Both the position numbers and the translations under genes were made by a program. The notes under the pieces were generated by a model, which saw nothing but the letters and a program-made list of their open reading frames with translations, did not search any database and was not told the DNA's origin. From contig JAUIJD010000004.1 of assembly GCA_030431475.1 (NCBI GenBank), forward strand, positions 115,194-179,193: DNA of 64,000 nt. Reading direction: 5' to 3'. Of this stretch, positions 1 to 64,000 are shown piece by piece (the stretch's first letter is position 1; the number at the start of each line of letters is the position of its first letter). Source of the DNA: Verrucomicrobiia bacterium. Its GTDB lineage: Bacteria > Verrucomicrobiota > Verrucomicrobiia > Verrucomicrobiales > Akkermansiaceae.

Positions 1-943
1 CGAGATAGTCGCCGTTCTCGTCCGGCTGCCACGGGAAGCCGTAGATCCGGTAGAAGCCCAGCACGTGGTCGATCCGGAAGACGTGGAAGATATCGACCAG
101 CTTGCCCACCCGCTGTCGCCACCACGGAAACCCCTCCCGCTCCATCTTCTCCCACCGGTAGAGCGGGATGCCCCAGTTCTGCCCCCATTTCCGGATGAAG
201 GCGTCGTGCTTGAACACGGTCTCCGGCGGCGCGCCGCCACACCAATCCAGATCGAAGTCGTCGCGACCGAAGAACACGTCGGCCGAGTTGCGGCTCACGC
301 CGATGGGAATGTCCCCCATCAGCTTCACCCCGCGCGCGTCGGCGTGCCGCCGGACTTCCCGCCACTGGCGGAAACACAGCCACTGGACCCATTCGAAATA
401 GCGGCACAACTCCCCTTTTCCGGCGAGCACCTCCCCGGCGCCTTCGACCAACTGCCACGCCTCGGGCCATTGATCCCACTTCTCGGTGCCCGCGAGTTCG
501 ACCAGCGCGCGGAAGGCGGCGAACTCCGGAAGCCAGCCCGACTCCGCCTCGCGAAAGGCTTCGAATTCACGATGAAATTCCTCCGAGGCGTCTTCCCAGC
601 CCTTCCACGCGCCCTCAAGCAGGCGATTCTTCCGTCGCCGGACCTCCCCGTAGTCGACCGGCGCCCGGTCATCCACGACCATTCCAGCGAGAGCGGTTTC
701 GTCGACTCCGGGAACGTCCTCCATCGCCAGGTAGATCGGATCGAGTGCCACCGACGAAATCGCGTTGTACGGGCTGTCGTCCGACCCGGTCTCGTTGATC
801 GGTAGAAGCTGGATCAGCCCGACCTCGTGCCCGGCCACCAACTCGATCCACTCGATCATCGACCGGGTGTCGCCGATGCCGAGCCCGCCCTCGCGGACCA
901 GCGAGAACGCGGGAAGCAGGATGGCCGCCTGTCGGGTTCCCAT
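1..943 (-). CDS. malQ: 4-alpha-glucanotransferase (amylomaltase), partial; runs off the left edge
   Basis: Manual translation from ATG at 943: MGTRQAAILLPAFSLVREGGLGIGD..IQLLPINETG..SPYNAISSVALDP..LMGDIPI, typical GH77 motifs. Not in the ORF track because there is no stop in the window. Confidence 0.85.
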   Translation of the reverse strand, partial: MGTRQAAILLPAFSLVREGGLGIGDTRSMIEWIELVAGHEVGLIQLLPINETGSDDSPYNAISSVALDPIYLAMEDVPGVDETALAGMVVDDRAPVDYGEVRRRKNRLLEGAWKGWEDASEEFHREFEAFREAESGWLPEFAAFRALVELAGTEKWDQWPEAWQLVEGAGEVLAGKGELCRYFEWVQWLCFRQWREVRRHADARGVKLMGDIPIGVSRNSADVFFGRDDFDLDWCGGAPPETVFKHDAFIRKWGQNWGIPLYRWEKMEREGFPWWRQRVGKLVDIFHVFRIDHVLGFYRIYGFPWQPDENGDYL

Positions 944-949
944 GACGGT

Positions 950-1549
950 TCAGGATTTCGGGGCGATCCGAATGCAGTCCATCTCGACCTCGACGCCGAG
1001 GTCCGGCCGTTGTTCGGCGACCCAGGCCTCGATGTCGCTCACCGCCGGGTAATCCTCTCCGCCGACGTTCCGGAAACAGCGGGCGTCGTCGATGAGGACC
1101 ACGAACGGCTCCTTCATCCCGGCGAAGATCGCCTTCAGCTCCGGCCACACCGGGGCGGCGAGCTCGCCCTTGGCGGTGTCGCCCCCGGAATAGTGCCCGT
1201 CGAGCCAGAACAGCGTCGGCGCGTCGAGCTTCGCGACCACCTCCGGCATCCGCTGGCCGCTGTCGCCGTGAAGCAACTCGACCTTCGACACGCCCGAGAA
1301 CCGGCGCTTCGCCTCCTCGTAGAACTTGTCCGCCAGCTCGATGGAGTAGATCCGCTCGAAGTGGGGGCGCATCGACTCCACCGTGTCTCCCTTGAAGGTC
1401 CCGGTCTCGACGAAAAGCTTGAGATCGAACCGCCTCGCGTAGTCGAGGTGCATCTCGCGCTTGGCCAACGGCGGTGGCGGCACCGGCCGACCATCCGCGA
1501 TCCACTTCTTGTACTTGCGGCGCTCCTTGAGCTGTTTGAAGAACGACAT
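950..1549 (-). CDS. Putative class I SAM-dependent methyltransferase
   Basis: FVETGTFKGDT (motif I-like), YSIELAD, LHGDS, FWLDGHYSGG; start placed at MSFF (ORF track extends to 1561). Confidence 0.65.
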   Translation of the reverse strand: MSFFKQLKERRKYKKWIADGRPVPPPPLAKREMHLDYARRFDLKLFVETGTFKGDTVESMRPHFERIYSIELADKFYEEAKRRFSGVSKVELLHGDSGQRMPEVVAKLDAPTLFWLDGHYSGGDTAKGELAAPVWPELKAIFAGMKEPFVVLIDDARCFRNVGGEDYPAVSDIEAWVAEQRPDLGVEVEMDCIRIAPKS

Positions 1550-1659
1550 CTTGCTCGGCACAGGCTAGGAACCGCCGACGCCGCGTCCAAGCGCATTCTC
1601 CGCCCCGGCGAACAGCATTCGCACTTGCCCTCGCCCCCGCTTCCACACCCAACTCCGGC

Positions 1660-2484
1660 GTGCTCTTCGGCCGGGAAAAGCCCACCTATCTGACCTGCCG
1701 CGGCCGCGACGACGGCGGCGGCGCCCAGATTTCGGCCTGCATTTCCACCATGATCGCCGCCCGACTCCGGGGCGTCGACTACGCCCACAGCCCGCTCGAG
1801 CAGGTGGCGCATGCCCCGGAGGGCGTCGACGAAGTTCAGTGGGGGCAGCGTTGGGAAGCGTTCTTTTCGCTCGGCGACGGCGAGCTTTCGGCCGGGGAAC
1901 TGACCGACCTTCCCCTCCACCCGCTCGCCAAGCCGCACCGGCGGCGGCCGAAACGGGGATGCCTCAACGTCGTCGCCCACTGCCACAAGCTGACCGACGC
2001 CCACCCGGACGCGTGGGCCGAGATCGTGCCCGAGCTGCGGCGAAAATATCAACTGAGCCCGAAGCCCGTGCCTCCCGGCTTCGAAGCGGGCCTCACCCAC
2101 ATCGCCGTCCACCTGCGCCGCGGCGACGTCACCTCCGACGGCCAGTTCGCCGAGCGCTTCAGCCCCGCTTCCCGCATCGTCCCGGAGCTGAGGCGGCGGA
2201 TCGGATCGATCGGGCCGGACCGGTGCCGCGTCCACCTCTATTCGCAGGGCGCTCCCGAGGACTTCCCGGAGCTCGATGAGTTCCCGCTGCGACTCCACCT
2301 CGACGAAGACCCCTTCGTTTCCTTCCACGGCATGGTGGAGGCCGACGTGCTGTTCACCGCGATCAGCACCTTCAGCTATCTTGCCGGCGTGCTCGGACGC
2401 GGCGAGGTGGTCTACCAACCCTTCTGGCACCCGCCCCTTTCCGGCTGGAAGGTCCTGCCCGGCGATCAGACCGGCGCCTCGTAA
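1660..2484 (+). CDS. GT11/GT23-like glycosyltransferase (putative fucosyltransferase)
   Basis: DGGGAQ N-terminal loop, IAVHLRRGD (HxRRxD nucleotide-sugar binding motif), STFSYLAG; start codon uncertain. Confidence 0.6.
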   Translation: MLFGREKPTYLTCRGRDDGGGAQISACISTMIAARLRGVDYAHSPLEQVAHAPEGVDEVQWGQRWEAFFSLGDGELSAGELTDLPLHPLAKPHRRRPKRGCLNVVAHCHKLTDAHPDAWAEIVPELRRKYQLSPKPVPPGFEAGLTHIAVHLRRGDVTSDGQFAERFSPASRIVPELRRRIGSIGPDRCRVHLYSQGAPEDFPELDEFPLRLHLDEDPFVSFHGMVEADVLFTAISTFSYLAGVLGRGEVVYQPFWHPPLSGWKVLPGDQTGAS

Positions 2485-3077
2485 CCGAAGTAGTCCACCT
2501 CGTCGGCAAAACGCTCGCCGACCCAGTCGCTCAAACTACGATCGTAGTAATCGGCCGCCCCGCCTCGCTCGGATCGATTGCGCACCGGAAGCTCGACCCG
2601 GGGAATCCCGATCCGGTCGCAGACCTCGCCGAAGTCCGCGTTCAGGTTCTCGAAGCGCACGATGAAGTCCACATTGTCGAAGGGCGACGCGCCGTCCTGG
2701 TCGCCCAGCGTGAAGTAGTCCCGAAGCGGCTTCACCTGCTTCTCGACGAACTTGCGGAACTTTCGCGGGCTCCACGTCGCCTCCCGTCGGTGCGGCGAGA
2801 AGTAGAAGGAAATCAACCGATCCCACGGATTGCGCACGACCGCGAACTTGAACAATCCGGAAAAGGTATCCGGCCCCAACTCCCGGGCGTAATCCGCGAG
2901 AACCGAGTGCTTCTCGAGGTCCCGGTCCCCGGAGCGGACCTCGAATCGCTCGACCCCGTCCTGACCTCCGGCCGCCACGATCTCATCCTCGGAGTACTCG
3001 CGCAGGATGTTCTGGATCGAGTTGCCCGCGGTTTTCGGGATGTGGACAAAAAGAAAGTTTTGTCGCGTCGAGATCAT
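2466..3077 (-). CDS. Sulfotransferase (Sulfotransfer_2 family)
   Basis: 5'-PSB FVHIPKTAGNSI and 3'-PB FAVVRNPWDRLISFY motifs, DFIVRFENL. Confidence 0.85.
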   Translation of the reverse strand: MISTRQNFLFVHIPKTAGNSIQNILREYSEDEIVAAGGQDGVERFEVRSGDRDLEKHSVLADYARELGPDTFSGLFKFAVVRNPWDRLISFYFSPHRREATWSPRKFRKFVEKQVKPLRDYFTLGDQDGASPFDNVDFIVRFENLNADFGEVCDRIGIPRVELPVRNRSERGGAADYYDRSLSDWVGERFADEVDYFGYEAPV

Positions 3078-3122
3078 GAGACCGACTCTCATCGTCCGCC
3101 CGCCCAGGGTCAAGCCACCCCC

Positions 3123-4094
3123 TCACCGAAACTGGACGTCGTAGCCATGCTCGCGGGAGAAACGGCGGGCGAACCGGGGCAGCCAGGTCGGACGCAGGAT
3201 GCGGCGCCGGCGCCTCCTGCCCGCCGTCATCGCGTCGAGCACCCCGTCGAGGACCCCACCGCGCCACCATGGGGCCGATGCCAGACCAGGAGGAAACTCG
3301 TAGCCCAGTTCCCCGAGCCACGCCGCCCGTTCGGCCGTCCAGTAGCGGCGACACCAGCGGCGCCGATACCAGTTGTCCACGGCTCCCTTCCACTTCTCGG
3401 AACTGTCCGCCGACACCTTGCGGTAGTCCTTCACCCCGGTCGAGTCCCCCAGCGTGCCTCCGGCCGACTCCGGCAACTCGGCGGTGGCCGACTCCGCCAG
3501 CTCCGGCCAACCCAGATAGGCCCCGAGTCGCCCGAGCTCCGCCTCCGGGTCGGCGACGAGATCCTCATAGCGGACCTCGCAGACTTCGTCCCGGTGGTCC
3601 GCGGCGAACCGGCGGAGGCGTTCGAGACCCTCGTGGAGGTCGATGCCGAACTCCTCCGGACACCAGCGGCCCCGGCGGTAGGTCGAGGACATCGAGGCCG
3701 CGACGGCCAGCGGATGACGCCACAGCACGATGAACTTTGCCTCCGGAAACGCCTTCCGGATCTCCTCCGCGATCAGCGTGTAGCGGGGCGTCTTGTCGAG
3801 GAACCATTCCTTGTCGCCGGCCAAGCCGTCGTAGATTCCCTGCATCAGCGACGCCACCCCGCCGCGGTAGCTCGCATCGAAACCGGGCCAGACCTTGCGG
3901 AGGTCGGCTTCGGCCGTTTCGACCAGCGACTCCCAGTACGTCGCCCGGCGCTGGATCACCTCATCCCCACCGAGGAACCGGAGGAGAAGACTCGGCTCGC
4001 CCAGCGTCGCACAACGCCCGCCAGCCAGCAGCAACCGTTGCAGCAATGTCGATCCCGCCCGGGGAAGCGAGAGGAGAAAAATCGGTCGCGCCAT
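3123..4094 (-). CDS. Sulfotransferase (Sulfotransfer_1/3 family)
   Basis: [44 protein letters not shown]. Confidence 0.85.
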
Positions 4095-4213
4095 GGTCCG
4101 TCACCATCACGGAGAGCTGACCCCGACAGGTCAAGCACCGGCACACGATTCCTCTTGCCCTGCCCTTGTCTCCGGCGGTGGTATCGGCGCACGCCGAACG
4201 AGGCCTCAAGGGT

Positions 4214-5284
4214 ATGAAGCTGATTGTCACGGGAGGGAGCGGATTCATCGGCAGCGCGATGGTCCGGCAGGCCCTTGCCGACGGTCACGAGGTCCTCAAC
4301 CTCGACAAGCTGACCTACGCGGCGAACCCCGCCTCTCTGGCCGACTTCGAGGACAATCCCCGCTACCATTTCGTGCAGGCGGATGTTGCCGATGCCACGG
4401 CCGTGGACCGGACATTCGAGAGATTCCGGCCCGACGCCCTCGTCCACCTTGCCGCCGAGTCGCACGTCGACCGTTCCATCGACCACTCCCGCGACTTCAT
4501 CGAGACCAATGTCGTCGGCACGCACGTCCTGCTGGAGGCCGCCCGCCGCCACGTCGACGGTCTGCCGTCCGGCCCCCGTGGGCGGTTCCGTTTCGTCCAC
4601 GTCTCGACCGACGAGGTCTTCGGAGACCTGGGCGAATCCGGCGGTGCCTTCACCGAGGAAACCCCCTACTCGCCCCGCTCCCCCTACTCGGCAAGCAAGG
4701 CGGCATCGGATCACCTGGTCCGGGCGTGGGGGCACACCTACGGACTTCCGGTGCTGATCACCAACTGCTCCAACAACTACGGCCCGCGCCAGTTTCCCGA
4801 GAAGCTGATCCCCCACATGATCCTCAACGCCCTCGCCGGCCGACCGCTGCCGGTCTATGGCGACGGCTCCCAGGTCCGCGACTGGTTGTTCGTCGAGGAT
4901 CACGCCCGGGCCCTGCTCGCGGTCCTCGACCACGGAAAGGCGGGCGAGACCTATGCGATCGGTGGCCGCTGCGAACAACGGAACATCGACCTTGTCCACC
5001 GCATCTGCGACCTGCTCGACGAGATGAGGCCCGAGCGGCGCCCCGAGGCCCACGGGTCGTTCCGGGGCCTCATCGAGTTCGTCGAGGATCGTCCCGGCCA
5101 CGACCGCCGCTACGCCATCGACTGTTCACGGATCGAAACGGAACTCGGATGGCAGCCGACCACCCGCTTCGACGAGGGCCTGCGTCGCACGGTCCGCTGG
5201 TACCTCGACCACGAGTCCTGGTGGCGCCCCATCCTCGAAGGATCCTACCAGCTCGAACGCATCGGAACCTCCGACCGGTCATGA
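4214..5284 (+). CDS. rfbB: dTDP-glucose 4,6-dehydratase
   Basis: [69 protein letters not shown]. Confidence 0.95.
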
Positions 5285-6150
5285 AAGGCATCATTCTCGC
5301 AGGCGGTTCCGGCACCCGGCTCCAGCCGGTGACCCAGGTCATTTCGAAGCAGCTTCTGCCCGTCTACGACAAGCCGATGATCCACTATCCGGTGTCGGTG
5401 CTGTTGCTTGCCGGCATCCGCGAGATCCTGATCATCTCCACCCCCCGCGACCTTCCTCTCTTCCGAGAGCTGCTGGGCGACGGATCCCGGCTCGGCTGCC
5501 GCTTCGAATACGCCGCACAAGCCGAACCCAAGGGCCTTGCGGAGGCCTTTACGATCGGTGCCGACTTCATCGCCGACGATTCCGTCGCGCTCATCCTCGG
5601 GGACAACATCTTCTACGGCTCCGGCTTCGGACAGCTCGTCCGGCAGCACACCGCCCCGGACGGCGCGGTGATCTTCGCCGCTCCGGTCCACGATCCGGAG
5701 CGATACGGAGTCGTCGAATTCGACCAGGATCGCAAGGTGCTCTCGATCGAGGAGAAGCCCGCTTCGCCGAAGTCCAACTTCGCCGTCCCGGGCCTCTATT
5801 TCTACGACAATGAGGTGATCGACATCGCCCGCTCGGTCGAGCCCTCGCTCCGCGGCGAACTGGAGATCACGTCGATCAATCAATGCTATCTCGAGCGGGG
5901 CAGGTTGAAGGTCGGCGTCTTCAACCGGGGCATCGCCTGGCTGGACACCGGCACCTTCGCCTCGCTCAACGAGGCCTCCACCTTCGTTCGCGTGATCGAG
6001 GAGCGGCAGGGAACCAAGATCGGCTGCATTGAGGAGGTTGCCTATTACTCGGGCTTCATCGACTCCGCCCAACTGCACCGTCTCGCCGACTCCTTCCCGA
6101 ACAGCAGCTATGGCGACTACCTCCGGGGCATCGCCGCCAACACCCGATGA
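5281..6150 (+). CDS. rfbA: Glucose-1-phosphate thymidylyltransferase
   Basis: [51 protein letters not shown]; ATGA overlap with rfbB. Confidence 0.95.
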
Positions 6151-6154
6151 CCCC

Positions 6155-7237
6155 ATGTTCTCCAGGCAACTCCTGCAAAGACTCTGCCGGGCCCAGGCCG
6201 AATTCCACCGCGACAATCACGACGTCCTCCGCTTCGGCCGCCAGCCCCTGAGCCGGCGCGTGAAGGAAACGCTGCGCGCGAAGCTCGGCGTGGTGGGTCC
6301 GGAGCGGCTGGCGAAACGGATGAAGACCCTCGAGCCGCACCTCGACGGCCTCGAGCACACCTGGGAGCTGCTCGCGGATGACGACTCACGGCGGCTTCTC
6401 GTCGAACTGATCGCCTACCGGTTGCTCGGGTTCCGCCACGTGAAGCTCGCGACCAACACACCGGCGTATCAGAACGAGCTCGAGAGGCACGTCGCGATCG
6501 ACCGCGCGATCGAGGACCGCATCGACACCGGGTTTCGCGATTTCACGCTGGCCCGCCGTCGTCTCGACGACATGGATCTCGATCTCGAGCTCTACATCCG
6601 TCCACCGGCCCTGATGGCCCAGGTCTTCCTCGGCCAGTATCACTACGAGCGGGGCGACACCTTGATTACCGTCGAACCCGGCGACGTGGTCATCGATGCC
6701 GGCGCCTGCTGGGGCGAGACGGCGCTGTTTTTCGCGGATCGAGCCGGAGCGGGTGGGCGCGTCTTCAGCTTCGAGTTCGTCCCGAGCAACCTGGAGATCT
6801 TCCGGCGGAACCTCGAGCTCAATCCCAAGGTGGCGGAGAGAATCCGGGTGGTCGAGCGCCCCCTCTGGTCCACCAGCGAAGGACAACTGCACTTCAAGGA
6901 CAAGGGTCCGGGCTCCAGCGTCAGCTCCGAGCCCTTCAAGGGGGAGGACGGGGTCGTGGAACTCAAGACCATCGACGAACTCGTCGAGGAAGAGTCCCTG
7001 GAGCGGCTCTCTTTCATCAAGATGGACATCGAAGGCGCCGAGCTCGACGCCCTGAAGGGCGCCGAGGCCGCGATCCGCCGTTTCCGACCGAAGCTGGCCA
7101 TCTCCCTCTACCACTCGCTGGCCGACTTCCACACCATCCCCGCGTGGATCGAGAGGCTCGACCTCGGCTACCGGTTCCATCTGAAACACGCCACCATCCA
7201 CGCGGAGGAAACGGTCCTCTTCGCCACGGCCCGATGA
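6155..7237 (+). CDS. FkbM family methyltransferase
   Basis: VVIDAGACWGET, VFSFE, TIDELV, FIKMDIEGAELDALKGA, PKLAISLYH. Confidence 0.88.
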   Translation: MFSRQLLQRLCRAQAEFHRDNHDVLRFGRQPLSRRVKETLRAKLGVVGPERLAKRMKTLEPHLDGLEHTWELLADDDSRRLLVELIAYRLLGFRHVKLATNTPAYQNELERHVAIDRAIEDRIDTGFRDFTLARRRLDDMDLDLELYIRPPALMAQVFLGQYHYERGDTLITVEPGDVVIDAGACWGETALFFADRAGAGGRVFSFEFVPSNLEIFRRNLELNPKVAERIRVVERPLWSTSEGQLHFKDKGPGSSVSSEPFKGEDGVVELKTIDELVEEESLERLSFIKMDIEGAELDALKGAEAAIRRFRPKLAISLYHSLADFHTIPAWIERLDLGYRFHLKHATIHAEETVLFATAR

Positions 7238-8361
7238 CCCCACCCGCTTCCCAGAGCCAGCCCGACCGGATCGAGGTGACCCGTCCGCACCTTCCGTCGT
7301 TCGACAAGTTCGTCGAGCTGGCCCGGGGCATCTGGGACTGCGACATCCTCACCAACCAGGGCCCCCTGCTGCGCCGCTACGAGGACGAACTCGCGACTCA
7401 CCTCGGCTGCGAGGCGGACCTCGTCTGCGTCGCGAACGGCGGGCTCGCGCTGCAGATCCTCCTCCGGGCGCTCGACATCCGCGGCGAACTCATCACCACG
7501 CCCTTCTCCTACGTCGCCACCACTGCCTGCCCGGTCTGGGAAGGTTGTCGGCCCCGCTTCGCCGACATCGACCCGGACAACCTCTGCCTCGACCCCGCCG
7601 CCGTCGAGGCAGGCATCACGTCGCGCACCGAGGCGATCCTGGCGACCCATGTCTTCGGGAATCCCGGCCACATCGAGGAGCTGGCGGCGCTCGGGAGGAA
7701 ACACGGCATCGCGGTGATCTTCGACGCCGCCCACGCCTTCGGCGTGAGGCACCGGGACCGCAGCATCCTCGACTACGGGGACGGCTCGATCGTGAGCCTG
7801 CACGCGACCAAGATGGTCCATTCCGGGGAGGGCGGCCTGATCGCCACCCGCGACGCCGACGTCGCCGAGCGGAGCGAGTGGATGCGCCGCTTCGGCCATG
7901 AGAACCCCCATGCCTTCCGCGGCGTCGGCATCAACGCCAAGATGTCCGAGCTGCATGCCGCGCTCGGTCTCTGCGTGCTGGAGGAGGCCGATGAGGTCCT
8001 CACCCGCCGCAAGCGTTCGGTCGATCGCTATCTCAAGGGTCTCGAACGGATTTCGGGCATTCGCTTCGCGACCGCACTGGACGCCGACACCGAGTGGAAC
8101 GCGGCCTACATGCCGGTGATCTTCGACGATGAGGCGGGACTTCTCCGGACGATCCGGCGTCTCGACGACCGGGGCTTCGGCACCCGGCGCTACTTTCACC
8201 CGTCGTTGGACCTGCTGGATCTCGCACCCGACGCTCCCACCACCTGCCCGTGCAGCCGGGAGATCTCGCAGCGCATCCTCTGCCTTCCGCTTTCCTCATC
8301 GATCGCCGACGAGCAGATCGACGCGGTTCTCGAAACCCTCGAAGTCGTTGCCGACGAATGA
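7234..8361 (+). CDS. DegT/DnrJ/EryC1/StrS PLP-dependent sugar aminotransferase (VioA-like)
   Basis: VTRPHLP..IW..LTNQGP, THVFGNP, FDAAHAFG, SLHATK, GINAKMSELHAALG, RRYFHP. Confidence 0.88.
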   Translation: MTPPASQSQPDRIEVTRPHLPSFDKFVELARGIWDCDILTNQGPLLRRYEDELATHLGCEADLVCVANGGLALQILLRALDIRGELITTPFSYVATTACPVWEGCRPRFADIDPDNLCLDPAAVEAGITSRTEAILATHVFGNPGHIEELAALGRKHGIAVIFDAAHAFGVRHRDRSILDYGDGSIVSLHATKMVHSGEGGLIATRDADVAERSEWMRRFGHENPHAFRGVGINAKMSELHAALGLCVLEEADEVLTRRKRSVDRYLKGLERISGIRFATALDADTEWNAAYMPVIFDDEAGLLRTIRRLDDRGFGTRRYFHPSLDLLDLAPDAPTTCPCSREISQRILCLPLSSSIADEQIDAVLETLEVVADE

Positions 8362-9209
8362 CGACCCTCCCGTCCCTGTTCGTGCTCGGAAGTCCCCGCA
8401 GCGGCACCACGGTGTTCCGCCTGATGCTCACCAGCCACCCGGAGATCTGCATTCCGCCGGAGTGCGGGTTCGCCCTCTGGTTGGCCGCTCGCCATGCCGG
8501 GGCCCCGTTTCCCGAGGCAACGGATGCCTTCCTTGACGACGTTGCGAGGTCGAAGAAGTTCGAAACCTGGGAGTTGTCGCGCGAAGCCTTGGCCGAAGAG
8601 GTCGCGCGCCATCCGCCCGGGTCCTACCCGGAAGCGACGGGCTGCGTTTATCGCGCCTATGCCCGCAAGCGCGGCCGGCCCGGGGCCATTCTCGGCGACA
8701 AGAACAACTTCTATGTCGATCACGTCGACACCCTCCGCGCCGTTTTCCCCGACGCGCGCGTCCACTGGATCACCCGCGACCCCCGCGACGTGTTCTGCTC
8801 GTGGCGCGACCTCGGCGCCCGCAAGATCGATCAGGCCTACGCCCCGCAACTCGCCACCGATCCAAACGAGTTCTGCTCCACCTGGTTGAAGGCTCACGTG
8901 GCGATGGAGACGGCCCACGACCACTTCGGCGGGCGCCTCCTGCACATCCGCTACGAAGACCTCGCCACCCGGCCCGAGAAGGTATTGACCCGCTGCTGCG
9001 ATCACCTCGATCTTCGTTTCGACCCCGAGATGCTCAACTTCCACTCCCGCTCCGACGAGCCGATCGACTTCCTCGCATGGAAAGAGAAGACGACCTCGCC
9101 GATCAACGCCTCGATGGTCGGGCGCCACCACACCGACCTCCCTGCTGCCGACCGGACCCGCATCGAGCAATCGCTCGGCCCCGCGATGGAGGCACTCGGC
9201 TACCTCTAG
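8358..9209 (+). CDS. Sulfotransferase
   Basis: FVLGSPRSGTTVFRLML, GDKNN, ITRDPRDV, IRYEDLATRPE; ATGA-coupled to the aminotransferase. Confidence 0.88.
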   Translation: MTTLPSLFVLGSPRSGTTVFRLMLTSHPEICIPPECGFALWLAARHAGAPFPEATDAFLDDVARSKKFETWELSREALAEEVARHPPGSYPEATGCVYRAYARKRGRPGAILGDKNNFYVDHVDTLRAVFPDARVHWITRDPRDVFCSWRDLGARKIDQAYAPQLATDPNEFCSTWLKAHVAMETAHDHFGGRLLHIRYEDLATRPEKVLTRCCDHLDLRFDPEMLNFHSRSDEPIDFLAWKEKTTSPINASMVGRHHTDLPAADRTRIEQSLGPAMEALGYL

Positions 9210-9227
9210 TTCGCTCCCACCCCTCTC

Positions 9228-10193
9228 GTGATGTCCTCCGACCGATCATCCGATCGTCCCGCGCCGATCATGATGACCACCTACCGGCGTCTCGATCATG
9301 TCCGCCGGAGCATCGCCGCGCTGGCACGCAATTCCCTCGCGAAGGAATCGGATCTCTACCTGACCTCGGACGGCCCCCTGGAGGCGCACCGGGACGAGGT
9401 CATGCAGGTCCGTGACCACCTCGCCGGCGTCAACGGCTTTCGCTCGGTCACGGTTCTCTCCCGCGATCGCAACGATCGCCTTGAGAACTGGCGGGTCCGT
9501 CGGCGGCTTCTGGCCGAGCACGGGCGTCTCATCTATCTGGAGGAAGACTGCGTCACGGCCCCCGGCTTCCTCTCCTACATCAACGCCGGCCTCGATCGCT
9601 ACGCCGCGGATCCCAGCGTTTTCTCGATTTCAGGTTACCTTCCCGAACTGCCCACCATTCCAAGGTCGCCATTTCGTCTCCTCCGCCTGAGACGCTTCAA
9701 CTCCTGGGGATATGGCATTTTCGACCGCTCGGAAGCCCTGGTTCGCTGCCGACCCGACCCCGGGGAATTCAACCGCCTGATCGATGACCGGAACTTCCGA
9801 AAAGCGGTCTCAAGGGACGTTGGCCTTCCTTGGTTCGGCATGCTTCGACGGGTCAGCCTTGGCGAAATCCTCGCTTTCGACGTCATGGCCAATCTCGAGA
9901 TCCTGAAGCGGCACCTCGACGTCATCCATCCCAGTCGCTCGCTGGTCTCCAACATCGGATTCGACGGCAGCGGCGAGCACTGTGGCAGCGCCAACCGCTT
10001 CGACACCGATCCCGAGCCGGGTATCGACCACCCGTGGTCCGGCCTCCCGGAAGACGCGTCACCCAAGGCCCGGCGGGCCCTCGCCCGCTTCTACACCCAC
10101 GGGTTCCGCCGCTATTGGAAGTTCCACACGAAGCGGCTCCGGGGACGCCTGCACCTTCCCGACAGCGCGAGGCCTCCCGACACGGTGCTGTGA
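9228..10193 (+). CDS. GT-A fold glycosyltransferase
   Basis: TTYRRLDH, SDGP, IYLEEDC (DxD-like), SISGY, NSWG, SLVSNIGFDGSGEH. Confidence 0.75.
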   Translation: MMSSDRSSDRPAPIMMTTYRRLDHVRRSIAALARNSLAKESDLYLTSDGPLEAHRDEVMQVRDHLAGVNGFRSVTVLSRDRNDRLENWRVRRRLLAEHGRLIYLEEDCVTAPGFLSYINAGLDRYAADPSVFSISGYLPELPTIPRSPFRLLRLRRFNSWGYGIFDRSEALVRCRPDPGEFNRLIDDRNFRKAVSRDVGLPWFGMLRRVSLGEILAFDVMANLEILKRHLDVIHPSRSLVSNIGFDGSGEHCGSANRFDTDPEPGIDHPWSGLPEDASPKARRALARFYTHGFRRYWKFHTKRLRGRLHLPDSARPPDTVL

Positions 10194-10276
10194 TGCCTCC
10201 GGCGTCGTTCCCATCCCTCGCCGCGACGCCGGGCGGGCGATTGACAGAGACCGGGACGCTACGCGATAAGCCCGCA

Positions 10277-11479
10277 ATGTCCGCCGCACGACGCTACGCC
10301 TTCGGCTTCCTCGGCGCCGTCGCCTGCTTCACCCTCATCGCGGCGGCGATCAACACCTGGGTCAACCCGCTCCGGGTCACCCCCGCTCCGTGGTCGGATC
10401 CCGGGTTCGAAGACTACCGGGAGATCGACAGCCAGATCCGCACCGGCAAGGCGGGCATGCTGCGCTCCACCGATCACCCGGACGCCGTCTTCGTCGGCTC
10501 GTCGCGGGTCGCGAACGGCTTCGATCCGGGCTTCGACGCCTGGGGCGAGCAGCAGGTGCTCAATCTCGGCTGCTCGGGGGGCTTCCTCTTCGAAACGATG
10601 GGCATCACCCGCCACCTGCTCGAGAACGAATCTCCGTCGGTCATCCTCTTCGGCGTCGATCCCGGCGACCTCTCGAACCCGATCGACACCCGACCGCTCG
10701 GTGACTACTACGCCTCCCCCTTTGCGGAAGGCGGAGACCGGCTCGACCGCGAGATGCGATACCTGATCGGCATCTCGACCCTCGAGATCTCCCTCGAAAC
10801 GCTGAGCCGGAAGAGCAAGGGCAGGCTGGCCTCCTACACCCCCCAGGGACTCCGGGTCCGCTCCGACAAGGCGGGACAGCGCAAGCAGATCGAGTTCATT
10901 CGCAGCCGGCTGCTCGGCGAGGCCTTCCTCGAGGACGACGGCCGGAAATCGAAGGCCGTGAATGAGGAGAAGCTCGCCCAGCTCGAGGAGATGCTGCGGC
11001 TCGCCCGCGAACACGGCACCCGCGTCATCCTCTACATCCACCCCCAGCATGCCGCGATGCACGCCCGCGCCGCCGACATCGACAATCCGCCGGTCATCTT
11101 CGAACCCGAGCGCCCGGCGCTGGTCGCCCTGGTCGAACGGGTGAACGCCGCCGACCTCGACGGCCCCAAGATCGAACTCTGGGACTTCTTCGACTTCCAC
11201 CCGATCAACTGCGAACCGCTGCCCCTGGACAGCGGCGACCGGATGCGCTTCTGGGGCGACCTCGGCCACTACTCGGTCGAGGTCGGCAACGCGATGCAGG
11301 CCCGGATGATGGGCTGGGACGTGCCGCTCGAAGCCGCCACGGACTACGGCGTTCGCCTCGATCCCTCCAACCTGGAGTCGCGCCTCGAACAGGTGCGGCA
11401 GCAGTACGGCGACTACCTGCGCGGACCCGGTGCCCGCGACGTCCAATGGAAGGAAGAACTCTTCAACGAAGCGAAGTGA
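10277..11479 (+). CDS. Membrane-anchored SGNH-like partner of an MBOAT (AlgJ/DltD/PatB-like), copy 1
   Basis: N-terminal TM helix, FVGSSR (block I-like Ser), C-terminal DLGH (DxxH); paralog of 14643-15893; TTGACA at 10241. Confidence 0.6.
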   Translation: MSAARRYAFGFLGAVACFTLIAAAINTWVNPLRVTPAPWSDPGFEDYREIDSQIRTGKAGMLRSTDHPDAVFVGSSRVANGFDPGFDAWGEQQVLNLGCSGGFLFETMGITRHLLENESPSVILFGVDPGDLSNPIDTRPLGDYYASPFAEGGDRLDREMRYLIGISTLEISLETLSRKSKGRLASYTPQGLRVRSDKAGQRKQIEFIRSRLLGEAFLEDDGRKSKAVNEEKLAQLEEMLRLAREHGTRVILYIHPQHAAMHARAADIDNPPVIFEPERPALVALVERVNAADLDGPKIELWDFFDFHPINCEPLPLDSGDRMRFWGDLGHYSVEVGNAMQARMMGWDVPLEAATDYGVRLDPSNLESRLEQVRQQYGDYLRGPGARDVQWKEELFNEAK

Positions 11480-11483
11480 CGCG

Positions 11484-13010
11484 ATGATCTTCAATTCGTA
11501 TCCCTACCTCTTTCTGTTCCTGCCGCTGGCCCTCATCGGCTTTCACCTGCTGAGGCGCGCCCCGTTCCGCGTGTCGATCGGCTTTCTGGTGCTGATGAGC
11601 TTCGTCTACTACGGGTGGTGGCGCCCGCAGGACCTGTGGGTCATCGGCGCGTCGTGCCTGTTCAACTACTTCGTCGGCCGCCGGATTTCGGATCAGCGGG
11701 GCCGAAAGGAGGGATTCACCGTCCTCACCATCGGCGTGGTGGCCAACCTCGCCCTTCTCGGGTGGTTCAAGTATGCGGGTCTCTTCGACAAGACCTTCGC
11801 CGCCCTCACCGGCGAGGGGCTCGACCTGACGCACATCATCCTGCCCCTCGGCATCTCGTTCTTCACCTTCCAGCAGGTCGCCTACCTGATCGACGCCTGG
11901 CGTGGGGAAACCGAGGAGTATCACTTCACCGACTACCTGCTCTTCGTCACCTTCTTCCCCCAACTCATCGCCGGGCCCATCGTCCACCACAAGGAGATGC
12001 TGCCGCAGTTCCAGCGGGGAAAAGGACGGGGCCTCCGCTCACTCGATTTCTCGGTCGGCGTCACCATCATCGCCTTCGGCCTGTTCAAGAAGGTCGTCCT
12101 CGCCGACTACCTCGCCCGAACCACCGGCCCGATCTTCGACATCGCGGCCGACCCCGATGGCCGGGCCCTCACCACCGGCGAGGCCTGGGCCGGGACGCTC
12201 GCCTACACGCTGCAGATCTACTTCGATTTCTCCGGCTATTCGGACATGGCCATCGGCTCCGCCCGGCTGTTCGGCATCCGCCTGCCGCTCAACTTCCATT
12301 CGCCCTACAAGTCGGTCTCGATCGTCGATTTCTGGCGTCGCTGGCACATGACGCTCTCACGCTTTCTGCGCGACTACCTCTACATCCCGCTCGGCGGCAA
12401 CCGCCTCGGGCCGGCCCGGCGCTACGGCAACCTCATGATCACCATGCTGCTGGGCGGACTGTGGCACGGCGCCGGCTGGACCTTTCTGATGTGGGGTGCC
12501 CTGCACGGTCTCTACCTCTGCATCAACCACGGCTGGCACCACCTGCGGCGGACCCTCCGGCTGCCCGCCATTCCAAAGCCGGTCGCGATCGGCCTCACCT
12601 TCCTCGCGGTGGCGCTGGCGTGGGTCCCCTTCCGTGCCGGCAACTACGAGCTCGACCCGGGCGGCACCACCGGATCCGCCCTGGGCGCCACCGGCGACCT
12701 GCTGGCCTCGATGTTCGGCCTGAACGGGTGGAGCTTCTGGCCGCCGGACACCGCCATCGCGGTCAAGGACAGCCGCGCCTTCCGCCCCATCGTGCTGGGG
12801 CTCATTCTCGTCTTCTTCTTGCCCAACACCCAGGAGGTCATGCGCCGCTACTGCCCGGCCATCGGCCTGCCGAGACCCTCCGAGGGCTACCGCAGGCGCT
12901 GGTGGCAGTGGCGCCCGACCCTGCCCTGGCTGGCCGTCACGCTCGGCCTGCTCTACGTCGTCGGACGCGAGTTCGACCAACTGAGCGAGTTCATCTACTT
13001 CCAGTTCTAG
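11484..13010 (+). CDS. MBOAT O-acyltransferase (AlgI/PatA/DltB-like), copy 1
   Basis: MIFNS, LPLGISFFTFQ, FFPQLIAGPI, YFDFSGYSDMA, FWRRWHMTLS, GLWHGA, C-terminal EFIYFQF. Confidence 0.92.
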   Translation: MIFNSYPYLFLFLPLALIGFHLLRRAPFRVSIGFLVLMSFVYYGWWRPQDLWVIGASCLFNYFVGRRISDQRGRKEGFTVLTIGVVANLALLGWFKYAGLFDKTFAALTGEGLDLTHIILPLGISFFTFQQVAYLIDAWRGETEEYHFTDYLLFVTFFPQLIAGPIVHHKEMLPQFQRGKGRGLRSLDFSVGVTIIAFGLFKKVVLADYLARTTGPIFDIAADPDGRALTTGEAWAGTLAYTLQIYFDFSGYSDMAIGSARLFGIRLPLNFHSPYKSVSIVDFWRRWHMTLSRFLRDYLYIPLGGNRLGPARRYGNLMITMLLGGLWHGAGWTFLMWGALHGLYLCINHGWHHLRRTLRLPAIPKPVAIGLTFLAVALAWVPFRAGNYELDPGGTTGSALGATGDLLASMFGLNGWSFWPPDTAIAVKDSRAFRPIVLGLILVFFLPNTQEVMRRYCPAIGLPRPSEGYRRRWWQWRPTLPWLAVTLGLLYVVGREFDQLSEFIYFQF

Positions 13011-13087
13011 CGCCCCGAATCGGCGTTGCATCGGGCGGCACCGCCCCCTAAACCCTCCGGGACCCGCCGCCGGCACGGAAAGCCCCG

Positions 13088-14638
13088 ATGATCTTCAATT
13101 CATACACCTTCCTGCTGCTTTTCCTGCCGCTCACCCTGCTCGGGTTCCACCTGGTCGGGCAGCGCAACCTGCGGGTCGGCTTCGCCTGGCTGGTGCTGAT
13201 GAGCCTGGTCTACTACGGCTGGTGGAACCCCAACCCCGCCGAGCCCTGGTCGCCGTGGTGGCTGTGCCTCATCCTCGGGTCCTCCGTCACCAACTTCTTC
13301 CTCGGCCGGGCGATCACCTCCCACCGGGGCGTGCGCGCCGGCTTCGGCATCCTCACCGCCGGGGTCGTGGCCAACCTCGGGGTGCTCGCCTGGTTCAAGT
13401 ATGCGGGCCTTTTCGCCAAGACCATGGTCGCGCTGACCGGCGGCGGGATCAATTTTCCCGACGTCATCCTGCCCCTCGGCATCTCCTTCTTCACCTTCCA
13501 GCAGATCGCCTACCTGGTCGATGCCTGGCGCGGCGAGACGAAGGAGTACCACTTCACCGACTACCTGCTCTTCGTCACCTTCTTCCCCCAGCTCATCGCC
13601 GGACCCATCGTCCACCACAAGGAGATGCTGCCGCAGTTCCAGCACGGACGCTACAACTCGCAGCGCTGGGTGAACTTCTCGGTCGGTCTCACGATCCTGA
13701 TCGCCGGACTTTTCAAGAAGGTGGTGCTGGCCGACAACTTCGCGCCCATCGCCAACCGCCTCTTCGGGCTGGCCCTTTCCGGAGAGCGTGACCTGACCAT
13801 CGGCGAGGCCTGGACCGCCGCCACCTCCTACGGCCTGCAGATCTACTTCGACTTCTCCGGCTACTCGGACATGGCGATCGGTGCCGCCCGCCTTTTCGGC
13901 ATCCGCCTGCCGCTGAACTTCCATTCCCCCTACAAGGCCACCTCGGTGGTCGACTTCTGGCGGCGCTGGCACATCACCCTCTCACGCTTCCTCCGCGACT
14001 ACCTCTACATCCCCCTCGGCGGGAATCGACGCGGACCGTCCCGGCGCTACGTCAACCTGATGCTGACCATGGCCCTCGGTGGTCTCTGGCACGGCGCCGG
14101 CTGGACCTTCGTCCTGTGGGGGGTGCTGCACGGGCTCTATCTCTGCGTCAATCACGGCTGGTTCGCCCTGCGCAAGCACCTGAAGTGGCCGTCGCTGCCC
14201 AAGCCGGTTGCGATCCTGCTGACCTTCGTCGCGGTCATGACCGCCTGGGTTCCCTTCCGTGCCGGTGGTTTCGAACTCGGTCCCGACGGGTCGACCCACA
14301 AGGCGCTGGCCGCCACCGGGCGCATCCTCGGTTCGATGTTCGGCCTCAACGGTTTCGAGGGCTGGCCGGACCGCAGCGCGATGATGGTCAAGGACAGCCA
14401 CGCCTTCCGGGCCGTTGCCTGCGTGCTCCTGGTGTGGCTCCTGCCCAACACCCAGCAGTGGATGCGCCGCTACCAACCGGGACTCGGCCTTTCCAGCCTG
14501 CCCGGCGGCGGGCTCGGCCCTCGGCGCTGGTGGCAATGGCAACCCAGCGTCGCCTGGGGGATCTTTCTGATCCTGCTGATGGCGGGAACCATCTACCAAT
14601 TCGACAAACTCAGCGAGTTCATCTATTTCCAATTCTGA
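13088..14638 (+). CDS. MBOAT O-acyltransferase (AlgI/PatA/DltB-like), copy 2
   Basis: Same motif set as copy 1, ending SEFIYFQF. Confidence 0.92.
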   Translation: MIFNSYTFLLLFLPLTLLGFHLVGQRNLRVGFAWLVLMSLVYYGWWNPNPAEPWSPWWLCLILGSSVTNFFLGRAITSHRGVRAGFGILTAGVVANLGVLAWFKYAGLFAKTMVALTGGGINFPDVILPLGISFFTFQQIAYLVDAWRGETKEYHFTDYLLFVTFFPQLIAGPIVHHKEMLPQFQHGRYNSQRWVNFSVGLTILIAGLFKKVVLADNFAPIANRLFGLALSGERDLTIGEAWTAATSYGLQIYFDFSGYSDMAIGAARLFGIRLPLNFHSPYKATSVVDFWRRWHITLSRFLRDYLYIPLGGNRRGPSRRYVNLMLTMALGGLWHGAGWTFVLWGVLHGLYLCVNHGWFALRKHLKWPSLPKPVAILLTFVAVMTAWVPFRAGGFELGPDGSTHKALAATGRILGSMFGLNGFEGWPDRSAMMVKDSHAFRAVACVLLVWLLPNTQQWMRRYQPGLGLSSLPGGGLGPRRWWQWQPSVAWGIFLILLMAGTIYQFDKLSEFIYFQF

Positions 14639-14642
14639 CGAG

Positions 14643-15893
14643 ATGCCCGGACTTCGCCAGCAACCCTACCGCCGCTTCGCGCTGACTCTCGTCGGCTTCG
14701 TGGCGCTGGTCGTGGTCGTCTTCACCGGACTCAACACCTGGATCAATCCGCTGTGGGTCACCCCCGCCCCGTGGACCAACCCCGAGTTCAGCGAGTGGCG
14801 ACCGGTCTACCGCTACCAACGCACCGCCAAGGCCGGCATGATCCGGGCCGAAAGCTGGGACGCCGCCTTCTTCGGATCGTCCCGCATCGACATTGCCCTG
14901 GACCCCTCGCTTCCCGAGTGGGGCGACACCCGTGCGGTCAACCTCGCCGTCAGCGCCGGAACGCTCCCGGAAACTTCGGGCATCCTCCACTACACGCTCC
15001 AGGACGACCCGCTGGAGATTGCGGTCGTCGGCATCGACCTCGGCGACCTGATGGGCGGAGGCTCGGGCATCCGCTCCACCGGCTACATGGAGTCCCCCTT
15101 CAACGAGAAGGGCGACGCCTTCGAGCGCGAGCTGCGCTACCTGGCCGGGATCTCCACCTTCGAGAGCTCGATCAAGACGCTCACGAACCGTGCCGAGAAG
15201 GAGCTGCCCGAATATACCCCCCAGGGCCACCGCCTGCGGCACCAGGAGCCCGAAAATGTCGAGCGCGTCATCTATCGCGACTCCATTCCGCACGCCCTGC
15301 GCACCATCCGGCGACGGAGGGTCGGCATCGAACCGCATCCATGGAAGGTCGACTGTTTCCAGCGCATCCTCGACGATACCAAGGAGGCGGGCACGCGACT
15401 CGTCGTCGTGATTCCCCCGAATCACTCGACCTACATCGGCGTCTACCACCACGCCAACGACATCGATCGCTACTTCATGAAGGATCGCACCCTGATGGTC
15501 GAGATGGTCGAGGCCTCCAACCAGGAGCACCCCGACGCCCCGCCGGCGATCATCTGGGACTTCAACGATTTCCACCCGCTGAACTGCGAACCCATCCCCC
15601 GCGATGGCTCCCGCATGCACTGGTGGCTCGACGGCACCCACGCCCGCAAGGCACTTGGGGACGTGATGCTTGCTCGTATCATGGGATGGCACATCGAGGA
15701 CCCCGAAAGCCGCACCTACGGGATGAAGCTCACCCGCGAGACCCTCGATCAGCGACCGGAGCAGATCCGCCAAGGCTACCTCCGCTTCAAGGAAGCGCAG
15801 CCCGACGACTGGAAGTGGATGGTCGATGCCGCCGATGCCTACCAGAGCACCGGCGAGGACATTCCGGCCATCGACGACACGGACGCCCGCTGA
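14643..15893 (+). CDS. Membrane-anchored SGNH-like partner of an MBOAT, copy 2
   Basis: N-terminal TM helix, NTWINPLWVTPAPW, FFGSSR, DFNDFHPLNCEP, DGTH (DxxH). Confidence 0.6.
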   Translation: MPGLRQQPYRRFALTLVGFVALVVVVFTGLNTWINPLWVTPAPWTNPEFSEWRPVYRYQRTAKAGMIRAESWDAAFFGSSRIDIALDPSLPEWGDTRAVNLAVSAGTLPETSGILHYTLQDDPLEIAVVGIDLGDLMGGGSGIRSTGYMESPFNEKGDAFERELRYLAGISTFESSIKTLTNRAEKELPEYTPQGHRLRHQEPENVERVIYRDSIPHALRTIRRRRVGIEPHPWKVDCFQRILDDTKEAGTRLVVVIPPNHSTYIGVYHHANDIDRYFMKDRTLMVEMVEASNQEHPDAPPAIIWDFNDFHPLNCEPIPRDGSRMHWWLDGTHARKALGDVMLARIMGWHIEDPESRTYGMKLTRETLDQRPEQIRQGYLRFKEAQPDDWKWMVDAADAYQSTGEDIPAIDDTDAR

Positions 15894-15933
15894 GGATCCG
15901 GGCCTCGCGGCTCGGGACCGTGCCGCTCCGGGC

Positions 15934-16551
15934 TCAGGCGGCCTGATTGCGCATCAGGCCGATCATCACCCCCTGAATCACCAGTTCCCGCGCGGGAATC
16001 AGGTCGGGGTAGTCGGGGTTCTCCGCCTTGAGGTAGGCCTTGCGGTCCTTCACCACGTACCGCTTGAGCGTCGTCTCGCCGTCGATCAAAGCGGCGACGA
16101 CATCCCCTTTCCGTGGCTCACGGAACTCGAGAATCACGGTATCGCCGTCGCAGATGTGCGCGTCGATCATCGAGTCCCCCCGCACCTTGAGGGCGAAGGT
16201 CCGGGCGGTCGGGCGGATCCCGAGCGTGCGAATGTCGATGGAAACGCACCCCTCGCGCTCCGGCGGAGCGTCCTGAGCCATACCCGCGGCGATCGAGCCG
16301 TAGATCGGAATGTCGACGATCTCCTCGCGGTCGAGATCCTCGGGGAAGACGACCGCCCGTGCCTTGTTCGGCAAACGCTGGATCGCCCCCTTGCGCTCGA
16401 GCGCCCGGAGATGGCTGACCGCCGCCGTCTGGCTGGCGAAGCCGAAGTGGTGCTGGATCTCACGCGTCGAAGGCATCAGGCCCAGTTCGCGCTGATAGGC
16501 TTTGAGATATTCGAGGATCTCCTGTTGTCGTCGGGTGAGTTGCTCGGACAT
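15934..16551 (-). CDS. lexA: SOS repressor LexA
   Basis: LTRRQQEILEYL..PSTREI..HFGFAS winged HTH; GSIAAG (Ala-Gly cleavage site); VRGDSM (Ser); TLKR (Lys). Confidence 0.95.
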   Translation of the reverse strand: MSEQLTRRQQEILEYLKAYQRELGLMPSTREIQHHFGFASQTAAVSHLRALERKGAIQRLPNKARAVVFPEDLDREEIVDIPIYGSIAAGMAQDAPPEREGCVSIDIRTLGIRPTARTFALKVRGDSMIDAHICDGDTVILEFREPRKGDVVAALIDGETTLKRYVVKDRKAYLKAENPDYPDLIPARELVIQGVMIGLMRNQAA

Positions 16552-16565
16552 GATTCGATGAACAG

Positions 16566-16579
16566 TGTTCGCCAGAACA
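16566..16579. promoter_or_regulatory. LexA-binding (SOS) box, Verrucomicrobia type TGTTC-N4-GAACA
   Basis: Exact TGTTCGCCAGAACA 15 bp upstream of the lexA start; two degenerate copies at 16551-16564 and 16585-16598. Confidence 0.85.
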
Positions 16580-16621
16580 AAACACGTCCATCTGAACAGG
16601 GCAAGCCGAAACGGTGGAGCT

Positions 16622-17800
16622 TCAGCGGGCCGGAAACATCGGCACCTTCTCCCATTCGAGCTCGAAGCCATGGAACTTGGCGGCGAGGTCCGCCTTGGCC
16701 TCGGGAGTGAAGGGCGCCGTCGTGAACAGGGGAAGGATCGGACGTCCGTCGGCGGTTTTCCGGTATTCCTCGCCCTGCTTCTCGACGAGCAGGATGAAGC
16801 CAAGCATGCCGCCGGGTCTCTCACCGATGCCGAGATCCATCCGGACCTCCTGGCCCCGCCGCATTCTGACCCAGTCCCCCACCACCAGTTTCTGATTGCC
16901 GAGTGGCGAGGTCCACTTTCCCGAATCACGATCGGGATCCCATCGATCGGCGATCCGTTTCTGGATGTCGGGCCAGCAGGCGACCAGCCTCACCTTGCCG
17001 TCGATCATCACGCAAAGGTAGTCGTCTCCCATGCCGACGAAGCGGTAACGGCCGTCTTCGGGCACGACGAGGTTGCCGGAGTAGTGGGCCACCCAACCGC
17101 TCGGCTGCATGTCCTTCTCGGCCCCGAAGTGGCTCGGCCCGTCCGACGCCGGACCGAAGGGAATCGCCAGGTGGGTCAGGGACAGTTCATGCGGCGCGCG
17201 GAAGAATTCCTTCAGTGTGCTCGACGAGAAGTCCCGTTTGTGGAGGCGGACCACGTTGTCGACATAGTTCGTCCGCTGATCCCCGTCGAGGTAGTCCCGG
17301 TTCGGCTGCTTCGCGGGGTCCTGCTTGAAATCATAGAGCCGGCCCTTGAGCGCCCCGGCGATCGGCTGCGAACTTCCGAATCCGCCGCCGGTACCGCCCG
17401 CGGCACCCATGCCTCCCCCAAAGCCGCCTTCGCCGAAATCGTCGCCGCTCCCGAAGTCGAGGGACACGCTCGGCACCTCGACATCGGCCACCGGGATCGC
17501 CACCGGAGCCATCGACGACGAGGTGATCACCCGCGCCATCGACGACGCCGGGGCGCTTGGCTGCTTCTGGATCGAGGTCGGGCGTTTCCTGGGTTCATCC
17601 AGCTTCTCCCGCGAGGGCAACTGATAGGTCACGATCGGTTCGTGCTTCCGGCCGATGGGCACGAGCACCCACAAGGTCAGGAGCAAGGCCAACAAGGCAA
17701 CCACCAGAATCGAGATCAGAACGGAAGACCACGAACTCCGTCGGCGGATGGCGCGGAGGCGGGCTTCGGCTTCGGGCGTGACGCGGGCGTGGAGGCTCAT
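16622..17800 (-). CDS. Membrane-anchored hypothetical protein with a PA14-like C-terminal domain
   Basis: TM helix after RRRSSWSS, Ser/Pro/Gly-rich linker, HYSGNLVVPEDGRYRFVGMGDD (PA14-like); GGAGG RBS upstream of ATG 17800. Confidence 0.55.
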   Translation of the reverse strand: MSLHARVTPEAEARLRAIRRRSSWSSVLISILVVALLALLLTLWVLVPIGRKHEPIVTYQLPSREKLDEPRKRPTSIQKQPSAPASSMARVITSSSMAPVAIPVADVEVPSVSLDFGSGDDFGEGGFGGGMGAAGGTGGGFGSSQPIAGALKGRLYDFKQDPAKQPNRDYLDGDQRTNYVDNVVRLHKRDFSSSTLKEFFRAPHELSLTHLAIPFGPASDGPSHFGAEKDMQPSGWVAHYSGNLVVPEDGRYRFVGMGDDYLCVMIDGKVRLVACWPDIQKRIADRWDPDRDSGKWTSPLGNQKLVVGDWVRMRRGQEVRMDLGIGERPGGMLGFILLVEKQGEEYRKTADGRPILPLFTTAPFTPEAKADLAAKFHGFELEWEKVPMFPAR

Positions 17801-17875
17801 GCCTCCTTCAACGGACCGGACCACCCCCGGATTAGGTCAATCCGGCGCGCCCCCCGGAATCCTCCACCGGATCCT

Positions 17876-18868
17876 TCAGTTCTCCGCCATCTGGCTCTTC
17901 CACATCGGCGAGGGAGGCAGGTCGCGCGGCCGGCAGATGACAATCCCCGCGTGCTTGGAGGAACCTTTCAGGTAGTCGGTGATCGGTCGGTCGATGATCG
18001 TCCGCCGGCCCTTGTCGCGATCGGAGGTCGCGTGGGCGAACAGGGCCCGGTTCCCCTTTCGGACGATCAGGCCCACATGCGAGGTGTAGCCGTACTTCCA
18101 GTTGGTGGTGATCGCACAGATGTCGCCGTCCTGCAGGTAGCCCTCGATCGCACGAACGCGCGACTTCGGAACGTGGTGCACCGGCAGACGCGACACCCGC
18201 TGCTCGATCTTGTCGATCTGGGGGATCAACTCCCGGTTGTTCCGCAGATAGCGGTAGCTCTTCCACTGCTCCGGCATCTCCTTGATCTCCCGCCGGAGAC
18301 GGACCGCTCCCGGCAGCCGGCTGGTGACATTGGTCGCCAGACCCCGCTTCTGGTTGTCGTAAAACACCTCCTCGAGGTGGTGCATCCGGCTCAGGTAGTT
18401 GCCGTTGCAACGGCCGGCCCGGTAGCGCTCGAGTTCGATCATGTGGAGCAGGTCCTCGGGCCGATACGGCCCCGGCTTGTACTTGAGCATGCGGGCGAAG
18501 CCGAGGGCATTCTCGTAGTAGGTCCAGCAATCCATGCCCCGCAGATTCACCACCGGGCTCTCGATGTGGTCGTCGACCTCAAGGGTGTAGTTGACGTACG
18601 GCACTCCGGTCATCGCCCGCGCCACCTTCACCGTCCGCTGACCCAGCGGCAGGCGCCGCCAGTTCTCCCGTTCGGCCCGGGCGACCAGCGCCTGGAATTT
18701 CGACTCGCCCCGGAACACCGTCGACATGGGCAGCCTCGGCTTGCTGGGAGGCGTGACCGAGTGCAACGAGCCCGAAACCGGGCGGGACTCGATGGAGCCA
18801 CCGCCGCCCCCTCCGCAGGAGACGAGCAAGGCGGCGGGCAGGACGAGGGCGAGGACGGGAGAACGCAT
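17876..18868 (-). CDS. DUF1460-like (NlpC/P60-type) N-acetylmuramoyl-L-alanine amidase lipoprotein
   Basis: Lipobox LLVSC; GVPYVNYTLE, MDCWTYYENAL (catalytic Cys), LQDGDI, TSHVG (His). Confidence 0.75.
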   Translation of the reverse strand: MRSPVLALVLPAALLVSCGGGGGGSIESRPVSGSLHSVTPPSKPRLPMSTVFRGESKFQALVARAERENWRRLPLGQRTVKVARAMTGVPYVNYTLEVDDHIESPVVNLRGMDCWTYYENALGFARMLKYKPGPYRPEDLLHMIELERYRAGRCNGNYLSRMHHLEEVFYDNQKRGLATNVTSRLPGAVRLRREIKEMPEQWKSYRYLRNNRELIPQIDKIEQRVSRLPVHHVPKSRVRAIEGYLQDGDICAITTNWKYGYTSHVGLIVRKGNRALFAHATSDRDKGRRTIIDRPITDYLKGSSKHAGIVICRPRDLPPSPMWKSQMAEN

Positions 18869-18908
18869 GATCCGCAGCCTACTCCCATCCCCGGCCCTTG
18901 GAAAGGGA

Positions 18909-19265
18909 TCAATCCACACGTCGGATGCGGATCGCGCCGCGGGCCTTGGACGGGTCGACCACCTGCCCTCCCTGCACGATCTCGACCCTTCCTTGCGCGA
19001 CCAGACGCCGGGCCGCCCGCCGCACGTCCTCCATCCGCCCGCGCCAGGCCCCGGAGAAGTGTCTCCTGGCAGCCTCACTCGGGCAGATGGTCGCCCCGCA
19101 CGCCCGACCGTCGAGCAAGTCGAGAATCGTCTTCTCCAGGGAGCCGTCACCCGCCCCCCGCCGGCGACACGCCGCCGAACAGAATCGCACCTGATCCCAG
19201 CAATTCTTCCACTTCCGCCGCCACTCGATGCGCCGCCCGCAGCTCGCGCAGGTCTTTTCCTCCAT
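18909..19265 (-). CDS. DUF2256 + DUF3253 domain protein
   Basis: KTCASCGRRIEWRRKWKNCWDQVRFCSAACR; TICPSEAAR, VRRAARRL, Q.G..VDP...RGAIRIR. Confidence 0.8.
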   Translation of the reverse strand: MEEKTCASCGRRIEWRRKWKNCWDQVRFCSAACRRRGAGDGSLEKTILDLLDGRACGATICPSEAARRHFSGAWRGRMEDVRRAARRLVAQGRVEIVQGGQVVDPSKARGAIRIRRVD

Positions 19266-19354
19266 CACCCCGCAAGGACAACCGGCATCGGCGACGCGCA
19301 AGTTCAGGAAATTCTCGGTTGATGGACGCGGGGCTCCGGGGCGACAACCAGCCC

Positions 19355-19765
19355 ATGGCGTTCCCCTGCAGCCCCTACGACGAAATCGACGGCCTCATCT
19401 ACTTTCCCCGGATGTGCGACAAGATCCGCCTCCACCAGCGGGGCGAGCTTCCGCAGGACTACCACGCCAATCTCGGCAGCGGCATGGATCTGTGGACCTG
19501 CCAGTTCCTCGGCGTCGATTACGAAGGCCTCGCCGAGCAGGTCCGCGCAGGGGCCGACGACGAGATGACGCTGATCTGGGCCCGCCGCCACGGCGTCGCG
19601 CGGCCCGACCACGAGTTTGCCTGGTGGAGTGCCTACATGCGCACCCGGGGTTTCCGCGACGATCTGGCCGAGCGCCTGGACCAGCGGAAGAAGGAGTCGG
19701 GATTCGAGGATCGCAGGGATATCCAGACCTTCATGGACTACATCGACGCCGACGAGGGCCGCTGA
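19355..19765 (+). CDS. DUF5069-like protein
   Basis: SPYDEIDGLIYFPRMCDKIRL..GELP.DY..NLG.GMD...CQFLGVDY; 3' end of ORF-track entry 16565-19765. Confidence 0.7.
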   Translation: MAFPCSPYDEIDGLIYFPRMCDKIRLHQRGELPQDYHANLGSGMDLWTCQFLGVDYEGLAEQVRAGADDEMTLIWARRHGVARPDHEFAWWSAYMRTRGFRDDLAERLDQRKKESGFEDRRDIQTFMDYIDADEGR

Positions 19766-19851
19766 GAAATTCCTTGTAGGCTGAAGGAAAACGAGTTATT
19801 CACATCGCAACGTCGCACCCACGACGTCGTCGAGATCCACCCCGCTCGTTC

Positions 19852-20664
19852 ATGTTCCCCAAACAGCTTCTTTTTTCAGGCGCGATCCTTGCCTTCGCTG
19901 CCTCTCCTGTCGTCGGGCAGACCTTCGGCTATGACGGCACCTCGCCGTATGCCCCGAACACCTACCGCATCGTTCAGGACTACGTGGCCCAGGACTCGGG
20001 TGGAAACCCGGCGGCGATCAACTTCAACAACAGCACCGGATCCGGCCCCAACCCCTACTCGGTGAATCCCGTGGGCCTCAAGCGGACCACCGTCACCCTC
20101 GGCGACGGCAGCGAGGTCACCGTCACGGATCTCTGCACCCAGATGTTCGTCGGCCCCACCGGAACGTCGACCTACGACGTCGCCGCCGGCTTCGGTTCTC
20201 TCTCCGCCACTCAGGAAAACGATCTCCGGGCGCTGTTTTCAAACACGCTCGCCGATTTTCTGCTGATCGCCGCATCCGACTACGATCAGGCGGCCACTTT
20301 CGGCGCCGCCATCCAACTGGCCGCTTGGGAGATCATCGAAGATGATCAGTTCGGCACCGGCTTCTACTCTCTCGATGACAATCCCGTTGGGGTTCCCGGC
20401 GCGTTTGATTTGTCCGTGATCGACTTCGCGTCCGGCTACACCGGCACCGCCGCCGATGCCCTTCTTCTCGCCGAGAGCCACCTCGCGGAGATCAACGCCG
20501 GCAACTGGACGGACAACGGCGGCTACAACTACTTCTACGCCTCCGCCCAGGCGGGCGAGCAGGACCGGATGTGGATCACGGTCGGAACGACCACCATCCC
20601 CGAACCCTCGACTGCTCTTCTCGGCCTCGCGGGTGGCCTGCTTCTCCTGCGCCGCCGCCGCTGA
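19852..20664 (+). CDS. PEP-CTERM (exosortase-targeted) surface protein
   Basis: Signal peptide; C-terminal IPEPSTALLGLAGGLLLLRRRR. Confidence 0.92.
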   Translation: MFPKQLLFSGAILAFAASPVVGQTFGYDGTSPYAPNTYRIVQDYVAQDSGGNPAAINFNNSTGSGPNPYSVNPVGLKRTTVTLGDGSEVTVTDLCTQMFVGPTGTSTYDVAAGFGSLSATQENDLRALFSNTLADFLLIAASDYDQAATFGAAIQLAAWEIIEDDQFGTGFYSLDDNPVGVPGAFDLSVIDFASGYTGTAADALLLAESHLAEINAGNWTDNGGYNYFYASAQAGEQDRMWITVGTTTIPEPSTALLGLAGGLLLLRRRR

Positions 20665-20685
20665 GTTCCGGCGCCCTCCCTTTTC

Positions 20686-20720
20686 AAGCCCGCCTTTCCC
20701 CCGTGGACGGCGGGCTTTTT
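20686..20720 (+). terminator. Intrinsic terminator
   Basis: AAGCCCGCC / GGCGGGCTT stem followed by a T run. Confidence 0.75.
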
Positions 20721-20764
20721 CGTGGTCCGATCCTGTCGGCTTCCACGCGTTTCCTCCGATGCGC

Positions 20765-20792
20765 TGGACGGGCGCGGGCCGCCTCCTAGAGT
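20765..20792 (+). promoter_or_regulatory. Putative sigma70 promoter, probably leaderless fumarase mRNA
   Basis: TGGACG-N16-TAGAGT ending 6 nt before the ATG; no SD. Confidence 0.45.
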
Positions 20793-20798
20793 CGCCGC

Positions 20799-22430
<1,632 letters not shown>

Positions 22431-22492
22431 GCGTGGCGCAAAGCTCCAGCTTTGTGAATCGATGCACACTGGCTCCGCCGTGTGCTGCGGAG

Positions 22493-22562
22493 CCCAAGCA
22501 CCCAACCCCAGCACCCAACCCCAGCACCCAACCCCAGCACCCAACCCAAGCACCCAACCCCG
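22493..22562. repeat. Tandem 13-bp repeat (CCCAACCCCAGCA), about 5 copies
   Basis: Units start at 22501, 22514, 22527 (identical), 22540 (1 mismatch) and 22553 (partial); preceded by hairpin GGCTCCGC/GCGGAGCC at 22471-22494. Confidence 0.95.
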
Positions 22563-22640
22563 AACTTTCTCCCCTTCCCCTGCCTCACCCGGCGCCCCCT
22601 CGCCCCCCTTGGAATTTCCCGCCAACAACCCACTTTTGCC

Positions 22641-22668
22641 TTGCCAACCTTCACCTGACCCCTAGTTT
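22641..22668 (+). promoter_or_regulatory. Putative sigma70 promoter of rpmI-rplT
   Basis: TTGCCA-N16-TAGTTT, 9 nt before the ATG. Confidence 0.45.
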
Positions 22669-22677
22669 CGCCGCCCC

Positions 22678-22887
22678 ATGGCTCGAACCGCAGGAAAAGC
22701 AAAGACTCGGAAGGCTGTCGCCAAACGCTTCAAGGTGACCGGCACCGGGAAGGTCCTGCGCCGGAAACAGGGCAAGCGCCACTTGCTTCAAAACAAGAAC
22801 CGCAAACGCAAGCGGAACTTGGGCAAGGCCACGCTCGTTTCCGACGCCGACATCAAGAATGTGAAGGAAAACCTTCCCTTCAGCTAA
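22678..22887 (+). CDS. rpmI: 50S ribosomal protein L35
   Basis: KAKTRKAVAKRFKVTGTGKVLR...GKRHLL..K..KRKRNL. Confidence 0.95.
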   Translation: MARTAGKAKTRKAVAKRFKVTGTGKVLRRKQGKRHLLQNKNRKRKRNLGKATLVSDADIKNVKENLPFS

Positions 22888-23032
22888 GCCACCGCGTCGA
22901 ACGCCCATCACGCCTCCGTCGGCGTTCAACGACGGACCTCCATTGCCGCCAGATCCCCACGGGATACAGCCGGACGAGCGAGACGGCAGGAGGAAGACGA
23001 AACCAACGGCCCGTCCGACCTGACCAAAGAAA

Positions 23033-23410
23033 ATGCCACGCGCAACCAACAGCCCGGCCTCGCGCGCCCGCCGCAAGCGGGTGCTCCAGCGTGCCAAAGG
23101 CTTCCGCGGATTCCGCTCGAAGCTCTACCGCTACGCCAAGGACGCCGTCCGCAAGGCCCACACCTACGAATACCGTGACCGCAAGAAGCGGAAAGGCCAG
23201 TTCCGCCGTCTCTGGATCCAGCGCATCAGCGCCGCGACCCGCAACGAAGGCCTGACCTACTCCCGCTTCATCGAGGGGCTCAACGCCGCCGGCATCGAAG
23301 CCGACCGCAAGATCCTCGCCGACCTCGCCGTGACCGACGCCGAAGCCTTCAAGGCCATCGTCGATCAAGCCAAGGCCGCCCTCGAAAAGAAGAAGGAAGA
23401 AGCGGCCTGA
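23033..23410 (+). CDS. rplT: 50S ribosomal protein L20
   Basis: [44 protein letters not shown]. Confidence 0.97.
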
Positions 23411-23435
23411 ACCGCCTCCTCCCACCCCTTCTCCC

Positions 23436-23473
23436 AAACGCCGCCCGGCCTCGTGCCCGGCGGCGTTTCTTTT
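23436..23473 (+). terminator. Intrinsic terminator after rplT
   Basis: AAACGCCGCC / GGCGGCGTTT stem followed by CTTTT. Confidence 0.7.
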
Positions 23474-23544
23474 GGAGAATCGACATTCCTGTCGATCGGC
23501 AAGCCCCGCATCCGGTCCCGCGGCCCGCAAACCCCCGCTCCCCA

Positions 23545-23573
23545 TTGACCAGCACGCTCTCACCCGCTATGCC
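23545..23573 (+). promoter_or_regulatory. Putative sigma70 promoter of pheS
   Basis: TTGACC-N17-TATGCC between the rplT terminator and pheS. Confidence 0.4.
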
Positions 23574-23586
23574 CGCCCCGCCTCCC

Positions 23587-24603
23587 ATGAAGGACCAGAT
23601 CGAAGCCACCCAGACCGAAGCCCTCGAGCGCATCGGCAACATCGAGGATGCCCGCAGCTTGGAGGACGCCCGCGTCGCGATCCTCGGCAAGCAAGGCAGC
23701 CTGACCAAGCTCTCCGCCGGGATGCGCGAGGTCCCGAAGGAGCAGAAGGCCGAGGTCGGCCAGCTTCTGAATGCCGCCCGGCAGGCCATCACCGCCGCCC
23801 TCGAAGAGGCGAAGTCCGCGCTTCAGGCCGCGGCCGACTCCAAAGCACTCGAGGGCGTCGATCTCACCCTGCCCCCGCGCCCGCTTCACACCGGCTCCCT
23901 TCACCCGCTCACCCTCATTCGGGATGAGGCAACCTCCATTCTCCGGCGCATGGGATTCGCCCTGGCCGAGGGCCCGGAGATCGAAGACGAGTTCCACTGC
24001 TTCGACGCCCTCAACACCCCCGAGGACCACCCCGCCCGAAACGAGAAGGACACCTTCTATTTCGACTCCGGCAAGCTGCTCCGCACCCACACCTCCAGCG
24101 TCCAGATCCGGACCATGGAAACCGGCCGGCCGCCGGTGCGGATCATCGCTCCCGGGTCGGCCTACCGCCGCGATGAGATCGACGCCACCCACCTCTCGGT
24201 CTTCAACCAACTGGAAGGCCTCTACGTCGATGCCGACGTTTCCCTCGGAGACCTCAAGGGCACGTTGGAGTATTTCTTCCACGAGCTCTTCGGTTCCGAC
24301 ACCGACGTCCGCTTTCGCCCTCACTTCTTCCCCTTTACCGAACCGAGCTTCGAGATCGACGTGAAGCTCCACGTCAAAGGTCAGGCACCGAAGTGGATCG
24401 AGGTCGCCGGCTGCGGCATGGTCGATCCCGCCGTGTTCGAGTCCATCGATGCCGGCCGCAAGGACGACGCCTTCGATCCCGCGAAGGTCACCGGCTTCGC
24501 CTTCGGCATGGGACTCGACCGCCTCGCGATGATCCGCTGGGGCATCAAGGACATCCGCCTGCTCATCGAGAACGACGCCCGCTTCCTCCGGCAGTTCGCG
24601 TGA
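23587..24603 (+). CDS. pheS: Phenylalanine--tRNA ligase alpha subunit
   Basis: HPARNEKDTFY, LLRTHTS, YRRDEIDATH, FPFTEPSFE, EVAGCGMV, FAFGMGLDRLAM. Confidence 0.97.
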   Translation: MKDQIEATQTEALERIGNIEDARSLEDARVAILGKQGSLTKLSAGMREVPKEQKAEVGQLLNAARQAITAALEEAKSALQAAADSKALEGVDLTLPPRPLHTGSLHPLTLIRDEATSILRRMGFALAEGPEIEDEFHCFDALNTPEDHPARNEKDTFYFDSGKLLRTHTSSVQIRTMETGRPPVRIIAPGSAYRRDEIDATHLSVFNQLEGLYVDADVSLGDLKGTLEYFFHELFGSDTDVRFRPHFFPFTEPSFEIDVKLHVKGQAPKWIEVAGCGMVDPAVFESIDAGRKDDAFDPAKVTGFAFGMGLDRLAMIRWGIKDIRLLIENDARFLRQFA

Positions 24604-24609
24604 GGCGGG

Positions 24610-24641
24610 CAGATGGAAGATGGTGGATGGTAGATGATGGA
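24610..24641 (+). repeat. Heptamer array (NNGATGG)n, left arm of an inverted repeat
   Basis: CAGATGG AAGATGG TGGATGG TAGATGA TGGA; 24619-24636 is the exact reverse complement of 25063-25080. Confidence 0.9.
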
Positions 24642-25047
24642 AGCTGACGCCATGGACGACGCTCCTTTTGGATACAAGAAGTTGAGAATTTGGCAGGCCT
24701 CGAGGGAACTGGTGAATGCGATTCACCGGATGAGCTTGGAGAAGCTCCCCAAGTTCGAGCTCTACGAGGAAGGGATCCAGATTCGGCGTAGCATCAAGTC
24801 GGTGAAATCCAATATCGTGGAAGGATACGGCCGGCGGCGCTACAACGCGGAATACATCCGATTCCTCGATTTCTCGTATGCCTCCTGCCTCGAAACCATC
24901 GACCACCTCGAGACGCTCCACGAATCGGGCTCATTGAGCGACATCGATTTCTTTGAGGACCTCGAACGACGCCTCACCGATCTCTCCAAATCCATCTACC
25001 TGTTTATCAAGGGAGTGGAACGCCAACACGACCCGGATCGCACCTAG
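24634..25047 (+). CDS. Four-helix-bundle protein (23S rRNA IVS-protein / Avd-like family)
   Basis: YKKLRIWQ.S.EL, LPKFELY...QIRRS..SV.SNIVEGYGRR, RFL.FS.ASC.ET..HL; GC visibly lower than pheS/pheT. Confidence 0.9.
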   Translation: MMEADAMDDAPFGYKKLRIWQASRELVNAIHRMSLEKLPKFELYEEGIQIRRSIKSVKSNIVEGYGRRRYNAEYIRFLDFSYASCLETIDHLETLHESGSLSDIDFFEDLERRLTDLSKSIYLFIKGVERQHDPDRT

Positions 25048-25083
25048 GGATCCACCATCCTCCATCTACCATCCACCATCATG
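25048..25083 (+). repeat. Heptamer array (CCATCNN)n, right arm of an inverted repeat
   Basis: GGATCCA CCATCCT CCATCTA CCATCCA CCATCAT; the last unit overlaps the pheT ATG. Confidence 0.9.
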
Positions 25084-27456
25084 AATGTGTCGCTCAACTG
25101 GCTCGCCACCCACGTCGACCTCAAGGGCAAGTCGCCCGATGAACTGGACAAGCTCCTGACCTTCGCCGGAGTCGAGGTCGAGGGCATCGAAGTCAAGGGC
25201 GTGCCCTCCGACACCATCGTCGTCGCCCAGATCAAGGAAGCCGTCCAGCACCCGAATGCCGACAAGCTGAAGGTCACGCAAGTCGATGCCGGCGAGGGCC
25301 AGCTCCGACAGATCGTCTGCGGTGCGCAGAACTACCAGGTCGGTGACAAGGTGCCCTGCTGCCTCCCCGGCACCGACCTCGGGGGCTTCGTCATCAAGGA
25401 GGCGAAGATGCGTGGAGAGGAGTCGAAAGGCATGCTCGCCGCCGCTTCCGAAATCGGCCTGACCGATGTCGAGGACGGGCTGATGATTCTCCCGGAAGAT
25501 GCCGAGGTCGGTCGCCCGGTGAAGGAACTGTTCGATGCGGACGTGCTGCTTGAGGTCGAGGTCACCCCGAACCGCCCCGATCTCCTCAGCCACTACGGCA
25601 TGGCCCGTGAAATGGCGACCCTGCTCGAGGTGCCCTTCGTGGATCTTCAGATCCCCGAGCGTGGCGCGACGGTCGCCAAGGGCATCCGGCTCGAGGCGGC
25701 CGACGCCTGCCCCTACTACACCGCGGTCCGGATCTCCGGCGTCGAGGTGAAGGAAAGCCCCTCATGGCTCAAGGAACGCCTCGAGGCGATCGGCCTCCGC
25801 CCGATCAACAACATCGTCGACATCACCAACTTCGTGCTCCACGAACTGGGCCAGCCGCTGCACGCCTTCGACGACGCGAAGGTGTCGGGCGGAATCGTCG
25901 TCCGCACCGCGAAGGACGGCGAGGTGTTCCAAGCCCTCGACGAGGCCGACTACCCGCTGGAGCCCGAGGACTGCGTGATTTCCGATGAATCCGGCGCCGC
26001 CCTGGCACTGGGAGGCGTGATGGGCGGACTCGACAGCGGGGTGGTTGAAGGCACCACCAACATCCTGCTAGAATCGGCTTACTTCACCCCCTCCCGCATC
26101 CGCCGCACCTCGCGGCGCACCGCGCTGATGTCCGATTCTTCCTATCGCTTCGAACGCGGAGTCGACCCGGCCGGTGTCGACCGGGCCTCGGCGCTGGCGG
26201 TCAAACTGATCCTCGAGCTCGCAGGTGGCACCGTCGAAGGCTCCACGATGGCAGCCGGCGAAGCGCCCGTCGTGACGACGGCGGTGGGCCTCCATCTCGA
26301 CCAGCTCGACCAGCTCACGGGCGGCAGCATCTCCCACGACGATGCGGCGTCCATCCTCACCCGCCTCGGCCTGCGGAAGGACGAGGCCGGCCTCTGGGAG
26401 GTTCCTTCCTTCCGGGCCGATCTGCAGCGCCACATCGACCTCGTGGAGGAAATCGTCCGGGTGAAGGGCCTGGACGCCGTTCCGTCACGCTTGCGCGGCA
26501 GCTTCGTCCCCTCCAGTGCCGTCGATCATGCCTACGACGCCGACATGCGCCTGCGCCACCGGCTGGCAGGGCTTGGTTTCCACGAGTGCCAGACCATCAA
26601 GTTGATCTCCGACGCGCAGCTCGCGGATGCCCTGCCGTTGAAGCCGCTGCGCGATGGCGACACCATCCGGGTGAGCCTCCCGCTCAGCGAGGATCACGCC
26701 GTGATGCGCCCGAGTCTGGCGCCGGGGCTGATTGCCTCGGCAGCCCGCAACCTCCGCCAGGGAGCCGAGAGCCTGCGGCTGTTCGAAATGGGACGCTTCT
26801 TCCGGAATGCCGGTGGCGGAAAGGCCCGGGACCTCGAGTCCGACAGCCTGGCGATTCTCCTCTCGGGCCCCCGCCGGCCGGCGGGCTGGGACGGCAACCC
26901 CGGAACCCAAGACCTCTACGATCTGCTCGCCGTGGTGCAGGCGTTGATCCCCGGCGAAACCGTGCGTCTCTCCCCTCGTGAACGCGACGGTTGGGCACTC
27001 GGTGCCGACCTTCAGGCCGCCGGTCAGAATCTCGGATCCTTCGCGATGCTACTCCCCGCCCGCCAGCGGGAACTGGATGCCACGGCGCCGATCTTTGTCG
27101 CGGAGATCGACCTCCAGAAGCTTCGCAAGCTGTCCGCCGTTTCGACCGAAATCGACGACCTCCCCCAGTTCCCGGGCTCGAGCCGCGACGCGGCGATCGA
27201 TGCGCCCGTCGATCTCCCCAACGCCGAGATCGAGAAGGCCCTCGCCAAGGTAAAGGAGCCCCTGCTGGCGAGCTACGAGTGCTTCGACCTGTTCGTCGAT
27301 CCCAGCGGGGAGCGCCTCGCCGCCGACCGCAAGTCGATCGCCTACCGGCTCCACTATCGTTCGGCGGAGAAAACGCTGAAGACGAAGCAGGTCGATCAGG
27401 CTCACCAAGGCATCCTCGACCACCTGACGAAGAGCCTCCCGATCCGCTTCCGCTGA
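25081..27456 (+). CDS. pheT: Phenylalanine--tRNA ligase beta subunit
   Basis: QHPNADKL, IVCGAQN, EVTPNRPDLLSHYGMARE, INNIVDITNFV, SSYRFERGVD, C-terminal KSIAYRL.YR...KTL. Confidence 0.97.
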   Translation: MNVSLNWLATHVDLKGKSPDELDKLLTFAGVEVEGIEVKGVPSDTIVVAQIKEAVQHPNADKLKVTQVDAGEGQLRQIVCGAQNYQVGDKVPCCLPGTDLGGFVIKEAKMRGEESKGMLAAASEIGLTDVEDGLMILPEDAEVGRPVKELFDADVLLEVEVTPNRPDLLSHYGMAREMATLLEVPFVDLQIPERGATVAKGIRLEAADACPYYTAVRISGVEVKESPSWLKERLEAIGLRPINNIVDITNFVLHELGQPLHAFDDAKVSGGIVVRTAKDGEVFQALDEADYPLEPEDCVISDESGAALALGGVMGGLDSGVVEGTTNILLESAYFTPSRIRRTSRRTALMSDSSYRFERGVDPAGVDRASALAVKLILELAGGTVEGSTMAAGEAPVVTTAVGLHLDQLDQLTGGSISHDDAASILTRLGLRKDEAGLWEVPSFRADLQRHIDLVEEIVRVKGLDAVPSRLRGSFVPSSAVDHAYDADMRLRHRLAGLGFHECQTIKLISDAQLADALPLKPLRDGDTIRVSLPLSEDHAVMRPSLAPGLIASAARNLRQGAESLRLFEMGRFFRNAGGGKARDLESDSLAILLSGPRRPAGWDGNPGTQDLYDLLAVVQALIPGETVRLSPRERDGWALGADLQAAGQNLGSFAMLLPARQRELDATAPIFVAEIDLQKLRKLSAVSTEIDDLPQFPGSSRDAAIDAPVDLPNAEIEKALAKVKEPLLASYECFDLFVDPSGERLAADRKSIAYRLHYRSAEKTLKTKQVDQAHQGILDHLTKSLPIRFR

Positions 27457-27490
27457 GGAAGGCCGGGAGCCGGCGGTGCTCCAGGAATTC

Positions 27491-27724
27491 TCAGTCCAGG
27501 TCCGAACTGGTCACCGAAGTCTGTTCGCGGGAACCAAGCAGTCGTGCCTGTTCGACCACGCGCTGTGGCGTCTCGTCGAAGCGGTAGCTGTGGCAGTTGG
27601 GACACAGCACCACCTGAGCGCCGACGATCGAATCACAGCCTTCGCAAACCTTGTAGCCCGACGGATTGGCGGCAATCTGCTCGGCCTTCTCGCGACGGCT
27701 TTGGATGGGTGAGGAATCCGACAT
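27491..27724 (-). CDS. Small zinc-ribbon-like hypothetical protein
   Basis: CEGC..CPNC (two CxxC); fills the gap between pheT and rpsT. Confidence 0.65.
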   Translation of the reverse strand: MSDSSPIQSRREKAEQIAANPSGYKVCEGCDSIVGAQVVLCPNCHSYRFDETPQRVVEQARLLGSREQTSVTSSDLD

Positions 27725-27802
27725 GGGTGATAGCAAAAGAGGCGGCTCCGGGAAAGTCCGGCGCCGCCTCGGAAAAAAGTTCCGACGGAACGAGCAGGCG
27801 GC

Positions 27803-28066
27803 TCAACCGACCGAAGCAACGGCCTTGGCGGCGCGGCTCTTGAGGTTGGCGGCCTTGTTCTTGTGGATCATCCCCTTCTTCGCGGCCTTGTCCACGGCCG
27901 AGGAGAACTTCGAGAGCGACTCGGTCGCCGTCTTGGCATCGCCGGACTCGATGGCGGCAAGCGTCTCCTTGCGGAGCGTCTTGATCGTGTTCTTGCGCTG
28001 ACGGTTGCGCTCGGTGCGGGTCTTCGTCTGACGAACGCGCTTGAGGGCTGACTTGTGGTTGGCCAT
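27803..28066 (-). CDS. rpsT: 30S ribosomal protein S20
   Basis: MANHKSALKRVRQ, DKAAKKGMIHKNKAA. Confidence 0.97.
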   Translation of the reverse strand: MANHKSALKRVRQTKTRTERNRQRKNTIKTLRKETLAAIESGDAKTATESLSKFSSAVDKAAKKGMIHKNKAANLKSRAAKAVASVG

Positions 28067-28117
28067 GGATGCTAGGGAATCTCGGTCGTTGGCGCCGCTA
28101 TCCGGCGCGGGGGCGGG

Positions 28118-28145
28118 ACTTTAGGGGCTGAAGCCGCCTTGTCAA
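28118..28145 (-). promoter_or_regulatory. sigma70 promoter of rpsT
   Basis: Minus strand TTGACA-N16-TAAAGT. Confidence 0.6.
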
Positions 28146-28162
28146 GCTCGTCGGTGAGAATC

Positions 28163-28795
28163 TCAGGAGGCGGAAACGAGCCCCAGGAACTTGGCATCTC
28201 CCTTTCGCTTGGCGGCATACTCCCGTCCCTCACGAGTCTGCAGAAGGGAACCCCGGAACACCCGGACTTCGGCTCCCTCCCCCACCCGGTTGTAGAGGTC
28301 CACCACATCGCGCATTCCCATGCGGATGCACCCATAGGACGCGGGGCGGCCCAGACGCCATTCTTCCGGCGTCCCGTGGATGTAGATCAGGCGACGGAAG
28401 GTGTTGCGGTTGTGACGATCCTTTCCGTCGAGCCAGAGAATGCGGCTGACGATGGGGTCGCGGCCGGGCGCATTCGGTCGAAGGACCTCACCGGTCGGGC
28501 GACGGCTCTTGAAGACCATTCCCTTCGGTTGGCCGTCGCCGATCTTTCTCGCCACCTCCATGCGGCCCAGCGGCGTGCGGTTGCTCCCCGGCTGCGATCC
28601 GAGTCCGAACTTCGAGGTCGACACGGTGTAGCTCTTCACCGGCTTGCCGTCGCGAACCAACAACATCCGCTGATCGCGTACGCTCACCAGCATCTTGTTG
28701 CGATTGTCCTTTCCGCTGCCGCAGGAATTGAGCGCCATGCTGCCGACGACCAGCAGCAAGCCGAACATCAGGTTTCTCAAGATGACGAGTTTCAT
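28163..28795 (-). CDS. L,D-transpeptidase (YkuD) lipoprotein
   Basis: Lipobox LNSC; VSTSKFG, TPLG, IYIHGT, ASYGCIRM. Confidence 0.88.
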   Translation of the reverse strand: MKLVILRNLMFGLLLVVGSMALNSCGSGKDNRNKMLVSVRDQRMLLVRDGKPVKSYTVSTSKFGLGSQPGSNRTPLGRMEVARKIGDGQPKGMVFKSRRPTGEVLRPNAPGRDPIVSRILWLDGKDRHNRNTFRRLIYIHGTPEEWRLGRPASYGCIRMGMRDVVDLYNRVGEGAEVRVFRGSLLQTREGREYAAKRKGDAKFLGLVSAS

Positions 28796-28823
28796 GGGCT
28801 GTAGGAAACGCTTCGGACTTCGG

Positions 28824-30320
<1,497 letters not shown>

Positions 30321-30564
30321 GACGAAAGTAACTTTGAGGGTGAAGGGAGTGCTTCAGACGGAGAGAATGACCTGCCGATGCCGTCAACCGGGGTCGACAC
30401 GGGCCACCGGAGGCACCAGGAAGGCGGACGGATGAATTCCCACCCGGGCCGCAGGCCAGCACGAAAACCATTGAAGGTCAAGCCCTGAGAGCAGCATCTT
30501 CCGCGCCATCCACGGCACCGATGCCGGGAACTCCCCGCGTCTCAAGCTCTGCCGGGCGAGCGGA

Positions 30565-31152
30565 TCAGGTGCCGACCAGGTCGAGCGGAGCCGGCACGGC
30601 GATGACCTTCATTCCCGCCTGCTGGGCCGCCATGATGCCCGCGGGCGCGTCTTCCAGCGCCAGACACTTCGCGGGGTCGACCCCGAGCAATTCCGCCGCG
30701 CGGAGGTAGATGTCGGGAGCAGGCTTGCCGGTCTTCACCTCATCGGCGGTGACCACTTCGTCGAAAAGGTCGGAGAGTTCGAGCGCCTGGAGCGTCTTCT
30801 CGATCACCAGGCGTCGTCCGCCGGTCGCAATGGCCATCGGCAGCCGGCCGCGGAGGCTCCGGGCGAAATCGGCCACCTCCTCGATCTCGTCGATCGACTG
30901 GAGTCGTGCCAGGAACGCCTCCCGCTTCTTCATCGCCACGGCTTCGGGGTCCAGCTTCAAGCCATACTCGGCGTTGAGCTCGACCACGATGTCGGTGGTC
31001 GGGCGCCCCCCCATCGCGTAGAACACATCCTCCTGGAACACATTCTCCGCCCCGTAGTAGGCGAGCGCGTCGCACCACGCCTCAAAGTGGGCCGGCATTG
31101 AGTGAACCAAGGTTCCGTCACAGTCGAAGATCACCGCCTCGACCCCATCCAT
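30565..31152 (-). CDS. HAD-superfamily phosphatase (beta-PGM/YqaB-like)
   Basis: IFDCDGTLV, AIATGG, GKPAPDIY, ALEDAPAGI.AA; alternative start at 31182. Confidence 0.88.
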   Translation of the reverse strand: MDGVEAVIFDCDGTLVHSMPAHFEAWCDALAYYGAENVFQEDVFYAMGGRPTTDIVVELNAEYGLKLDPEAVAMKKREAFLARLQSIDEIEEVADFARSLRGRLPMAIATGGRRLVIEKTLQALELSDLFDEVVTADEVKTGKPAPDIYLRAAELLGVDPAKCLALEDAPAGIMAAQQAGMKVIAVPAPLDLVGT

Positions 31153-31196
31153 CGCTATTTCTAGAGCACCGACTTTCGCCATCGCGCCGACGGGGT

Positions 31197-31213
31197 AGCA
31201 GTCGCCCTGCCAA
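31197..31213 (-). promoter_or_regulatory. Possible sigma54 -24/-12 promoter of the HAD gene
   Basis: Minus strand TTGGCAGGGCGACTGCT (GG-N10-GC). Confidence 0.35.
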
Positions 31214-31296
31214 TAACAAGTTCACAAAATGGGGAAATATCGTCACCAACCCGAGCGGATGTCAGAACCGACTCATTCCCAGCGTGATCCTGCCTT

Positions 31297-32652
31297 TCAG
31301 GAAACCACGACCCGATCCTCCCGACCGTCGACCGTCACCCGGCCCTCGACCTTCGCCCCCTCTTCGAAGCGGACATCGCCCAGCACCGTGAGAGCTTCGC
31401 AGCGCGCGAGCGAGGGTCGCCCCAGCCCCTCGAGGGCATCGACGAACTTGTAGCGATCATCGAGCTGAATCACCGGGGGCACGCCCTCCCGCTCCGGAAT
31501 CAGGCCCACGCATCCATCGTCGCCGACCCGGTAGGCATCCGAACGCAGGGCGAAAAGGTCACCTGTCGTCTTCACCGGCGCGAACCGCGAGCGGGGCACC
31601 TCGACGGCGCTGGCTCCGTCGAAACACTCGATGGCGGCTCCCATGGCGGTCTCCAGCTGGAGTACCGGAGTCGACGCCTTGTCTCTCGGGTCGACCGTCT
31701 TCCGGTTGCGGATCATCGGCAGCGGCAACACCCCGCCGCTGCTCTCGAGCTTCTCCTTGAGGCGGTCGAGGCGGATCCAGATCGAATTGGTGTTGAAATA
31801 ACGGTGACGCGCGATGTCCTGAAAGGCCTTGAGGTCCTCATCCGGGCACTGGGCCACCTCACGGAGCAGGAGTTGACCATCGGACTTCCGGCGCGCCAGG
31901 TGCCCGCCCTTGCGATCGGCCTCCGTCCGGCGGGTCACCTCCATCATGAAGGGCGAGTCCGACGCCGCGAACGAAGCCAGCAGACCCGGGGAAAGCACGG
32001 CGCCGAGGTTGTCGGAATTCGAAACAAAGGCATAGCGCATCCCCTCGTCCAGCAGCCGGTCCAGCCAACCGCTGCCAAGCAGGGCCGGATAGAGGTCACC
32101 GTGCCCCGGCGGACACCATTCAAGCTCGGGCGCCGCAGGCCAGCTCACCGGCCCCAGATCCGCCGCGTCGATCTTCGGGATCTGGTTCTGCATCAATTCC
32201 ACCTCGTCGGCTTCCCGAAGCCCCTCGGGTGCATGGGCGGCGAGATGCCCCAGCGTATCGCCGCTGGTGGCGAAGCTGTTCATCAGCAGGAGCCGCACGG
32301 GAGCCCCGGTGCGCTCACGAAGGGAAGCCACCTGGCGCACGATCAGGTCGAGAAAACTGGCTCCCGGGCGCACTTCAAGCAGGCTCTTGGCCTTTTCGAG
32401 CCCCATGCTCGTGCCCAGCCCCCCATTGAGCTTGATCAGCACCGTGCGGGACAGGAGATCCGGATCGAAGTCGGAGACATCCTCCGGGCACGTCGGAAGC
32501 CCGGTCGCCGGCTCGATGGCCGCCTCGTCGATGAGGCCGGTTTCATCGCGACAAAGCGCCTCATAGTTGCGGCGGAAGGTCTCGATCGCGGGGCGGGCAA
32601 CGCCGGCGGCTCGCATTTTCTCCTCGAAGGGTGAGAAATCGGTGTGGTTCAT
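31297..32652 (-). CDS. UTP--glucose-1-phosphate uridylyltransferase (eukaryotic-type UGPase family)
   Basis: KLNGGLGTSMG, LMNSF, EWCPPGHGDLY, SNSDNLGA, KGGHL, FNTNSIW, RFAPVKT. Confidence 0.92.
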   Translation of the reverse strand: MNHTDFSPFEEKMRAAGVARPAIETFRRNYEALCRDETGLIDEAAIEPATGLPTCPEDVSDFDPDLLSRTVLIKLNGGLGTSMGLEKAKSLLEVRPGASFLDLIVRQVASLRERTGAPVRLLLMNSFATSGDTLGHLAAHAPEGLREADEVELMQNQIPKIDAADLGPVSWPAAPELEWCPPGHGDLYPALLGSGWLDRLLDEGMRYAFVSNSDNLGAVLSPGLLASFAASDSPFMMEVTRRTEADRKGGHLARRKSDGQLLLREVAQCPDEDLKAFQDIARHRYFNTNSIWIRLDRLKEKLESSGGVLPLPMIRNRKTVDPRDKASTPVLQLETAMGAAIECFDGASAVEVPRSRFAPVKTTGDLFALRSDAYRVGDDGCVGLIPEREGVPPVIQLDDRYKFVDALEGLGRPSLARCEALTVLGDVRFEEGAKVEGRVTVDGREDRVVVS

Positions 32653-32762
32653 GCTCGGAAAGGGATGAAGTGCGGAAAGCGGCCCCAGACCTAAGCCCGA
32701 GCCATCAAAGGTCACGCCAAAAAGAGTTCGGACCGGAGCCCGTCAACAACTTTATTTTCACG

Positions 32763-32779
32763 TTGGCACAATTTCTGCT
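32763..32779 (+). promoter_or_regulatory. sigma54 -24/-12 element upstream of rpoN
   Basis: TTGGCACAATTTCTGCT = TGGCAC-N5-CTGCT, GG-N10-GC spacing, 61 nt before the rpoN ATG. Confidence 0.7.
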
Positions 32780-32840
32780 GTGACAAAGGTTGCGCTTCGA
32801 TGCAGCTTTGGCCAGACACCCGGCGATTTGCCGCAGCACC

Positions 32841-34241
32841 ATGGCCGAGCACTCGCTCCATCAATCGCTCTCCCAGCAGCAGTCGCTGGCGCCGCAGATG
32901 CGGCGCAGCCTGGAGATTCTGCAGGCGAATTCGATGGAGCTCACGCAGATGGTCCAGCAGGCGCTCGAGGTCAATCCCGTGCTGGAGGACATCACTGAGT
33001 CGCTCTCGCTCGACGAGATGGGACCCTCCCCCGACGAAGCGGACTCCCTCGACGACCTCAACCGAACGGACGATGACTGGCGTGACCTCGAGATCATGGA
33101 GCGCCGGAACCAGACCTGGACGGCGGACGACAAGGAGCGCCGGGAGCACTTCTACCAGTCCATCGTCGCCCCCGAGACGCTGCAGCAGCATCTCGCCTCG
33201 CAGCTGGAACTCTCGCTGGTCGACCCATCGGTGCGCGAAGCCGCGCAGGCACTGCTCGGAAATCTCGACCCCCGCGGATTCTACGATCTCCCCCCCTCCG
33301 AGCTTGGGATCCGCCTCGGGCTCGCCAAGGACGATGTGGAGCAGGCCGTCGCCCTGATTCGCGGCTTCGACCCGGCCGGGGTCGGCGCGCTCGACCTTCG
33401 CGACTCGCTCCTGATCCAACTCGAGCGCCGTGGCGACCACGGATCTCTGGAGCACCGCATCGTCAGCGACCACCTCGACGACCTCGCCCGGAAGCGCTAC
33501 CCGCGCATCGCCCGCGCCCTCGGAACCAGCATCGACCGCATCTCCGAAGCCGCCGAGGCCATCGGGCGTCTCACCCCGAACCCCGGGGGCGACTACGACC
33601 CGAGCGGGAATCCTCACATCCGCCCCGATGTGGTCATTGAACGGGACGACGACGGATGGAAGGCCCGTCTGACCAATGAATACCTGCCGAAGCTCCGCAT
33701 CAGCGACTTCTACAAGGACCTCCTCGGGAAGACTTCCTCCGACGCCAAGGCCCGCCAGTTTCTCCGCGAGAACCTCCGGGAGGGCCGGACTCTCATCCAT
33801 TCGCTGTCCCTGCGGCAAAGCACCATCCTCGCCATCGCCGAGAAGCTGATCGAGCACCAGCGCGACTTCTTCGCCAAGGGCCCGCGTCACCTCCGTCCGC
33901 TGACCATGAACAACATCGCCGACGAGCTCGGCTTGCACGCCACCACCGTGTCGCGAGCGGTCGCCGGGAAGTACGTGCTCACGCCCCACGGGCTGATGGA
34001 GATGCGGGCGTTCTTCGCCGCCGGCTACGAGACCGCCGACGGCAGCAAGGTCTCGAATGCCGGCGTGCGGGAGACGATGCAGGAGCTCATTTCGAACGAG
34101 AACCCGGCGAAACCGCTGTCGGACGACGCGATCGCCAAGGCACTCAAGGCGCAGGGAATTCCCGTCGCCCGCCGGACCGTGGCCAAATACCGGGATCAAC
34201 TCGGGATTCTCCCCTCCCACCTAAGACGCAGCTTTTCCTGA
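32841..34241 (+). CDS. rpoN: RNA polymerase sigma-54 factor
   Basis: Gln-rich region I, GVGA.DL.DSLL.QL, LRPLTM..IA..LGLH.TTVSR, RpoN box ARRTVAKYR. Confidence 0.97.
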   Translation: MAEHSLHQSLSQQQSLAPQMRRSLEILQANSMELTQMVQQALEVNPVLEDITESLSLDEMGPSPDEADSLDDLNRTDDDWRDLEIMERRNQTWTADDKERREHFYQSIVAPETLQQHLASQLELSLVDPSVREAAQALLGNLDPRGFYDLPPSELGIRLGLAKDDVEQAVALIRGFDPAGVGALDLRDSLLIQLERRGDHGSLEHRIVSDHLDDLARKRYPRIARALGTSIDRISEAAEAIGRLTPNPGGDYDPSGNPHIRPDVVIERDDDGWKARLTNEYLPKLRISDFYKDLLGKTSSDAKARQFLRENLREGRTLIHSLSLRQSTILAIAEKLIEHQRDFFAKGPRHLRPLTMNNIADELGLHATTVSRAVAGKYVLTPHGLMEMRAFFAAGYETADGSKVSNAGVRETMQELISNENPAKPLSDDAIAKALKAQGIPVARRTVAKYRDQLGILPSHLRRSFS

Positions 34242-34290
34242 CTTGCCTTTGCCCGTCGGGCCAAATGTCTCTACGGGTCTTGCACGACGC

Positions 34291-35349
34291 ATGAGCACCG
34301 AACTGATCCAACAAGCCCTCTCGAACGTCCGCTACCCCGGATTTTCCCGCGACATCGTCTCTTTCGGCCTGGTCAAGGAGATCGTGTCCGAGCCGGACGC
34401 GACGGTGGTAAGGATCCAGGTCGCCACCAAGGATCCCGAGGTGCCCGAGCAGATTTTCAAGGACTGCCACGCCGTCCTGGACGAGATTCCGGACCTCGGA
34501 GCGGTGAAGGTCGAAATCGACGTCCAGAGCCCGCCCGAGGCCTCGGGCGGCGGATCCTCGCCGGCGGAAGGACAAAGCTCGATTCCCGGCGTCAAGCGCA
34601 TCATCGCCGTCGCCTCCGGCAAGGGAGGCGTGGGAAAGTCCACGGTGGCCTCGAACCTGGCGGTCGCCCTCGCCGCCACCGGCGCCAAGGTCGGCCTCTG
34701 CGACTGCGACCTCTACGGACCCTCGATCGCCATGATGTTCGGCAGCCATGAACGCCCGATGGCCAACGAGCAGGAGGAGATCATCCCGATCGAGGCCCAC
34801 GGACTCAAGCTCATGTCCATGGGCTTCCTGCTCGAGGACCGGTCCCCCGTCATCGTCCGGGGTCCGATGGCCACCCGCTACACCCAGCAGTTCCTGCGGC
34901 AGGTCGCATGGGGCGAGCTCGACTACCTCATTCTCGACCTTCCTCCGGGAACCGGCGACATCCAGCTGACCATCGTCCAGACCGTCGCCGTCGATGGAGC
35001 ACTGGTGGTCACCACCCCCCAGGAGGTGGCACTCATCGACGCCAGGAAGGCCGTGTCCATGTTCGCGAAAGTCAACGTGCCCATCCTCGGCCTGATCGAG
35101 AACATGGCGTGGTTCGAATGCGAGCACGGCACCCGCTACGCCATCTTCGGCGAGGGCGGCGGCGTGCGCGAGGCGGAGGAGATCGGAGTGCCCTTGATCG
35201 CCCAAATCCCGATCGAACCGCCCGTCCGTGAAGGCGGCGACCAGGGAACGCCCATCGCCCTCACGCCGCCGGACGCCAGCCCGGCATCCTCGGCATTCCA
35301 CCAGGCGGCCCGGGCCGTGCTGAACAGCGCCGCAGGCCTCAGCGCCTGA
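34291..35349 (+). CDS. mrp: Mrp/NBP35 (ApbC) Fe-S cluster carrier ATPase
   Basis: IAVASGKGGVGKSTV, DCDLYGPSI, WGELDYL.LDLPPGTGD, VTTPQEVA, ENM. Confidence 0.93.
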   Translation: MSTELIQQALSNVRYPGFSRDIVSFGLVKEIVSEPDATVVRIQVATKDPEVPEQIFKDCHAVLDEIPDLGAVKVEIDVQSPPEASGGGSSPAEGQSSIPGVKRIIAVASGKGGVGKSTVASNLAVALAATGAKVGLCDCDLYGPSIAMMFGSHERPMANEQEEIIPIEAHGLKLMSMGFLLEDRSPVIVRGPMATRYTQQFLRQVAWGELDYLILDLPPGTGDIQLTIVQTVAVDGALVVTTPQEVALIDARKAVSMFAKVNVPILGLIENMAWFECEHGTRYAIFGEGGGVREAEEIGVPLIAQIPIEPPVREGGDQGTPIALTPPDASPASSAFHQAARAVLNSAAGLSA

Positions 35350-35380
35350 TCTTTCACTCCCTCACGAACACCGCATCGTC

Positions 35381-36784
35381 ATGCCTCGCAAAACCAAGCT
35401 CATCGTCACTCTCGGCCCGGCCACCGAAACGGAGGAAACCATCGGACAACTCCTCGACGCGGGTGCGAACATCTTCCGGCTCAACATGAGCCACGCCAAG
35501 CACGAATGGGCCCGTGAAATGGCCCGCCTCGTGCGACGGCAGGCGGCCGAGCGCCACCTCCACGCGGCGGTTCTCTTCGACCTCACCGGCCCGTCGATCC
35601 GGACCGGCGACCTCGACGAGCCCTACGAGCTGAAGATCGGCGACCTGGTCGAGTTCCGGAAAGCCGACGCCGAAGCGTCCATTCCGCTCTCCACCACGGT
35701 GAATTATCCCGGAATGATGGACGACGTCTCGGAAGGCAGCACGCTGGTCGTCGACAACGGCACCCTCCTGATGGAGATCCGCACCAAGAAGGACGACCGC
35801 ATCCTCTGCGAAGTCCGCAACGCGGGCACCCTCGGCTCCCGCCGGCACATCAACCTGCCCGGCACCCGTCTGAACCTGCCCGCGATGACCGACAAGGACC
35901 GCAAGGACCTTTCCCTCGCGGTGGAGTGCGATGCCGATTTCGTCGCCGGATCCTTCGTCCGGGACGCGGCCCACGTTCACGAGCTGCGCGACGCCGTCGA
36001 CTCCCTCGAGGGCGGGGCCCAGATCATCGCCAAGATCGAGGACCAGGAGGCGGTCCGCCACATCGACTCCATCATCAAGGCGGCCGACGGCATCATGATC
36101 GCCCGCGGCGACCTAGGCATCGAGGTCGACTTCGAGGACCTGCCCATTCTCCAGCGCCGCATCATCAAGCGCTGCCACGAACTCAGCACCCGCGTGATCG
36201 TGGCCACCCAGCTTCTCGAGTCGATGGTGCAGAACCCCACGCCCACCCGGGCCGAGGTCACGGACTGCTCGAACGCGGTCTACGAGGAATGCGACGCGCT
36301 CATGCTCTCGGGTGAAACCAGCATCGGCAAACATCCGCTCCGCTGTGTGGAGGCCCTGGTCAAGATCGGGGGACGGATCGAGCGCTCCGGAGGCCTCGGA
36401 TACGGGCAGCAGGTGATGCTGCGCGACGAGCGCCAGAAGGTCGCCCGCGCCGCTGTCACCCTGGCCGACTCCCTCCCCGATGCCCTGCTGATCGTGCTGA
36501 CCCGACGCGGTGTTCTGGCCAACCAGGTGGCCATGCTGCGCCCTCGCACCGCCGGTTTCTTCGCCTTCACCCCCCGCGAAGTCGTCTGCCGCCAGCTTGC
36601 CCTGAACCGCAGCGTGGTCCCCTTCCGTCTCCCGTTCGCCGCAGGCATCGACGAAACCATCGAGCGGGCCACCGATTTCCTGCTGGAGCACGACCTCGTG
36701 CGTCCCGGAGGCCCCATGGTCATCGTTTCGGATCTTCTTTCCGACCACATCGCCGCGAATTCCATTCTTCTTCACCACGCCTGA
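35381..36784 (+). CDS. pyk: Pyruvate kinase
   Basis: RKTKL..TLGPA, FRLNMSH, IIAKIE, DGIMIARGDLG, ATQLLESM, PTRAEVTD, MLSGETS.G. Confidence 0.95.
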   Translation: MPRKTKLIVTLGPATETEETIGQLLDAGANIFRLNMSHAKHEWAREMARLVRRQAAERHLHAAVLFDLTGPSIRTGDLDEPYELKIGDLVEFRKADAEASIPLSTTVNYPGMMDDVSEGSTLVVDNGTLLMEIRTKKDDRILCEVRNAGTLGSRRHINLPGTRLNLPAMTDKDRKDLSLAVECDADFVAGSFVRDAAHVHELRDAVDSLEGGAQIIAKIEDQEAVRHIDSIIKAADGIMIARGDLGIEVDFEDLPILQRRIIKRCHELSTRVIVATQLLESMVQNPTPTRAEVTDCSNAVYEECDALMLSGETSIGKHPLRCVEALVKIGGRIERSGGLGYGQQVMLRDERQKVARAAVTLADSLPDALLIVLTRRGVLANQVAMLRPRTAGFFAFTPREVVCRQLALNRSVVPFRLPFAAGIDETIERATDFLLEHDLVRPGGPMVIVSDLLSDHIAANSILLHHA

Positions 36785-37072
36785 CCGACGGTCGGTCGCA
36801 GGGAAGGAACCGGAGACGTCCGGGCGCCCGCGTGCGCCGCATGACAACGCGCAGCGCCGACAGAAGGGAAACGGCCCCCTGTCTTGAGCCGAGCACTCGA
36901 CACGTGATGCAGCGCCCCGCTTTCGGGCGCAGCGCGGATCACCGGGACTCTCCACCTTGGCAAGCCCGGCTCATGCGTCGGCAGCGCCGTGGAGGTGCGC
37001 CGAGATCGCCGGGGGGCCCGGGCCTGATCGTTCGTTCATCGTCGCCTCTCTCCGGATGCTCCCCCGGGTACG

Positions 37073-37106
37073 AAAAAAGGCGCGGTGGCCGAAACCACCG
37101 CGCCTT
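37073..37106 (-). terminator. Intrinsic terminator of the autotransporter gene
   Basis: 12-bp stem AAGGCGCGGTGG/CCACCGCGCCTT followed by a T run on the minus strand. Confidence 0.85.
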
Positions 37107-37126
37107 GGAATCTCAGCAATCGAGGA

Positions 37127-45115
<7,989 letters not shown>

Positions 45116-45579
45116 GATTTCTTTGGGGTTAGATTCAGGTTAGATCGGGAAAATCGGGATCCATGAAACAGATCACCGCCGACTCTCAAAATGAGCCGTG
45201 GACAAAATTCGGGGGATGAACGCCGGGGGAGGCAGGGGAGTTTGGGGGTCGGGAGTTGGGGGCACCCTGCACAGATCACCCGTACAAGGTAGAAAGCCAT
45301 CTATCAGATCAGAGGAAACGGGGACAAGGCAAATCAGCCATAAAATACGCGAAGTTACGAAAGCAGCTAACAGCGAAGGATTTGATGAGGGACATGAGCC
45401 TGTCGGCGGATGGTAGCGGCCGCCTCTTCTGTCATAAAACAACGGCTCTCGAAGGATTCCGGAAAACGATCCTGATCAATGGCGGTGCCTCTCTATCAGC
45501 CTTGCGAAAACACCCACATCCCCATTCCTTCTCCTCCCGCACAATATCTACAGGTCCCAACATTAATGCAGTTGGGGAG

Positions 45580-45651
45580 CGCCCCCGGGAGGAATCGAAC
45601 CTCCATCTAAGGTTTAGGAAACCCTTGTTCTATCCGTTGAACTACAGGGGC
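45580..45651 (-). tRNA. tRNA-Arg (anticodon CCT)
   Basis: GCCCCTGTAGTTCAACGGATAGAACAAGGGTTTCCTAAACCTTAGATGGAGGTTCGATTCCTCCCGGGGGCG: 7-bp acceptor stem, anticodon loop TTCCTAA, GGTTCGATTCC T-arm; CCA not encoded. Confidence 0.95.
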
Positions 45652-45740
45652 CGGGGCCGGCGGAGCCTAGGCTTCTCCGCATCGAAGGCGCAAGTCCCGG
45701 GCTTGCCCGAATCGCCGTCGCCCGCAAGCATGAGCCCCGC

Positions 45741-47102
45741 GTGAGCGATTCCGATTCCCGACGCCCTTCCCTGCTCCATCGACTGGAGTATGGAGCCTTC
45801 CGAGCCATTGAACGCCTGCTCGCCCGCGTTCCGATGGCCGATGCCGCGATGCTGGGCCGGGGCGCCGGGCGTCTCTTTCATGCGCTGAGTCCCCGATACC
45901 GGCGCATCGTCCGGCGGAACCTCCGAGTGGCAACTGCCGCGGAGGCCCCTTCCCAGCGGGAGCTTCACGCCCTCACCCTTGAGACCTTCCGTCGGGCCGG
46001 TGCCAATTTCCTCGCCGCGCTCCGCACCCCCACGCTCGCCCCGGATGCGCTCCGCGGAATCGCGATCTCGGACGGGATGGAGCTGCTCGGGGGCCGAGGA
46101 CCGGGGCGACCCGGACTGATCGCGGTCATGCCCCACATGGGAAATTGGGAGGCCTTGACCCGTCTGGGAAAGGGCTACGTCGGCGCCGGCGACTACGGGG
46201 GCGTCTATCGTCCCCTCAACAATCCCCTCATGGATGATCTCACGCGCCAGCGACGTTGTGCCGACGGCGCCCGCCTTTTCAGCCGCACCGATGGTTTCCA
46301 CGCGCCGGCCGCCATGCTTCGCGATGGCGGCGTCCTCGGAGTGCTTGCCGATCAACGGGCGGGCGGACGCGGCACCGCCCTCCCCTTCTTCGGGAAACTG
46401 ACCACCTGCTCGCCGCTCCCGGAGCTGCTGGCGCGTCGAGGCCGGGCCGAAGTCGGGGTGCTCACGATCGTGACCGCCGAGCCGGGACGCTGGCGCATGG
46501 TCGGACGCGCCCTCGATGGTGAACCGACCACGCCGGTCATCATGGCCTCGCTGGAGGCGGGCATGCGGGCGAGCCTTCCGGACGTCTTCTGGTTCCACGA
46601 CCGCTGGCGCACCGATCCCGCCCGCCCCCTGAGCCTCTTCAGCCGCATCGATCCCTCCGTGGCCCGGCAAGCGAACGTTCCGCTCCGGCTTCTGCTCACC
46701 TTCCCCCGAGACCTCGGCCCGGATCTCCGGCGCCGCTTCATCGACCGTCTGTTTCAGGCCCGGCCCGATCTCAGGCTGGAGATCCTCGCCCCAGACTTCT
46801 CCGACCCCGAACAACCGGCCGTTCGCCTCCACCCGTGGGACCCCGGGCAACCCCCGGAGCATGCGGACGGCACGCTGCGCCGGGTCGATGAATCCCATCC
46901 CGCGCCTCTCGACGGCGTCCTTCTCTTCGGATCGGAGGATGCTCTGGCCCGGGCCGCGAAGCGTGCCGGACTGCGGGCCATCATCGGCCTCGATGTCGAA
47001 GGAAAACCCTGGACCCGCTCCTTCGCCTCCCCCGTTGACCGGGAAGGTTGGAGTGAGATCGCCGACCACCTCGCCCGCGCCCCGAAACGCAACCGCCGAT
47101 GA
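45741..47102 (+). CDS. Lipid A lauroyl/myristoyl acyltransferase-like protein (LpxL/HtrB family) with a C-terminal extension
   Basis: PHMGNWE (H-x4-E/D), YRPLNNP.MD, GVLADQ, FFG, FWFHDRWR. Confidence 0.8.
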   Translation: MSDSDSRRPSLLHRLEYGAFRAIERLLARVPMADAAMLGRGAGRLFHALSPRYRRIVRRNLRVATAAEAPSQRELHALTLETFRRAGANFLAALRTPTLAPDALRGIAISDGMELLGGRGPGRPGLIAVMPHMGNWEALTRLGKGYVGAGDYGGVYRPLNNPLMDDLTRQRRCADGARLFSRTDGFHAPAAMLRDGGVLGVLADQRAGGRGTALPFFGKLTTCSPLPELLARRGRAEVGVLTIVTAEPGRWRMVGRALDGEPTTPVIMASLEAGMRASLPDVFWFHDRWRTDPARPLSLFSRIDPSVARQANVPLRLLLTFPRDLGPDLRRRFIDRLFQARPDLRLEILAPDFSDPEQPAVRLHPWDPGQPPEHADGTLRRVDESHPAPLDGVLLFGSEDALARAAKRAGLRAIIGLDVEGKPWTRSFASPVDREGWSEIADHLARAPKRNRR

Positions 47103-48007
47103 CGCCTCCACTTTCCATCCTCATGCTCGGCGACGGCAAACCCGGGCATGAGAACCAATCGCTCGGACTCATCGAGGCGATCGGGCGCCTGACACCGGTT
47201 CAAGTCGAGCGCCTCAAGGCTCCCCGCGGGAGACTCGAGGCCATGTTCAAGCCGCCCACTCCCCGGCGACGCCCCGACCTGATCGTCGGCGCGGGACACC
47301 GGACCCATCTCGCCATGCTGCATCTGAGCCGCCGGACCGATGCGCCGTGCGTGCTCCTGATGAAGCCCACCCTGCCCTCCGCGCTCTTCGACCTCTGCAT
47401 CATTCCCGAACACGACCTGGGCGACCGCCCCGCGCCGCCCCACGTGATCGTCAGCAAGGGCGCCCTCAACCGAGTGCCCCCTCCCGGAACCATGGAGAAG
47501 CTCGGGGGGCTCATCCTCATCGGAGGTCCCTCGTCCGCGCATGGCTGGGATGAGAAGGGCGTCATCGACGCCCTTGCATCCATCGTGAAGGACCGCGGCG
47601 ACCGCCCGTGGCGCATCACCGATTCGCGCCGCACCCCGCCCGGCACCCTCGACCGGATCACACGTGCCTGCCCGGCACTCGCCGCCTACCCTCACGAGAG
47701 GACCGGGGCCGAGTGGCTTCCCCAGCGCCTGGCGGAGGCCGCCGAGGCGTGGGTCACCGCGGACTCGATCTCGATGATCTACGAGAGTCTTAGTAGCGGC
47801 GCCCGGGTGGGCCTGCTGCCGACTCCGCTGAAGCGGGACGGACGCGTCACGCGGGGGATCTCGCAACTGACGAAGGAGGGCTGGATCACACCCTACGAGC
47901 AATGGAAACCCGGTCGCGAACTTCCGCCCGCCCCGGCGATCCTCCGGGAAGCCGACCGTTGCGCCGTGCTGGTTGTTGACCGTTATTTCCCCGGCCGGAT
48001 GTCATGA
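47099..48007 (+). CDS. ELM1/GtrOC1 family putative glycosyltransferase
   Basis: GDGKPGHENQS.GL, IVGAG, IIPEHD, LILIGG, SRRTP, VTADSISM..E. Confidence 0.85.
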   Translation: MTPPLSILMLGDGKPGHENQSLGLIEAIGRLTPVQVERLKAPRGRLEAMFKPPTPRRRPDLIVGAGHRTHLAMLHLSRRTDAPCVLLMKPTLPSALFDLCIIPEHDLGDRPAPPHVIVSKGALNRVPPPGTMEKLGGLILIGGPSSAHGWDEKGVIDALASIVKDRGDRPWRITDSRRTPPGTLDRITRACPALAAYPHERTGAEWLPQRLAEAAEAWVTADSISMIYESLSSGARVGLLPTPLKRDGRVTRGISQLTKEGWITPYEQWKPGRELPPAPAILREADRCAVLVVDRYFPGRMS

Positions 48008-49128
48008 AAGTCCTGCAAGTCCTCCCGGAACTGAACTCGGGCGGCGTCGAGCGCGGCACGCTCGAACTCGCCGACCACCTCGCCGCCCGCGGCCACGACT
48101 CCCTCGTCCTGTCCGGAGGAGGTCGGCTGGTCCCGCGCCTGGAATCCGGCGGCAGCCGCCACATCGAGCTCCCCGTCGGCCGCAAATCACTTCGCTCGCT
48201 CACCCTGGTGCCGAAGATCCGGAAGCTCCTCGAGGACGAGCAGCCCGACATCCTGCACCTCCGCTCGCGGGTTCCCGCCTGGCTGTCATGGCTCGCCTGG
48301 AGAAAGCTCGACCCCGGCTCCCGCCCCCGACTGGTGACCACGGTGCACGGCTTCTACTCGGTCAACCGTTGGTCCGAGATCATGACCCGGGGCGAGCGGG
48401 TCATCTGCGTCTCCCAAAGCATCCGGGACTATGTGTTGCGCCACTACCCGCGCACCCCGGAGCACCTGCTCCGGGTCGTTCCGCGCGGCGTCGATCCCGC
48501 GCACTACCGCCACGGCTTCCAGCCTTCCGACGACTGGCGGGAATCCTTCCACGCCGAGTTTCCCGGGACCCGCGGGAAGCGCCTCATCACGCTTCCCGGG
48601 AGAATCACCCGCCTGAAGGGACACGGCGACCTCATCGACATCATGGGGCAGCTTGGCGAACACGCCGATCTGCACGCCCTTGTCGTCGGCGGTGCGCACC
48701 CACGGAAAACATCGTACTTCGATGAAATCCGCGCGCGGGTCGAGGCCGGCGGCCTGGCCGACCGGATCACCTTCACCGGCAACCGGGACGACCTCCGGGA
48801 GATTCTCTCGATCTCGACGCTCGTCCTCTCGCTGACCCGTCAACCGGAGTCCTTCGGTCGCACCACCCTGGAGGCGCTCGCAATGGGAGTGCCCGTCGCC
48901 GGCTACGACCACGGAGGCGTGGGCGAGCAACTCGACGTCCTCTTCCCGCAAGGTCGGATCCCCGCTCTGGACACAGCGGCCGCGGTGACCACGGTCGGCA
49001 CGCTTCTTCGCCAGCCTTTCCGGGTCCAACGTGAGAATCCCTTCACCCTGCAGCGCATGCTGGAGGGCACCGTGGACGTCTACCGCGAACTGCTGGAACC
49101 CGCGCCGCCCGAGTCCACCAGCCGATGA
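48004..49128 (+). CDS. GT4 glycosyltransferase
   Basis: LPELNSGGVERGT, TTVHGFY, GRITRLKGH, PESFGRT.LEALAMG.PV. Confidence 0.9.
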   Translation: MKVLQVLPELNSGGVERGTLELADHLAARGHDSLVLSGGGRLVPRLESGGSRHIELPVGRKSLRSLTLVPKIRKLLEDEQPDILHLRSRVPAWLSWLAWRKLDPGSRPRLVTTVHGFYSVNRWSEIMTRGERVICVSQSIRDYVLRHYPRTPEHLLRVVPRGVDPAHYRHGFQPSDDWRESFHAEFPGTRGKRLITLPGRITRLKGHGDLIDIMGQLGEHADLHALVVGGAHPRKTSYFDEIRARVEAGGLADRITFTGNRDDLREILSISTLVLSLTRQPESFGRTTLEALAMGVPVAGYDHGGVGEQLDVLFPQGRIPALDTAAAVTTVGTLLRQPFRVQRENPFTLQRMLEGTVDVYRELLEPAPPESTSR

Positions 49129-49601
49129 GGCCAGACCGGGAGTTCCTCCCGGCGCGCTCCCACGTAGCCCTCCCAGTTCCCGAGCTTCGCCAGATCCCGC
49201 TTGGCACCGCGTCGCTTCATCCGCCGGCGTCGCTCCTCCGGATCGCACCACACGAAGTGGAGCCACGGCTCGACGCCGAGCCGCTCGCGCAGGCGCCGCG
49301 GCCAGTCCGGGTCAGCCCCCTCGCTGCTGAAGGGCCCGGCGATCACGACCGGGATCACCGGGAGGTTGCTCACCGCCAGATCGAAGAGCGTCTCATAGAC
49401 CGCTTCGCGAAACGCGTCCTTGTAGGCCGCCGAGTCACGGTCGTCGGGATCGAGTCCCGCGAGAGAGAGGCCCGAGGCGACCAGTCGATCCGCCACCTCG
49501 TCGCTGTCCAGCAGGCAGGCACCCAGTTCACCGGCCAGCCGACGCGCCTCGGTTGTCTTGCCGGCCGCCGGGGGGCCGCTCACCACATGACACTCGCGCA
49601 T
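49080..49601 (-). CDS. AAA_33-like P-loop ATPase/kinase
   Basis: VVSGPPAAGKTT Walker A, LLDSD; 49-bp convergent overlap with GT4. Confidence 0.7.
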   Translation of the reverse strand: MRECHVVSGPPAAGKTTEARRLAGELGACLLDSDEVADRLVASGLSLAGLDPDDRDSAAYKDAFREAVYETLFDLAVSNLPVIPVVIAGPFSSEGADPDWPRRLRERLGVEPWLHFVWCDPEERRRRMKRRGAKRDLAKLGNWEGYVGARREELPVWPHRLVDSGGAGSSSSR

Positions 49602-49633
49602 GCCCGGAACCTACCAGACCGGACGGCAGCCGC

Positions 49634-49675
49634 GCATCCTCCATCTGGCATTTAGCATTTGTCATTCGCCATTCA
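49634..49675. repeat. Solitary degenerate heptamer array (NCATYYN) x6
   Basis: GCATCCT CCATCTG GCATTTA GCATTTG TCATTCG CCATTCA, in a divergent intergenic gap. Confidence 0.7.
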
Positions 49676-49692
49676 CCGCGCAGCCTTGCCCC

Positions 49693-50349
49693 GTGGCCGT
49701 GCCCTTCAAACCGCGTTCGCCGCTCTGCGAAAGCCACGCCGAGGAACGGGCCTCGATGTGGAGCCATGCCATCGGCACGCTGATGGCGGTCACGGCGCTG
49801 GTCCTCATGGTCTTCGTCGCCATCGGCGACCCCCGGCGCGTGGTGGCGGCCTCGATTTTCGGGGCCACGCTGGTGCTGCTCTACGGGGCGTCCACCGTCT
49901 ACCACGCCTTCTCCTGCCCGCGCCTCAAGCCCTTCCTCCAGATCATCGACCATGCCGCCATCTATCTCCTGATCGCCGGCTCCTACACGCCGCTCACCCT
50001 GGTCGCGCTGCGGGGTGCCTGGGGCTGGACGCTTTTCGGGATCGTCTGGTTCCTCGCCATCGTCGGAGTCGTGGTCAAGGCCACGATGCGCGGGAAGCGG
50101 GAGACCTGGGGATCCACCGCGCTCTACCTCGCCATGGGGTGGTTGATCATCATCGCCATCCGGCCGCTCCTCGAGGCCTTGCCGCCGGCCGGGATTGCAT
50201 GGCTTGTCGGCGGTGGCATCTGCTACTCGCTCGGGATCATTTTCTTCGTCTGGCAGAGCATGCGCTTCAACCACGCGATCTGGCACCTGTTCGTGATCGC
50301 CGGTAGCACCTGCCACGTCGTCGCCACCACGGCCTACATGCTGCGCTGA
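49693..50349 (+). CDS. Hemolysin III / PAQR family membrane protein (TrhA/YqfA-like)
   Basis: EE.AS.WSH..G, ST.YH, DH.AIYLLIAGSYTP, YL.MGW, HAIWHLFV.AG; start uncertain. Confidence 0.9.
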   Translation: MAVPFKPRSPLCESHAEERASMWSHAIGTLMAVTALVLMVFVAIGDPRRVVAASIFGATLVLLYGASTVYHAFSCPRLKPFLQIIDHAAIYLLIAGSYTPLTLVALRGAWGWTLFGIVWFLAIVGVVVKATMRGKRETWGSTALYLAMGWLIIIAIRPLLEALPPAGIAWLVGGGICYSLGIIFFVWQSMRFNHAIWHLFVIAGSTCHVVATTAYMLR

Positions 50350-50358
50350 GATCCTGGC

Positions 50359-51177
50359 ATGCCCGAGCTCCCCGAAGTCGAGACCACCCGGCGGGGCATC
50401 GAGCCCCACCTGCTGGACCGTGCGTTCACCTCCATCCAGGTCCGTGAAACGCGCCTCCGGCATCCCGTTCCGGAAACCATCGAGCAACTCGCCGGACACC
50501 GCACGACCGCCGTCCGGCGCCGGGGGAAATACCTCATCGTCGACCTCGACCGGGGCGGTTCCCTGATCATCCATCTCGGGATGTCCGGCAGCCTCCGGAT
50601 CGCCGGAGAGGGCGATGAGCTCCGCAAGCACGATCACGTGATCTTCGGCCTGCCCGGCGGGCTCCAGCTCCGCTATCACGACCCGCGCCGGTTCGGGCTC
50701 GTGCTGCACGTCGCCGCCGGGGATCCGCTGGAGCATCCCCTGCTCCGGTCACTCGGACCCGAACCGCTTTCCGACGCCTTCGATGCGTCCGTTCTCCACG
50801 CCGCCTGCCGTCGTCGCTCGGCGCCCATCAAGCAGGTCATCATGGACGCCTCGGTCGTCGTCGGCGTCGGCAACATCTACGCCAGCGAGTCCCTGTTCCA
50901 CGCCGGCATCCGCCCCCGCACCGCCGCCCGCCGGGTCAGCCGCCCCCGGCTCGACCGGCTGGTCGAAGCGATCCGCAAGGTGCTGGCCGCCTCGATCGAA
51001 CAGGGCGGCACCACCCTGCGTGATTTTGTCAACAGCGACGGCGAACCCGGCTACTTCAGGCAGAAGCTCTACGTCTACGAACGCGCGGGCGATCCGTGCC
51101 GCAACTGCGGCGCTCCCATTCGCCACGCCGTCCTCGGCCAGCGGGCCACCTACTGGTGCGCGAACTGCCAGCGATGA
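50359..51177 (+). CDS. mutM: Formamidopyrimidine-DNA glycosylase
   Basis: MPELPEVET, RRGKYL, HLGMSG, DPRRFG, GVGNIYA.E, C-terminal CxxC..CxxC zinc finger. Confidence 0.97.
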   Translation: MPELPEVETTRRGIEPHLLDRAFTSIQVRETRLRHPVPETIEQLAGHRTTAVRRRGKYLIVDLDRGGSLIIHLGMSGSLRIAGEGDELRKHDHVIFGLPGGLQLRYHDPRRFGLVLHVAAGDPLEHPLLRSLGPEPLSDAFDASVLHAACRRRSAPIKQVIMDASVVVGVGNIYASESLFHAGIRPRTAARRVSRPRLDRLVEAIRKVLAASIEQGGTTLRDFVNSDGEPGYFRQKLYVYERAGDPCRNCGAPIRHAVLGQRATYWCANCQR

Positions 51178-51183
51178 ACGCTC

Positions 51184-52251
51184 CTACTCGGAGAGGATCG
51201 CCGCAGCGGTGAGCTCGGCGAAGGTGCCGGTGGCGCCGATGAAGTGGATCGTCCGATCGGCCCCGAGAACATACGCCGTCGGGCGAACGCCGATGCGATA
51301 GACCTTGGCCAGCTCTCCGGAGGGATCCGAAAAATTCGGCCAGTCGACGACGCCGTCGCGCTGAAGCTTCCGTAGGTCCGAGTTGGGCCCGGTGTGGACG
51401 CCGATCACCTCGAACTGCTTGCCCGCGAAGCGCTCGTCCCGGCGCAACGCACCCACCCAGTCAAAAAGCCCGTTGTCGTCGGACCCCACCGACTCCCAGA
51501 AGATCAGCAGGCGCACCTTGCCGTCGTAGCCTGACAACTTCATCGGACGTCCACCGGAGTCCTGTCCCGTCAGCTCCGGGGCGGTCGCTCCCTTGGTCAG
51601 GTTCATGATGATGTAGAGCTCCTCTTCGGCGAGTTCCGCGACCGACACCCCGTCGATCTTCACATCGGCGGCATCGATGATCGCACGCCGCAGCATGCTC
51701 AGGCGCTCGCCCATGATCCGCGGGTCGTCGGCCACCGCCTTGGCCAGCATCGCCACGCCCAGGGCCGCGACCCCGGCCACTTCCTTGTGCGGATTCTCGT
51801 TGGCGATCCGTCGCAGCAGCTCGAGCGACTCGTTGCCGCCGCAGGCCACCAGACCCATGCAGGCCGATGGCAGCTCCTTGCTCTCGATGTGATACCGGTC
51901 CAGCGCCTTGCGCACCTTCGCCACCTCGGCACGCATCGCCGGCTGGGCTTCCCCCCTTTCATTCTCCTCGGTGAGGGATCCCACCACGCGCAGGAACCAT
52001 CCCGCCGGGTCGACCGTCCATTCCTTCTCGAGGTCGCCCGCGATCACCGCCCACATTCGCTTCCCGGCCTCAAGCGGGTCGGGCCGCGACTTCGCGAGCT
52101 CCAGTTTCTCCGCGTCCGTCTTCGCAAGCTTCATCTTGATCTCGAAAGCCTCGGCGCGTTTCTCGAAGGCCGTCCGGACGGCCTCCGCCTGCGAAGGCGT
52201 GCCCGCCATCGCGGTCGAAATCATGAACAGCAGGGCGACAAGGAGACGCAT
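51184..52251 (-). CDS. Exported protein with a C-terminal TlpA/redoxin-like domain lacking CxxC
   Basis: Signal peptide; G..APEL.G.D..G..MKLS.Y.GKV.LL.FW, WPNF.D, Y.I...PT.YVL. Confidence 0.65.
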   Translation of the reverse strand: MRLLVALLFMISTAMAGTPSQAEAVRTAFEKRAEAFEIKMKLAKTDAEKLELAKSRPDPLEAGKRMWAVIAGDLEKEWTVDPAGWFLRVVGSLTEENERGEAQPAMRAEVAKVRKALDRYHIESKELPSACMGLVACGGNESLELLRRIANENPHKEVAGVAALGVAMLAKAVADDPRIMGERLSMLRRAIIDAADVKIDGVSVAELAEEELYIIMNLTKGATAPELTGQDSGGRPMKLSGYDGKVRLLIFWESVGSDDNGLFDWVGALRRDERFAGKQFEVIGVHTGPNSDLRKLQRDGVVDWPNFSDPSGELAKVYRIGVRPTAYVLGADRTIHFIGATGTFAELTAAAILSE

Positions 52252-52343
52252 GGCGGCACCCTAGGGCGAGGGTTCGAACCTGACAAGCCCCCGCCCTTCC
52301 CGCACTTGCGGTGCCGCGCCCCCTCCCCTTTACTCTCCGCCCG

Positions 52344-52637
52344 ATGTCCACTCACCACATCGACGTCCGCTACGTCGCCGAACTCGCCCGCCTCGAACTC
52401 ACCGAGGAGGAGTGCGAGCAATTCCAGCCCCAGCTCGACGCCATCCTCAGCTACGCCGAAAGCCTTTCGCAGCTCGATCTCGAGGGCATCGAACCCATGG
52501 CCCACCCGGTACCCGTCCACGACGTGATGCGCGACGACCTCCCCCACACGAGCCTCGACCGCGACGCGGTGCTCGCCAACGCCCCCGACCAGGCCCAGTC
52601 GCAGATCCGCGTCCCGAAGGTCATCGCCGACGCCTGA
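52344..52637 (+). CDS. gatC: Asp/Glu-tRNA amidotransferase subunit C
   Basis: V.YVAELARLEL, VMRDD, L.NAP, VPKVI. Confidence 0.93.
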   Translation: MSTHHIDVRYVAELARLELTEEECEQFQPQLDAILSYAESLSQLDLEGIEPMAHPVPVHDVMRDDLPHTSLDRDAVLANAPDQAQSQIRVPKVIADA

Positions 52638-52679
52638 GACGAGACATCCGACGACAATCCCCGGTCCCTTTCCCGCACC

Positions 52680-54110
52680 ATGTCCCTCGCCACCGCCTCC
52701 ATCCGCGACCTCAGGCAACGCCTCACCGCCGGTGAAATCCATCCCTCCGACATTCTCAACGATCTCGCCTCGGCCATCGGCGCCCGCGACGCCGAGGTGG
52801 GCGCCTACCTTTCCCACAACCTCGACGAGGCCCGGGCCGCCGCCGACAAGGCGGACCTTTCCCGTCCCCTCGGTGGAGTTCCGGTGGCCCTGAAGGACAA
52901 CATCAACGCCCTCGGCCAGCCCTGCACCTGCGGCTCCCGCTATCTCGAGAAGGGCTACACCTCTCCCTACGACGCAACCGTCACCGCCCGCCTCAAGGCC
53001 GCCGGAGCGATCCCCTTCGGCCGGCTGAACATGGACGAGTTCGCGATGGGATCCGCCACCGAGAACTCCGCCCTCGGGAAGACGGTCAACCCCCACGCCC
53101 ACGATCGCATCCCCGGAGGCTCCTCCGGCGGGTCCGCGGCCGCGGTGGCCGCCGGCACCGCCATCGCCGCCCTCGGCTCCGATACCGGCGGCTCGATCCG
53201 CCAGCCCGCCTCCCACTGCGGCGTGGTCGGCCTCAAGCCGTCCTACGGCCGCGTCTCGCGCTACGGTCTGGTCGCCTTCGCCTCGTCGCTCGACCAGATC
53301 GGTCCGGTCACGCGCAGCGTCGAGGATGCGGCCCTCCTGCTTCAGGCGATCGCCGGTCACGACCCCGCCGATTCGACCTCCCTCGACGCCGCCGTTCCCG
53401 ACTTCTCGGCCGGTCTCGACCAGGGCGTCGCCGGTCTCAAGCTCGGCCTGCCGAAGGAGTATTTCGGCGAGGGCATCGATCCCGAGGTCCGCGCCCGTGT
53501 CGAGGAACGGGCGAGGGCCCTCGAAGCCGCCGGGGCCGAGATCGTGGAGATCTCGCTTCCCCACACCGAGCACGCGGTCGCCACCTACTACATCATCGCC
53601 CCGGCCGAAGCCTCGTCGAACCTCGCGCGCTTCGACGGCGTCCGCTACGGTCACCGCAGTCGTGAGGCCGAAGACCTCCTCGACCTCTACAAGAAATCTC
53701 GGGAGGAAGGTTTCGGCGCCGAGGTCAAACGTCGCATCCTGCTCGGAACCTACGTCCTTTCGTCCGGCTACTACGACGCCTTCTACAACCGCGCCCAGAA
53801 GGTCCGCACCCTGATCCGGCGCGACTTCAGCGAGGCCTTCGAGAAGGTCGATGCCATCCTCTCTCCGGTTGCCCCCTCACCCGCCCGCCGGATCGGCGAG
53901 AACAGCGACGACCCGCTCAAGGATTACCTTTCCGACATCTACACCATCGCCGCCAACCTCGCCGGGATCTGCGCGATCTCGGTCCCGGCCGGCACGGTGG
54001 AAAATGACGGAGTATCCCTTCCCGTCGGCCTCCAGATCCTCGCCCCCCACCTCGGCGAGGCCACGCTTCTCCGGATCGCGAAGGCGGCGGAGGGAGTGGC
54101 GCTCGCCTGA
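52680..54110 (+). CDS. gatA: Asp/Glu-tRNA amidotransferase subunit A
   Basis: ALKDNI, NMDEFAMGS, GGSSGGSAAAV, GSDTGGSIRQPA, EVKRRILLGTYVLSSGYYDAFY. Confidence 0.97.
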   Translation: MSLATASIRDLRQRLTAGEIHPSDILNDLASAIGARDAEVGAYLSHNLDEARAAADKADLSRPLGGVPVALKDNINALGQPCTCGSRYLEKGYTSPYDATVTARLKAAGAIPFGRLNMDEFAMGSATENSALGKTVNPHAHDRIPGGSSGGSAAAVAAGTAIAALGSDTGGSIRQPASHCGVVGLKPSYGRVSRYGLVAFASSLDQIGPVTRSVEDAALLLQAIAGHDPADSTSLDAAVPDFSAGLDQGVAGLKLGLPKEYFGEGIDPEVRARVEERARALEAAGAEIVEISLPHTEHAVATYYIIAPAEASSNLARFDGVRYGHRSREAEDLLDLYKKSREEGFGAEVKRRILLGTYVLSSGYYDAFYNRAQKVRTLIRRDFSEAFEKVDAILSPVAPSPARRIGENSDDPLKDYLSDIYTIAANLAGICAISVPAGTVENDGVSLPVGLQILAPHLGEATLLRIAKAAEGVALA

Positions 54111-54182
54111 GCGCCATGCGCCGGGTCGCCGGCATTCCGCCGGCGGTGGCGACTCAAGCGGCTCGAAAGCCGCCCGCCCGGC

Positions 54183-54656
54183 TCATGGCGCTTGCAAAGC
54201 GCCACTCCACCGCTTCTCGAGCATCTCCCGTCGGAAGCGGAAGATCCGCTCCAGCTTCTTCCTGACGAAGAGGCCATGGGCGATCGCCCCGAACGGGCCC
54301 ATCGGCAGCGCGTAGTGCACCAGGTCGTGCATCCGCACGCCTCCGTCGGTCGCCTCGAAGTGGTGGCGGTGATGCCAGAACTTGTAGGGCCCGAAACGCT
54401 GCTCGTCGATGAAGGCCACCCCCTCCTCGACCGCCTTGATCTCGGTCACCCACGGGATCCACACCCCCGGCGCCACCATCACCTTGTAAGTGATGATCTG
54501 GCCCTCGTGCATGGTCTCCGAATGCAGCGACTCGATCTTGAAGCCCAGCTCGTCCGGCGTGATCGCGTCGAGGTTGCGGGGCGAGGAAAAGAACGCCCAC
54601 GCCTCCTCCGGGGAAATCGGCAGGTCCTGCGTTTGCTCGAGCACGTGGATCTTCAT
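54183..54656 (-). CDS. SRPBCC family protein
   Basis: LPIS.EEAWAFFS.PRNL..ITP, W.TEI, F.DEQRFGPYKFWHH.H.F. Confidence 0.88.
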   Translation of the reverse strand: MKIHVLEQTQDLPISPEEAWAFFSSPRNLDAITPDELGFKIESLHSETMHEGQIITYKVMVAPGVWIPWVTEIKAVEEGVAFIDEQRFGPYKFWHHRHHFEATDGGVRMHDLVHYALPMGPFGAIAHGLFVRKKLERIFRFRREMLEKRWSGALQAP

Positions 54657-54695
54657 CGGCGCCGGAAACTGGCACCGGCCTCGGAACCCGCAAAT

Positions 54696-55391
54696 TCAGA
54701 ATACCCCGGACAACTGCATCAACCCGGCGAACACGACCAGGATCGCACCCGCGAGCAGGAGGATCTGGAAGGCCCTTCCCGGCTCCCTTCGCCGTTGTGC
54801 CAGGATCCCGGCCACCACCGCAGCTGACCCGGCAAGGATCACCAGCAGAGCCGAAGCGAGCGCCGCCCAGGGGTCCGGCGTTCGCCCCGTCAAGACCGTC
54901 GCAAGCAAGCCGGTGACAGGGGGGATCCCCAGCAATCCGACGCAACCGACACCCGTGAAAAACGGGGGCTGGCGGGGACGCTCGACATCACGCCAGTCGC
55001 CCCCGACCACTTCCTCGAGATCCTCAACACTCCGGCGCCACACCCATGCCCACGCCTCCACTTCCGGCGGGTGAAGACAGTCCCACACCTCGGTCGCACC
55101 GGCTTGCTCGACCTTGATCCGGCGGCGTTCGTACTCGGTTCCTTCCAGGGTTCCCGGACGGATGCCCTCGAACTCATCCAGGCGTGCCAACAGGTCGGCA
55201 TCGACCTCGTAGACATCGCCTACCACCCGCGGGCCCGCTTCCGGGACCAATCCCGGATACCACGAGACCTGATAGAGCCGCCCCCGAACCACTCCGGTGC
55301 CGACCCACTCCGCCCCCTTCATCCGGTGGTGATTCGAGGCCCCCACCCGCAGCGTGCCGTAGACGAAAACCAGCTCAGCTTCCTCGTTCAT
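54696..55391 (-). CDS. Gamma-glutamylcyclotransferase (AIG2-like) with C-terminal TM helices
   Basis: VFVYGTLR, G.LY....YPGL, V.G.VYEV, LDEFEG, Y.R; hydrophobic tail. Confidence 0.75.
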   Translation of the reverse strand: MNEEAELVFVYGTLRVGASNHHRMKGAEWVGTGVVRGRLYQVSWYPGLVPEAGPRVVGDVYEVDADLLARLDEFEGIRPGTLEGTEYERRRIKVEQAGATEVWDCLHPPEVEAWAWVWRRSVEDLEEVVGGDWRDVERPRQPPFFTGVGCVGLLGIPPVTGLLATVLTGRTPDPWAALASALLVILAGSAAVVAGILAQRRREPGRAFQILLLAGAILVVFAGLMQLSGVF

Positions 55392-55429
55392 CGACTCATG
55401 GGCGAGGTGGCTCCCACCCCGGCGAAGAC

Positions 55430-56476
55430 TCACGCCCGGTAGCCGACACTTTCATCGAGGTAGGCGCGCAATTCGTCGAGCCCCTCCTCCATCTCCGCCG
55501 AGATCGCGATGACCTTCACCTTCGGAAACCGCGCCTTGAAGACCGCCAGATTGTCCTCCGCGCCCTCGAGGTCCATCTTGTTGGCGATCACGATCCACGG
55601 GAAGGCTCCGAGTTCCTCGTCATACTCGCGCACCTCCTTGCGGAGGATCTCGAGATCGGAGATCGGGTCGCGACCTTCACTGCCGGCCATGTCGAGGACG
55701 AAGAGCAAGGTCCGGCAGCGGGTGATGTGTCGGAGAAACTCGTGCCCCAGCCCGCGGTTCTCGTGCGCCCCCTCGATCAATCCGGGGATGTCCGCCACGG
55801 TGCATCGCCGGAAGTCGTCGAACTTCACCACCCCCACCACCGGCTGCAGGGTTGTGAAGGGGTAGTTCGCCACCTTCGGCTTGGCCGCCGAAAGCTTGCC
55901 GATGAGCGTCGACTTGCCGGCATTGGGAAACCCGACGAGACCCGCATCCGCGATCCGCCGCAGTTCGAGGTAGAACACCCCCCGGTCGCCCTCCGTGCCC
56001 GGCGTGTTCTCGGTCGGCGTCTGGTTGGTCGCCGACTTGAAATGCGTGTTGCCCTTGCCGCCGATCCCCCCCTCGCAGAGCACGAATTCCTGCCCCTCCT
56101 CCGTCAGGTCCGCCACCGGCTCCAGATCAATGCCCTCCTCGCTGCGTTCCAGCGCAACCGCCTCACGCACGTCCTCGACCGGGGCGCGGTAGACCACCGT
56201 GCCCGGCGGCACCCGTCCGATCTTGCTCTTGCCCTTCCGTCCGCTGCGCTTGTAGCGGCTGCCGTGCTGACCGTCCTCGGCGACCAGCTTCGGATCGAAG
56301 TGATACTGCCGCAGGTTGTCGGTCGAGGGATCCACCTTGAGGATCACCTGGCCGCCGTCGCCGCCGTCGCCGCCGTCCGGGCCACCGCGGGGGACGAACT
56401 TCTCCCGTCGGAAGGAAACGTGCCCGTTTCCCCCGTCGCCGGCTCTGGCAAAGATGCGGATGTGGTCGATGAACAT
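55430..56476 (-). CDS. obgE: GTPase Obg/CgtA
   Basis: GDGGNG..SFRREKFVPRGGPDGGDGG, GLVGFPNAGKST, YPFTTL, DIPGLIEGA, NKMD. Confidence 0.97.
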   Translation of the reverse strand: MFIDHIRIFARAGDGGNGHVSFRREKFVPRGGPDGGDGGDGGQVILKVDPSTDNLRQYHFDPKLVAEDGQHGSRYKRSGRKGKSKIGRVPPGTVVYRAPVEDVREAVALERSEEGIDLEPVADLTEEGQEFVLCEGGIGGKGNTHFKSATNQTPTENTPGTEGDRGVFYLELRRIADAGLVGFPNAGKSTLIGKLSAAKPKVANYPFTTLQPVVGVVKFDDFRRCTVADIPGLIEGAHENRGLGHEFLRHITRCRTLLFVLDMAGSEGRDPISDLEILRKEVREYDEELGAFPWIVIANKMDLEGAEDNLAVFKARFPKVKVIAISAEMEEGLDELRAYLDESVGYRA

Positions 56477-56501
56477 GCTGTGGCCCGTCGAGTTGCGCGA
56501 A

Positions 56502-57926
56502 TCAGACGCGGGCGTCCAGCCATTTCCCGCGGAAGTGCTGGCGGCCGAAGATGCCGGCCTGGCAGAGGAGGTCGAAGCCGAGGATGATCCAGACGCCCAG
56601 CAGGCTGGCCAGCCCGAACTGCGAGGCGGCCCACAGGGCCACGATCCGGAAGAAGATCATGCTCCCGAAGGAGTAGCGGATCACCATCGCCGTCGCCCCC
56701 GCCCCCCGCATCGAGGTCTTGAGGACGATGCAGGTGGCGAAGAAGGGCTGGGTGAGTGCGCAGACGATGAAAAGGGGCGATGCCAGCGCCACGTGCACCT
56801 CGCTGCCCGGCGCCACCCACTCGACCACCTGGCGCCCGCCGAGCACGAAGAACACCCCCATCGCCGACATCACGAGCACCGCCAGCTTCCAGCACAGGCG
56901 CACCGCGCGGACGGCCATCTCCTTCGATCCGGCTCCCAGATACTGACCCGCCAGCGCCGCCGCCGCGGTGCCGATCGCGAAGCCGGGGAGGAAGGACATC
57001 GACTCGACCCGGATCGCGAGGATGTGGGCTCCGAGCGCGCCCTCCTGAGGAAGCATCGAGATCACCCTCACCCCGTAGGCATGGATGCCCCACATGCCGG
57101 CGATCTCCAGGGCCTGCGGCGCGCCGACCCGCAGGATTCTCCTCAGGGTGTCCCGGCACGGCGTCAGCGCCTGGCGGGTCCAGTGCAGCGCCTCCCCGCC
57201 TCCCCTCACCAGCAGCGCCACCACCGCCAGCCCGCAGGCCCAGCCGATCACGGTCCCGGCGGCAATCCGTCCGATCGTCGGCTCACCGAGCGGTTCGGGG
57301 CCCAGCACCAGCAGCCAGCTGGCGAGGATGTTCACGCCGTTCATCACCACCATGCCGATGAAGGGCGTGCGGGTGTCGCCCGAGCCCCGCAGCGCGGCAT
57401 TGATCGCCAGCATCGGCCCGCTGAAGAGCCCGGAGCAGGCGTAGATCCCCAGATACTCGAGCGCATGCTCCGAGGCCTCCGGGCCCAGCTGCATGAAACG
57501 CACCAGCGCCTTCGAACCGAGGAGAAGAACGAGCATCGAGGCCACTCCCGCGCCGCAGCCCAGCCAGACTCCTTGTCCGAGGCCCTTCCGCGCCAGGTCG
57601 TGATCGCCGCCGCCGGTCGAGCGCGAGACCAATGCCATCACGCCGGTCGCGACGGCGATCTGGAGGATGTTGAAGAACCACGCAACGTAGCCTCCCAGCG
57701 CCATGGCATCGAGCACCGGCACGCGGGCATCCCCCTGCGCCATCCGCCCGGCGATGGTGAGGTCCGTCATCCCCACCGCAAAGGTCATCACCTGCTCCAG
57801 CAGGGGCCACACCGCCAGAACCGCCACCTGTCGGGACAAGGACAACCCCGCAAGACGGCCACCGAGCAGGCGCTCTTCGGCGACCGCCCGCTGACTCGCT
57901 TCCGCACTGCGCCCCGGCCTCGACAT
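56502..57926 (-). CDS. MATE family efflux transporter / flippase
   Basis: Multiple TM helices; LRGSGDTRTP, VNI, GQYLGAG, MRGAG.T. Confidence 0.9.
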   Translation of the reverse strand: MSRPGRSAEASQRAVAEERLLGGRLAGLSLSRQVAVLAVWPLLEQVMTFAVGMTDLTIAGRMAQGDARVPVLDAMALGGYVAWFFNILQIAVATGVMALVSRSTGGGDHDLARKGLGQGVWLGCGAGVASMLVLLLGSKALVRFMQLGPEASEHALEYLGIYACSGLFSGPMLAINAALRGSGDTRTPFIGMVVMNGVNILASWLLVLGPEPLGEPTIGRIAAGTVIGWACGLAVVALLVRGGGEALHWTRQALTPCRDTLRRILRVGAPQALEIAGMWGIHAYGVRVISMLPQEGALGAHILAIRVESMSFLPGFAIGTAAAALAGQYLGAGSKEMAVRAVRLCWKLAVLVMSAMGVFFVLGGRQVVEWVAPGSEVHVALASPLFIVCALTQPFFATCIVLKTSMRGAGATAMVIRYSFGSMIFFRIVALWAASQFGLASLLGVWIILGFDLLCQAGIFGRQHFRGKWLDARV

Positions 57927-58089
57927 TCGTGCGCGCAGCCTGAGCCAGCCGCCTGCCTCCAGCAACTCCCGGCTCGAAAAACCACCCCACCCGCGGGGAG
58001 CTCCACACACCCTTCGCGAGTCGCCGCGACCAACGCCCCTGCTTCGACCTTTCCCCCGGCCTGATCCGCGCTATCTTCCCCCCAAGACC

Positions 58090-58638
58090 ATGTCGGACAC
58101 CCAGATCGAACTCGCGGGCACTCTCCTGCTGGCGACCCCCTCGCTGCGCGACGGGATCTTCGATCGATCGGTGATCCTGCTCGCCGACCACTCCGCCGAG
58201 GACGGAGCCCTCGGCCTCATCCTCAACCAACCCACCGGACACGAGGTCGGGCACTTCCTCCACAAACCCGAGTTCGAGGCGCTGGCACGGATTCCGGTTC
58301 ACGTCGGGGGCCCGGTGTCGCGGGAACAGCTCACCTTCTCCGCCTTCTGGTGGAACCCCAACGACGGGCTCCACTGGCAGATGCGACTTCCGGCGAAGGA
58401 GGCCATCGTCCGCACCAAGCAACCGGGCGTCATCGTCCGCGCCTTCATCGGCTACTCGGGCTGGACGGGGGGTCAGCTCGAAAACGAACTACGGCGCCAG
58501 TCGTGGATCCCGGCGAAACCGGGCCCCGACCTGCTCGGCAAACCCCACGACGAGGACCTGTGGGCCGACATCCTCAAGAACATGTCGCCCTACCACCGCC
58601 TCCTCGTCGACGCACCGCCCGAACCCGGGCTCAACTGA
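58090..58638 (+). CDS. YqgE/AlgH family protein
   Basis: LLLATP.L.D..F.RSVI, GALGLILN.P, GGPV, F.GYSGW..GQLE.EL. Confidence 0.92.
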   Translation: MSDTQIELAGTLLLATPSLRDGIFDRSVILLADHSAEDGALGLILNQPTGHEVGHFLHKPEFEALARIPVHVGGPVSREQLTFSAFWWNPNDGLHWQMRLPAKEAIVRTKQPGVIVRAFIGYSGWTGGQLENELRRQSWIPAKPGPDLLGKPHDEDLWADILKNMSPYHRLLVDAPPEPGLN

Positions 58639-58656
58639 TCGTTTCCGGTCCGGCGC

Positions 58657-59022
58657 TCATCCGGACCCGAAGGCGTTTTCCACGCGGTGCACCCGCGGCC
58701 GCTCCCCGTCGGTGAGGACGATCTCGATCACATCGAAACGCCACGGGATGTCCCGCCTTCCGAGCTGTTTGAGCCATGCGTTCGCCCCGCGCCGGATCAG
58801 GCGCCGCTTCTCCCGGTCGACAGCCTCCAGCGGCCGCCCGTGCGCGCTCGACGTCCGCGTCTTCACCTCGGTGAAAAGCAGTAGCGGTCCCTGGCGTGCG
58901 ACGATGTCGACCTCCCCGCCACCGGGCGCCCGGAAGTTCCGGTAGAGCACCTTCGCGCCCCTCGCGCGAAGCCAGTCGCGGGCGATCCTCTCTCCGAAGC
59001 GGCCGACCTCGGCGGGCGCCAT
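58657..59022 (-). CDS. YraN family putative endonuclease
   Basis: G..GE..A..WL, RNFR...GEVDIVA, F.EVKTR, RFDVIE; start uncertain. Confidence 0.9.
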   Translation of the reverse strand: MAPAEVGRFGERIARDWLRARGAKVLYRNFRAPGGGEVDIVARQGPLLLFTEVKTRTSSAHGRPLEAVDREKRRLIRRGANAWLKQLGRRDIPWRFDVIEIVLTDGERPRVHRVENAFGSG

Positions 59023-59032
59023 CCGGTTCCCG

Positions 59033-59656
59033 TCAGGCCCCGTCAAGCGGCAGCATCTGTTGAGCCACGGGCTGAAACGATCGACGATGTATGCGACAAG
59101 GCCCATGACGGCGCAGAGCTTCGAGATGGGCCTTCGTACCATAGCCCTTGTGCCGCTCAAAGCCGTAAGCCGGGAACTCCTCCGCCGCCTCCACCATCCG
59201 GCGGTCGCGCGCCACCTTCGCGATGATGCTCGCCGCCGCGATCGAAAGCGAAAGCCCGTCCCCCTTCACCACGCCCTCGTGATCGTGGGGGAAGCCCTTT
59301 ACCGGCAAGCCGTCGACGAGGCAGAAGTCAACCTTGCCACGGAGGCCGTCCACCGCCCGTGCCATCGCCTCGTGGGTGGCCCGCAGGATGTTGATCCGAT
59401 CGATCTCCTCCGGTTCGGCAAAGGCGAGCGCCCAGTCGATCTCGGGATGGTTCGTCAGTCCCTCGAAAAGCCGCTCCCGCCGGGCAGCGGTCAGCTTCTT
59501 CGAGTCGTCGAGCCCGTCCCACGAGAAGGCCGCCGGCAGAATCACCGCCGCGGCCGCCACCGGACCCGCGAGCGGGCCCCTTCCCGCCTCATCGATCCCG
59601 GCGATGACGTTCAGACCACGGGACCGACAGGCGGTTTCGAGCGAGAGATCGGGCAT
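59033..59656 (-). CDS. rnhB: Ribonuclease HII
   Basis: GIDEAGRGPLAGPV, DDSKKL, KGD..S.SIAAASIIAKV.RD, HKGYGT. Confidence 0.97.
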   Translation of the reverse strand: MPDLSLETACRSRGLNVIAGIDEAGRGPLAGPVAAAAVILPAAFSWDGLDDSKKLTAARRERLFEGLTNHPEIDWALAFAEPEEIDRINILRATHEAMARAVDGLRGKVDFCLVDGLPVKGFPHDHEGVVKGDGLSLSIAAASIIAKVARDRRMVEAAEEFPAYGFERHKGYGTKAHLEALRRHGPCRIHRRSFQPVAQQMLPLDGA

Positions 59657-59662
59657 GCGCCC

Positions 59663-60247
59663 TCAGAAATCCCGCAAATGATCGTGGAAGGCCATCTTTG
59701 AACGACCCTTGGTGGCGAAAATCTGGGTCGCATACACGAATCCGTCGGACGCGACATACACGCCGATGCCGGTCGCATGCCAATCCTGCTTCAGGTTGTA
59801 GACATGCTTGCTGGAGGTCGTCCACGCCTGCGTGAGCTGCGAGGCGATGTCACCCCGGATCACCCCGCCTGCGACATTCTCCGCGCAATTCCCCATCCCG
59901 AAACGGCGTTTCGCCAGAAGCGCCCGTTCCTCGAAGCCGTAGTGGGAGATGTTCTCCGAACCGAGGGTGAACTTGCCGCGGTTGCGCGCCATGAACTCGC
60001 AGTGACGACGCGCCAGGGCGTCGAGCCCGGCATGCCGCGAGATGGCCTGCTTGCCGATCGAGCTCCGGTATCGGTTCAAGGATCGCTCAAGCTGGTCCGC
60101 CACTCCCTTCGACGATCGGGAAGCTTCGCCGGGCACCGCCGACGACGAGGACATGGGGACACGAGTGGTGTCGAGATTGGAGGAACAGGACGCCAGGACC
60201 GCGACCGCTCCCAACCCGACCCATCGAAACAGGCTGGTTGATTTCAT
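59663..60247 (-). CDS. CAP (SCP/CRISP) domain lipoprotein
   Basis: Lipobox LASC; LN.YR, A..H...M, SH.GF, AENVA, W..S..H..N, TGIGV, YATQIF. Confidence 0.85.
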   Translation of the reverse strand: MKSTSLFRWVGLGAVAVLASCSSNLDTTRVPMSSSSAVPGEASRSSKGVADQLERSLNRYRSSIGKQAISRHAGLDALARRHCEFMARNRGKFTLGSENISHYGFEERALLAKRRFGMGNCAENVAGGVIRGDIASQLTQAWTTSSKHVYNLKQDWHATGIGVYVASDGFVYATQIFATKGRSKMAFHDHLRDF

Positions 60248-60461
60248 GGCAGTGGAAGAGTTGGAGGGGGGACTCTGCGCGCCCCGTTGATAGCTTCTAT
60301 CGCAAAAATTTAAAGGTTTTTTAAAATTAATGAAAAATCCGACATCTCCCCTGACGGGACGGCGCGCAGGGGCTCCTTACTCCCGATGCGGTATCTGATG
60401 GTGGTTTACCTTCCTTGCCCCCTTCTGGGAGGCTCGCGGCAGCTCGCGACCGCCCCGGCCC

Positions 60462-60489
60462 TTGAACGGCGCCGGGGCGCCGATAGCCT
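60462..60489 (+). promoter_or_regulatory. Putative sigma70 promoter of uxaE
   Basis: TTGAAC-N16-TAGCCT, 12 nt before the ATG. Confidence 0.4.
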
Positions 60490-60501
60490 CCGATTCCCAT
60501 C

Positions 60502-61749
60502 ATGAAATCCTGCCCGAAATTCACCTTTGGCGTCGGCGACCGCTTCGCCCACGGCGCCGTCGCCCAGCTCCAGGCCTTTCTCGCCGCCCGCGAGGCCGGC
60601 ATCGACATCACCCCGGTCTGGAACAAGTCCAACCGCGAGCACCTCATCATCGGCTCCGAACCCCAGACCACCCGCGATGCCGCCGACGCCGCCGTCCGGG
60701 AGCTCGGATGGGAGGGCGATTACCTGCTCGATGCCGACCACATCAACCTTTCGACGGTCGATCGCTTCATCGCGCCCTGCGACTTCTTCACCCTCGATGT
60801 CGCCGATGACATCGGCACCCCGGCCGATGCGGCGGACGTCGCCGCGTTCATCGACAAGCACCCCGAGCTGATCGGCTCGGTCGCCATCGAGGGCATCGAG
60901 CAGCCGCTCGAGATCACCCGCGAGGACGTCGAGCGCACCGCCAACCAGTTTCTCAAGGCGACCCAGCACGCCAAGGCGATCTACGATCACATTCTCGCCG
61001 CCAAGGGACCCGACTTCGTCACCGAGGTCTCGATGGACGAAACCGACTCCCCTCAGACACCTCCCGAGCTCCTGATCATCCTCGCCGCGCTGGCCGACCA
61101 GGGCATTCCGGTCCAGACCATCGCCCCGAAGTTCACCGGACGCTTCAACAAGGGCGTCGACTACGTCGGCGACCTCCCGCAGTTCGAGCAGGAGTTCAAC
61201 GACGACCTCGCCGTGATCGCCCACGCGGTGAAGACCTACGGGCTGCCGGAGGGCCTCAAGCTCTCGGTGCACTCCGGATCCGACAAGTTCTCGATCTACC
61301 CGGTCATCCGCAAGGCCCTCGCCCGCACCGGCGCCGGCCTGCACATCAAGACCGCCGGCACCAACTGGCTCGAGGAGGTGATCGGCCTGGCCGAGTCCGG
61401 CGGCGAGGCGCTCGAACTCGCCAAGCGAATCTACACCGGGGCGCTGGAGAAGAAGGAGGCGCTCTGCGAACCCTACGCCACCGTGATCGACATCGATTTT
61501 GCGAAGCTCCCCGGCGCCGACGAGGTGGCCGGTTGGAGTGGCGAGCGCTTTGCCGCCGCGGTGCGCCACGAGCCCGACTGCCCCGACTACAACTCCAACG
61601 TGCGCCAACTCCTGCACGTCGGTTTCAAGGTCGCGGCCCAGCTCGGGGACGAATACCTCGACGCCCTCAAGGCGAATCGTGAGACCATCGGCCGCTGCGT
61701 GACCCACAACCTCCTCGAGCGGCACATGAAGCCGCTCTTCGCCGGCTGA
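60502..61749 (+). CDS. uxaE: Tagaturonate/fructuronate epimerase family protein
   Basis: FGVGDRF, PVWNKSNREH, DADHI, EVSMDET, KLSVHSGSDKFS, HIKTAGTNWLEE. Confidence 0.85.
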   Translation: MKSCPKFTFGVGDRFAHGAVAQLQAFLAAREAGIDITPVWNKSNREHLIIGSEPQTTRDAADAAVRELGWEGDYLLDADHINLSTVDRFIAPCDFFTLDVADDIGTPADAADVAAFIDKHPELIGSVAIEGIEQPLEITREDVERTANQFLKATQHAKAIYDHILAAKGPDFVTEVSMDETDSPQTPPELLIILAALADQGIPVQTIAPKFTGRFNKGVDYVGDLPQFEQEFNDDLAVIAHAVKTYGLPEGLKLSVHSGSDKFSIYPVIRKALARTGAGLHIKTAGTNWLEEVIGLAESGGEALELAKRIYTGALEKKEALCEPYATVIDIDFAKLPGADEVAGWSGERFAAAVRHEPDCPDYNSNVRQLLHVGFKVAAQLGDEYLDALKANRETIGRCVTHNLLERHMKPLFAG

Positions 61750-61896
61750 ACCGGACACCCTGCCGCCCGGCTCCCCCCATGGCCCCCGGCGAACTCGCCG
61801 GGATCAGGGTGCCGCCCCGGCAAGAAGGGGCGGCCCCGCCGATGACAATATACCTTGATTTTTATCGAGAAATCCTTCATCGGGTGTCAACCCCCT

Positions 61897-62091
61897 ATGA
61901 AGAATGACCCCGACCTGCACCTCGATGACCTGGCGCATCGATTTGCCAGCGGTGGTTCTCAAAGCCGCCAAGAACCCGCGCCACGCCATCGCCGGCGTAT
62001 CGCGCCACGAGTCAAGGGACTCACCCTGTCCATCACCCTCGCCGCTCTCGCGGCGGTGGGAGTCGGACTGATGCTGCTGCTGAAGGGCTGA
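61897..62091 (+). CDS. Small hypothetical protein with a C-terminal TM helix
   Basis: 64-aa ORF filling the uxaE-tpiA gap; ends LTLSITLAALAAVGVGLMLLLKG. Confidence 0.4.
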   Translation: MKNDPDLHLDDLAHRFASGGSQSRQEPAPRHRRRIAPRVKGLTLSITLAALAAVGVGLMLLLKG

Positions 62092-62096
62092 CGCCC

Positions 62097-62864
62097 TCAG
62101 GCGGTGCCGTTCTCGATGATCTCGAGGAAGCTCGCCGCCTCCAGCGCCGCGCCGCCGATGAGGGCGCCATCGATGTCGGGGCATGCCATCAGTTCCGCGG
62201 CGTTGCCGGGCTTCACGCTGCCGCCGTACTGAATGCGGATCTTGGCCGCCGCATCGCCACCGAACTGCTCGGCGATGAGCGAGCGGACGAAGGCGTGCGT
62301 CTCCTGGGCCTGCTCGGCCGTGGCGGTCACGCCGGTGCCGATCGCCCAGACCGGCTCGTAGGCGATCACGAGATCCGCGAGTGCCTCTTCACTCACTCCC
62401 TTGAGACCCACGCTCACCTGGCGGCGCAGCACCTCCTCGAGCTTGCCGCCCTCGCGCTCCTCGAGCGTCTCACCGATGCAGAAGATCGGACGGAGATTCA
62501 CCTCGAGGGCCTTGAGCACCTTCTCGTTGATGAACTCGTCGCTCTCGCCGTAGATCGCGCGTCGCTCGCTGTGACCGAGGATGACGTAGTGGACGAAGAA
62601 CTCCTTCAGCATCATCGGACTCACCTCTCCGGTGTAGGCGCCGGAGTCGAACTGCGAGCAGTTCTGGGCACCGAGCGCGACCGACGAGACGTTGCCGAAC
62701 ATCTCGGCCGCCTTGGCGATCGAAACGAAGGGCGGCGCGATGACGATGTCGCAGGGAAAAGTGGTGTGCTGAATCTTGGCGAGAAGGGTCTTGGCGAAGT
62801 CCTCGGTCTCCGAGGGCCCCTTGTTCATCTTCCAGTTCGCGGCGAAGATCGGTTTGCGTTGCAT
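62097..62864 (-). CDS. tpiA: Triosephosphate isomerase
   Basis: AANWKMN, GAYTGEVS, ILGHSERR, AYEPVWAIGTG, YGGSVK, GALIGGA. Confidence 0.98.
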   Translation of the reverse strand: MQRKPIFAANWKMNKGPSETEDFAKTLLAKIQHTTFPCDIVIAPPFVSIAKAAEMFGNVSSVALGAQNCSQFDSGAYTGEVSPMMLKEFFVHYVILGHSERRAIYGESDEFINEKVLKALEVNLRPIFCIGETLEEREGGKLEEVLRRQVSVGLKGVSEEALADLVIAYEPVWAIGTGVTATAEQAQETHAFVRSLIAEQFGGDAAAKIRIQYGGSVKPGNAAELMACPDIDGALIGGAALEAASFLEIIENGTA

Positions 62865-62883
62865 GATGGGATCAGGTTGGGGT

Positions 62884-64000
62884 TCAGGCTTCGCTCAACG
62901 CCGCCACTCCCGGCAGCTCCTTGCCCTCCAGCAGCTCGAGCGAAGCGCCGCCACCGGTGGAAATGAAGGTCATCTGGTCGTCCAGCCCGAGCTGGTTGAC
63001 CGCGGTCACGGAGTCGCCTCCGCCGACGATGGTCACCGCGTCGCTCGCCGCCACCGCCCTGGCCACGGCTTCGGTGCCCTTGGCGAAGGTCGGAATCTCG
63101 AAGACACCCATGGGGCCGTTCCAGACGATGGTCTTGGCCGTCGCCACCTCCTTGACGAAAAGGTCGATGGAGGCCGGGCCGATGTCGATCCCTTCCCAGC
63201 CGTCCTCGATCGCTCCGCCTTCGCCGAACACGCCGCTCTCGCGGGTTTCGGCTCCCTCCTTGAACTCCTGCGTGAGCAGCGAGTCCGGCGGCAGCACGAA
63301 ACGGACGCCCTTCTCCTCGGCGAGCTTCAGGATCTCGAGCGCGAGGTCGAGCTTGTCGTTTTCGACCAGGCTGTTGCCGACCGCGAAGCCCTGGGCCTTG
63401 CGGAAGGTGTAGGCCATCGCACCGCCGATCAGGAAGGCGTCGGCCTTCTCCATCAGATTGGAAATCACGTCGATCTTCCCGGAGACCTTTGCGCCGCCCA
63501 TGATCACGAGGAAGGGACGCTCCGGGCTCTCGAGCTTGCCGACCAGATACTCGAGCTCGCGGGCGAGCAGGAAGCCCATGGCGCTCGTGGACACGTGGTG
63601 GGTGACGCCCTCGGTCGAGGCGTGCGCACGGTGGGCGGTGCCGAAGGCGTCGTTGACGAACACCTCGGCGCTGCCGGCAAGCTGCTTGGCGAAGTCCGCG
63701 TTGTTGTCGGTCTCCTCGTTGTGAAAGCGGGTGTTCTCGAGCAGCAGGGCCTGGCCGGGCTCGAGCGCGGCGCGCAACGCGGCGGCGTCGTCACCGATGC
63801 AGTCGGGGGCGAGTTTCACTTCGGCACCGATCAGCTCGCCGAGGCGGGCTGCGGCCGGAGCGAGGGAGAAGACGGGATTCGCCTCGCCTTTCGGACGACC
63901 GAGGTGGGAGCAGAGCACCAGCTTGGCACCGCCTTCGAGCAGATGCTGGATGGACGGCAGCGCCGCACGGATGCGGGTGTCGTCGGTGATCGCGCCATCC
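62884..64000 (-). CDS. pgk: Phosphoglycerate kinase, partial (5' end beyond the right edge)
   Basis: SHLGRPKG, LLENTRF, NDAFGTAHRAHAS, GGAKVS.KI, WNGPMGVFE, STGGGASLE. Confidence 0.97.
   Translation of the reverse strand, partial: DGAITDDTRIRAALPSIQHLLEGGAKLVLCSHLGRPKGEANPVFSLAPAAARLGELIGAEVKLAPDCIGDDAAALRAALEPGQALLLENTRFHNEETDNNADFAKQLAGSAEVFVNDAFGTAHRAHASTEGVTHHVSTSAMGFLLARELEYLVGKLESPERPFLVIMGGAKVSGKIDVISNLMEKADAFLIGGAMAYTFRKAQGFAVGNSLVENDKLDLALEILKLAEEKGVRFVLPPDSLLTQEFKEGAETRESGVFGEGGAIEDGWEGIDIGPASIDLFVKEVATAKTIVWNGPMGVFEIPTFAKGTEAVARAVAASDAVTIVGGGDSVTAVNQLGLDDQMTFISTGGGASLELLEGKELPGVAALSEA

Follow-up and report, generated by a model that had tools for sequence, protein, structure and literature searches.

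A stalk-less, PEP-CTERM-tailed candidate thioester domain protein in a Haloferula-like verrucomicrobial bacterium

Thioester domains (TEDs) described up to a 2026 preprint come from adhesins of Gram-positive Firmicutes and Actinobacteria, in which sortase anchoring and long, cross-linked stalks serve for display. Their reactive cysteine lies in a [YFL]CΦζ motif; the glutamine with which it bonds lies in a weak ΦQζΦΦ motif on the C-terminal β-strand, 129 to 171 residues further on (spacings of 152, 153, 129, and 171 in the solved TEDs; PMC4450167, PMC6194298). A further motif, TQxxΦW, places a Gln and a Trp on helix α2, where they hydrogen-bond the Cys backbone and are dispensable for the bond (Walden 2015, PMC4450167; Miller 2018, PMC6194298). 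No residue of TQxxΦW is fully conserved among TEDs, and its Gln is a helper in every characterized TED, where mutating it leaves bond formation intact (Walden 2015, PMC4450167). Class I TEDs (CpTIE-TED, 5A0G; SfbI, FbaB, and Cpa of Streptococcus pyogenes; PF08341) have no β-sandwich insert, whereas class II TEDs (SaTIE, 6FX6; BaTIE; EfmTIE86; pLS20-type conjugation adhesins) carry a β-sandwich of ~75 residues between α3 and the P-Q hairpin, forming a slipknot.

A different display route is used by PEP-CTERM/exosortase cargo (TIGR02595; e.g., the flocculation protein PepA of Zoogloea, NF033554), the hosts of which also include floc- and biofilm-forming environmental bacteria. Such cargo has a signal peptide, a PEP motif, a transmembrane helix, and an Arg cluster; none of the named PEP-CTERM families has been described with a thioester domain. 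Our literature search found no paper linking thioester domains with exosortase or PEP-CTERM, and no experimentally shown TED or thioester in a diderm bacterium.

The window analyzed here is the whole stretch of 64,000 nucleotides, and the gene of interest, from a Haloferula-like bacterium, occupies 19852..20664 on the + strand. It has an ATG start, encodes 270 amino acids, and ends with a stop codon at 20662-20664; no other long ORF with sensible features lies at this position. The ORF list, the sequence, and the homologs together define the product as a secreted, PEP-CTERM-tailed, TED-like protein. By eye the N terminus is Sec-like, with a basic n-region (K4) followed by a hydrophobic core, and direct reading of the sequence delimits a signal peptide at residues 1 through 22 (MFPKQLLFSGAILAFAASPVVG; 19852..19917, +). 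The same reading predicts cleavage before Q23 (VVG followed by Q, with small residues at -3 and -1) and reveals no lipobox in the N terminus; Q23 is invariant across the close subfamily, and AlphaFold renders residues 5 through 16 as an isolated, low-confidence helix. The TED-like domain follows (residues 23 through 247; 19918..20592, +), its assignment resting on AlphaFold2, Foldseek, and profile-level similarity to Pfam TED and to class II TEDs, and the protein ends with the sorting signal. A hairpin resembling an intrinsic terminator (GCCCGCC...GGCGGGC, then TTTTT; 20686..20722, +) begins 22 nt past the stop codon, as identified by a terminator scan and by sequence reading.

The gene looks functional, given its conserved Haloferula context, its metatranscriptome coverage, and this terminator. 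It is flanked by DUF5069 upstream and a class I fumarase downstream, an arrangement conserved in Haloferula; the Haloferula helveola orthologs lie in the same DUF5069/fumarase setting, and WP_338686068.1 is an ortholog from that species. Contigs from four biofloc metatranscriptomes cover the gene, and those of RNA run X18 span 19727-20623 with the flanks uncovered. The gene neighborhood offered no functional link or hint. No second PEP-CTERM gene or TED paralog was found within the 64,000-nt window, and an exosortase was not among the ten window ORFs scanned against Pfam.

The C-terminal sorting signal (residues 248 through 270, IPEPSTALLGLAGGLLLLRRRR; 20593..20661, +) reads IPEPS...LLLLRRRR-stop. 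It passes NCBIfam TIGR02595 (PEP_CTERM) with a score of 17.9 bits, where the cutoff is 16, while scoring 16.6 bits with Pfam PF07589, under the cutoff of 20.7. The sequence features of PEP-CTERM cargo are present: the PEP motif, the hydrophobic helix, the C-terminal basic cluster, and the N-terminal signal peptide. Homologs keep the tail, and nearly all family members have one of three exosortase-type tails (PEP-CTERM, PEPxxWA-CTERM, or VPLPA-CTERM). The proposal of the preliminary description, that exosortase displays this PEP-CTERM-tailed protein on a PVC cell, is supported. Matches to PepA and to other named PEP-CTERM families (NF038129, FxDxF, and the like) are restricted to the tail region and fall under the respective cutoffs, and they were rejected as tail-driven. 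The signal starts ~10 residues after the single TED-like domain; Pfam and NCBIfam scans and the model reveal no LPXTG and no further Pfam domains, so that the architecture of TIE proteins (sortase LPXTG plus a stalk of cross-linked Ig-like domains) is not that of this protein.

Two confident AlphaFold2 models were obtained (pLDDT 86.3 and pTM 0.83; pLDDT 89.7 and pTM 0.89). The predicted domain consists of N-terminal β-strands, three helices (119-140, 144-167, and 198-216), and a C-terminal β-hairpin (225-232 and 239-244). Its elements begin with the Cys strand and one further strand, continue through α1, α2 (which carries QxxΦW), and α3, and end, past a linker of 8 residues, with the Q237 hairpin; this order agrees with the class I topology of Miller 2018 (PMC6194298). 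When both models were compared with the PDB using Foldseek, the sole credible matches were 5a0g and 5a0d, the TED of Clostridium perfringens CpTIE (probability 0.87-1.0; E down to 9.5e-4; target-normalized TM 0.45-0.53), although with a query-normalized TM of 0.33-0.43 and an rmsd of 5.7-10 Å the match is borderline for the same fold. All other matches had probabilities <0.15; other solved TEDs were not retrieved, with the exception of SaTIE at rank 32 (TM 0.35, E 1.9).

Three segments of the predicted domain correspond to the TED motifs. The translation confirms exactly one cysteine, C95 in TDLCTQMF (codon TGC, 20134-20136), and an AIQLAAW segment carrying Q155 (CAA, 20314-20316) and W159 (TGG, 20326-20328), as had been reported. 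The Cys motif D93-L-C95-T-Q97 (20128..20142, +), identified through conservation, the model, and alignments, is the counterpart of [YFL]CΦζ; L-C95-T-Q conforms to that pattern within a β-strand, with C95 at the end of predicted strand 88-95. The segment A152-A-I-Q155-L-A-A-W159-E160 (20305..20331, +), identified through conservation, its helix, and alignment, is the counterpart of TQxxΦW: I-Q155-L-A-A-W159 has the Q-to-W spacing, the hydrophobic residue before W, and a position inside a central helix (predicted helix 144-167). The third segment, E236-Q237-D-R-M-W241 (20557..20574, +), is the counterpart of ΦQζΦΦ on the grounds of conservation, spacing, and strand position. Here Q237 (CAG, 20560-20562) opens the last strand, after the 8-residue α3 linker and within the hairpin in the AlphaFold models; it corresponds to the conserved Gln of the C-terminal strand, and the local E-Q-D-R-M fits ΦQζΦΦ loosely. 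The spacing from C95 to Q237 is 142 residues, inside the 129-171 range of solved TEDs, whereas that from C95 to Q155 is 60 residues and outside it.

Searching with the 270-aa protein yielded one 99%-identical protein and 26 further homologs; the family as a whole comprises >200 proteins of ~250 residues each from Verrucomicrobiota, Planctomycetota, and Alphaproteobacteria, and its alignments span mean identities of 15-22%. Among 230 aligned relatives W159 is kept in all 230, C95 in 226, Q237 in 226, Q155 in 222, and E160 in 212. In a 113-sequence alignment (A3) with a mean column identity of 15%, C95 is kept throughout (113/113) and Q237 in 111, the remaining two being truncated proteins; the only invariant columns of a diverse core alignment (A4) are C95, Q155, W159, E160, and Q237. 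The pattern of C95, Q155, and W159, near-constant in 230 relatives although the mean column identity of A3 is only 15%, goes beyond chance. Q237 is the third conserved residue, one that the preliminary description had missed; it is absent from no full-length Cys-bearing relative, the exceptions being truncated or also Cys-less. The residue before the family Cys is Phe (66 of 113), Tyr (23), Leu (7), Val (6), Trp (6), or Ile (5); the Cys is followed by a residue such as Ile, Val, Ala, or Leu and then by Asp (52), Glu (50), or Gln (7). The helper pattern is A-x-Q-x-A-Φ-W-E, with Ile before the helper Gln in the 270-aa protein and Thr in only 6 of 113 relatives, and the C-terminal pattern in A3 is Q-[DNS]-x-Φ-Φ. 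Mean-field direct coupling analysis (DCA; 230 sequences, Neff 213) returned gap artifacts and local contacts as its top couplings and was uninformative about pairing between the strand of the Cys and the final strand.

Direct scans of the 270-aa protein against Pfam, NCBIfam, and PDB sequences found the PEP-CTERM tail alone, and neither PF08341 nor TIGR03934 matched even at E ≤ 10; the link of this protein to TEDs is therefore transitive. PF08341, the Pfam TED model, matches 37 of 113 relatives at E ≤ 0.01, and of ten relatives inspected, one (P0077, 26.7 bits) exceeds its gathering score of 22 bits; a profile of the subfamily to which the 270-aa protein belongs retrieves P0077 from 1.84 billion proteins at E 9.4e-6. 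In hhalign, the family aligns with six class II TEDs from staphylococci and enterococci, including the experimentally verified SaTIE, with probabilities of 77-88% and E-values between 3e-6 and 2e-5. C95 aligns on SaTIE Cys296 in both HMMER and hhalign, and QxxΦWE of the family aligns on SaTIE TQMLIWE, with AIQLAAWE opposite ATQMLIWE. Q237 falls on SaTIE Gln467 only in a global hhalign alignment after deletion of the class II insert, at 14% probability. Searched against PDB sequences, profiles A1 and A3 gave the SaTIE TED at E 0.39 or nothing; the SaTIE and class II profiles found only SaTIE itself and missed the class I TEDs, because TEDs are too divergent. As class I retrieval from the PDB failed, the mapping of the Gln rests on insert-deleted class II proteins. 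Taken with the conserved motifs and the CpTIE match, these links bear out the earlier suggestion of a TED-like domain, and support C95 as the candidate thioester cysteine; we consider it very likely that the protein is a divergent homolog of TEDs.

With class I TEDs the protein shares the order of elements, the lack of a β-sandwich insert, a [YFL]CΦζ-type Cys motif, QxxΦW on the middle helix, and a Gln that opens the last strand ~140 residues on. It differs from them in its diderm PVC host, in its PEP-CTERM/exosortase rather than LPXTG/sortase anchor, in having neither an isopeptide/ester stalk nor fibronectin-binding repeats, and in ~50 extra N-terminal β-strand residues; Ile or Met takes the place of the Thr in TQ, the sequence is sub-threshold in Pfam, and the thioester is a candidate only. 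Class II TEDs provide the best sequence-profile link, over the segment from Cys to α2, and share with the family the W-E pair after QxxΦ. Their hairpin also resembles the one here ("LVYTSGNAQKVGVL" versus "YFYASAQAGEQDRMWI"), but where they carry the slipknot-forming β-sandwich the present protein has its 8-residue linker.

The preliminary description joined C95 to Q155 within AIQLAAW, taking as known a Cys-Gln bond between [YF]C and TQxA(I/V)W motifs; that statement merges two TED motifs, the Gln of TQxxΦW not being the bond-former (PMC4450167, PMC6194298). Q155 is indeed highly conserved, and by analogy with solved TEDs it is expected near the Cys, but such closeness is neither proof nor refutation because the helper Gln is also near the Cys in real TEDs. 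The pairing is not supported by the other evidence: Q155 sits in a predicted helix rather than a strand, its 60-residue spacing falls outside the range of solved TEDs, the same Gln is the mutation-tolerant α2 helper of all characterized TEDs (PMC4450167), and seven full-length relatives have Ala or Gly at 155 while retaining both C95 and Q237. A C95-Q155 thioester is thus very unlikely; by analogy with the literature, AIQLAAW is the helper motif, and the likely bond partner of C95 is Q237. The CTQ of the 270-aa protein, with a Gln two residues past the Cys, also invites comparison with the short CxEQ-like motif of α2-macroglobulin/complement C3-type thioesters (C95-T-Q97). This reading, to which we give next to no credence, was rejected since Gln is not conserved at position 97, where 102 of 113 relatives have Asp or Glu and only 7 have Gln; in addition, the spacing is i+2 rather than the i+3 of CGEQ, and Foldseek gave no match to the α/α-toroid TEDs of C3/A2M.

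The one invariant Cys of this exported protein might instead be the catalytic nucleophile of a secreted enzyme of papain-, NlpC/P60-, or transglutaminase-like type, and the class II TED profile does have a chance-level match to an NlpC/P60 peptidase (E 0.2). Neither a His nor an Asp/Asn triad partner occurs in the invariant or near-invariant columns, however, and the lack of a conserved His led us to reject an enzyme; Pfam and NCBIfam gave no peptidase or transglutaminase family match, and enzyme matches in Foldseek all had probability <0.15 and TM <0.2, which leaves this reading highly improbable. A TED-derived fold devoid of a thioester, binding its target noncovalently and keeping C95 and Q237 for a free thiol, a metal, a disulfide-linked dimer, or structure, is unlikely. 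In its favor, three relatives (P0234, P0054, and P0123) have lost the Cys and retain the rest of the domain, so a thioester is not required for the fold to be maintained; the 270-aa protein falls short of every curated TED model, and the literature offers no experimental thioester from a diderm. Against it, near-absolute joint conservation of the Cys and the C-terminal Gln at 15-22% identity is a TED signature that is hard to explain otherwise, P0054 has lost C95 and Q237 together, and, with only one Cys in most family members, no intramolecular disulfide can form in these.

In the reading that we favor, as a probable one, the protein belongs to the bacterial TED superfamily as a diderm-adapted form with one domain and no stalk, with a C95-Q237 thioester and exosortase anchoring; that the C95-Q237 bond actually forms is, in our judgment, also probable. 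A point against it is that the lone Cys must cross an oxidizing periplasm. After export the domain would fold, and C95, at the end of a strand equivalent to TED β-strand C, would attack the side-chain amide of Q237, at the start of a last strand equivalent to TED β-strand Q. Ammonia would leave, giving the internal Cys-Gln thioester, while Q155 and W159 on helix α2 may form hydrogen bonds to the Cys backbone, like their counterparts in Gram-positive TEDs. Exosortase would recognize and cleave the PEP-CTERM tail and deliver the domain to the cell surface or into the exopolysaccharide matrix, held only ~10 residues from its anchor point. A target nucleophile, most likely a primary amine on an amino sugar or on a lysine of a protein, would then attack the thioester; Q237 would become joined to the target by an intermolecular bond of isopeptide type, and the thiol of C95 would be freed. 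Given that the sequence occurs in biofloc, plastic, and aquatic metagenomes, the probable role would be to attach covalently to particles, hosts, or neighboring cells; for adhesion or flocculation specifically, we hold the case to be evenly balanced.

A wider proposition, on which our judgment is equally divided, is that stalk-less, exosortase-exported TEDs are widespread and almost unannotated in Verrucomicrobiota, Planctomycetota, and Alphaproteobacteria, where C95-Q237-type thioesters may link cells covalently to their neighbors, to matrix polymers, or to surfaces that bear amines. If true, thioester "harpoon" domains would not be confined to Gram-positive bacteria, and covalent adhesion chemistry would extend to another cell envelope and sorting machinery. 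The large and poorly understood class of PEP-CTERM cargo would gain one concrete biochemical function, and protein-ligation technology would gain thioester modules that are compact, comprising one domain of ~225 residues. For environmental diderm bacteria the finding would mean covalent flocculation and attachment to particles or hosts, and it would point to a way in which aquatic Verrucomicrobia and Planctomycetes attach in flocs, in biofilms, and to particles.

The ORF at 19852-20664 (+ strand, ATG start) encodes a 270-residue protein with a single cysteine, C95, within TDLCTQMF, and with Q155 and W159 in an AIQLAAW segment. Read directly, its N terminus (MFPKQLLFSGAILAFAASPVVG before the predicted cleavage point and QTF after it) has Sec signal peptide features and no lipobox; the C terminus (IPEPSTALLGLAGGLLLLRRRR) passes the NCBIfam PEP-CTERM model (17.9 bits; cutoff 16) and falls slightly below the Pfam cutoff. 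The preliminary description of the ORF was correct. Q23 (19918-19920), the first residue past the predicted cleavage, is invariant in the close subfamily and, speculatively, could cyclize to pyroglutamate. A terminator-like hairpin and T-run lie 3' of the stop codon, the gene looks monocistronic, and no second PEP-CTERM gene or thioester domain (TED) paralog occurs in the 64-kb window (66.5% G+C).

A word-indexed search returned 27 homologs, one of them 99% identical; the named ones belong to Haloferula helveola (72% identity), Haloferula sp. A504, and a Verrucomicrobiota MAG. D93, C95, G101, Q155, W159, Q237, and R239 are invariant in their alignment. An exhaustive search of 1.84 billion representatives with a profile of the trimmed core (A2) gave 117 proteins at E ≤ 1e-3, nearly all 200 to 310 residues long (a few are shorter fragments) and nearly all ending in PEP-CTERM, PEPxxWA-CTERM, or VPLPA-CTERM tails; most have a single Cys. 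The 100 proteins listed from a search with the profile of diverse cores (A4) include Planctomycetota (Botrimarina, Pseudobythopirellula, Gemmata), Brocadiia, and Sedimentisphaerales, as well as Sphingobium and Paracoccus; none of these 100 carries a precomputed PF08341 annotation. Source names of the relatives are only "hypothetical" or [quoted passage not shown] In one subgroup (P0213, P0220, P0227, P0228, and P0229; named members include Sedimentisphaerales and Brocadiia), Ala replaces the Gln of AIQLAAW (AFAxAVWEIV); these proteins have three to four cysteines and retain the Cys and C-terminal Gln positions.

In known TEDs, the bond-forming Cys lies in a [YFL]CΦζ motif on β-strand C and the C-terminal β-strand Q carries the bond-forming Gln within a weak ΦQζΦΦ motif, while the Gln and Trp of TQxxΦW on helix α2 hydrogen-bond the Cys backbone and are dispensable for thioester formation by mutagenesis (Walden et al. 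2015 PMC4450167; Miller et al. 2018 PMC6194298). In TEDs of solved structure, the bonded Cys and Gln are 152 residues apart in SfbI (C109-Q261), 153 in PnTIE (C94-Q247), 129 in CpTIE (C138-Q267), and 171 in SaTIE (C296-Q467) (PMC4450167; PMC6194298). In the window protein, LC95TQ matches the Cys motif and IQ155LAAW159 the QxxΦW motif; Q237 (EQDRMW), 142 residues C-terminal of C95, occupies the position of the bond-forming Gln.

The window protein itself matches neither PF08341 nor TIGR03934. Among its relatives, 37 of 113 match the Pfam TED at E ≤ 0.01, and in ten inspected cases the match starts at the Cys (profile position 2-3) and extends as far as the QxxΦW helix (position ~71-78). One of the relatives, P0077, which the A2 profile retrieved with an E value of 9.4e-6, scores 26.7 bits, above the gathering score of 22. 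A profile of 113 family sequences (A3) aligned FCIE / AiQlAvWEI to IAFCIE / ATQMLIWEL of the SaTIE TED at E 0.39. We also compiled a class II TED set comprising a SaTIE-like protein, identical to SaTIE over 65 aligned residues and near-identical to 6FX6 across the TED, and five class II relatives from Enterococcus and Vagococcus plasmids. The family core aligned to class II TEDs in hhalign with a probability of 87-88% (E 3-4e-6), and A4 to the class II profile (A5) with 77% (E 2e-5); in every such alignment, the Cys matched Cys296 and QxxΦWE matched TQMLIWE. Global alignment after deletion of the class II β-sandwich insert put Q237 on Gln467 with only 14% probability, a sequence-based placement that is suggestive only. 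At four of the Enterococcus plasmid loci (L002, L004, L005, L006), a LysM-domain protein gene directly precedes the TED adhesin gene, ~150-180 nt upstream of it; at the SaTIE-like locus (L001), the PLSDB table has no annotated feature for the corresponding stretch.

AlphaFold2 models from the 27-sequence alignment (pLDDT 86.3, pTM 0.83) and of the core alone (pLDDT 89.7, pTM 0.89) predict several N-terminal strands; a strand (88-95) terminating in C95; a next strand (108-112); helices 119-140, 144-167, and 198-216, the second containing Q155 and W159; and, beyond a linker of 8 residues, two strands (225-232 and 239-244) flanking a turn that contains Q237. Class I TEDs have this element order: in them, strands C and D, α1, α2, α3, and a ~10-residue linker precede the P-Q hairpin (Miller et al. 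2018 PMC6194298). For both models, the sole credible Foldseek match in the PDB is the Clostridium perfringens TED (5a0g and its C138A mutant 5a0d; probability 0.87-1.0, E 9.5e-4 to 4.4e-2), with TM scores of 0.45-0.53 normalized to the target and 0.33-0.43 to the query; the remaining matches each have a probability <0.15, and SaTIE (6fx6) ranks 32nd (TM 0.35). The modeled likeness to the TED fold appears real, yet is moderate. From the equivalent topology, we infer that C95 and Q237 would be adjacent.

A C95-Q155 thioester, as proposed from the sequence originally, takes the Gln of TQxA(I/V)W as bond partner and is contradicted by the literature, which makes that residue a nonessential helper; Q155 also sits in a predicted helix, and the spacing does not fit. 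Seven full-length relatives have Ala or Gly at position 155, and all seven keep C95 and Q237. Across all 230 collected relatives, W159 is present in 230, C95 and Q237 in 226 each, and Q155 in 222, and no full-length Cys-bearing relative lacks Q237. C95 and W159 are invariant in A3 (mean column identity 15%), where Q155 and Q237 are each found in 111 of 113 sequences and the two lacking Q237 are truncated; in the 31 sequences of A4, only C95, Q155, W159, E160, and Q237 are invariant. The original idea is partly supported, with the bond partner corrected from Q155 to Q237.

The main alternative to a C95-Q237 bond is a TED fold without a thioester, because three full-length relatives (P0234, P0054, P0123) have lost the Cys, with Ser, Thr, and Phe instead; P0054 lacks Q237 as well. 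These are possibly "dead" TEDs and potential natural negative controls. A cysteine enzyme is unlikely, since the family conserves neither a His nor any other residue of a catalytic triad. Most relatives have Asp or Glu at position 97, which excludes a CxxQ thioester of the C3/A2M type.

The gene order DUF2256/DUF3253, DUF5069, TED gene, class I fumarate hydratase is also found in H. helveola, and Haloferula sp. A504 retains the fumarase neighbor; no partner gene is evident in the TED gene neighborhood. Metagenomes of biofloc, plastic, aquatic, and food origin contain near-identical sequences, as do contigs from four metatranscriptomes of biofloc or aquatic origin. Contigs of RNA run X18 span the TED gene and leave the flanks uncovered, which is compatible with transcription, although RNA-library contigs may include DNA. 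Four contigs of RNA run X16 start at 19776-19779, ~75 nt 5' of the ATG, which may be the transcript 5' end; a consensus scan found no sigma-70-like promoter. Elsewhere in the window, tandem MBOAT-family O-acyltransferase genes (11310-13010 and 13052-14638, +) and a family-2 glycosyltransferase gene (28824-30353, −) form a possible polysaccharide-modification cluster, and a comparable neighborhood lies upstream of the H. helveola ortholog. A 2662-residue ORF (37127-45115, −), with no Pfam match at 1e-5, overlaps two long + strand ORFs, 39375-41804 and 41801-44956, and a single tRNA gene (45580-45651, −) is the sole Rfam match in the window at the gathering threshold.

Sequence, models, and homology point to the export signal, fold, and sorting tail; the thioester chemistry and biological role we infer. 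Following Sec export, the protein would fold into a TED and form the C95-Q237 thioester autocatalytically, releasing NH3, with Q155 and W159 assisting; an exosortase would recognize and cleave the PEP-CTERM, and the domain would then be displayed on the cell surface or within the matrix, where attack by a target amine would create a covalent link via Q237. Specificity is likely determined by the variable N-terminal strands and the low-confidence loop 168-197, as the "specificity loop" of TEDs suggests by analogy (Miller et al. 2018 PMC6194298). Full-text literature searches found no paper connecting thioester domains with PEP-CTERM or exosortase, and neither curated models nor source annotations label this family as TEDs. 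Moving the bond partner to Q237 calls for a different decisive experiment. The window protein would carry the same domain as known TEDs, presumably with the same chemistry, but it differs from them in envelope and anchor and in having no stalk.

Follow-up and report, generated by a model that had tools for sequence, protein, structure and literature searches.

A PF05635 gene flanked by inverted heptamer arrays between pheS and pheT of a Haloferula-like verrucomicrobium: a candidate intervening-sequence-type cassette

The phenylalanine-tRNA ligase genes pheS and pheT of a Haloferula-like verrucomicrobium are separated by a 477-bp unit (positions 24604-25080, between the pheS TGA at 24601-24603 and the pheT ATG at 25081), in which a small protein-coding gene lies between two inverted arrays of 7-nt repeats. 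We consider it fairly probable that this locus is an intervening-sequence (IVS)-type cassette located in the mRNA spacer between the two genes, because its anatomy matches that of the ORF-bearing intervening sequence found in the 23S rRNA of Coxiella. Comparisons with relatives show that the gene and its arrays form a unit that recurs at many unrelated operon junctions in different phyla, mostly in the sense orientation. In this report, we describe the unit and its encoded protein, its distribution, the evidence concerning pairing between its arms, and the explanations that compete with the IVS-type reading.

Anatomy of the unit and its protein

The features of the locus are listed in Table 1. 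Genes neighboring the cassette are rpmI, rplT, pheS, pheT, a small ORF, and rpsT, and relatives preserve the order rpmI-rplT-pheS, as judged by matches to the Pfam families Ribosomal_L35p and L20. The start of pheS is likely at 23587 and not at the beginning of the longest ORF, because 338-aa homologues align from residue 15. A first-pass annotation, made from the sequence alone, had described a discrete, lower-GC cassette between these operon genes. This description holds: the GC content of the unit is 0.543, versus 0.665 for the window (the whole 64-kb stretch of DNA that was analyzed), and GC3 is 0.74 in the cassette ORF, 0.87 in pheS, and 0.85 in pheT.

Table 1. Features of the pheS-pheT region, in window coordinates
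Feature	Position	Strand	Comment
rpmI	22678-22887	+	ORF; upstream, in co-directional cluster
rplT	23033-23410	+	ORF; upstream, in co-directional cluster
pheS (phenylalanine-tRNA ligase alpha subunit)	23545-24603	+	longest ORF; PF01409 at 5.5e-91, PF02912
Left spacer with left heptamer array	24604-24651	+	array begins 8 nt past pheS stop
Left arm, perfect 18-bp inverted repeat	24619-24636	+	
Four-helix-bundle gene, PF05635/TIGR02436	24652-25047	+	131 aa plus stop
Right heptamer array, (NNATCNN)5	25050-25080	+	flush with pheT ATG
Right arm, perfect 18-bp inverted repeat	25063-25080	+	
pheT (phenylalanine-tRNA ligase beta subunit)	25081-27456	+	PF03483, PF17759, PF01588, PF03147, PF03484

The perfect 18-bp inverted repeat reported by the first-pass annotation is present, and its right arm does end directly at the pheT ATG. 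Other registers of the arms also pair, over 21 nt at 90%, 24 nt at 88%, and 37 nt at 78%. The arrays had been written as (NNGATGG)4 and (CCATCNN)4. The four left units are confirmed, with GAT at 24612, 24619, 24626, and 24633, but only three of them read GATGG and the final one is GATGA, which gives (NNGATNN)4, and the right array contains five ATC units instead of four. These two are the only period-7 GAT or ATC arrays of at least three units in the 64 kb, and shuffled sequences yield 0 to 0.1 such arrays. No promoter-like or terminator-like site was found within the unit, and no Rfam family, including rRNA, was detected around the cassette or in 20 related loci. A weak tblastn match at 201-332 (E=0.02, 44 aa) was considered as a second copy of the cassette, but there is no ORF or array at that position, and we treated it as a chance match.

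The encoded protein was previously taken to be the product of a 137-aa ORF whose start codon lies inside the left arm. However, homologues in databases are 130 to 131 aa long and begin at the ATG at 24652, which is M7 of that ORF. Therefore, the real start is located 16 nt beyond the last GAT unit, outside the arm. Two in-frame upstream ATGs, at 24634 and 24637, fall within the array, and the homologues support neither of them.

Profile scores place the protein above the curated cut-offs of both PF05635 (83.9 bits, cut-off 33.8) and TIGR02436 (85 bits, cut-off 24). An AlphaFold2 model (pLDDT 87.2) predicts four helices, at residues 6-30, 34-56, 66-91, and 98-125. When this model was used as a Foldseek query, it matched 2GSC (XCC0516; TM 0.76/0.88, rmsd 1.2 A) and 2RLD (BT_0352; TM 0.75/0.87), two solved relatives with five chains per crystal entry, and phmmer independently retrieved 2GSC from the PDB at E=6e-8. 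The model also resembles the DGR accessory protein Avd (4DWL; TM 0.70/0.81, rmsd 2.3 A), although this likeness is one of four-helix-bundle fold, with a sequence identity of 11%, and no reverse transcriptase is encoded among the genes adjoining the cassette. To our knowledge, Avd genes are not flanked by heptamer arrays.

The motif (G)xxRxxxSxxxNxxE (Zhang and Ye 2014) is present as R46, S50, N54, and E57, and its first position is Q, as in XCC0516. Across 23 members drawn from several phyla, S50 and E57 never vary, and R46 and N54 hardly do. The family is large: one homologue search gave more than 5,000 clusters, and exact peptide patterns alone recovered 344 relatives in a genome scan. Searches of PHROG and PADLOC for a link between the cassette and phage or defense systems gave no match.

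Distribution of gene-and-array units

The arrangement pheS-gene-pheT is found in 37 Haloferula/Luteolibacter-type species, and arrays are present in every one of them. Spacing is tight, with a median of 5 nt between the pheS stop and the first GAT and of 8 nt between the last ATC and the pheT ATG. In the 36 carriers whose arrays were scored, array size is 3 to 14 units, with at least 3 on each side and a mode of 5. Distances between cassette genes correlate with those between host genes (r=0.80), and the median dN/dS of the cassette gene is 0.118; the cassette protein is kept under purifying selection. These comparisons show a single entry of the cassette between pheS and pheT, in a Haloferula/Luteolibacter ancestor, followed by vertical inheritance. 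At this site, the cassette is an old resident and not recently mobile, which corrects the earlier suggestion of a mobile cassette.

The first-pass annotation had proposed looking for relatives with an empty pheS-pheT allele, and Haloferula helveola provides one: the cassette is absent and the genes meet at a clean 24-nt junction. In H. luteola, the two genes are separated by a 265-nt spacer that lacks arrays. This spacer was considered as a possible site of a cassette remnant, but blastn and tblastn found nothing in it. Both species are nested among carriers (neighbor-joining bootstrap 198/200), and the cassette has been lost from pheS-pheT at least twice. In other Luteolibacter species, pheS and pheT are unlinked. 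The cassette-free allele also clarifies an observation on translation. The lack of a Shine-Dalgarno sequence at pheT, previously noted together with the cassette, is real, but pheT of H. helveola likewise has none, so the lack is native to pheT and not caused by the cassette.

Beyond pheS-pheT, inverted period-7 arrays accompany relatives in at least 7 other lineages and about 35 other contexts. As the first-pass annotation anticipated for other family members, inverted 7-mer arrays flank the gene on one or both sides at 77 of 81 loci across phyla, and distant plasmid members have them as well. Mean chain lengths are 5.2 units for GAT and 4.9 for ATC, versus 1.3 in the wrong orientation, and the lag-7 autocorrelation is 0.43 to 0.49, versus about 0.25. 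Within the repeat unit, the GAT core is conserved on both arms with a 4-nt spacer, and the four remaining positions are variable. Away from the pheST group, arrays hold anywhere between 1 and 12 units and show no tendency toward 5; left and right numbers are uncorrelated (rho 0.25). We considered an array length matched to a pentameric protein, but rejected it because the pheST carriers, in which the mode is 5, share ancestry, and arrays in other contexts span 1 to 12 units.

The expected location between co-directional genes was also borne out, with the sense orientation in 27 of 34 loci. When contexts were de-duplicated by hand and plasmid members pooled, 27 of 35 were sense (p=4e-7 versus an expected 0.35). 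Many of the host junctions separate subunit genes of one enzyme. Examples of junctions include PAPS_reduct and an EF-Tu-type GTPase (cysD/cysN-like), dxr and an M50 protease, a Zn-dehydrogenase and an aminotransferase (tdh/kbl-like), FAD/2Fe-2S and molybdopterin subunits of a xanthine-dehydrogenase-type enzyme, two FAD oxidoreductases that we read as glpA/glpB-like, and cas6 and cas4. Genes annotated as 23S_rRNA_IVP have also been found within cas operons; one such site is between cmr3 and cmr2 (PMC3936711).

Some loci depart from the common arrangement. An array pair without a gene occurs at one locus (L050), a nested array pair encloses extra genes at another (L077), and one distant member (L097) has direct instead of inverted arrays. 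Distant members from cyanobacteria and Bacteroidota have different heptamers, which track the protein clade; GGGAACA is the unit of one such other clade. In plasmids of Nostoc, Calothrix, and Anabaena, such distant PF05635 genes are flanked by inverted heptamer arrays. The tandem 7-nt repeats in intergenic DNA around these plasmid genes resemble the cyanobacterial STRR (short tandemly repeated repetitive) heptamers, which Mazel et al. reportedly described in 1990 as dispersed repeats with no associated gene. A full-text literature search, outside which older subscription-journal papers on IVSs fall, yielded no paper that generalizes heptamer arrays around PF05635 genes.

Arm pairing and a possible RNA-level mechanism

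The closest parallel to the cassette is the 23S rRNA IVS of Coxiella. There, an S23p ORF lies in the loop, two to three tandem GACAGAT heptamers with a strain-variable copy number precede its ATG, and the first repeat is where RNase III cleaves the stem; S23p orthologues are also reported from IVSs of Leptospira, Brucella, and Xanthomonas (PMC4990558). The cassette shares with these elements a sense PF05635/S23p ORF in a loop between inverted repeats able to form a long stem, tandem heptamers of variable copy number just upstream of the ORF start, the absence of a mobility enzyme, and a length of about 430 to 500 nt. An AGAT core is common to the Coxiella and cassette units. The previously proposed links to RNase III-excised intervening sequences and to Avd both stand. 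However, the host of the cassette is an mRNA intercistronic spacer, and not helix 9, 25, or 45 of 23S rRNA. Also, selection maintains the cassette protein, whereas the ORF in Coxiella shows decay and is apparently not translated.

In this reading, the cassette would be transcribed within a pheS-cassette-pheT RNA, with no promoter or terminator of its own. Paired arms would loop out the ORF and bring the pheS stop beside the pheT start. Since duplexes of this kind are RNase III substrates in the rRNA elements, the operon RNA probably undergoes similar cutting, into pheS, cassette, and pheT pieces. Alternatively, ribosomes terminating on pheS might open the base of the stem. Either process would make the insertion harmless to pheT expression.

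The first-pass annotation held that the arms pair in the mRNA. Such pairing would be expected on physical grounds, given 18 perfect base pairs that are extendable to about 37. Predicted duplex energies average -60.6 kcal/mol for cognate arms and -44.5 kcal/mol for non-cognate arms, a 20-pair stem found by RNAalifold is 95.8% paired, and the arms co-vary, with 19 doubly changed cells versus 7.6 expected (0 of 500 shuffles). Selection for this pairing in the sense RNA is another matter. Mismatches between arms have no sense-strand excess of G:U (74 G:U versus 93 A:C, plus 150 transversions), and selection for sense-RNA pairing is therefore unsupported. An apparent preponderance of G:U over A:C in the RNAalifold stem was discarded as a biased count, in which an A:C column had been left unpaired. 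In the pheST carriers, the antisense duplex is the more stable one in 33 of 37 loci, because a conserved A:C mismatch adjoins the start of the gene. Moreover, at only 15 of 78 loci does the cognate arm outrank all other partners, so much of the complementarity comes from a shared repeat grammar. Conversion between arms at the DNA level could equally explain their co-variation. We also rejected a split Shine-Dalgarno sequence, in which GAGG at the pheS stop is delivered by the stem to the pheT AUG, since left arrays are rich in purines at all loci and a Shine-Dalgarno sequence is missing from the empty allele.

The conservation of a GAT core every 7 nt, together with a unit that changes with protein clade, argues for a sequence-specific reader of the repeats. 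The putative reader is most likely the cassette's own protein, whose relatives crystallized with the five chains per entry noted above. A more general proposal, which we offer only tentatively, is that PF05635 proteins are readers of 7-nt repeats and that, with their inverted arrays, they make up a widespread, unnamed group of enzyme-less cassettes that colonize transcribed spacers (rRNA helices and operon junctions) and are neutralized at the RNA level by arm pairing.

Alternative explanations and significance

A different account, which we consider clearly less likely than the IVS-type reading, places the function of the arrays in DNA. The arrays would serve as subterminal sites for binding or recombination, like those at the ends of Tn7, Mu, and Ac/Ds, or would form single-stranded DNA hairpins; an enzyme acting in trans would use them, the bundle protein would be an end-binding or synapsis factor, and RNA pairing would be a by-product. 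Such a mobile cassette fits the finding that cassettes of one type, consisting of a gene with its own unit flavor, occupy non-homologous sites in various genomes and phyla. It also fits the clean absence in H. helveola, the gene-less and nested array pairs, the lack of strand bias among mismatches, which is what a DNA-level constraint predicts, and the conservation of the GAT core on both arms. However, the cassette and adjoining genes encode no transposase, recombinase, or reverse transcriptase, in agreement with the first-pass annotation, no target-site duplication is evident at the junctions, and no additional copy or solo array exists in the window. Inverted arms, as in a TIR-type or MITE-like transposon, are present, and gene-less and nested array pairs occur in other genomes. 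In addition, no relative was found among IMG/VR viral contigs, the cassette has stayed unmoved at pheS-pheT across 37 species, and the strong sense bias inside operons is unexpected for a DNA transposon with its own promoter.

The RAYT/REP (REPIN) system offers a comparison in which a single small gene likewise lies between inverted short repeats that are also found gene-less, persists vertically, and has a repeat flavor tied to its protein clade. RAYTs, however, are homologues of HUH transposases with a plausible catalytic role, whereas the cassette encodes a helical bundle for which no catalysis is known, and RAYT-associated repeats are palindromes of 20 to 40 nt instead of tandem 7-mers.

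A domesticated regulator is improbable in our estimation. Here, a ring-forming protein would bind (GAU-N4)n in the operon RNA, compete with arm pairing, and tune translation of itself and pheT and hence the PheS:PheT ratio. Known proteins provide an analogy: TRAP binds as an 11-mer to GAG/UAG triplets with 2- to 3-nt spacers, and HutP as a hexamer to UAG-N4 repeats. The cassette likewise has a triplet core at a fixed short spacing (4 nt) beside a start codon, and relatives of its protein form a ring, but its fold is unrelated and beyond the gene there is a complementary array. Several observations are consistent with regulation, namely long retention under purifying selection, with a rate similar to that of the host genes, arrays that abut the pheS stop and pheT start in every carrier, the minimum of three units per side in all 36 scored with the mode at 5, the five-chain crystal entries of 2GSC and 2RLD, and the frequency of junctions between subunits of one enzyme. 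Against it, two Haloferula species manage without the cassette, other Luteolibacter species have unlinked pheS and pheT, the number 5 is not preferred outside the pheST group, and the presence of the cassette type in unrelated contexts is more in keeping with a selfish element than with a dedicated regulator.

That an ordinary small gene merely acquired chance or slippage repeats is extremely unlikely and is already contradicted: heptanucleotide tandem repeats are reported to be the commonest class of short repeat in most surveyed bacterial genomes (PMC4679880), but such arrays occur nowhere else in the window, their inverted flanking position is fixed in 77 of 81 loci across phyla, and the arms co-vary. 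Nothing points to the variant of ribosomal bypass from the pheS stop to the pheT start, as once suggested, and it is unnecessary because pheT has its own ATG and full-length homologues.

The IVS-type reading bears on a very large family of unknown function. PF05635/TIGR02436 is best known from the ORFs in 23S rRNA intervening sequences, whose role is unexplained, and from a more distant member, the DGR protein Avd. The cassette form, the clade-tracking units, and the sense-oriented sites at operon junctions turn a "hypothetical protein" into a concrete, testable system, and both cultured carriers (Luteolibacter marinus NBU1238, Haloferula sargassicola NBRC 104335, H. chungangensis, and L. yonseiensis) and empty-site sister species such as H. 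helveola exist for experiments. For genome annotation, such arrays account for odd long spacers in essential operons. The results also suggest a possible origin for cyanobacterial heptamer repeats. If a class of repeat readers does exist, it would account for at least some of the STRR-type arrays of cyanobacteria, which have long lacked an explanation, and would imply that binding of nucleic-acid repeats is a general function of the Avd/S23p superfamily.

A bundle-gene cassette between pheS and pheT

The first-pass annotation described a lower-GC unit of 477 bp that carries inverted heptamer arrays and separates pheS from pheT. This description was confirmed in its coordinates, base composition (54.3% GC vs 66.5% for the window) and arm pairing, and no other period-7 run of GAT or ATC with at least three units occurs in the 64 kb (0-0.1 in shuffled sequences). 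The perfect inverted repeat was likewise recovered, and shifting the arms out of this register still gives 88-90% pairing over 21-24 nt or 78% over 37 nt. Four heptamers had been proposed for each array, a count that holds on the left and falls one short on the right. The fraction of G and C at third codon positions is 0.74 in the bundle ORF, 0.87 in pheS and 0.85 in pheT.

Features of the pheS-pheT spacer and side observations in the window
Feature	Position	Description
13-nt tandem repeat	22493-22561	CCCCAGCACCCAA, ~5.3 copies, 94% matches; C-rich spacer upstream of rpmI
pheS stop	24601-24603	TGA
Left array	GAT at 24612, 24619, 24626, 24633	four heptamers
Inverted repeat	24619-24636 / 25063-25080	18 bp, perfect
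Right array	25050-25080	five heptamers with ATC
pheT start	25081	ATG
2662-aa ORF	37127-45115 (- strand)	full of 9/18/27-nt tandem repeats; apparently a giant repetitive protein gene

Judged by its sequence, the encoded protein is a member of the PF05635/TIGR02436 family (83.9 bits against a cut-off of 33.8, and 85 bits against a cut-off of 24, respectively). Modeled with AlphaFold2 (pLDDT 87), it forms four long helices and superposes on XCC0516 (2GSC; rmsd 1.2 Å) and BT_0352 (2RLD), both of which are entries with five chains, and more distantly on the diversity-generating retroelement (DGR) protein Avd (4DWL; TM 0.70/0.81). Because no reverse transcriptase lies among the adjacent genes, we do not consider the element a DGR. 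The left arm had been thought to overlap the start codon of a 137-aa ORF. Database homologues, 130-131 aa long, have a first residue corresponding to the ATG at 24652; among the nearest relatives, the sequence 5' of this codon is also conserved. We therefore place the start there, and not at the array-embedded ATG at 24634.

Age and loss of the cassette

With each species represented by a single genome, a scan yielded 344 relatives, and the best 80 of these loci were fetched. The order pheS-bundle gene-pheT occurs in 37 of the 80. These carriers are labeled inconsistently as Akkermansiaceae, Verrucomicrobiaceae or Verrucomicrobiia; all are of the Haloferula/Luteolibacter type, so the window organism is a Haloferula-like verrucomicrobium. 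Arrays are present in every carrier, of GAT type on the left and of ATC type on the right. Unit sequence and copy number (3 to 14, mode 5) differ among species; for example, one carrier (L036) uses CGATGTT units, and another (L015) has about seven GGATCGT units and, after them, about six of AGATAGA type. The geometry is constant, with medians of 5 nt from the pheS stop to the first unit, 8 nt from the last left unit to the bundle-gene ATG, and 8 nt (range 0-20) from the last right unit to the pheT ATG, in inserts of 475-622 bp. A +1 frameshift lies in an A7 run of the bundle gene in one Haloferula MAG (L044, 3001-3394), whose right array has grown to 11 units. This reflects either misassembly or incipient decay; the nearest tree neighbor is Haloferula helveola, whose site is empty.

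Pairwise distances between bundle proteins correlate with those of PheS+PheT (r = 0.80), mean divergence resembles that of the host proteins (0.265 vs 0.232), and median dN/dS is 0.118. Together, these comparisons indicate a single old gain at pheS-pheT, vertical inheritance and a functional protein. As to the earlier suggestion of a mobile cassette, the unit has not been recently mobile at this locus. As the annotation had noted, there is no transposase or reverse transcriptase, none being encoded by the cassette or the genes next to it; no target duplication was seen, and no cassette was found on viral contigs.

Named outgroups were reached through a PheS-query search, which uncovered an empty allele among the relatives. 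In H. helveola, pheS and pheT are 24 nt apart (TCCCCCAACGGACTCTCCAACGTC), with no arrays and with the synteny of the carriers (rpmI-rplT-pheS-pheT-rpsT). The 265-nt spacer of H. luteola also has no arrays, and no trace of a bundle gene was found in it. Since both species nest among carriers (bootstrap 198/200 in neighbor-joining trees of two proteins), we interpret them as secondary losses. The H. helveola allele also has no Shine-Dalgarno sequence upstream of pheT, so this previously noted absence is real and native to the gene, not an effect of the cassette.

In two Luteolibacter species, in isolate N1E253 and in Roseibacillus, pheS does not adjoin pheT. In Rubritalea, approximately 3 kb of other small genes separate them; the insert of R. 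squalenifaciens (L082, 4017-6973) includes DUF6036, DUF6899 and HTH protein genes, so that in another genus a different insertion occupies this junction. Two Luteolibacter species and one Haloferula species (L084, L085 and L087; about 1900-2950) carry a PF02898 nitric-oxide-synthase-family gene between rplT and pheS; this gene is missing from the window and H. helveola.

Arrays and operon junctions across the family

The other 43 of the best 80 loci (53-65% protein identity to the window protein; roughly 35 contexts) come from MAGs labeled Desulfobacterales/Deltaproteobacteria, Bacteroidota, Ignavibacteria, Pirellulaceae, Kiritimatiellae, Neomarinimicrobiota, Calditrichaceae and other Verrucomicrobiota. 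Nearly all have inverted GAT/ATC arrays. Over 81 loci, mostly from metagenome-assembled genomes, mean chain length is 5.2 for GAT on the left and 4.9 for ATC on the right, compared with 1.3 in the wrong orientation, and at least three units flank one side or both in 77. The unit is [T/G][G/A]GAT[N][C/G], with GAT conserved at 96-99% even when only units not used to define chains are counted. Unbiased autocorrelation peaks solely at lags 7 and 14 (0.42-0.49 vs ~0.25).

On cyanobacterial and Riemerella plasmids, 11 members of lower identity (32-45%) have flanking heptamers of other sequence (GGGAACA, GGGTGTR, GGCAGAR, GGTTYAA or GGTGACA), apart from one with direct AAAAGCY arrays and another that lacks arrays altogether. 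Members with an identical unit are mutually closest in protein (72-90% identity), so gene and arrays travel together. From these sequences, we conclude that the inverted-array architecture is a property of the PF05635 family.

Several loci are unusual. The direct arrays, with about 14 left-hand copies of (AAAAGCT) and a right-hand (AAAAGCC)n, lie at a cas6/cas4 junction on a Pseudanabaena galeata plasmid (L097); the same junction in Anabaena sp. 90 (L098) holds a different cassette type. Locus L050 has a left GAT array and a right ATC array about 100 nt apart (1162-1400) that enclose no four-helix-bundle gene, resembling a mini cassette, with a full cassette ~1.6 kb away. In L077 (2680-4270), outer arrays (2680-2790 and 4200-4270) surround a complete cassette and two overlapping small ORFs (3541-3783 and 3780-4095), representing a nested insertion or cargo.

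Insertion between operon genes also recurs among homologues. Where both neighbors were called, 27 of 34 loci have co-directional neighbors with the cassette running in the same sense. The real proportion probably exceeds this, because greedy ORF calling was wrong in 7 of 32 known pheST cases, neighbor calls being error-prone in high-GC loci. With contexts de-duplicated by hand and plasmid members pooled, the count is 27/35 (p = 4e-7 against 0.35, our estimate of the usual share of co-directional neighbor pairs). Pfam confirmed five host junctions: PAPS_reduct/EF-Tu-type GTPase (cysD-cysN-like); dxr/M50 protease with PDZ domains (rseP-like); Zn-dehydrogenase/class I/II aminotransferase (tdh-kbl-like); the FAD/2Fe-2S and molybdopterin subunits of a xanthine-dehydrogenase-type enzyme; and two FAD oxidoreductases (glpA-glpB-like by our reading). 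No rRNA gene was found in or near the cassette among 20 loci tested.

The closest described system is the Coxiella 23S rRNA intervening sequence (IVS), a 428-nt element with an S23p ORF (PF05635 family) in its loop, two to three tandem GACAGAT heptamers of strain-variable copy number directly upstream of the ORF, and a stem that RNase III cuts at the start of the first heptamer (Warrier et al. 2016, PMC4990558). The window cassette shares this anatomy, including the AGAT core, but occupies an mRNA spacer and not the defining 23S rRNA location. We therefore class it as an IVS-type cassette in an mRNA spacer, which is built like, and probably works like, an ORF-bearing IVS. Zhang and Ye (2014, PMC3936711) reported 23S_rRNA_IVP genes within cas operons, one example lying between cmr3 and cmr2, and did not mention repeats. 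We found no paper generalizing inverted heptamer arrays or operon-junction siting of PF05635 genes; older IVS literature in subscription journals may contain prior mention. RAYT/REP, TRAP/HutP rings, transposon subterminal repeats and cyanobacterial STRR heptamers are best regarded as analogies or leads, not memberships.

Arm pairing and possible function

The proposal that the arms pair in the mRNA fared well in folding, duplex energy and covariation, and poorly in signs of selection on the sense RNA. The arms pair on both strands of the folded unit. Duplexes are stronger for cognate arms than for pairings across loci (-60.6 vs -44.5 kcal/mol; 71 of 79 loci), the cognate being the single best partner in just 15 of 78. 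Across 18 Luteolibacter-type loci that align well, pairing in a 20-pair stem reaches 95.8%, with 19 doubly changed cells vs 7.6 expected (0/500 shuffles; slid controls far lower). Given the cognate advantage and the excess of double changes, the arms co-evolve. Homogenization of the arms at the DNA level would yield an identical pattern of covariation, and in register-neutral alignments mismatches have no excess of sense-RNA G:U pairs (74, vs 93 that are G:U only in antisense, and 150 transversions). In 33 of 37 pheST carriers, related loci that do not amount to 33 independent events, stability favors the antisense duplex because of a conserved A:C mismatch beside the bundle-gene start (for example, alignment A3 column 53; left GATAGAAGA, right TCTTCCATC). 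This mismatch may keep the start region partly open. Pairing in the transcript is physically unavoidable; selection for it is unproven. Pairing alone does not account for an invariant GAT every 7 nt amid four drifting positions and clade-specific units, a pattern indicating that some factor reads the heptamers.

All functional statements here are inferences from sequence. Since no promoter or terminator was found inside the 477-bp unit, it is presumably co-transcribed with pheST, and the arms would pair in that transcript and loop out the ORF. One arm begins approximately 5 nt past the pheS stop; the other reaches directly to the pheT AUG. We give even chances to processing of the arm duplex by RNase III, as in rRNA; alternatively, ribosomes terminating on pheS could open the duplex from its base. 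Either event would free the pheT start. A somewhat more tentative idea is that the cassette's putatively ring-forming protein is itself the reader of the heptamers. The comparisons show an IVS-kind cassette of gene plus arrays, fixed long ago in the pheS-pheT spacer; its protein is under selection, and the cassette has been dispensable in two lineages.
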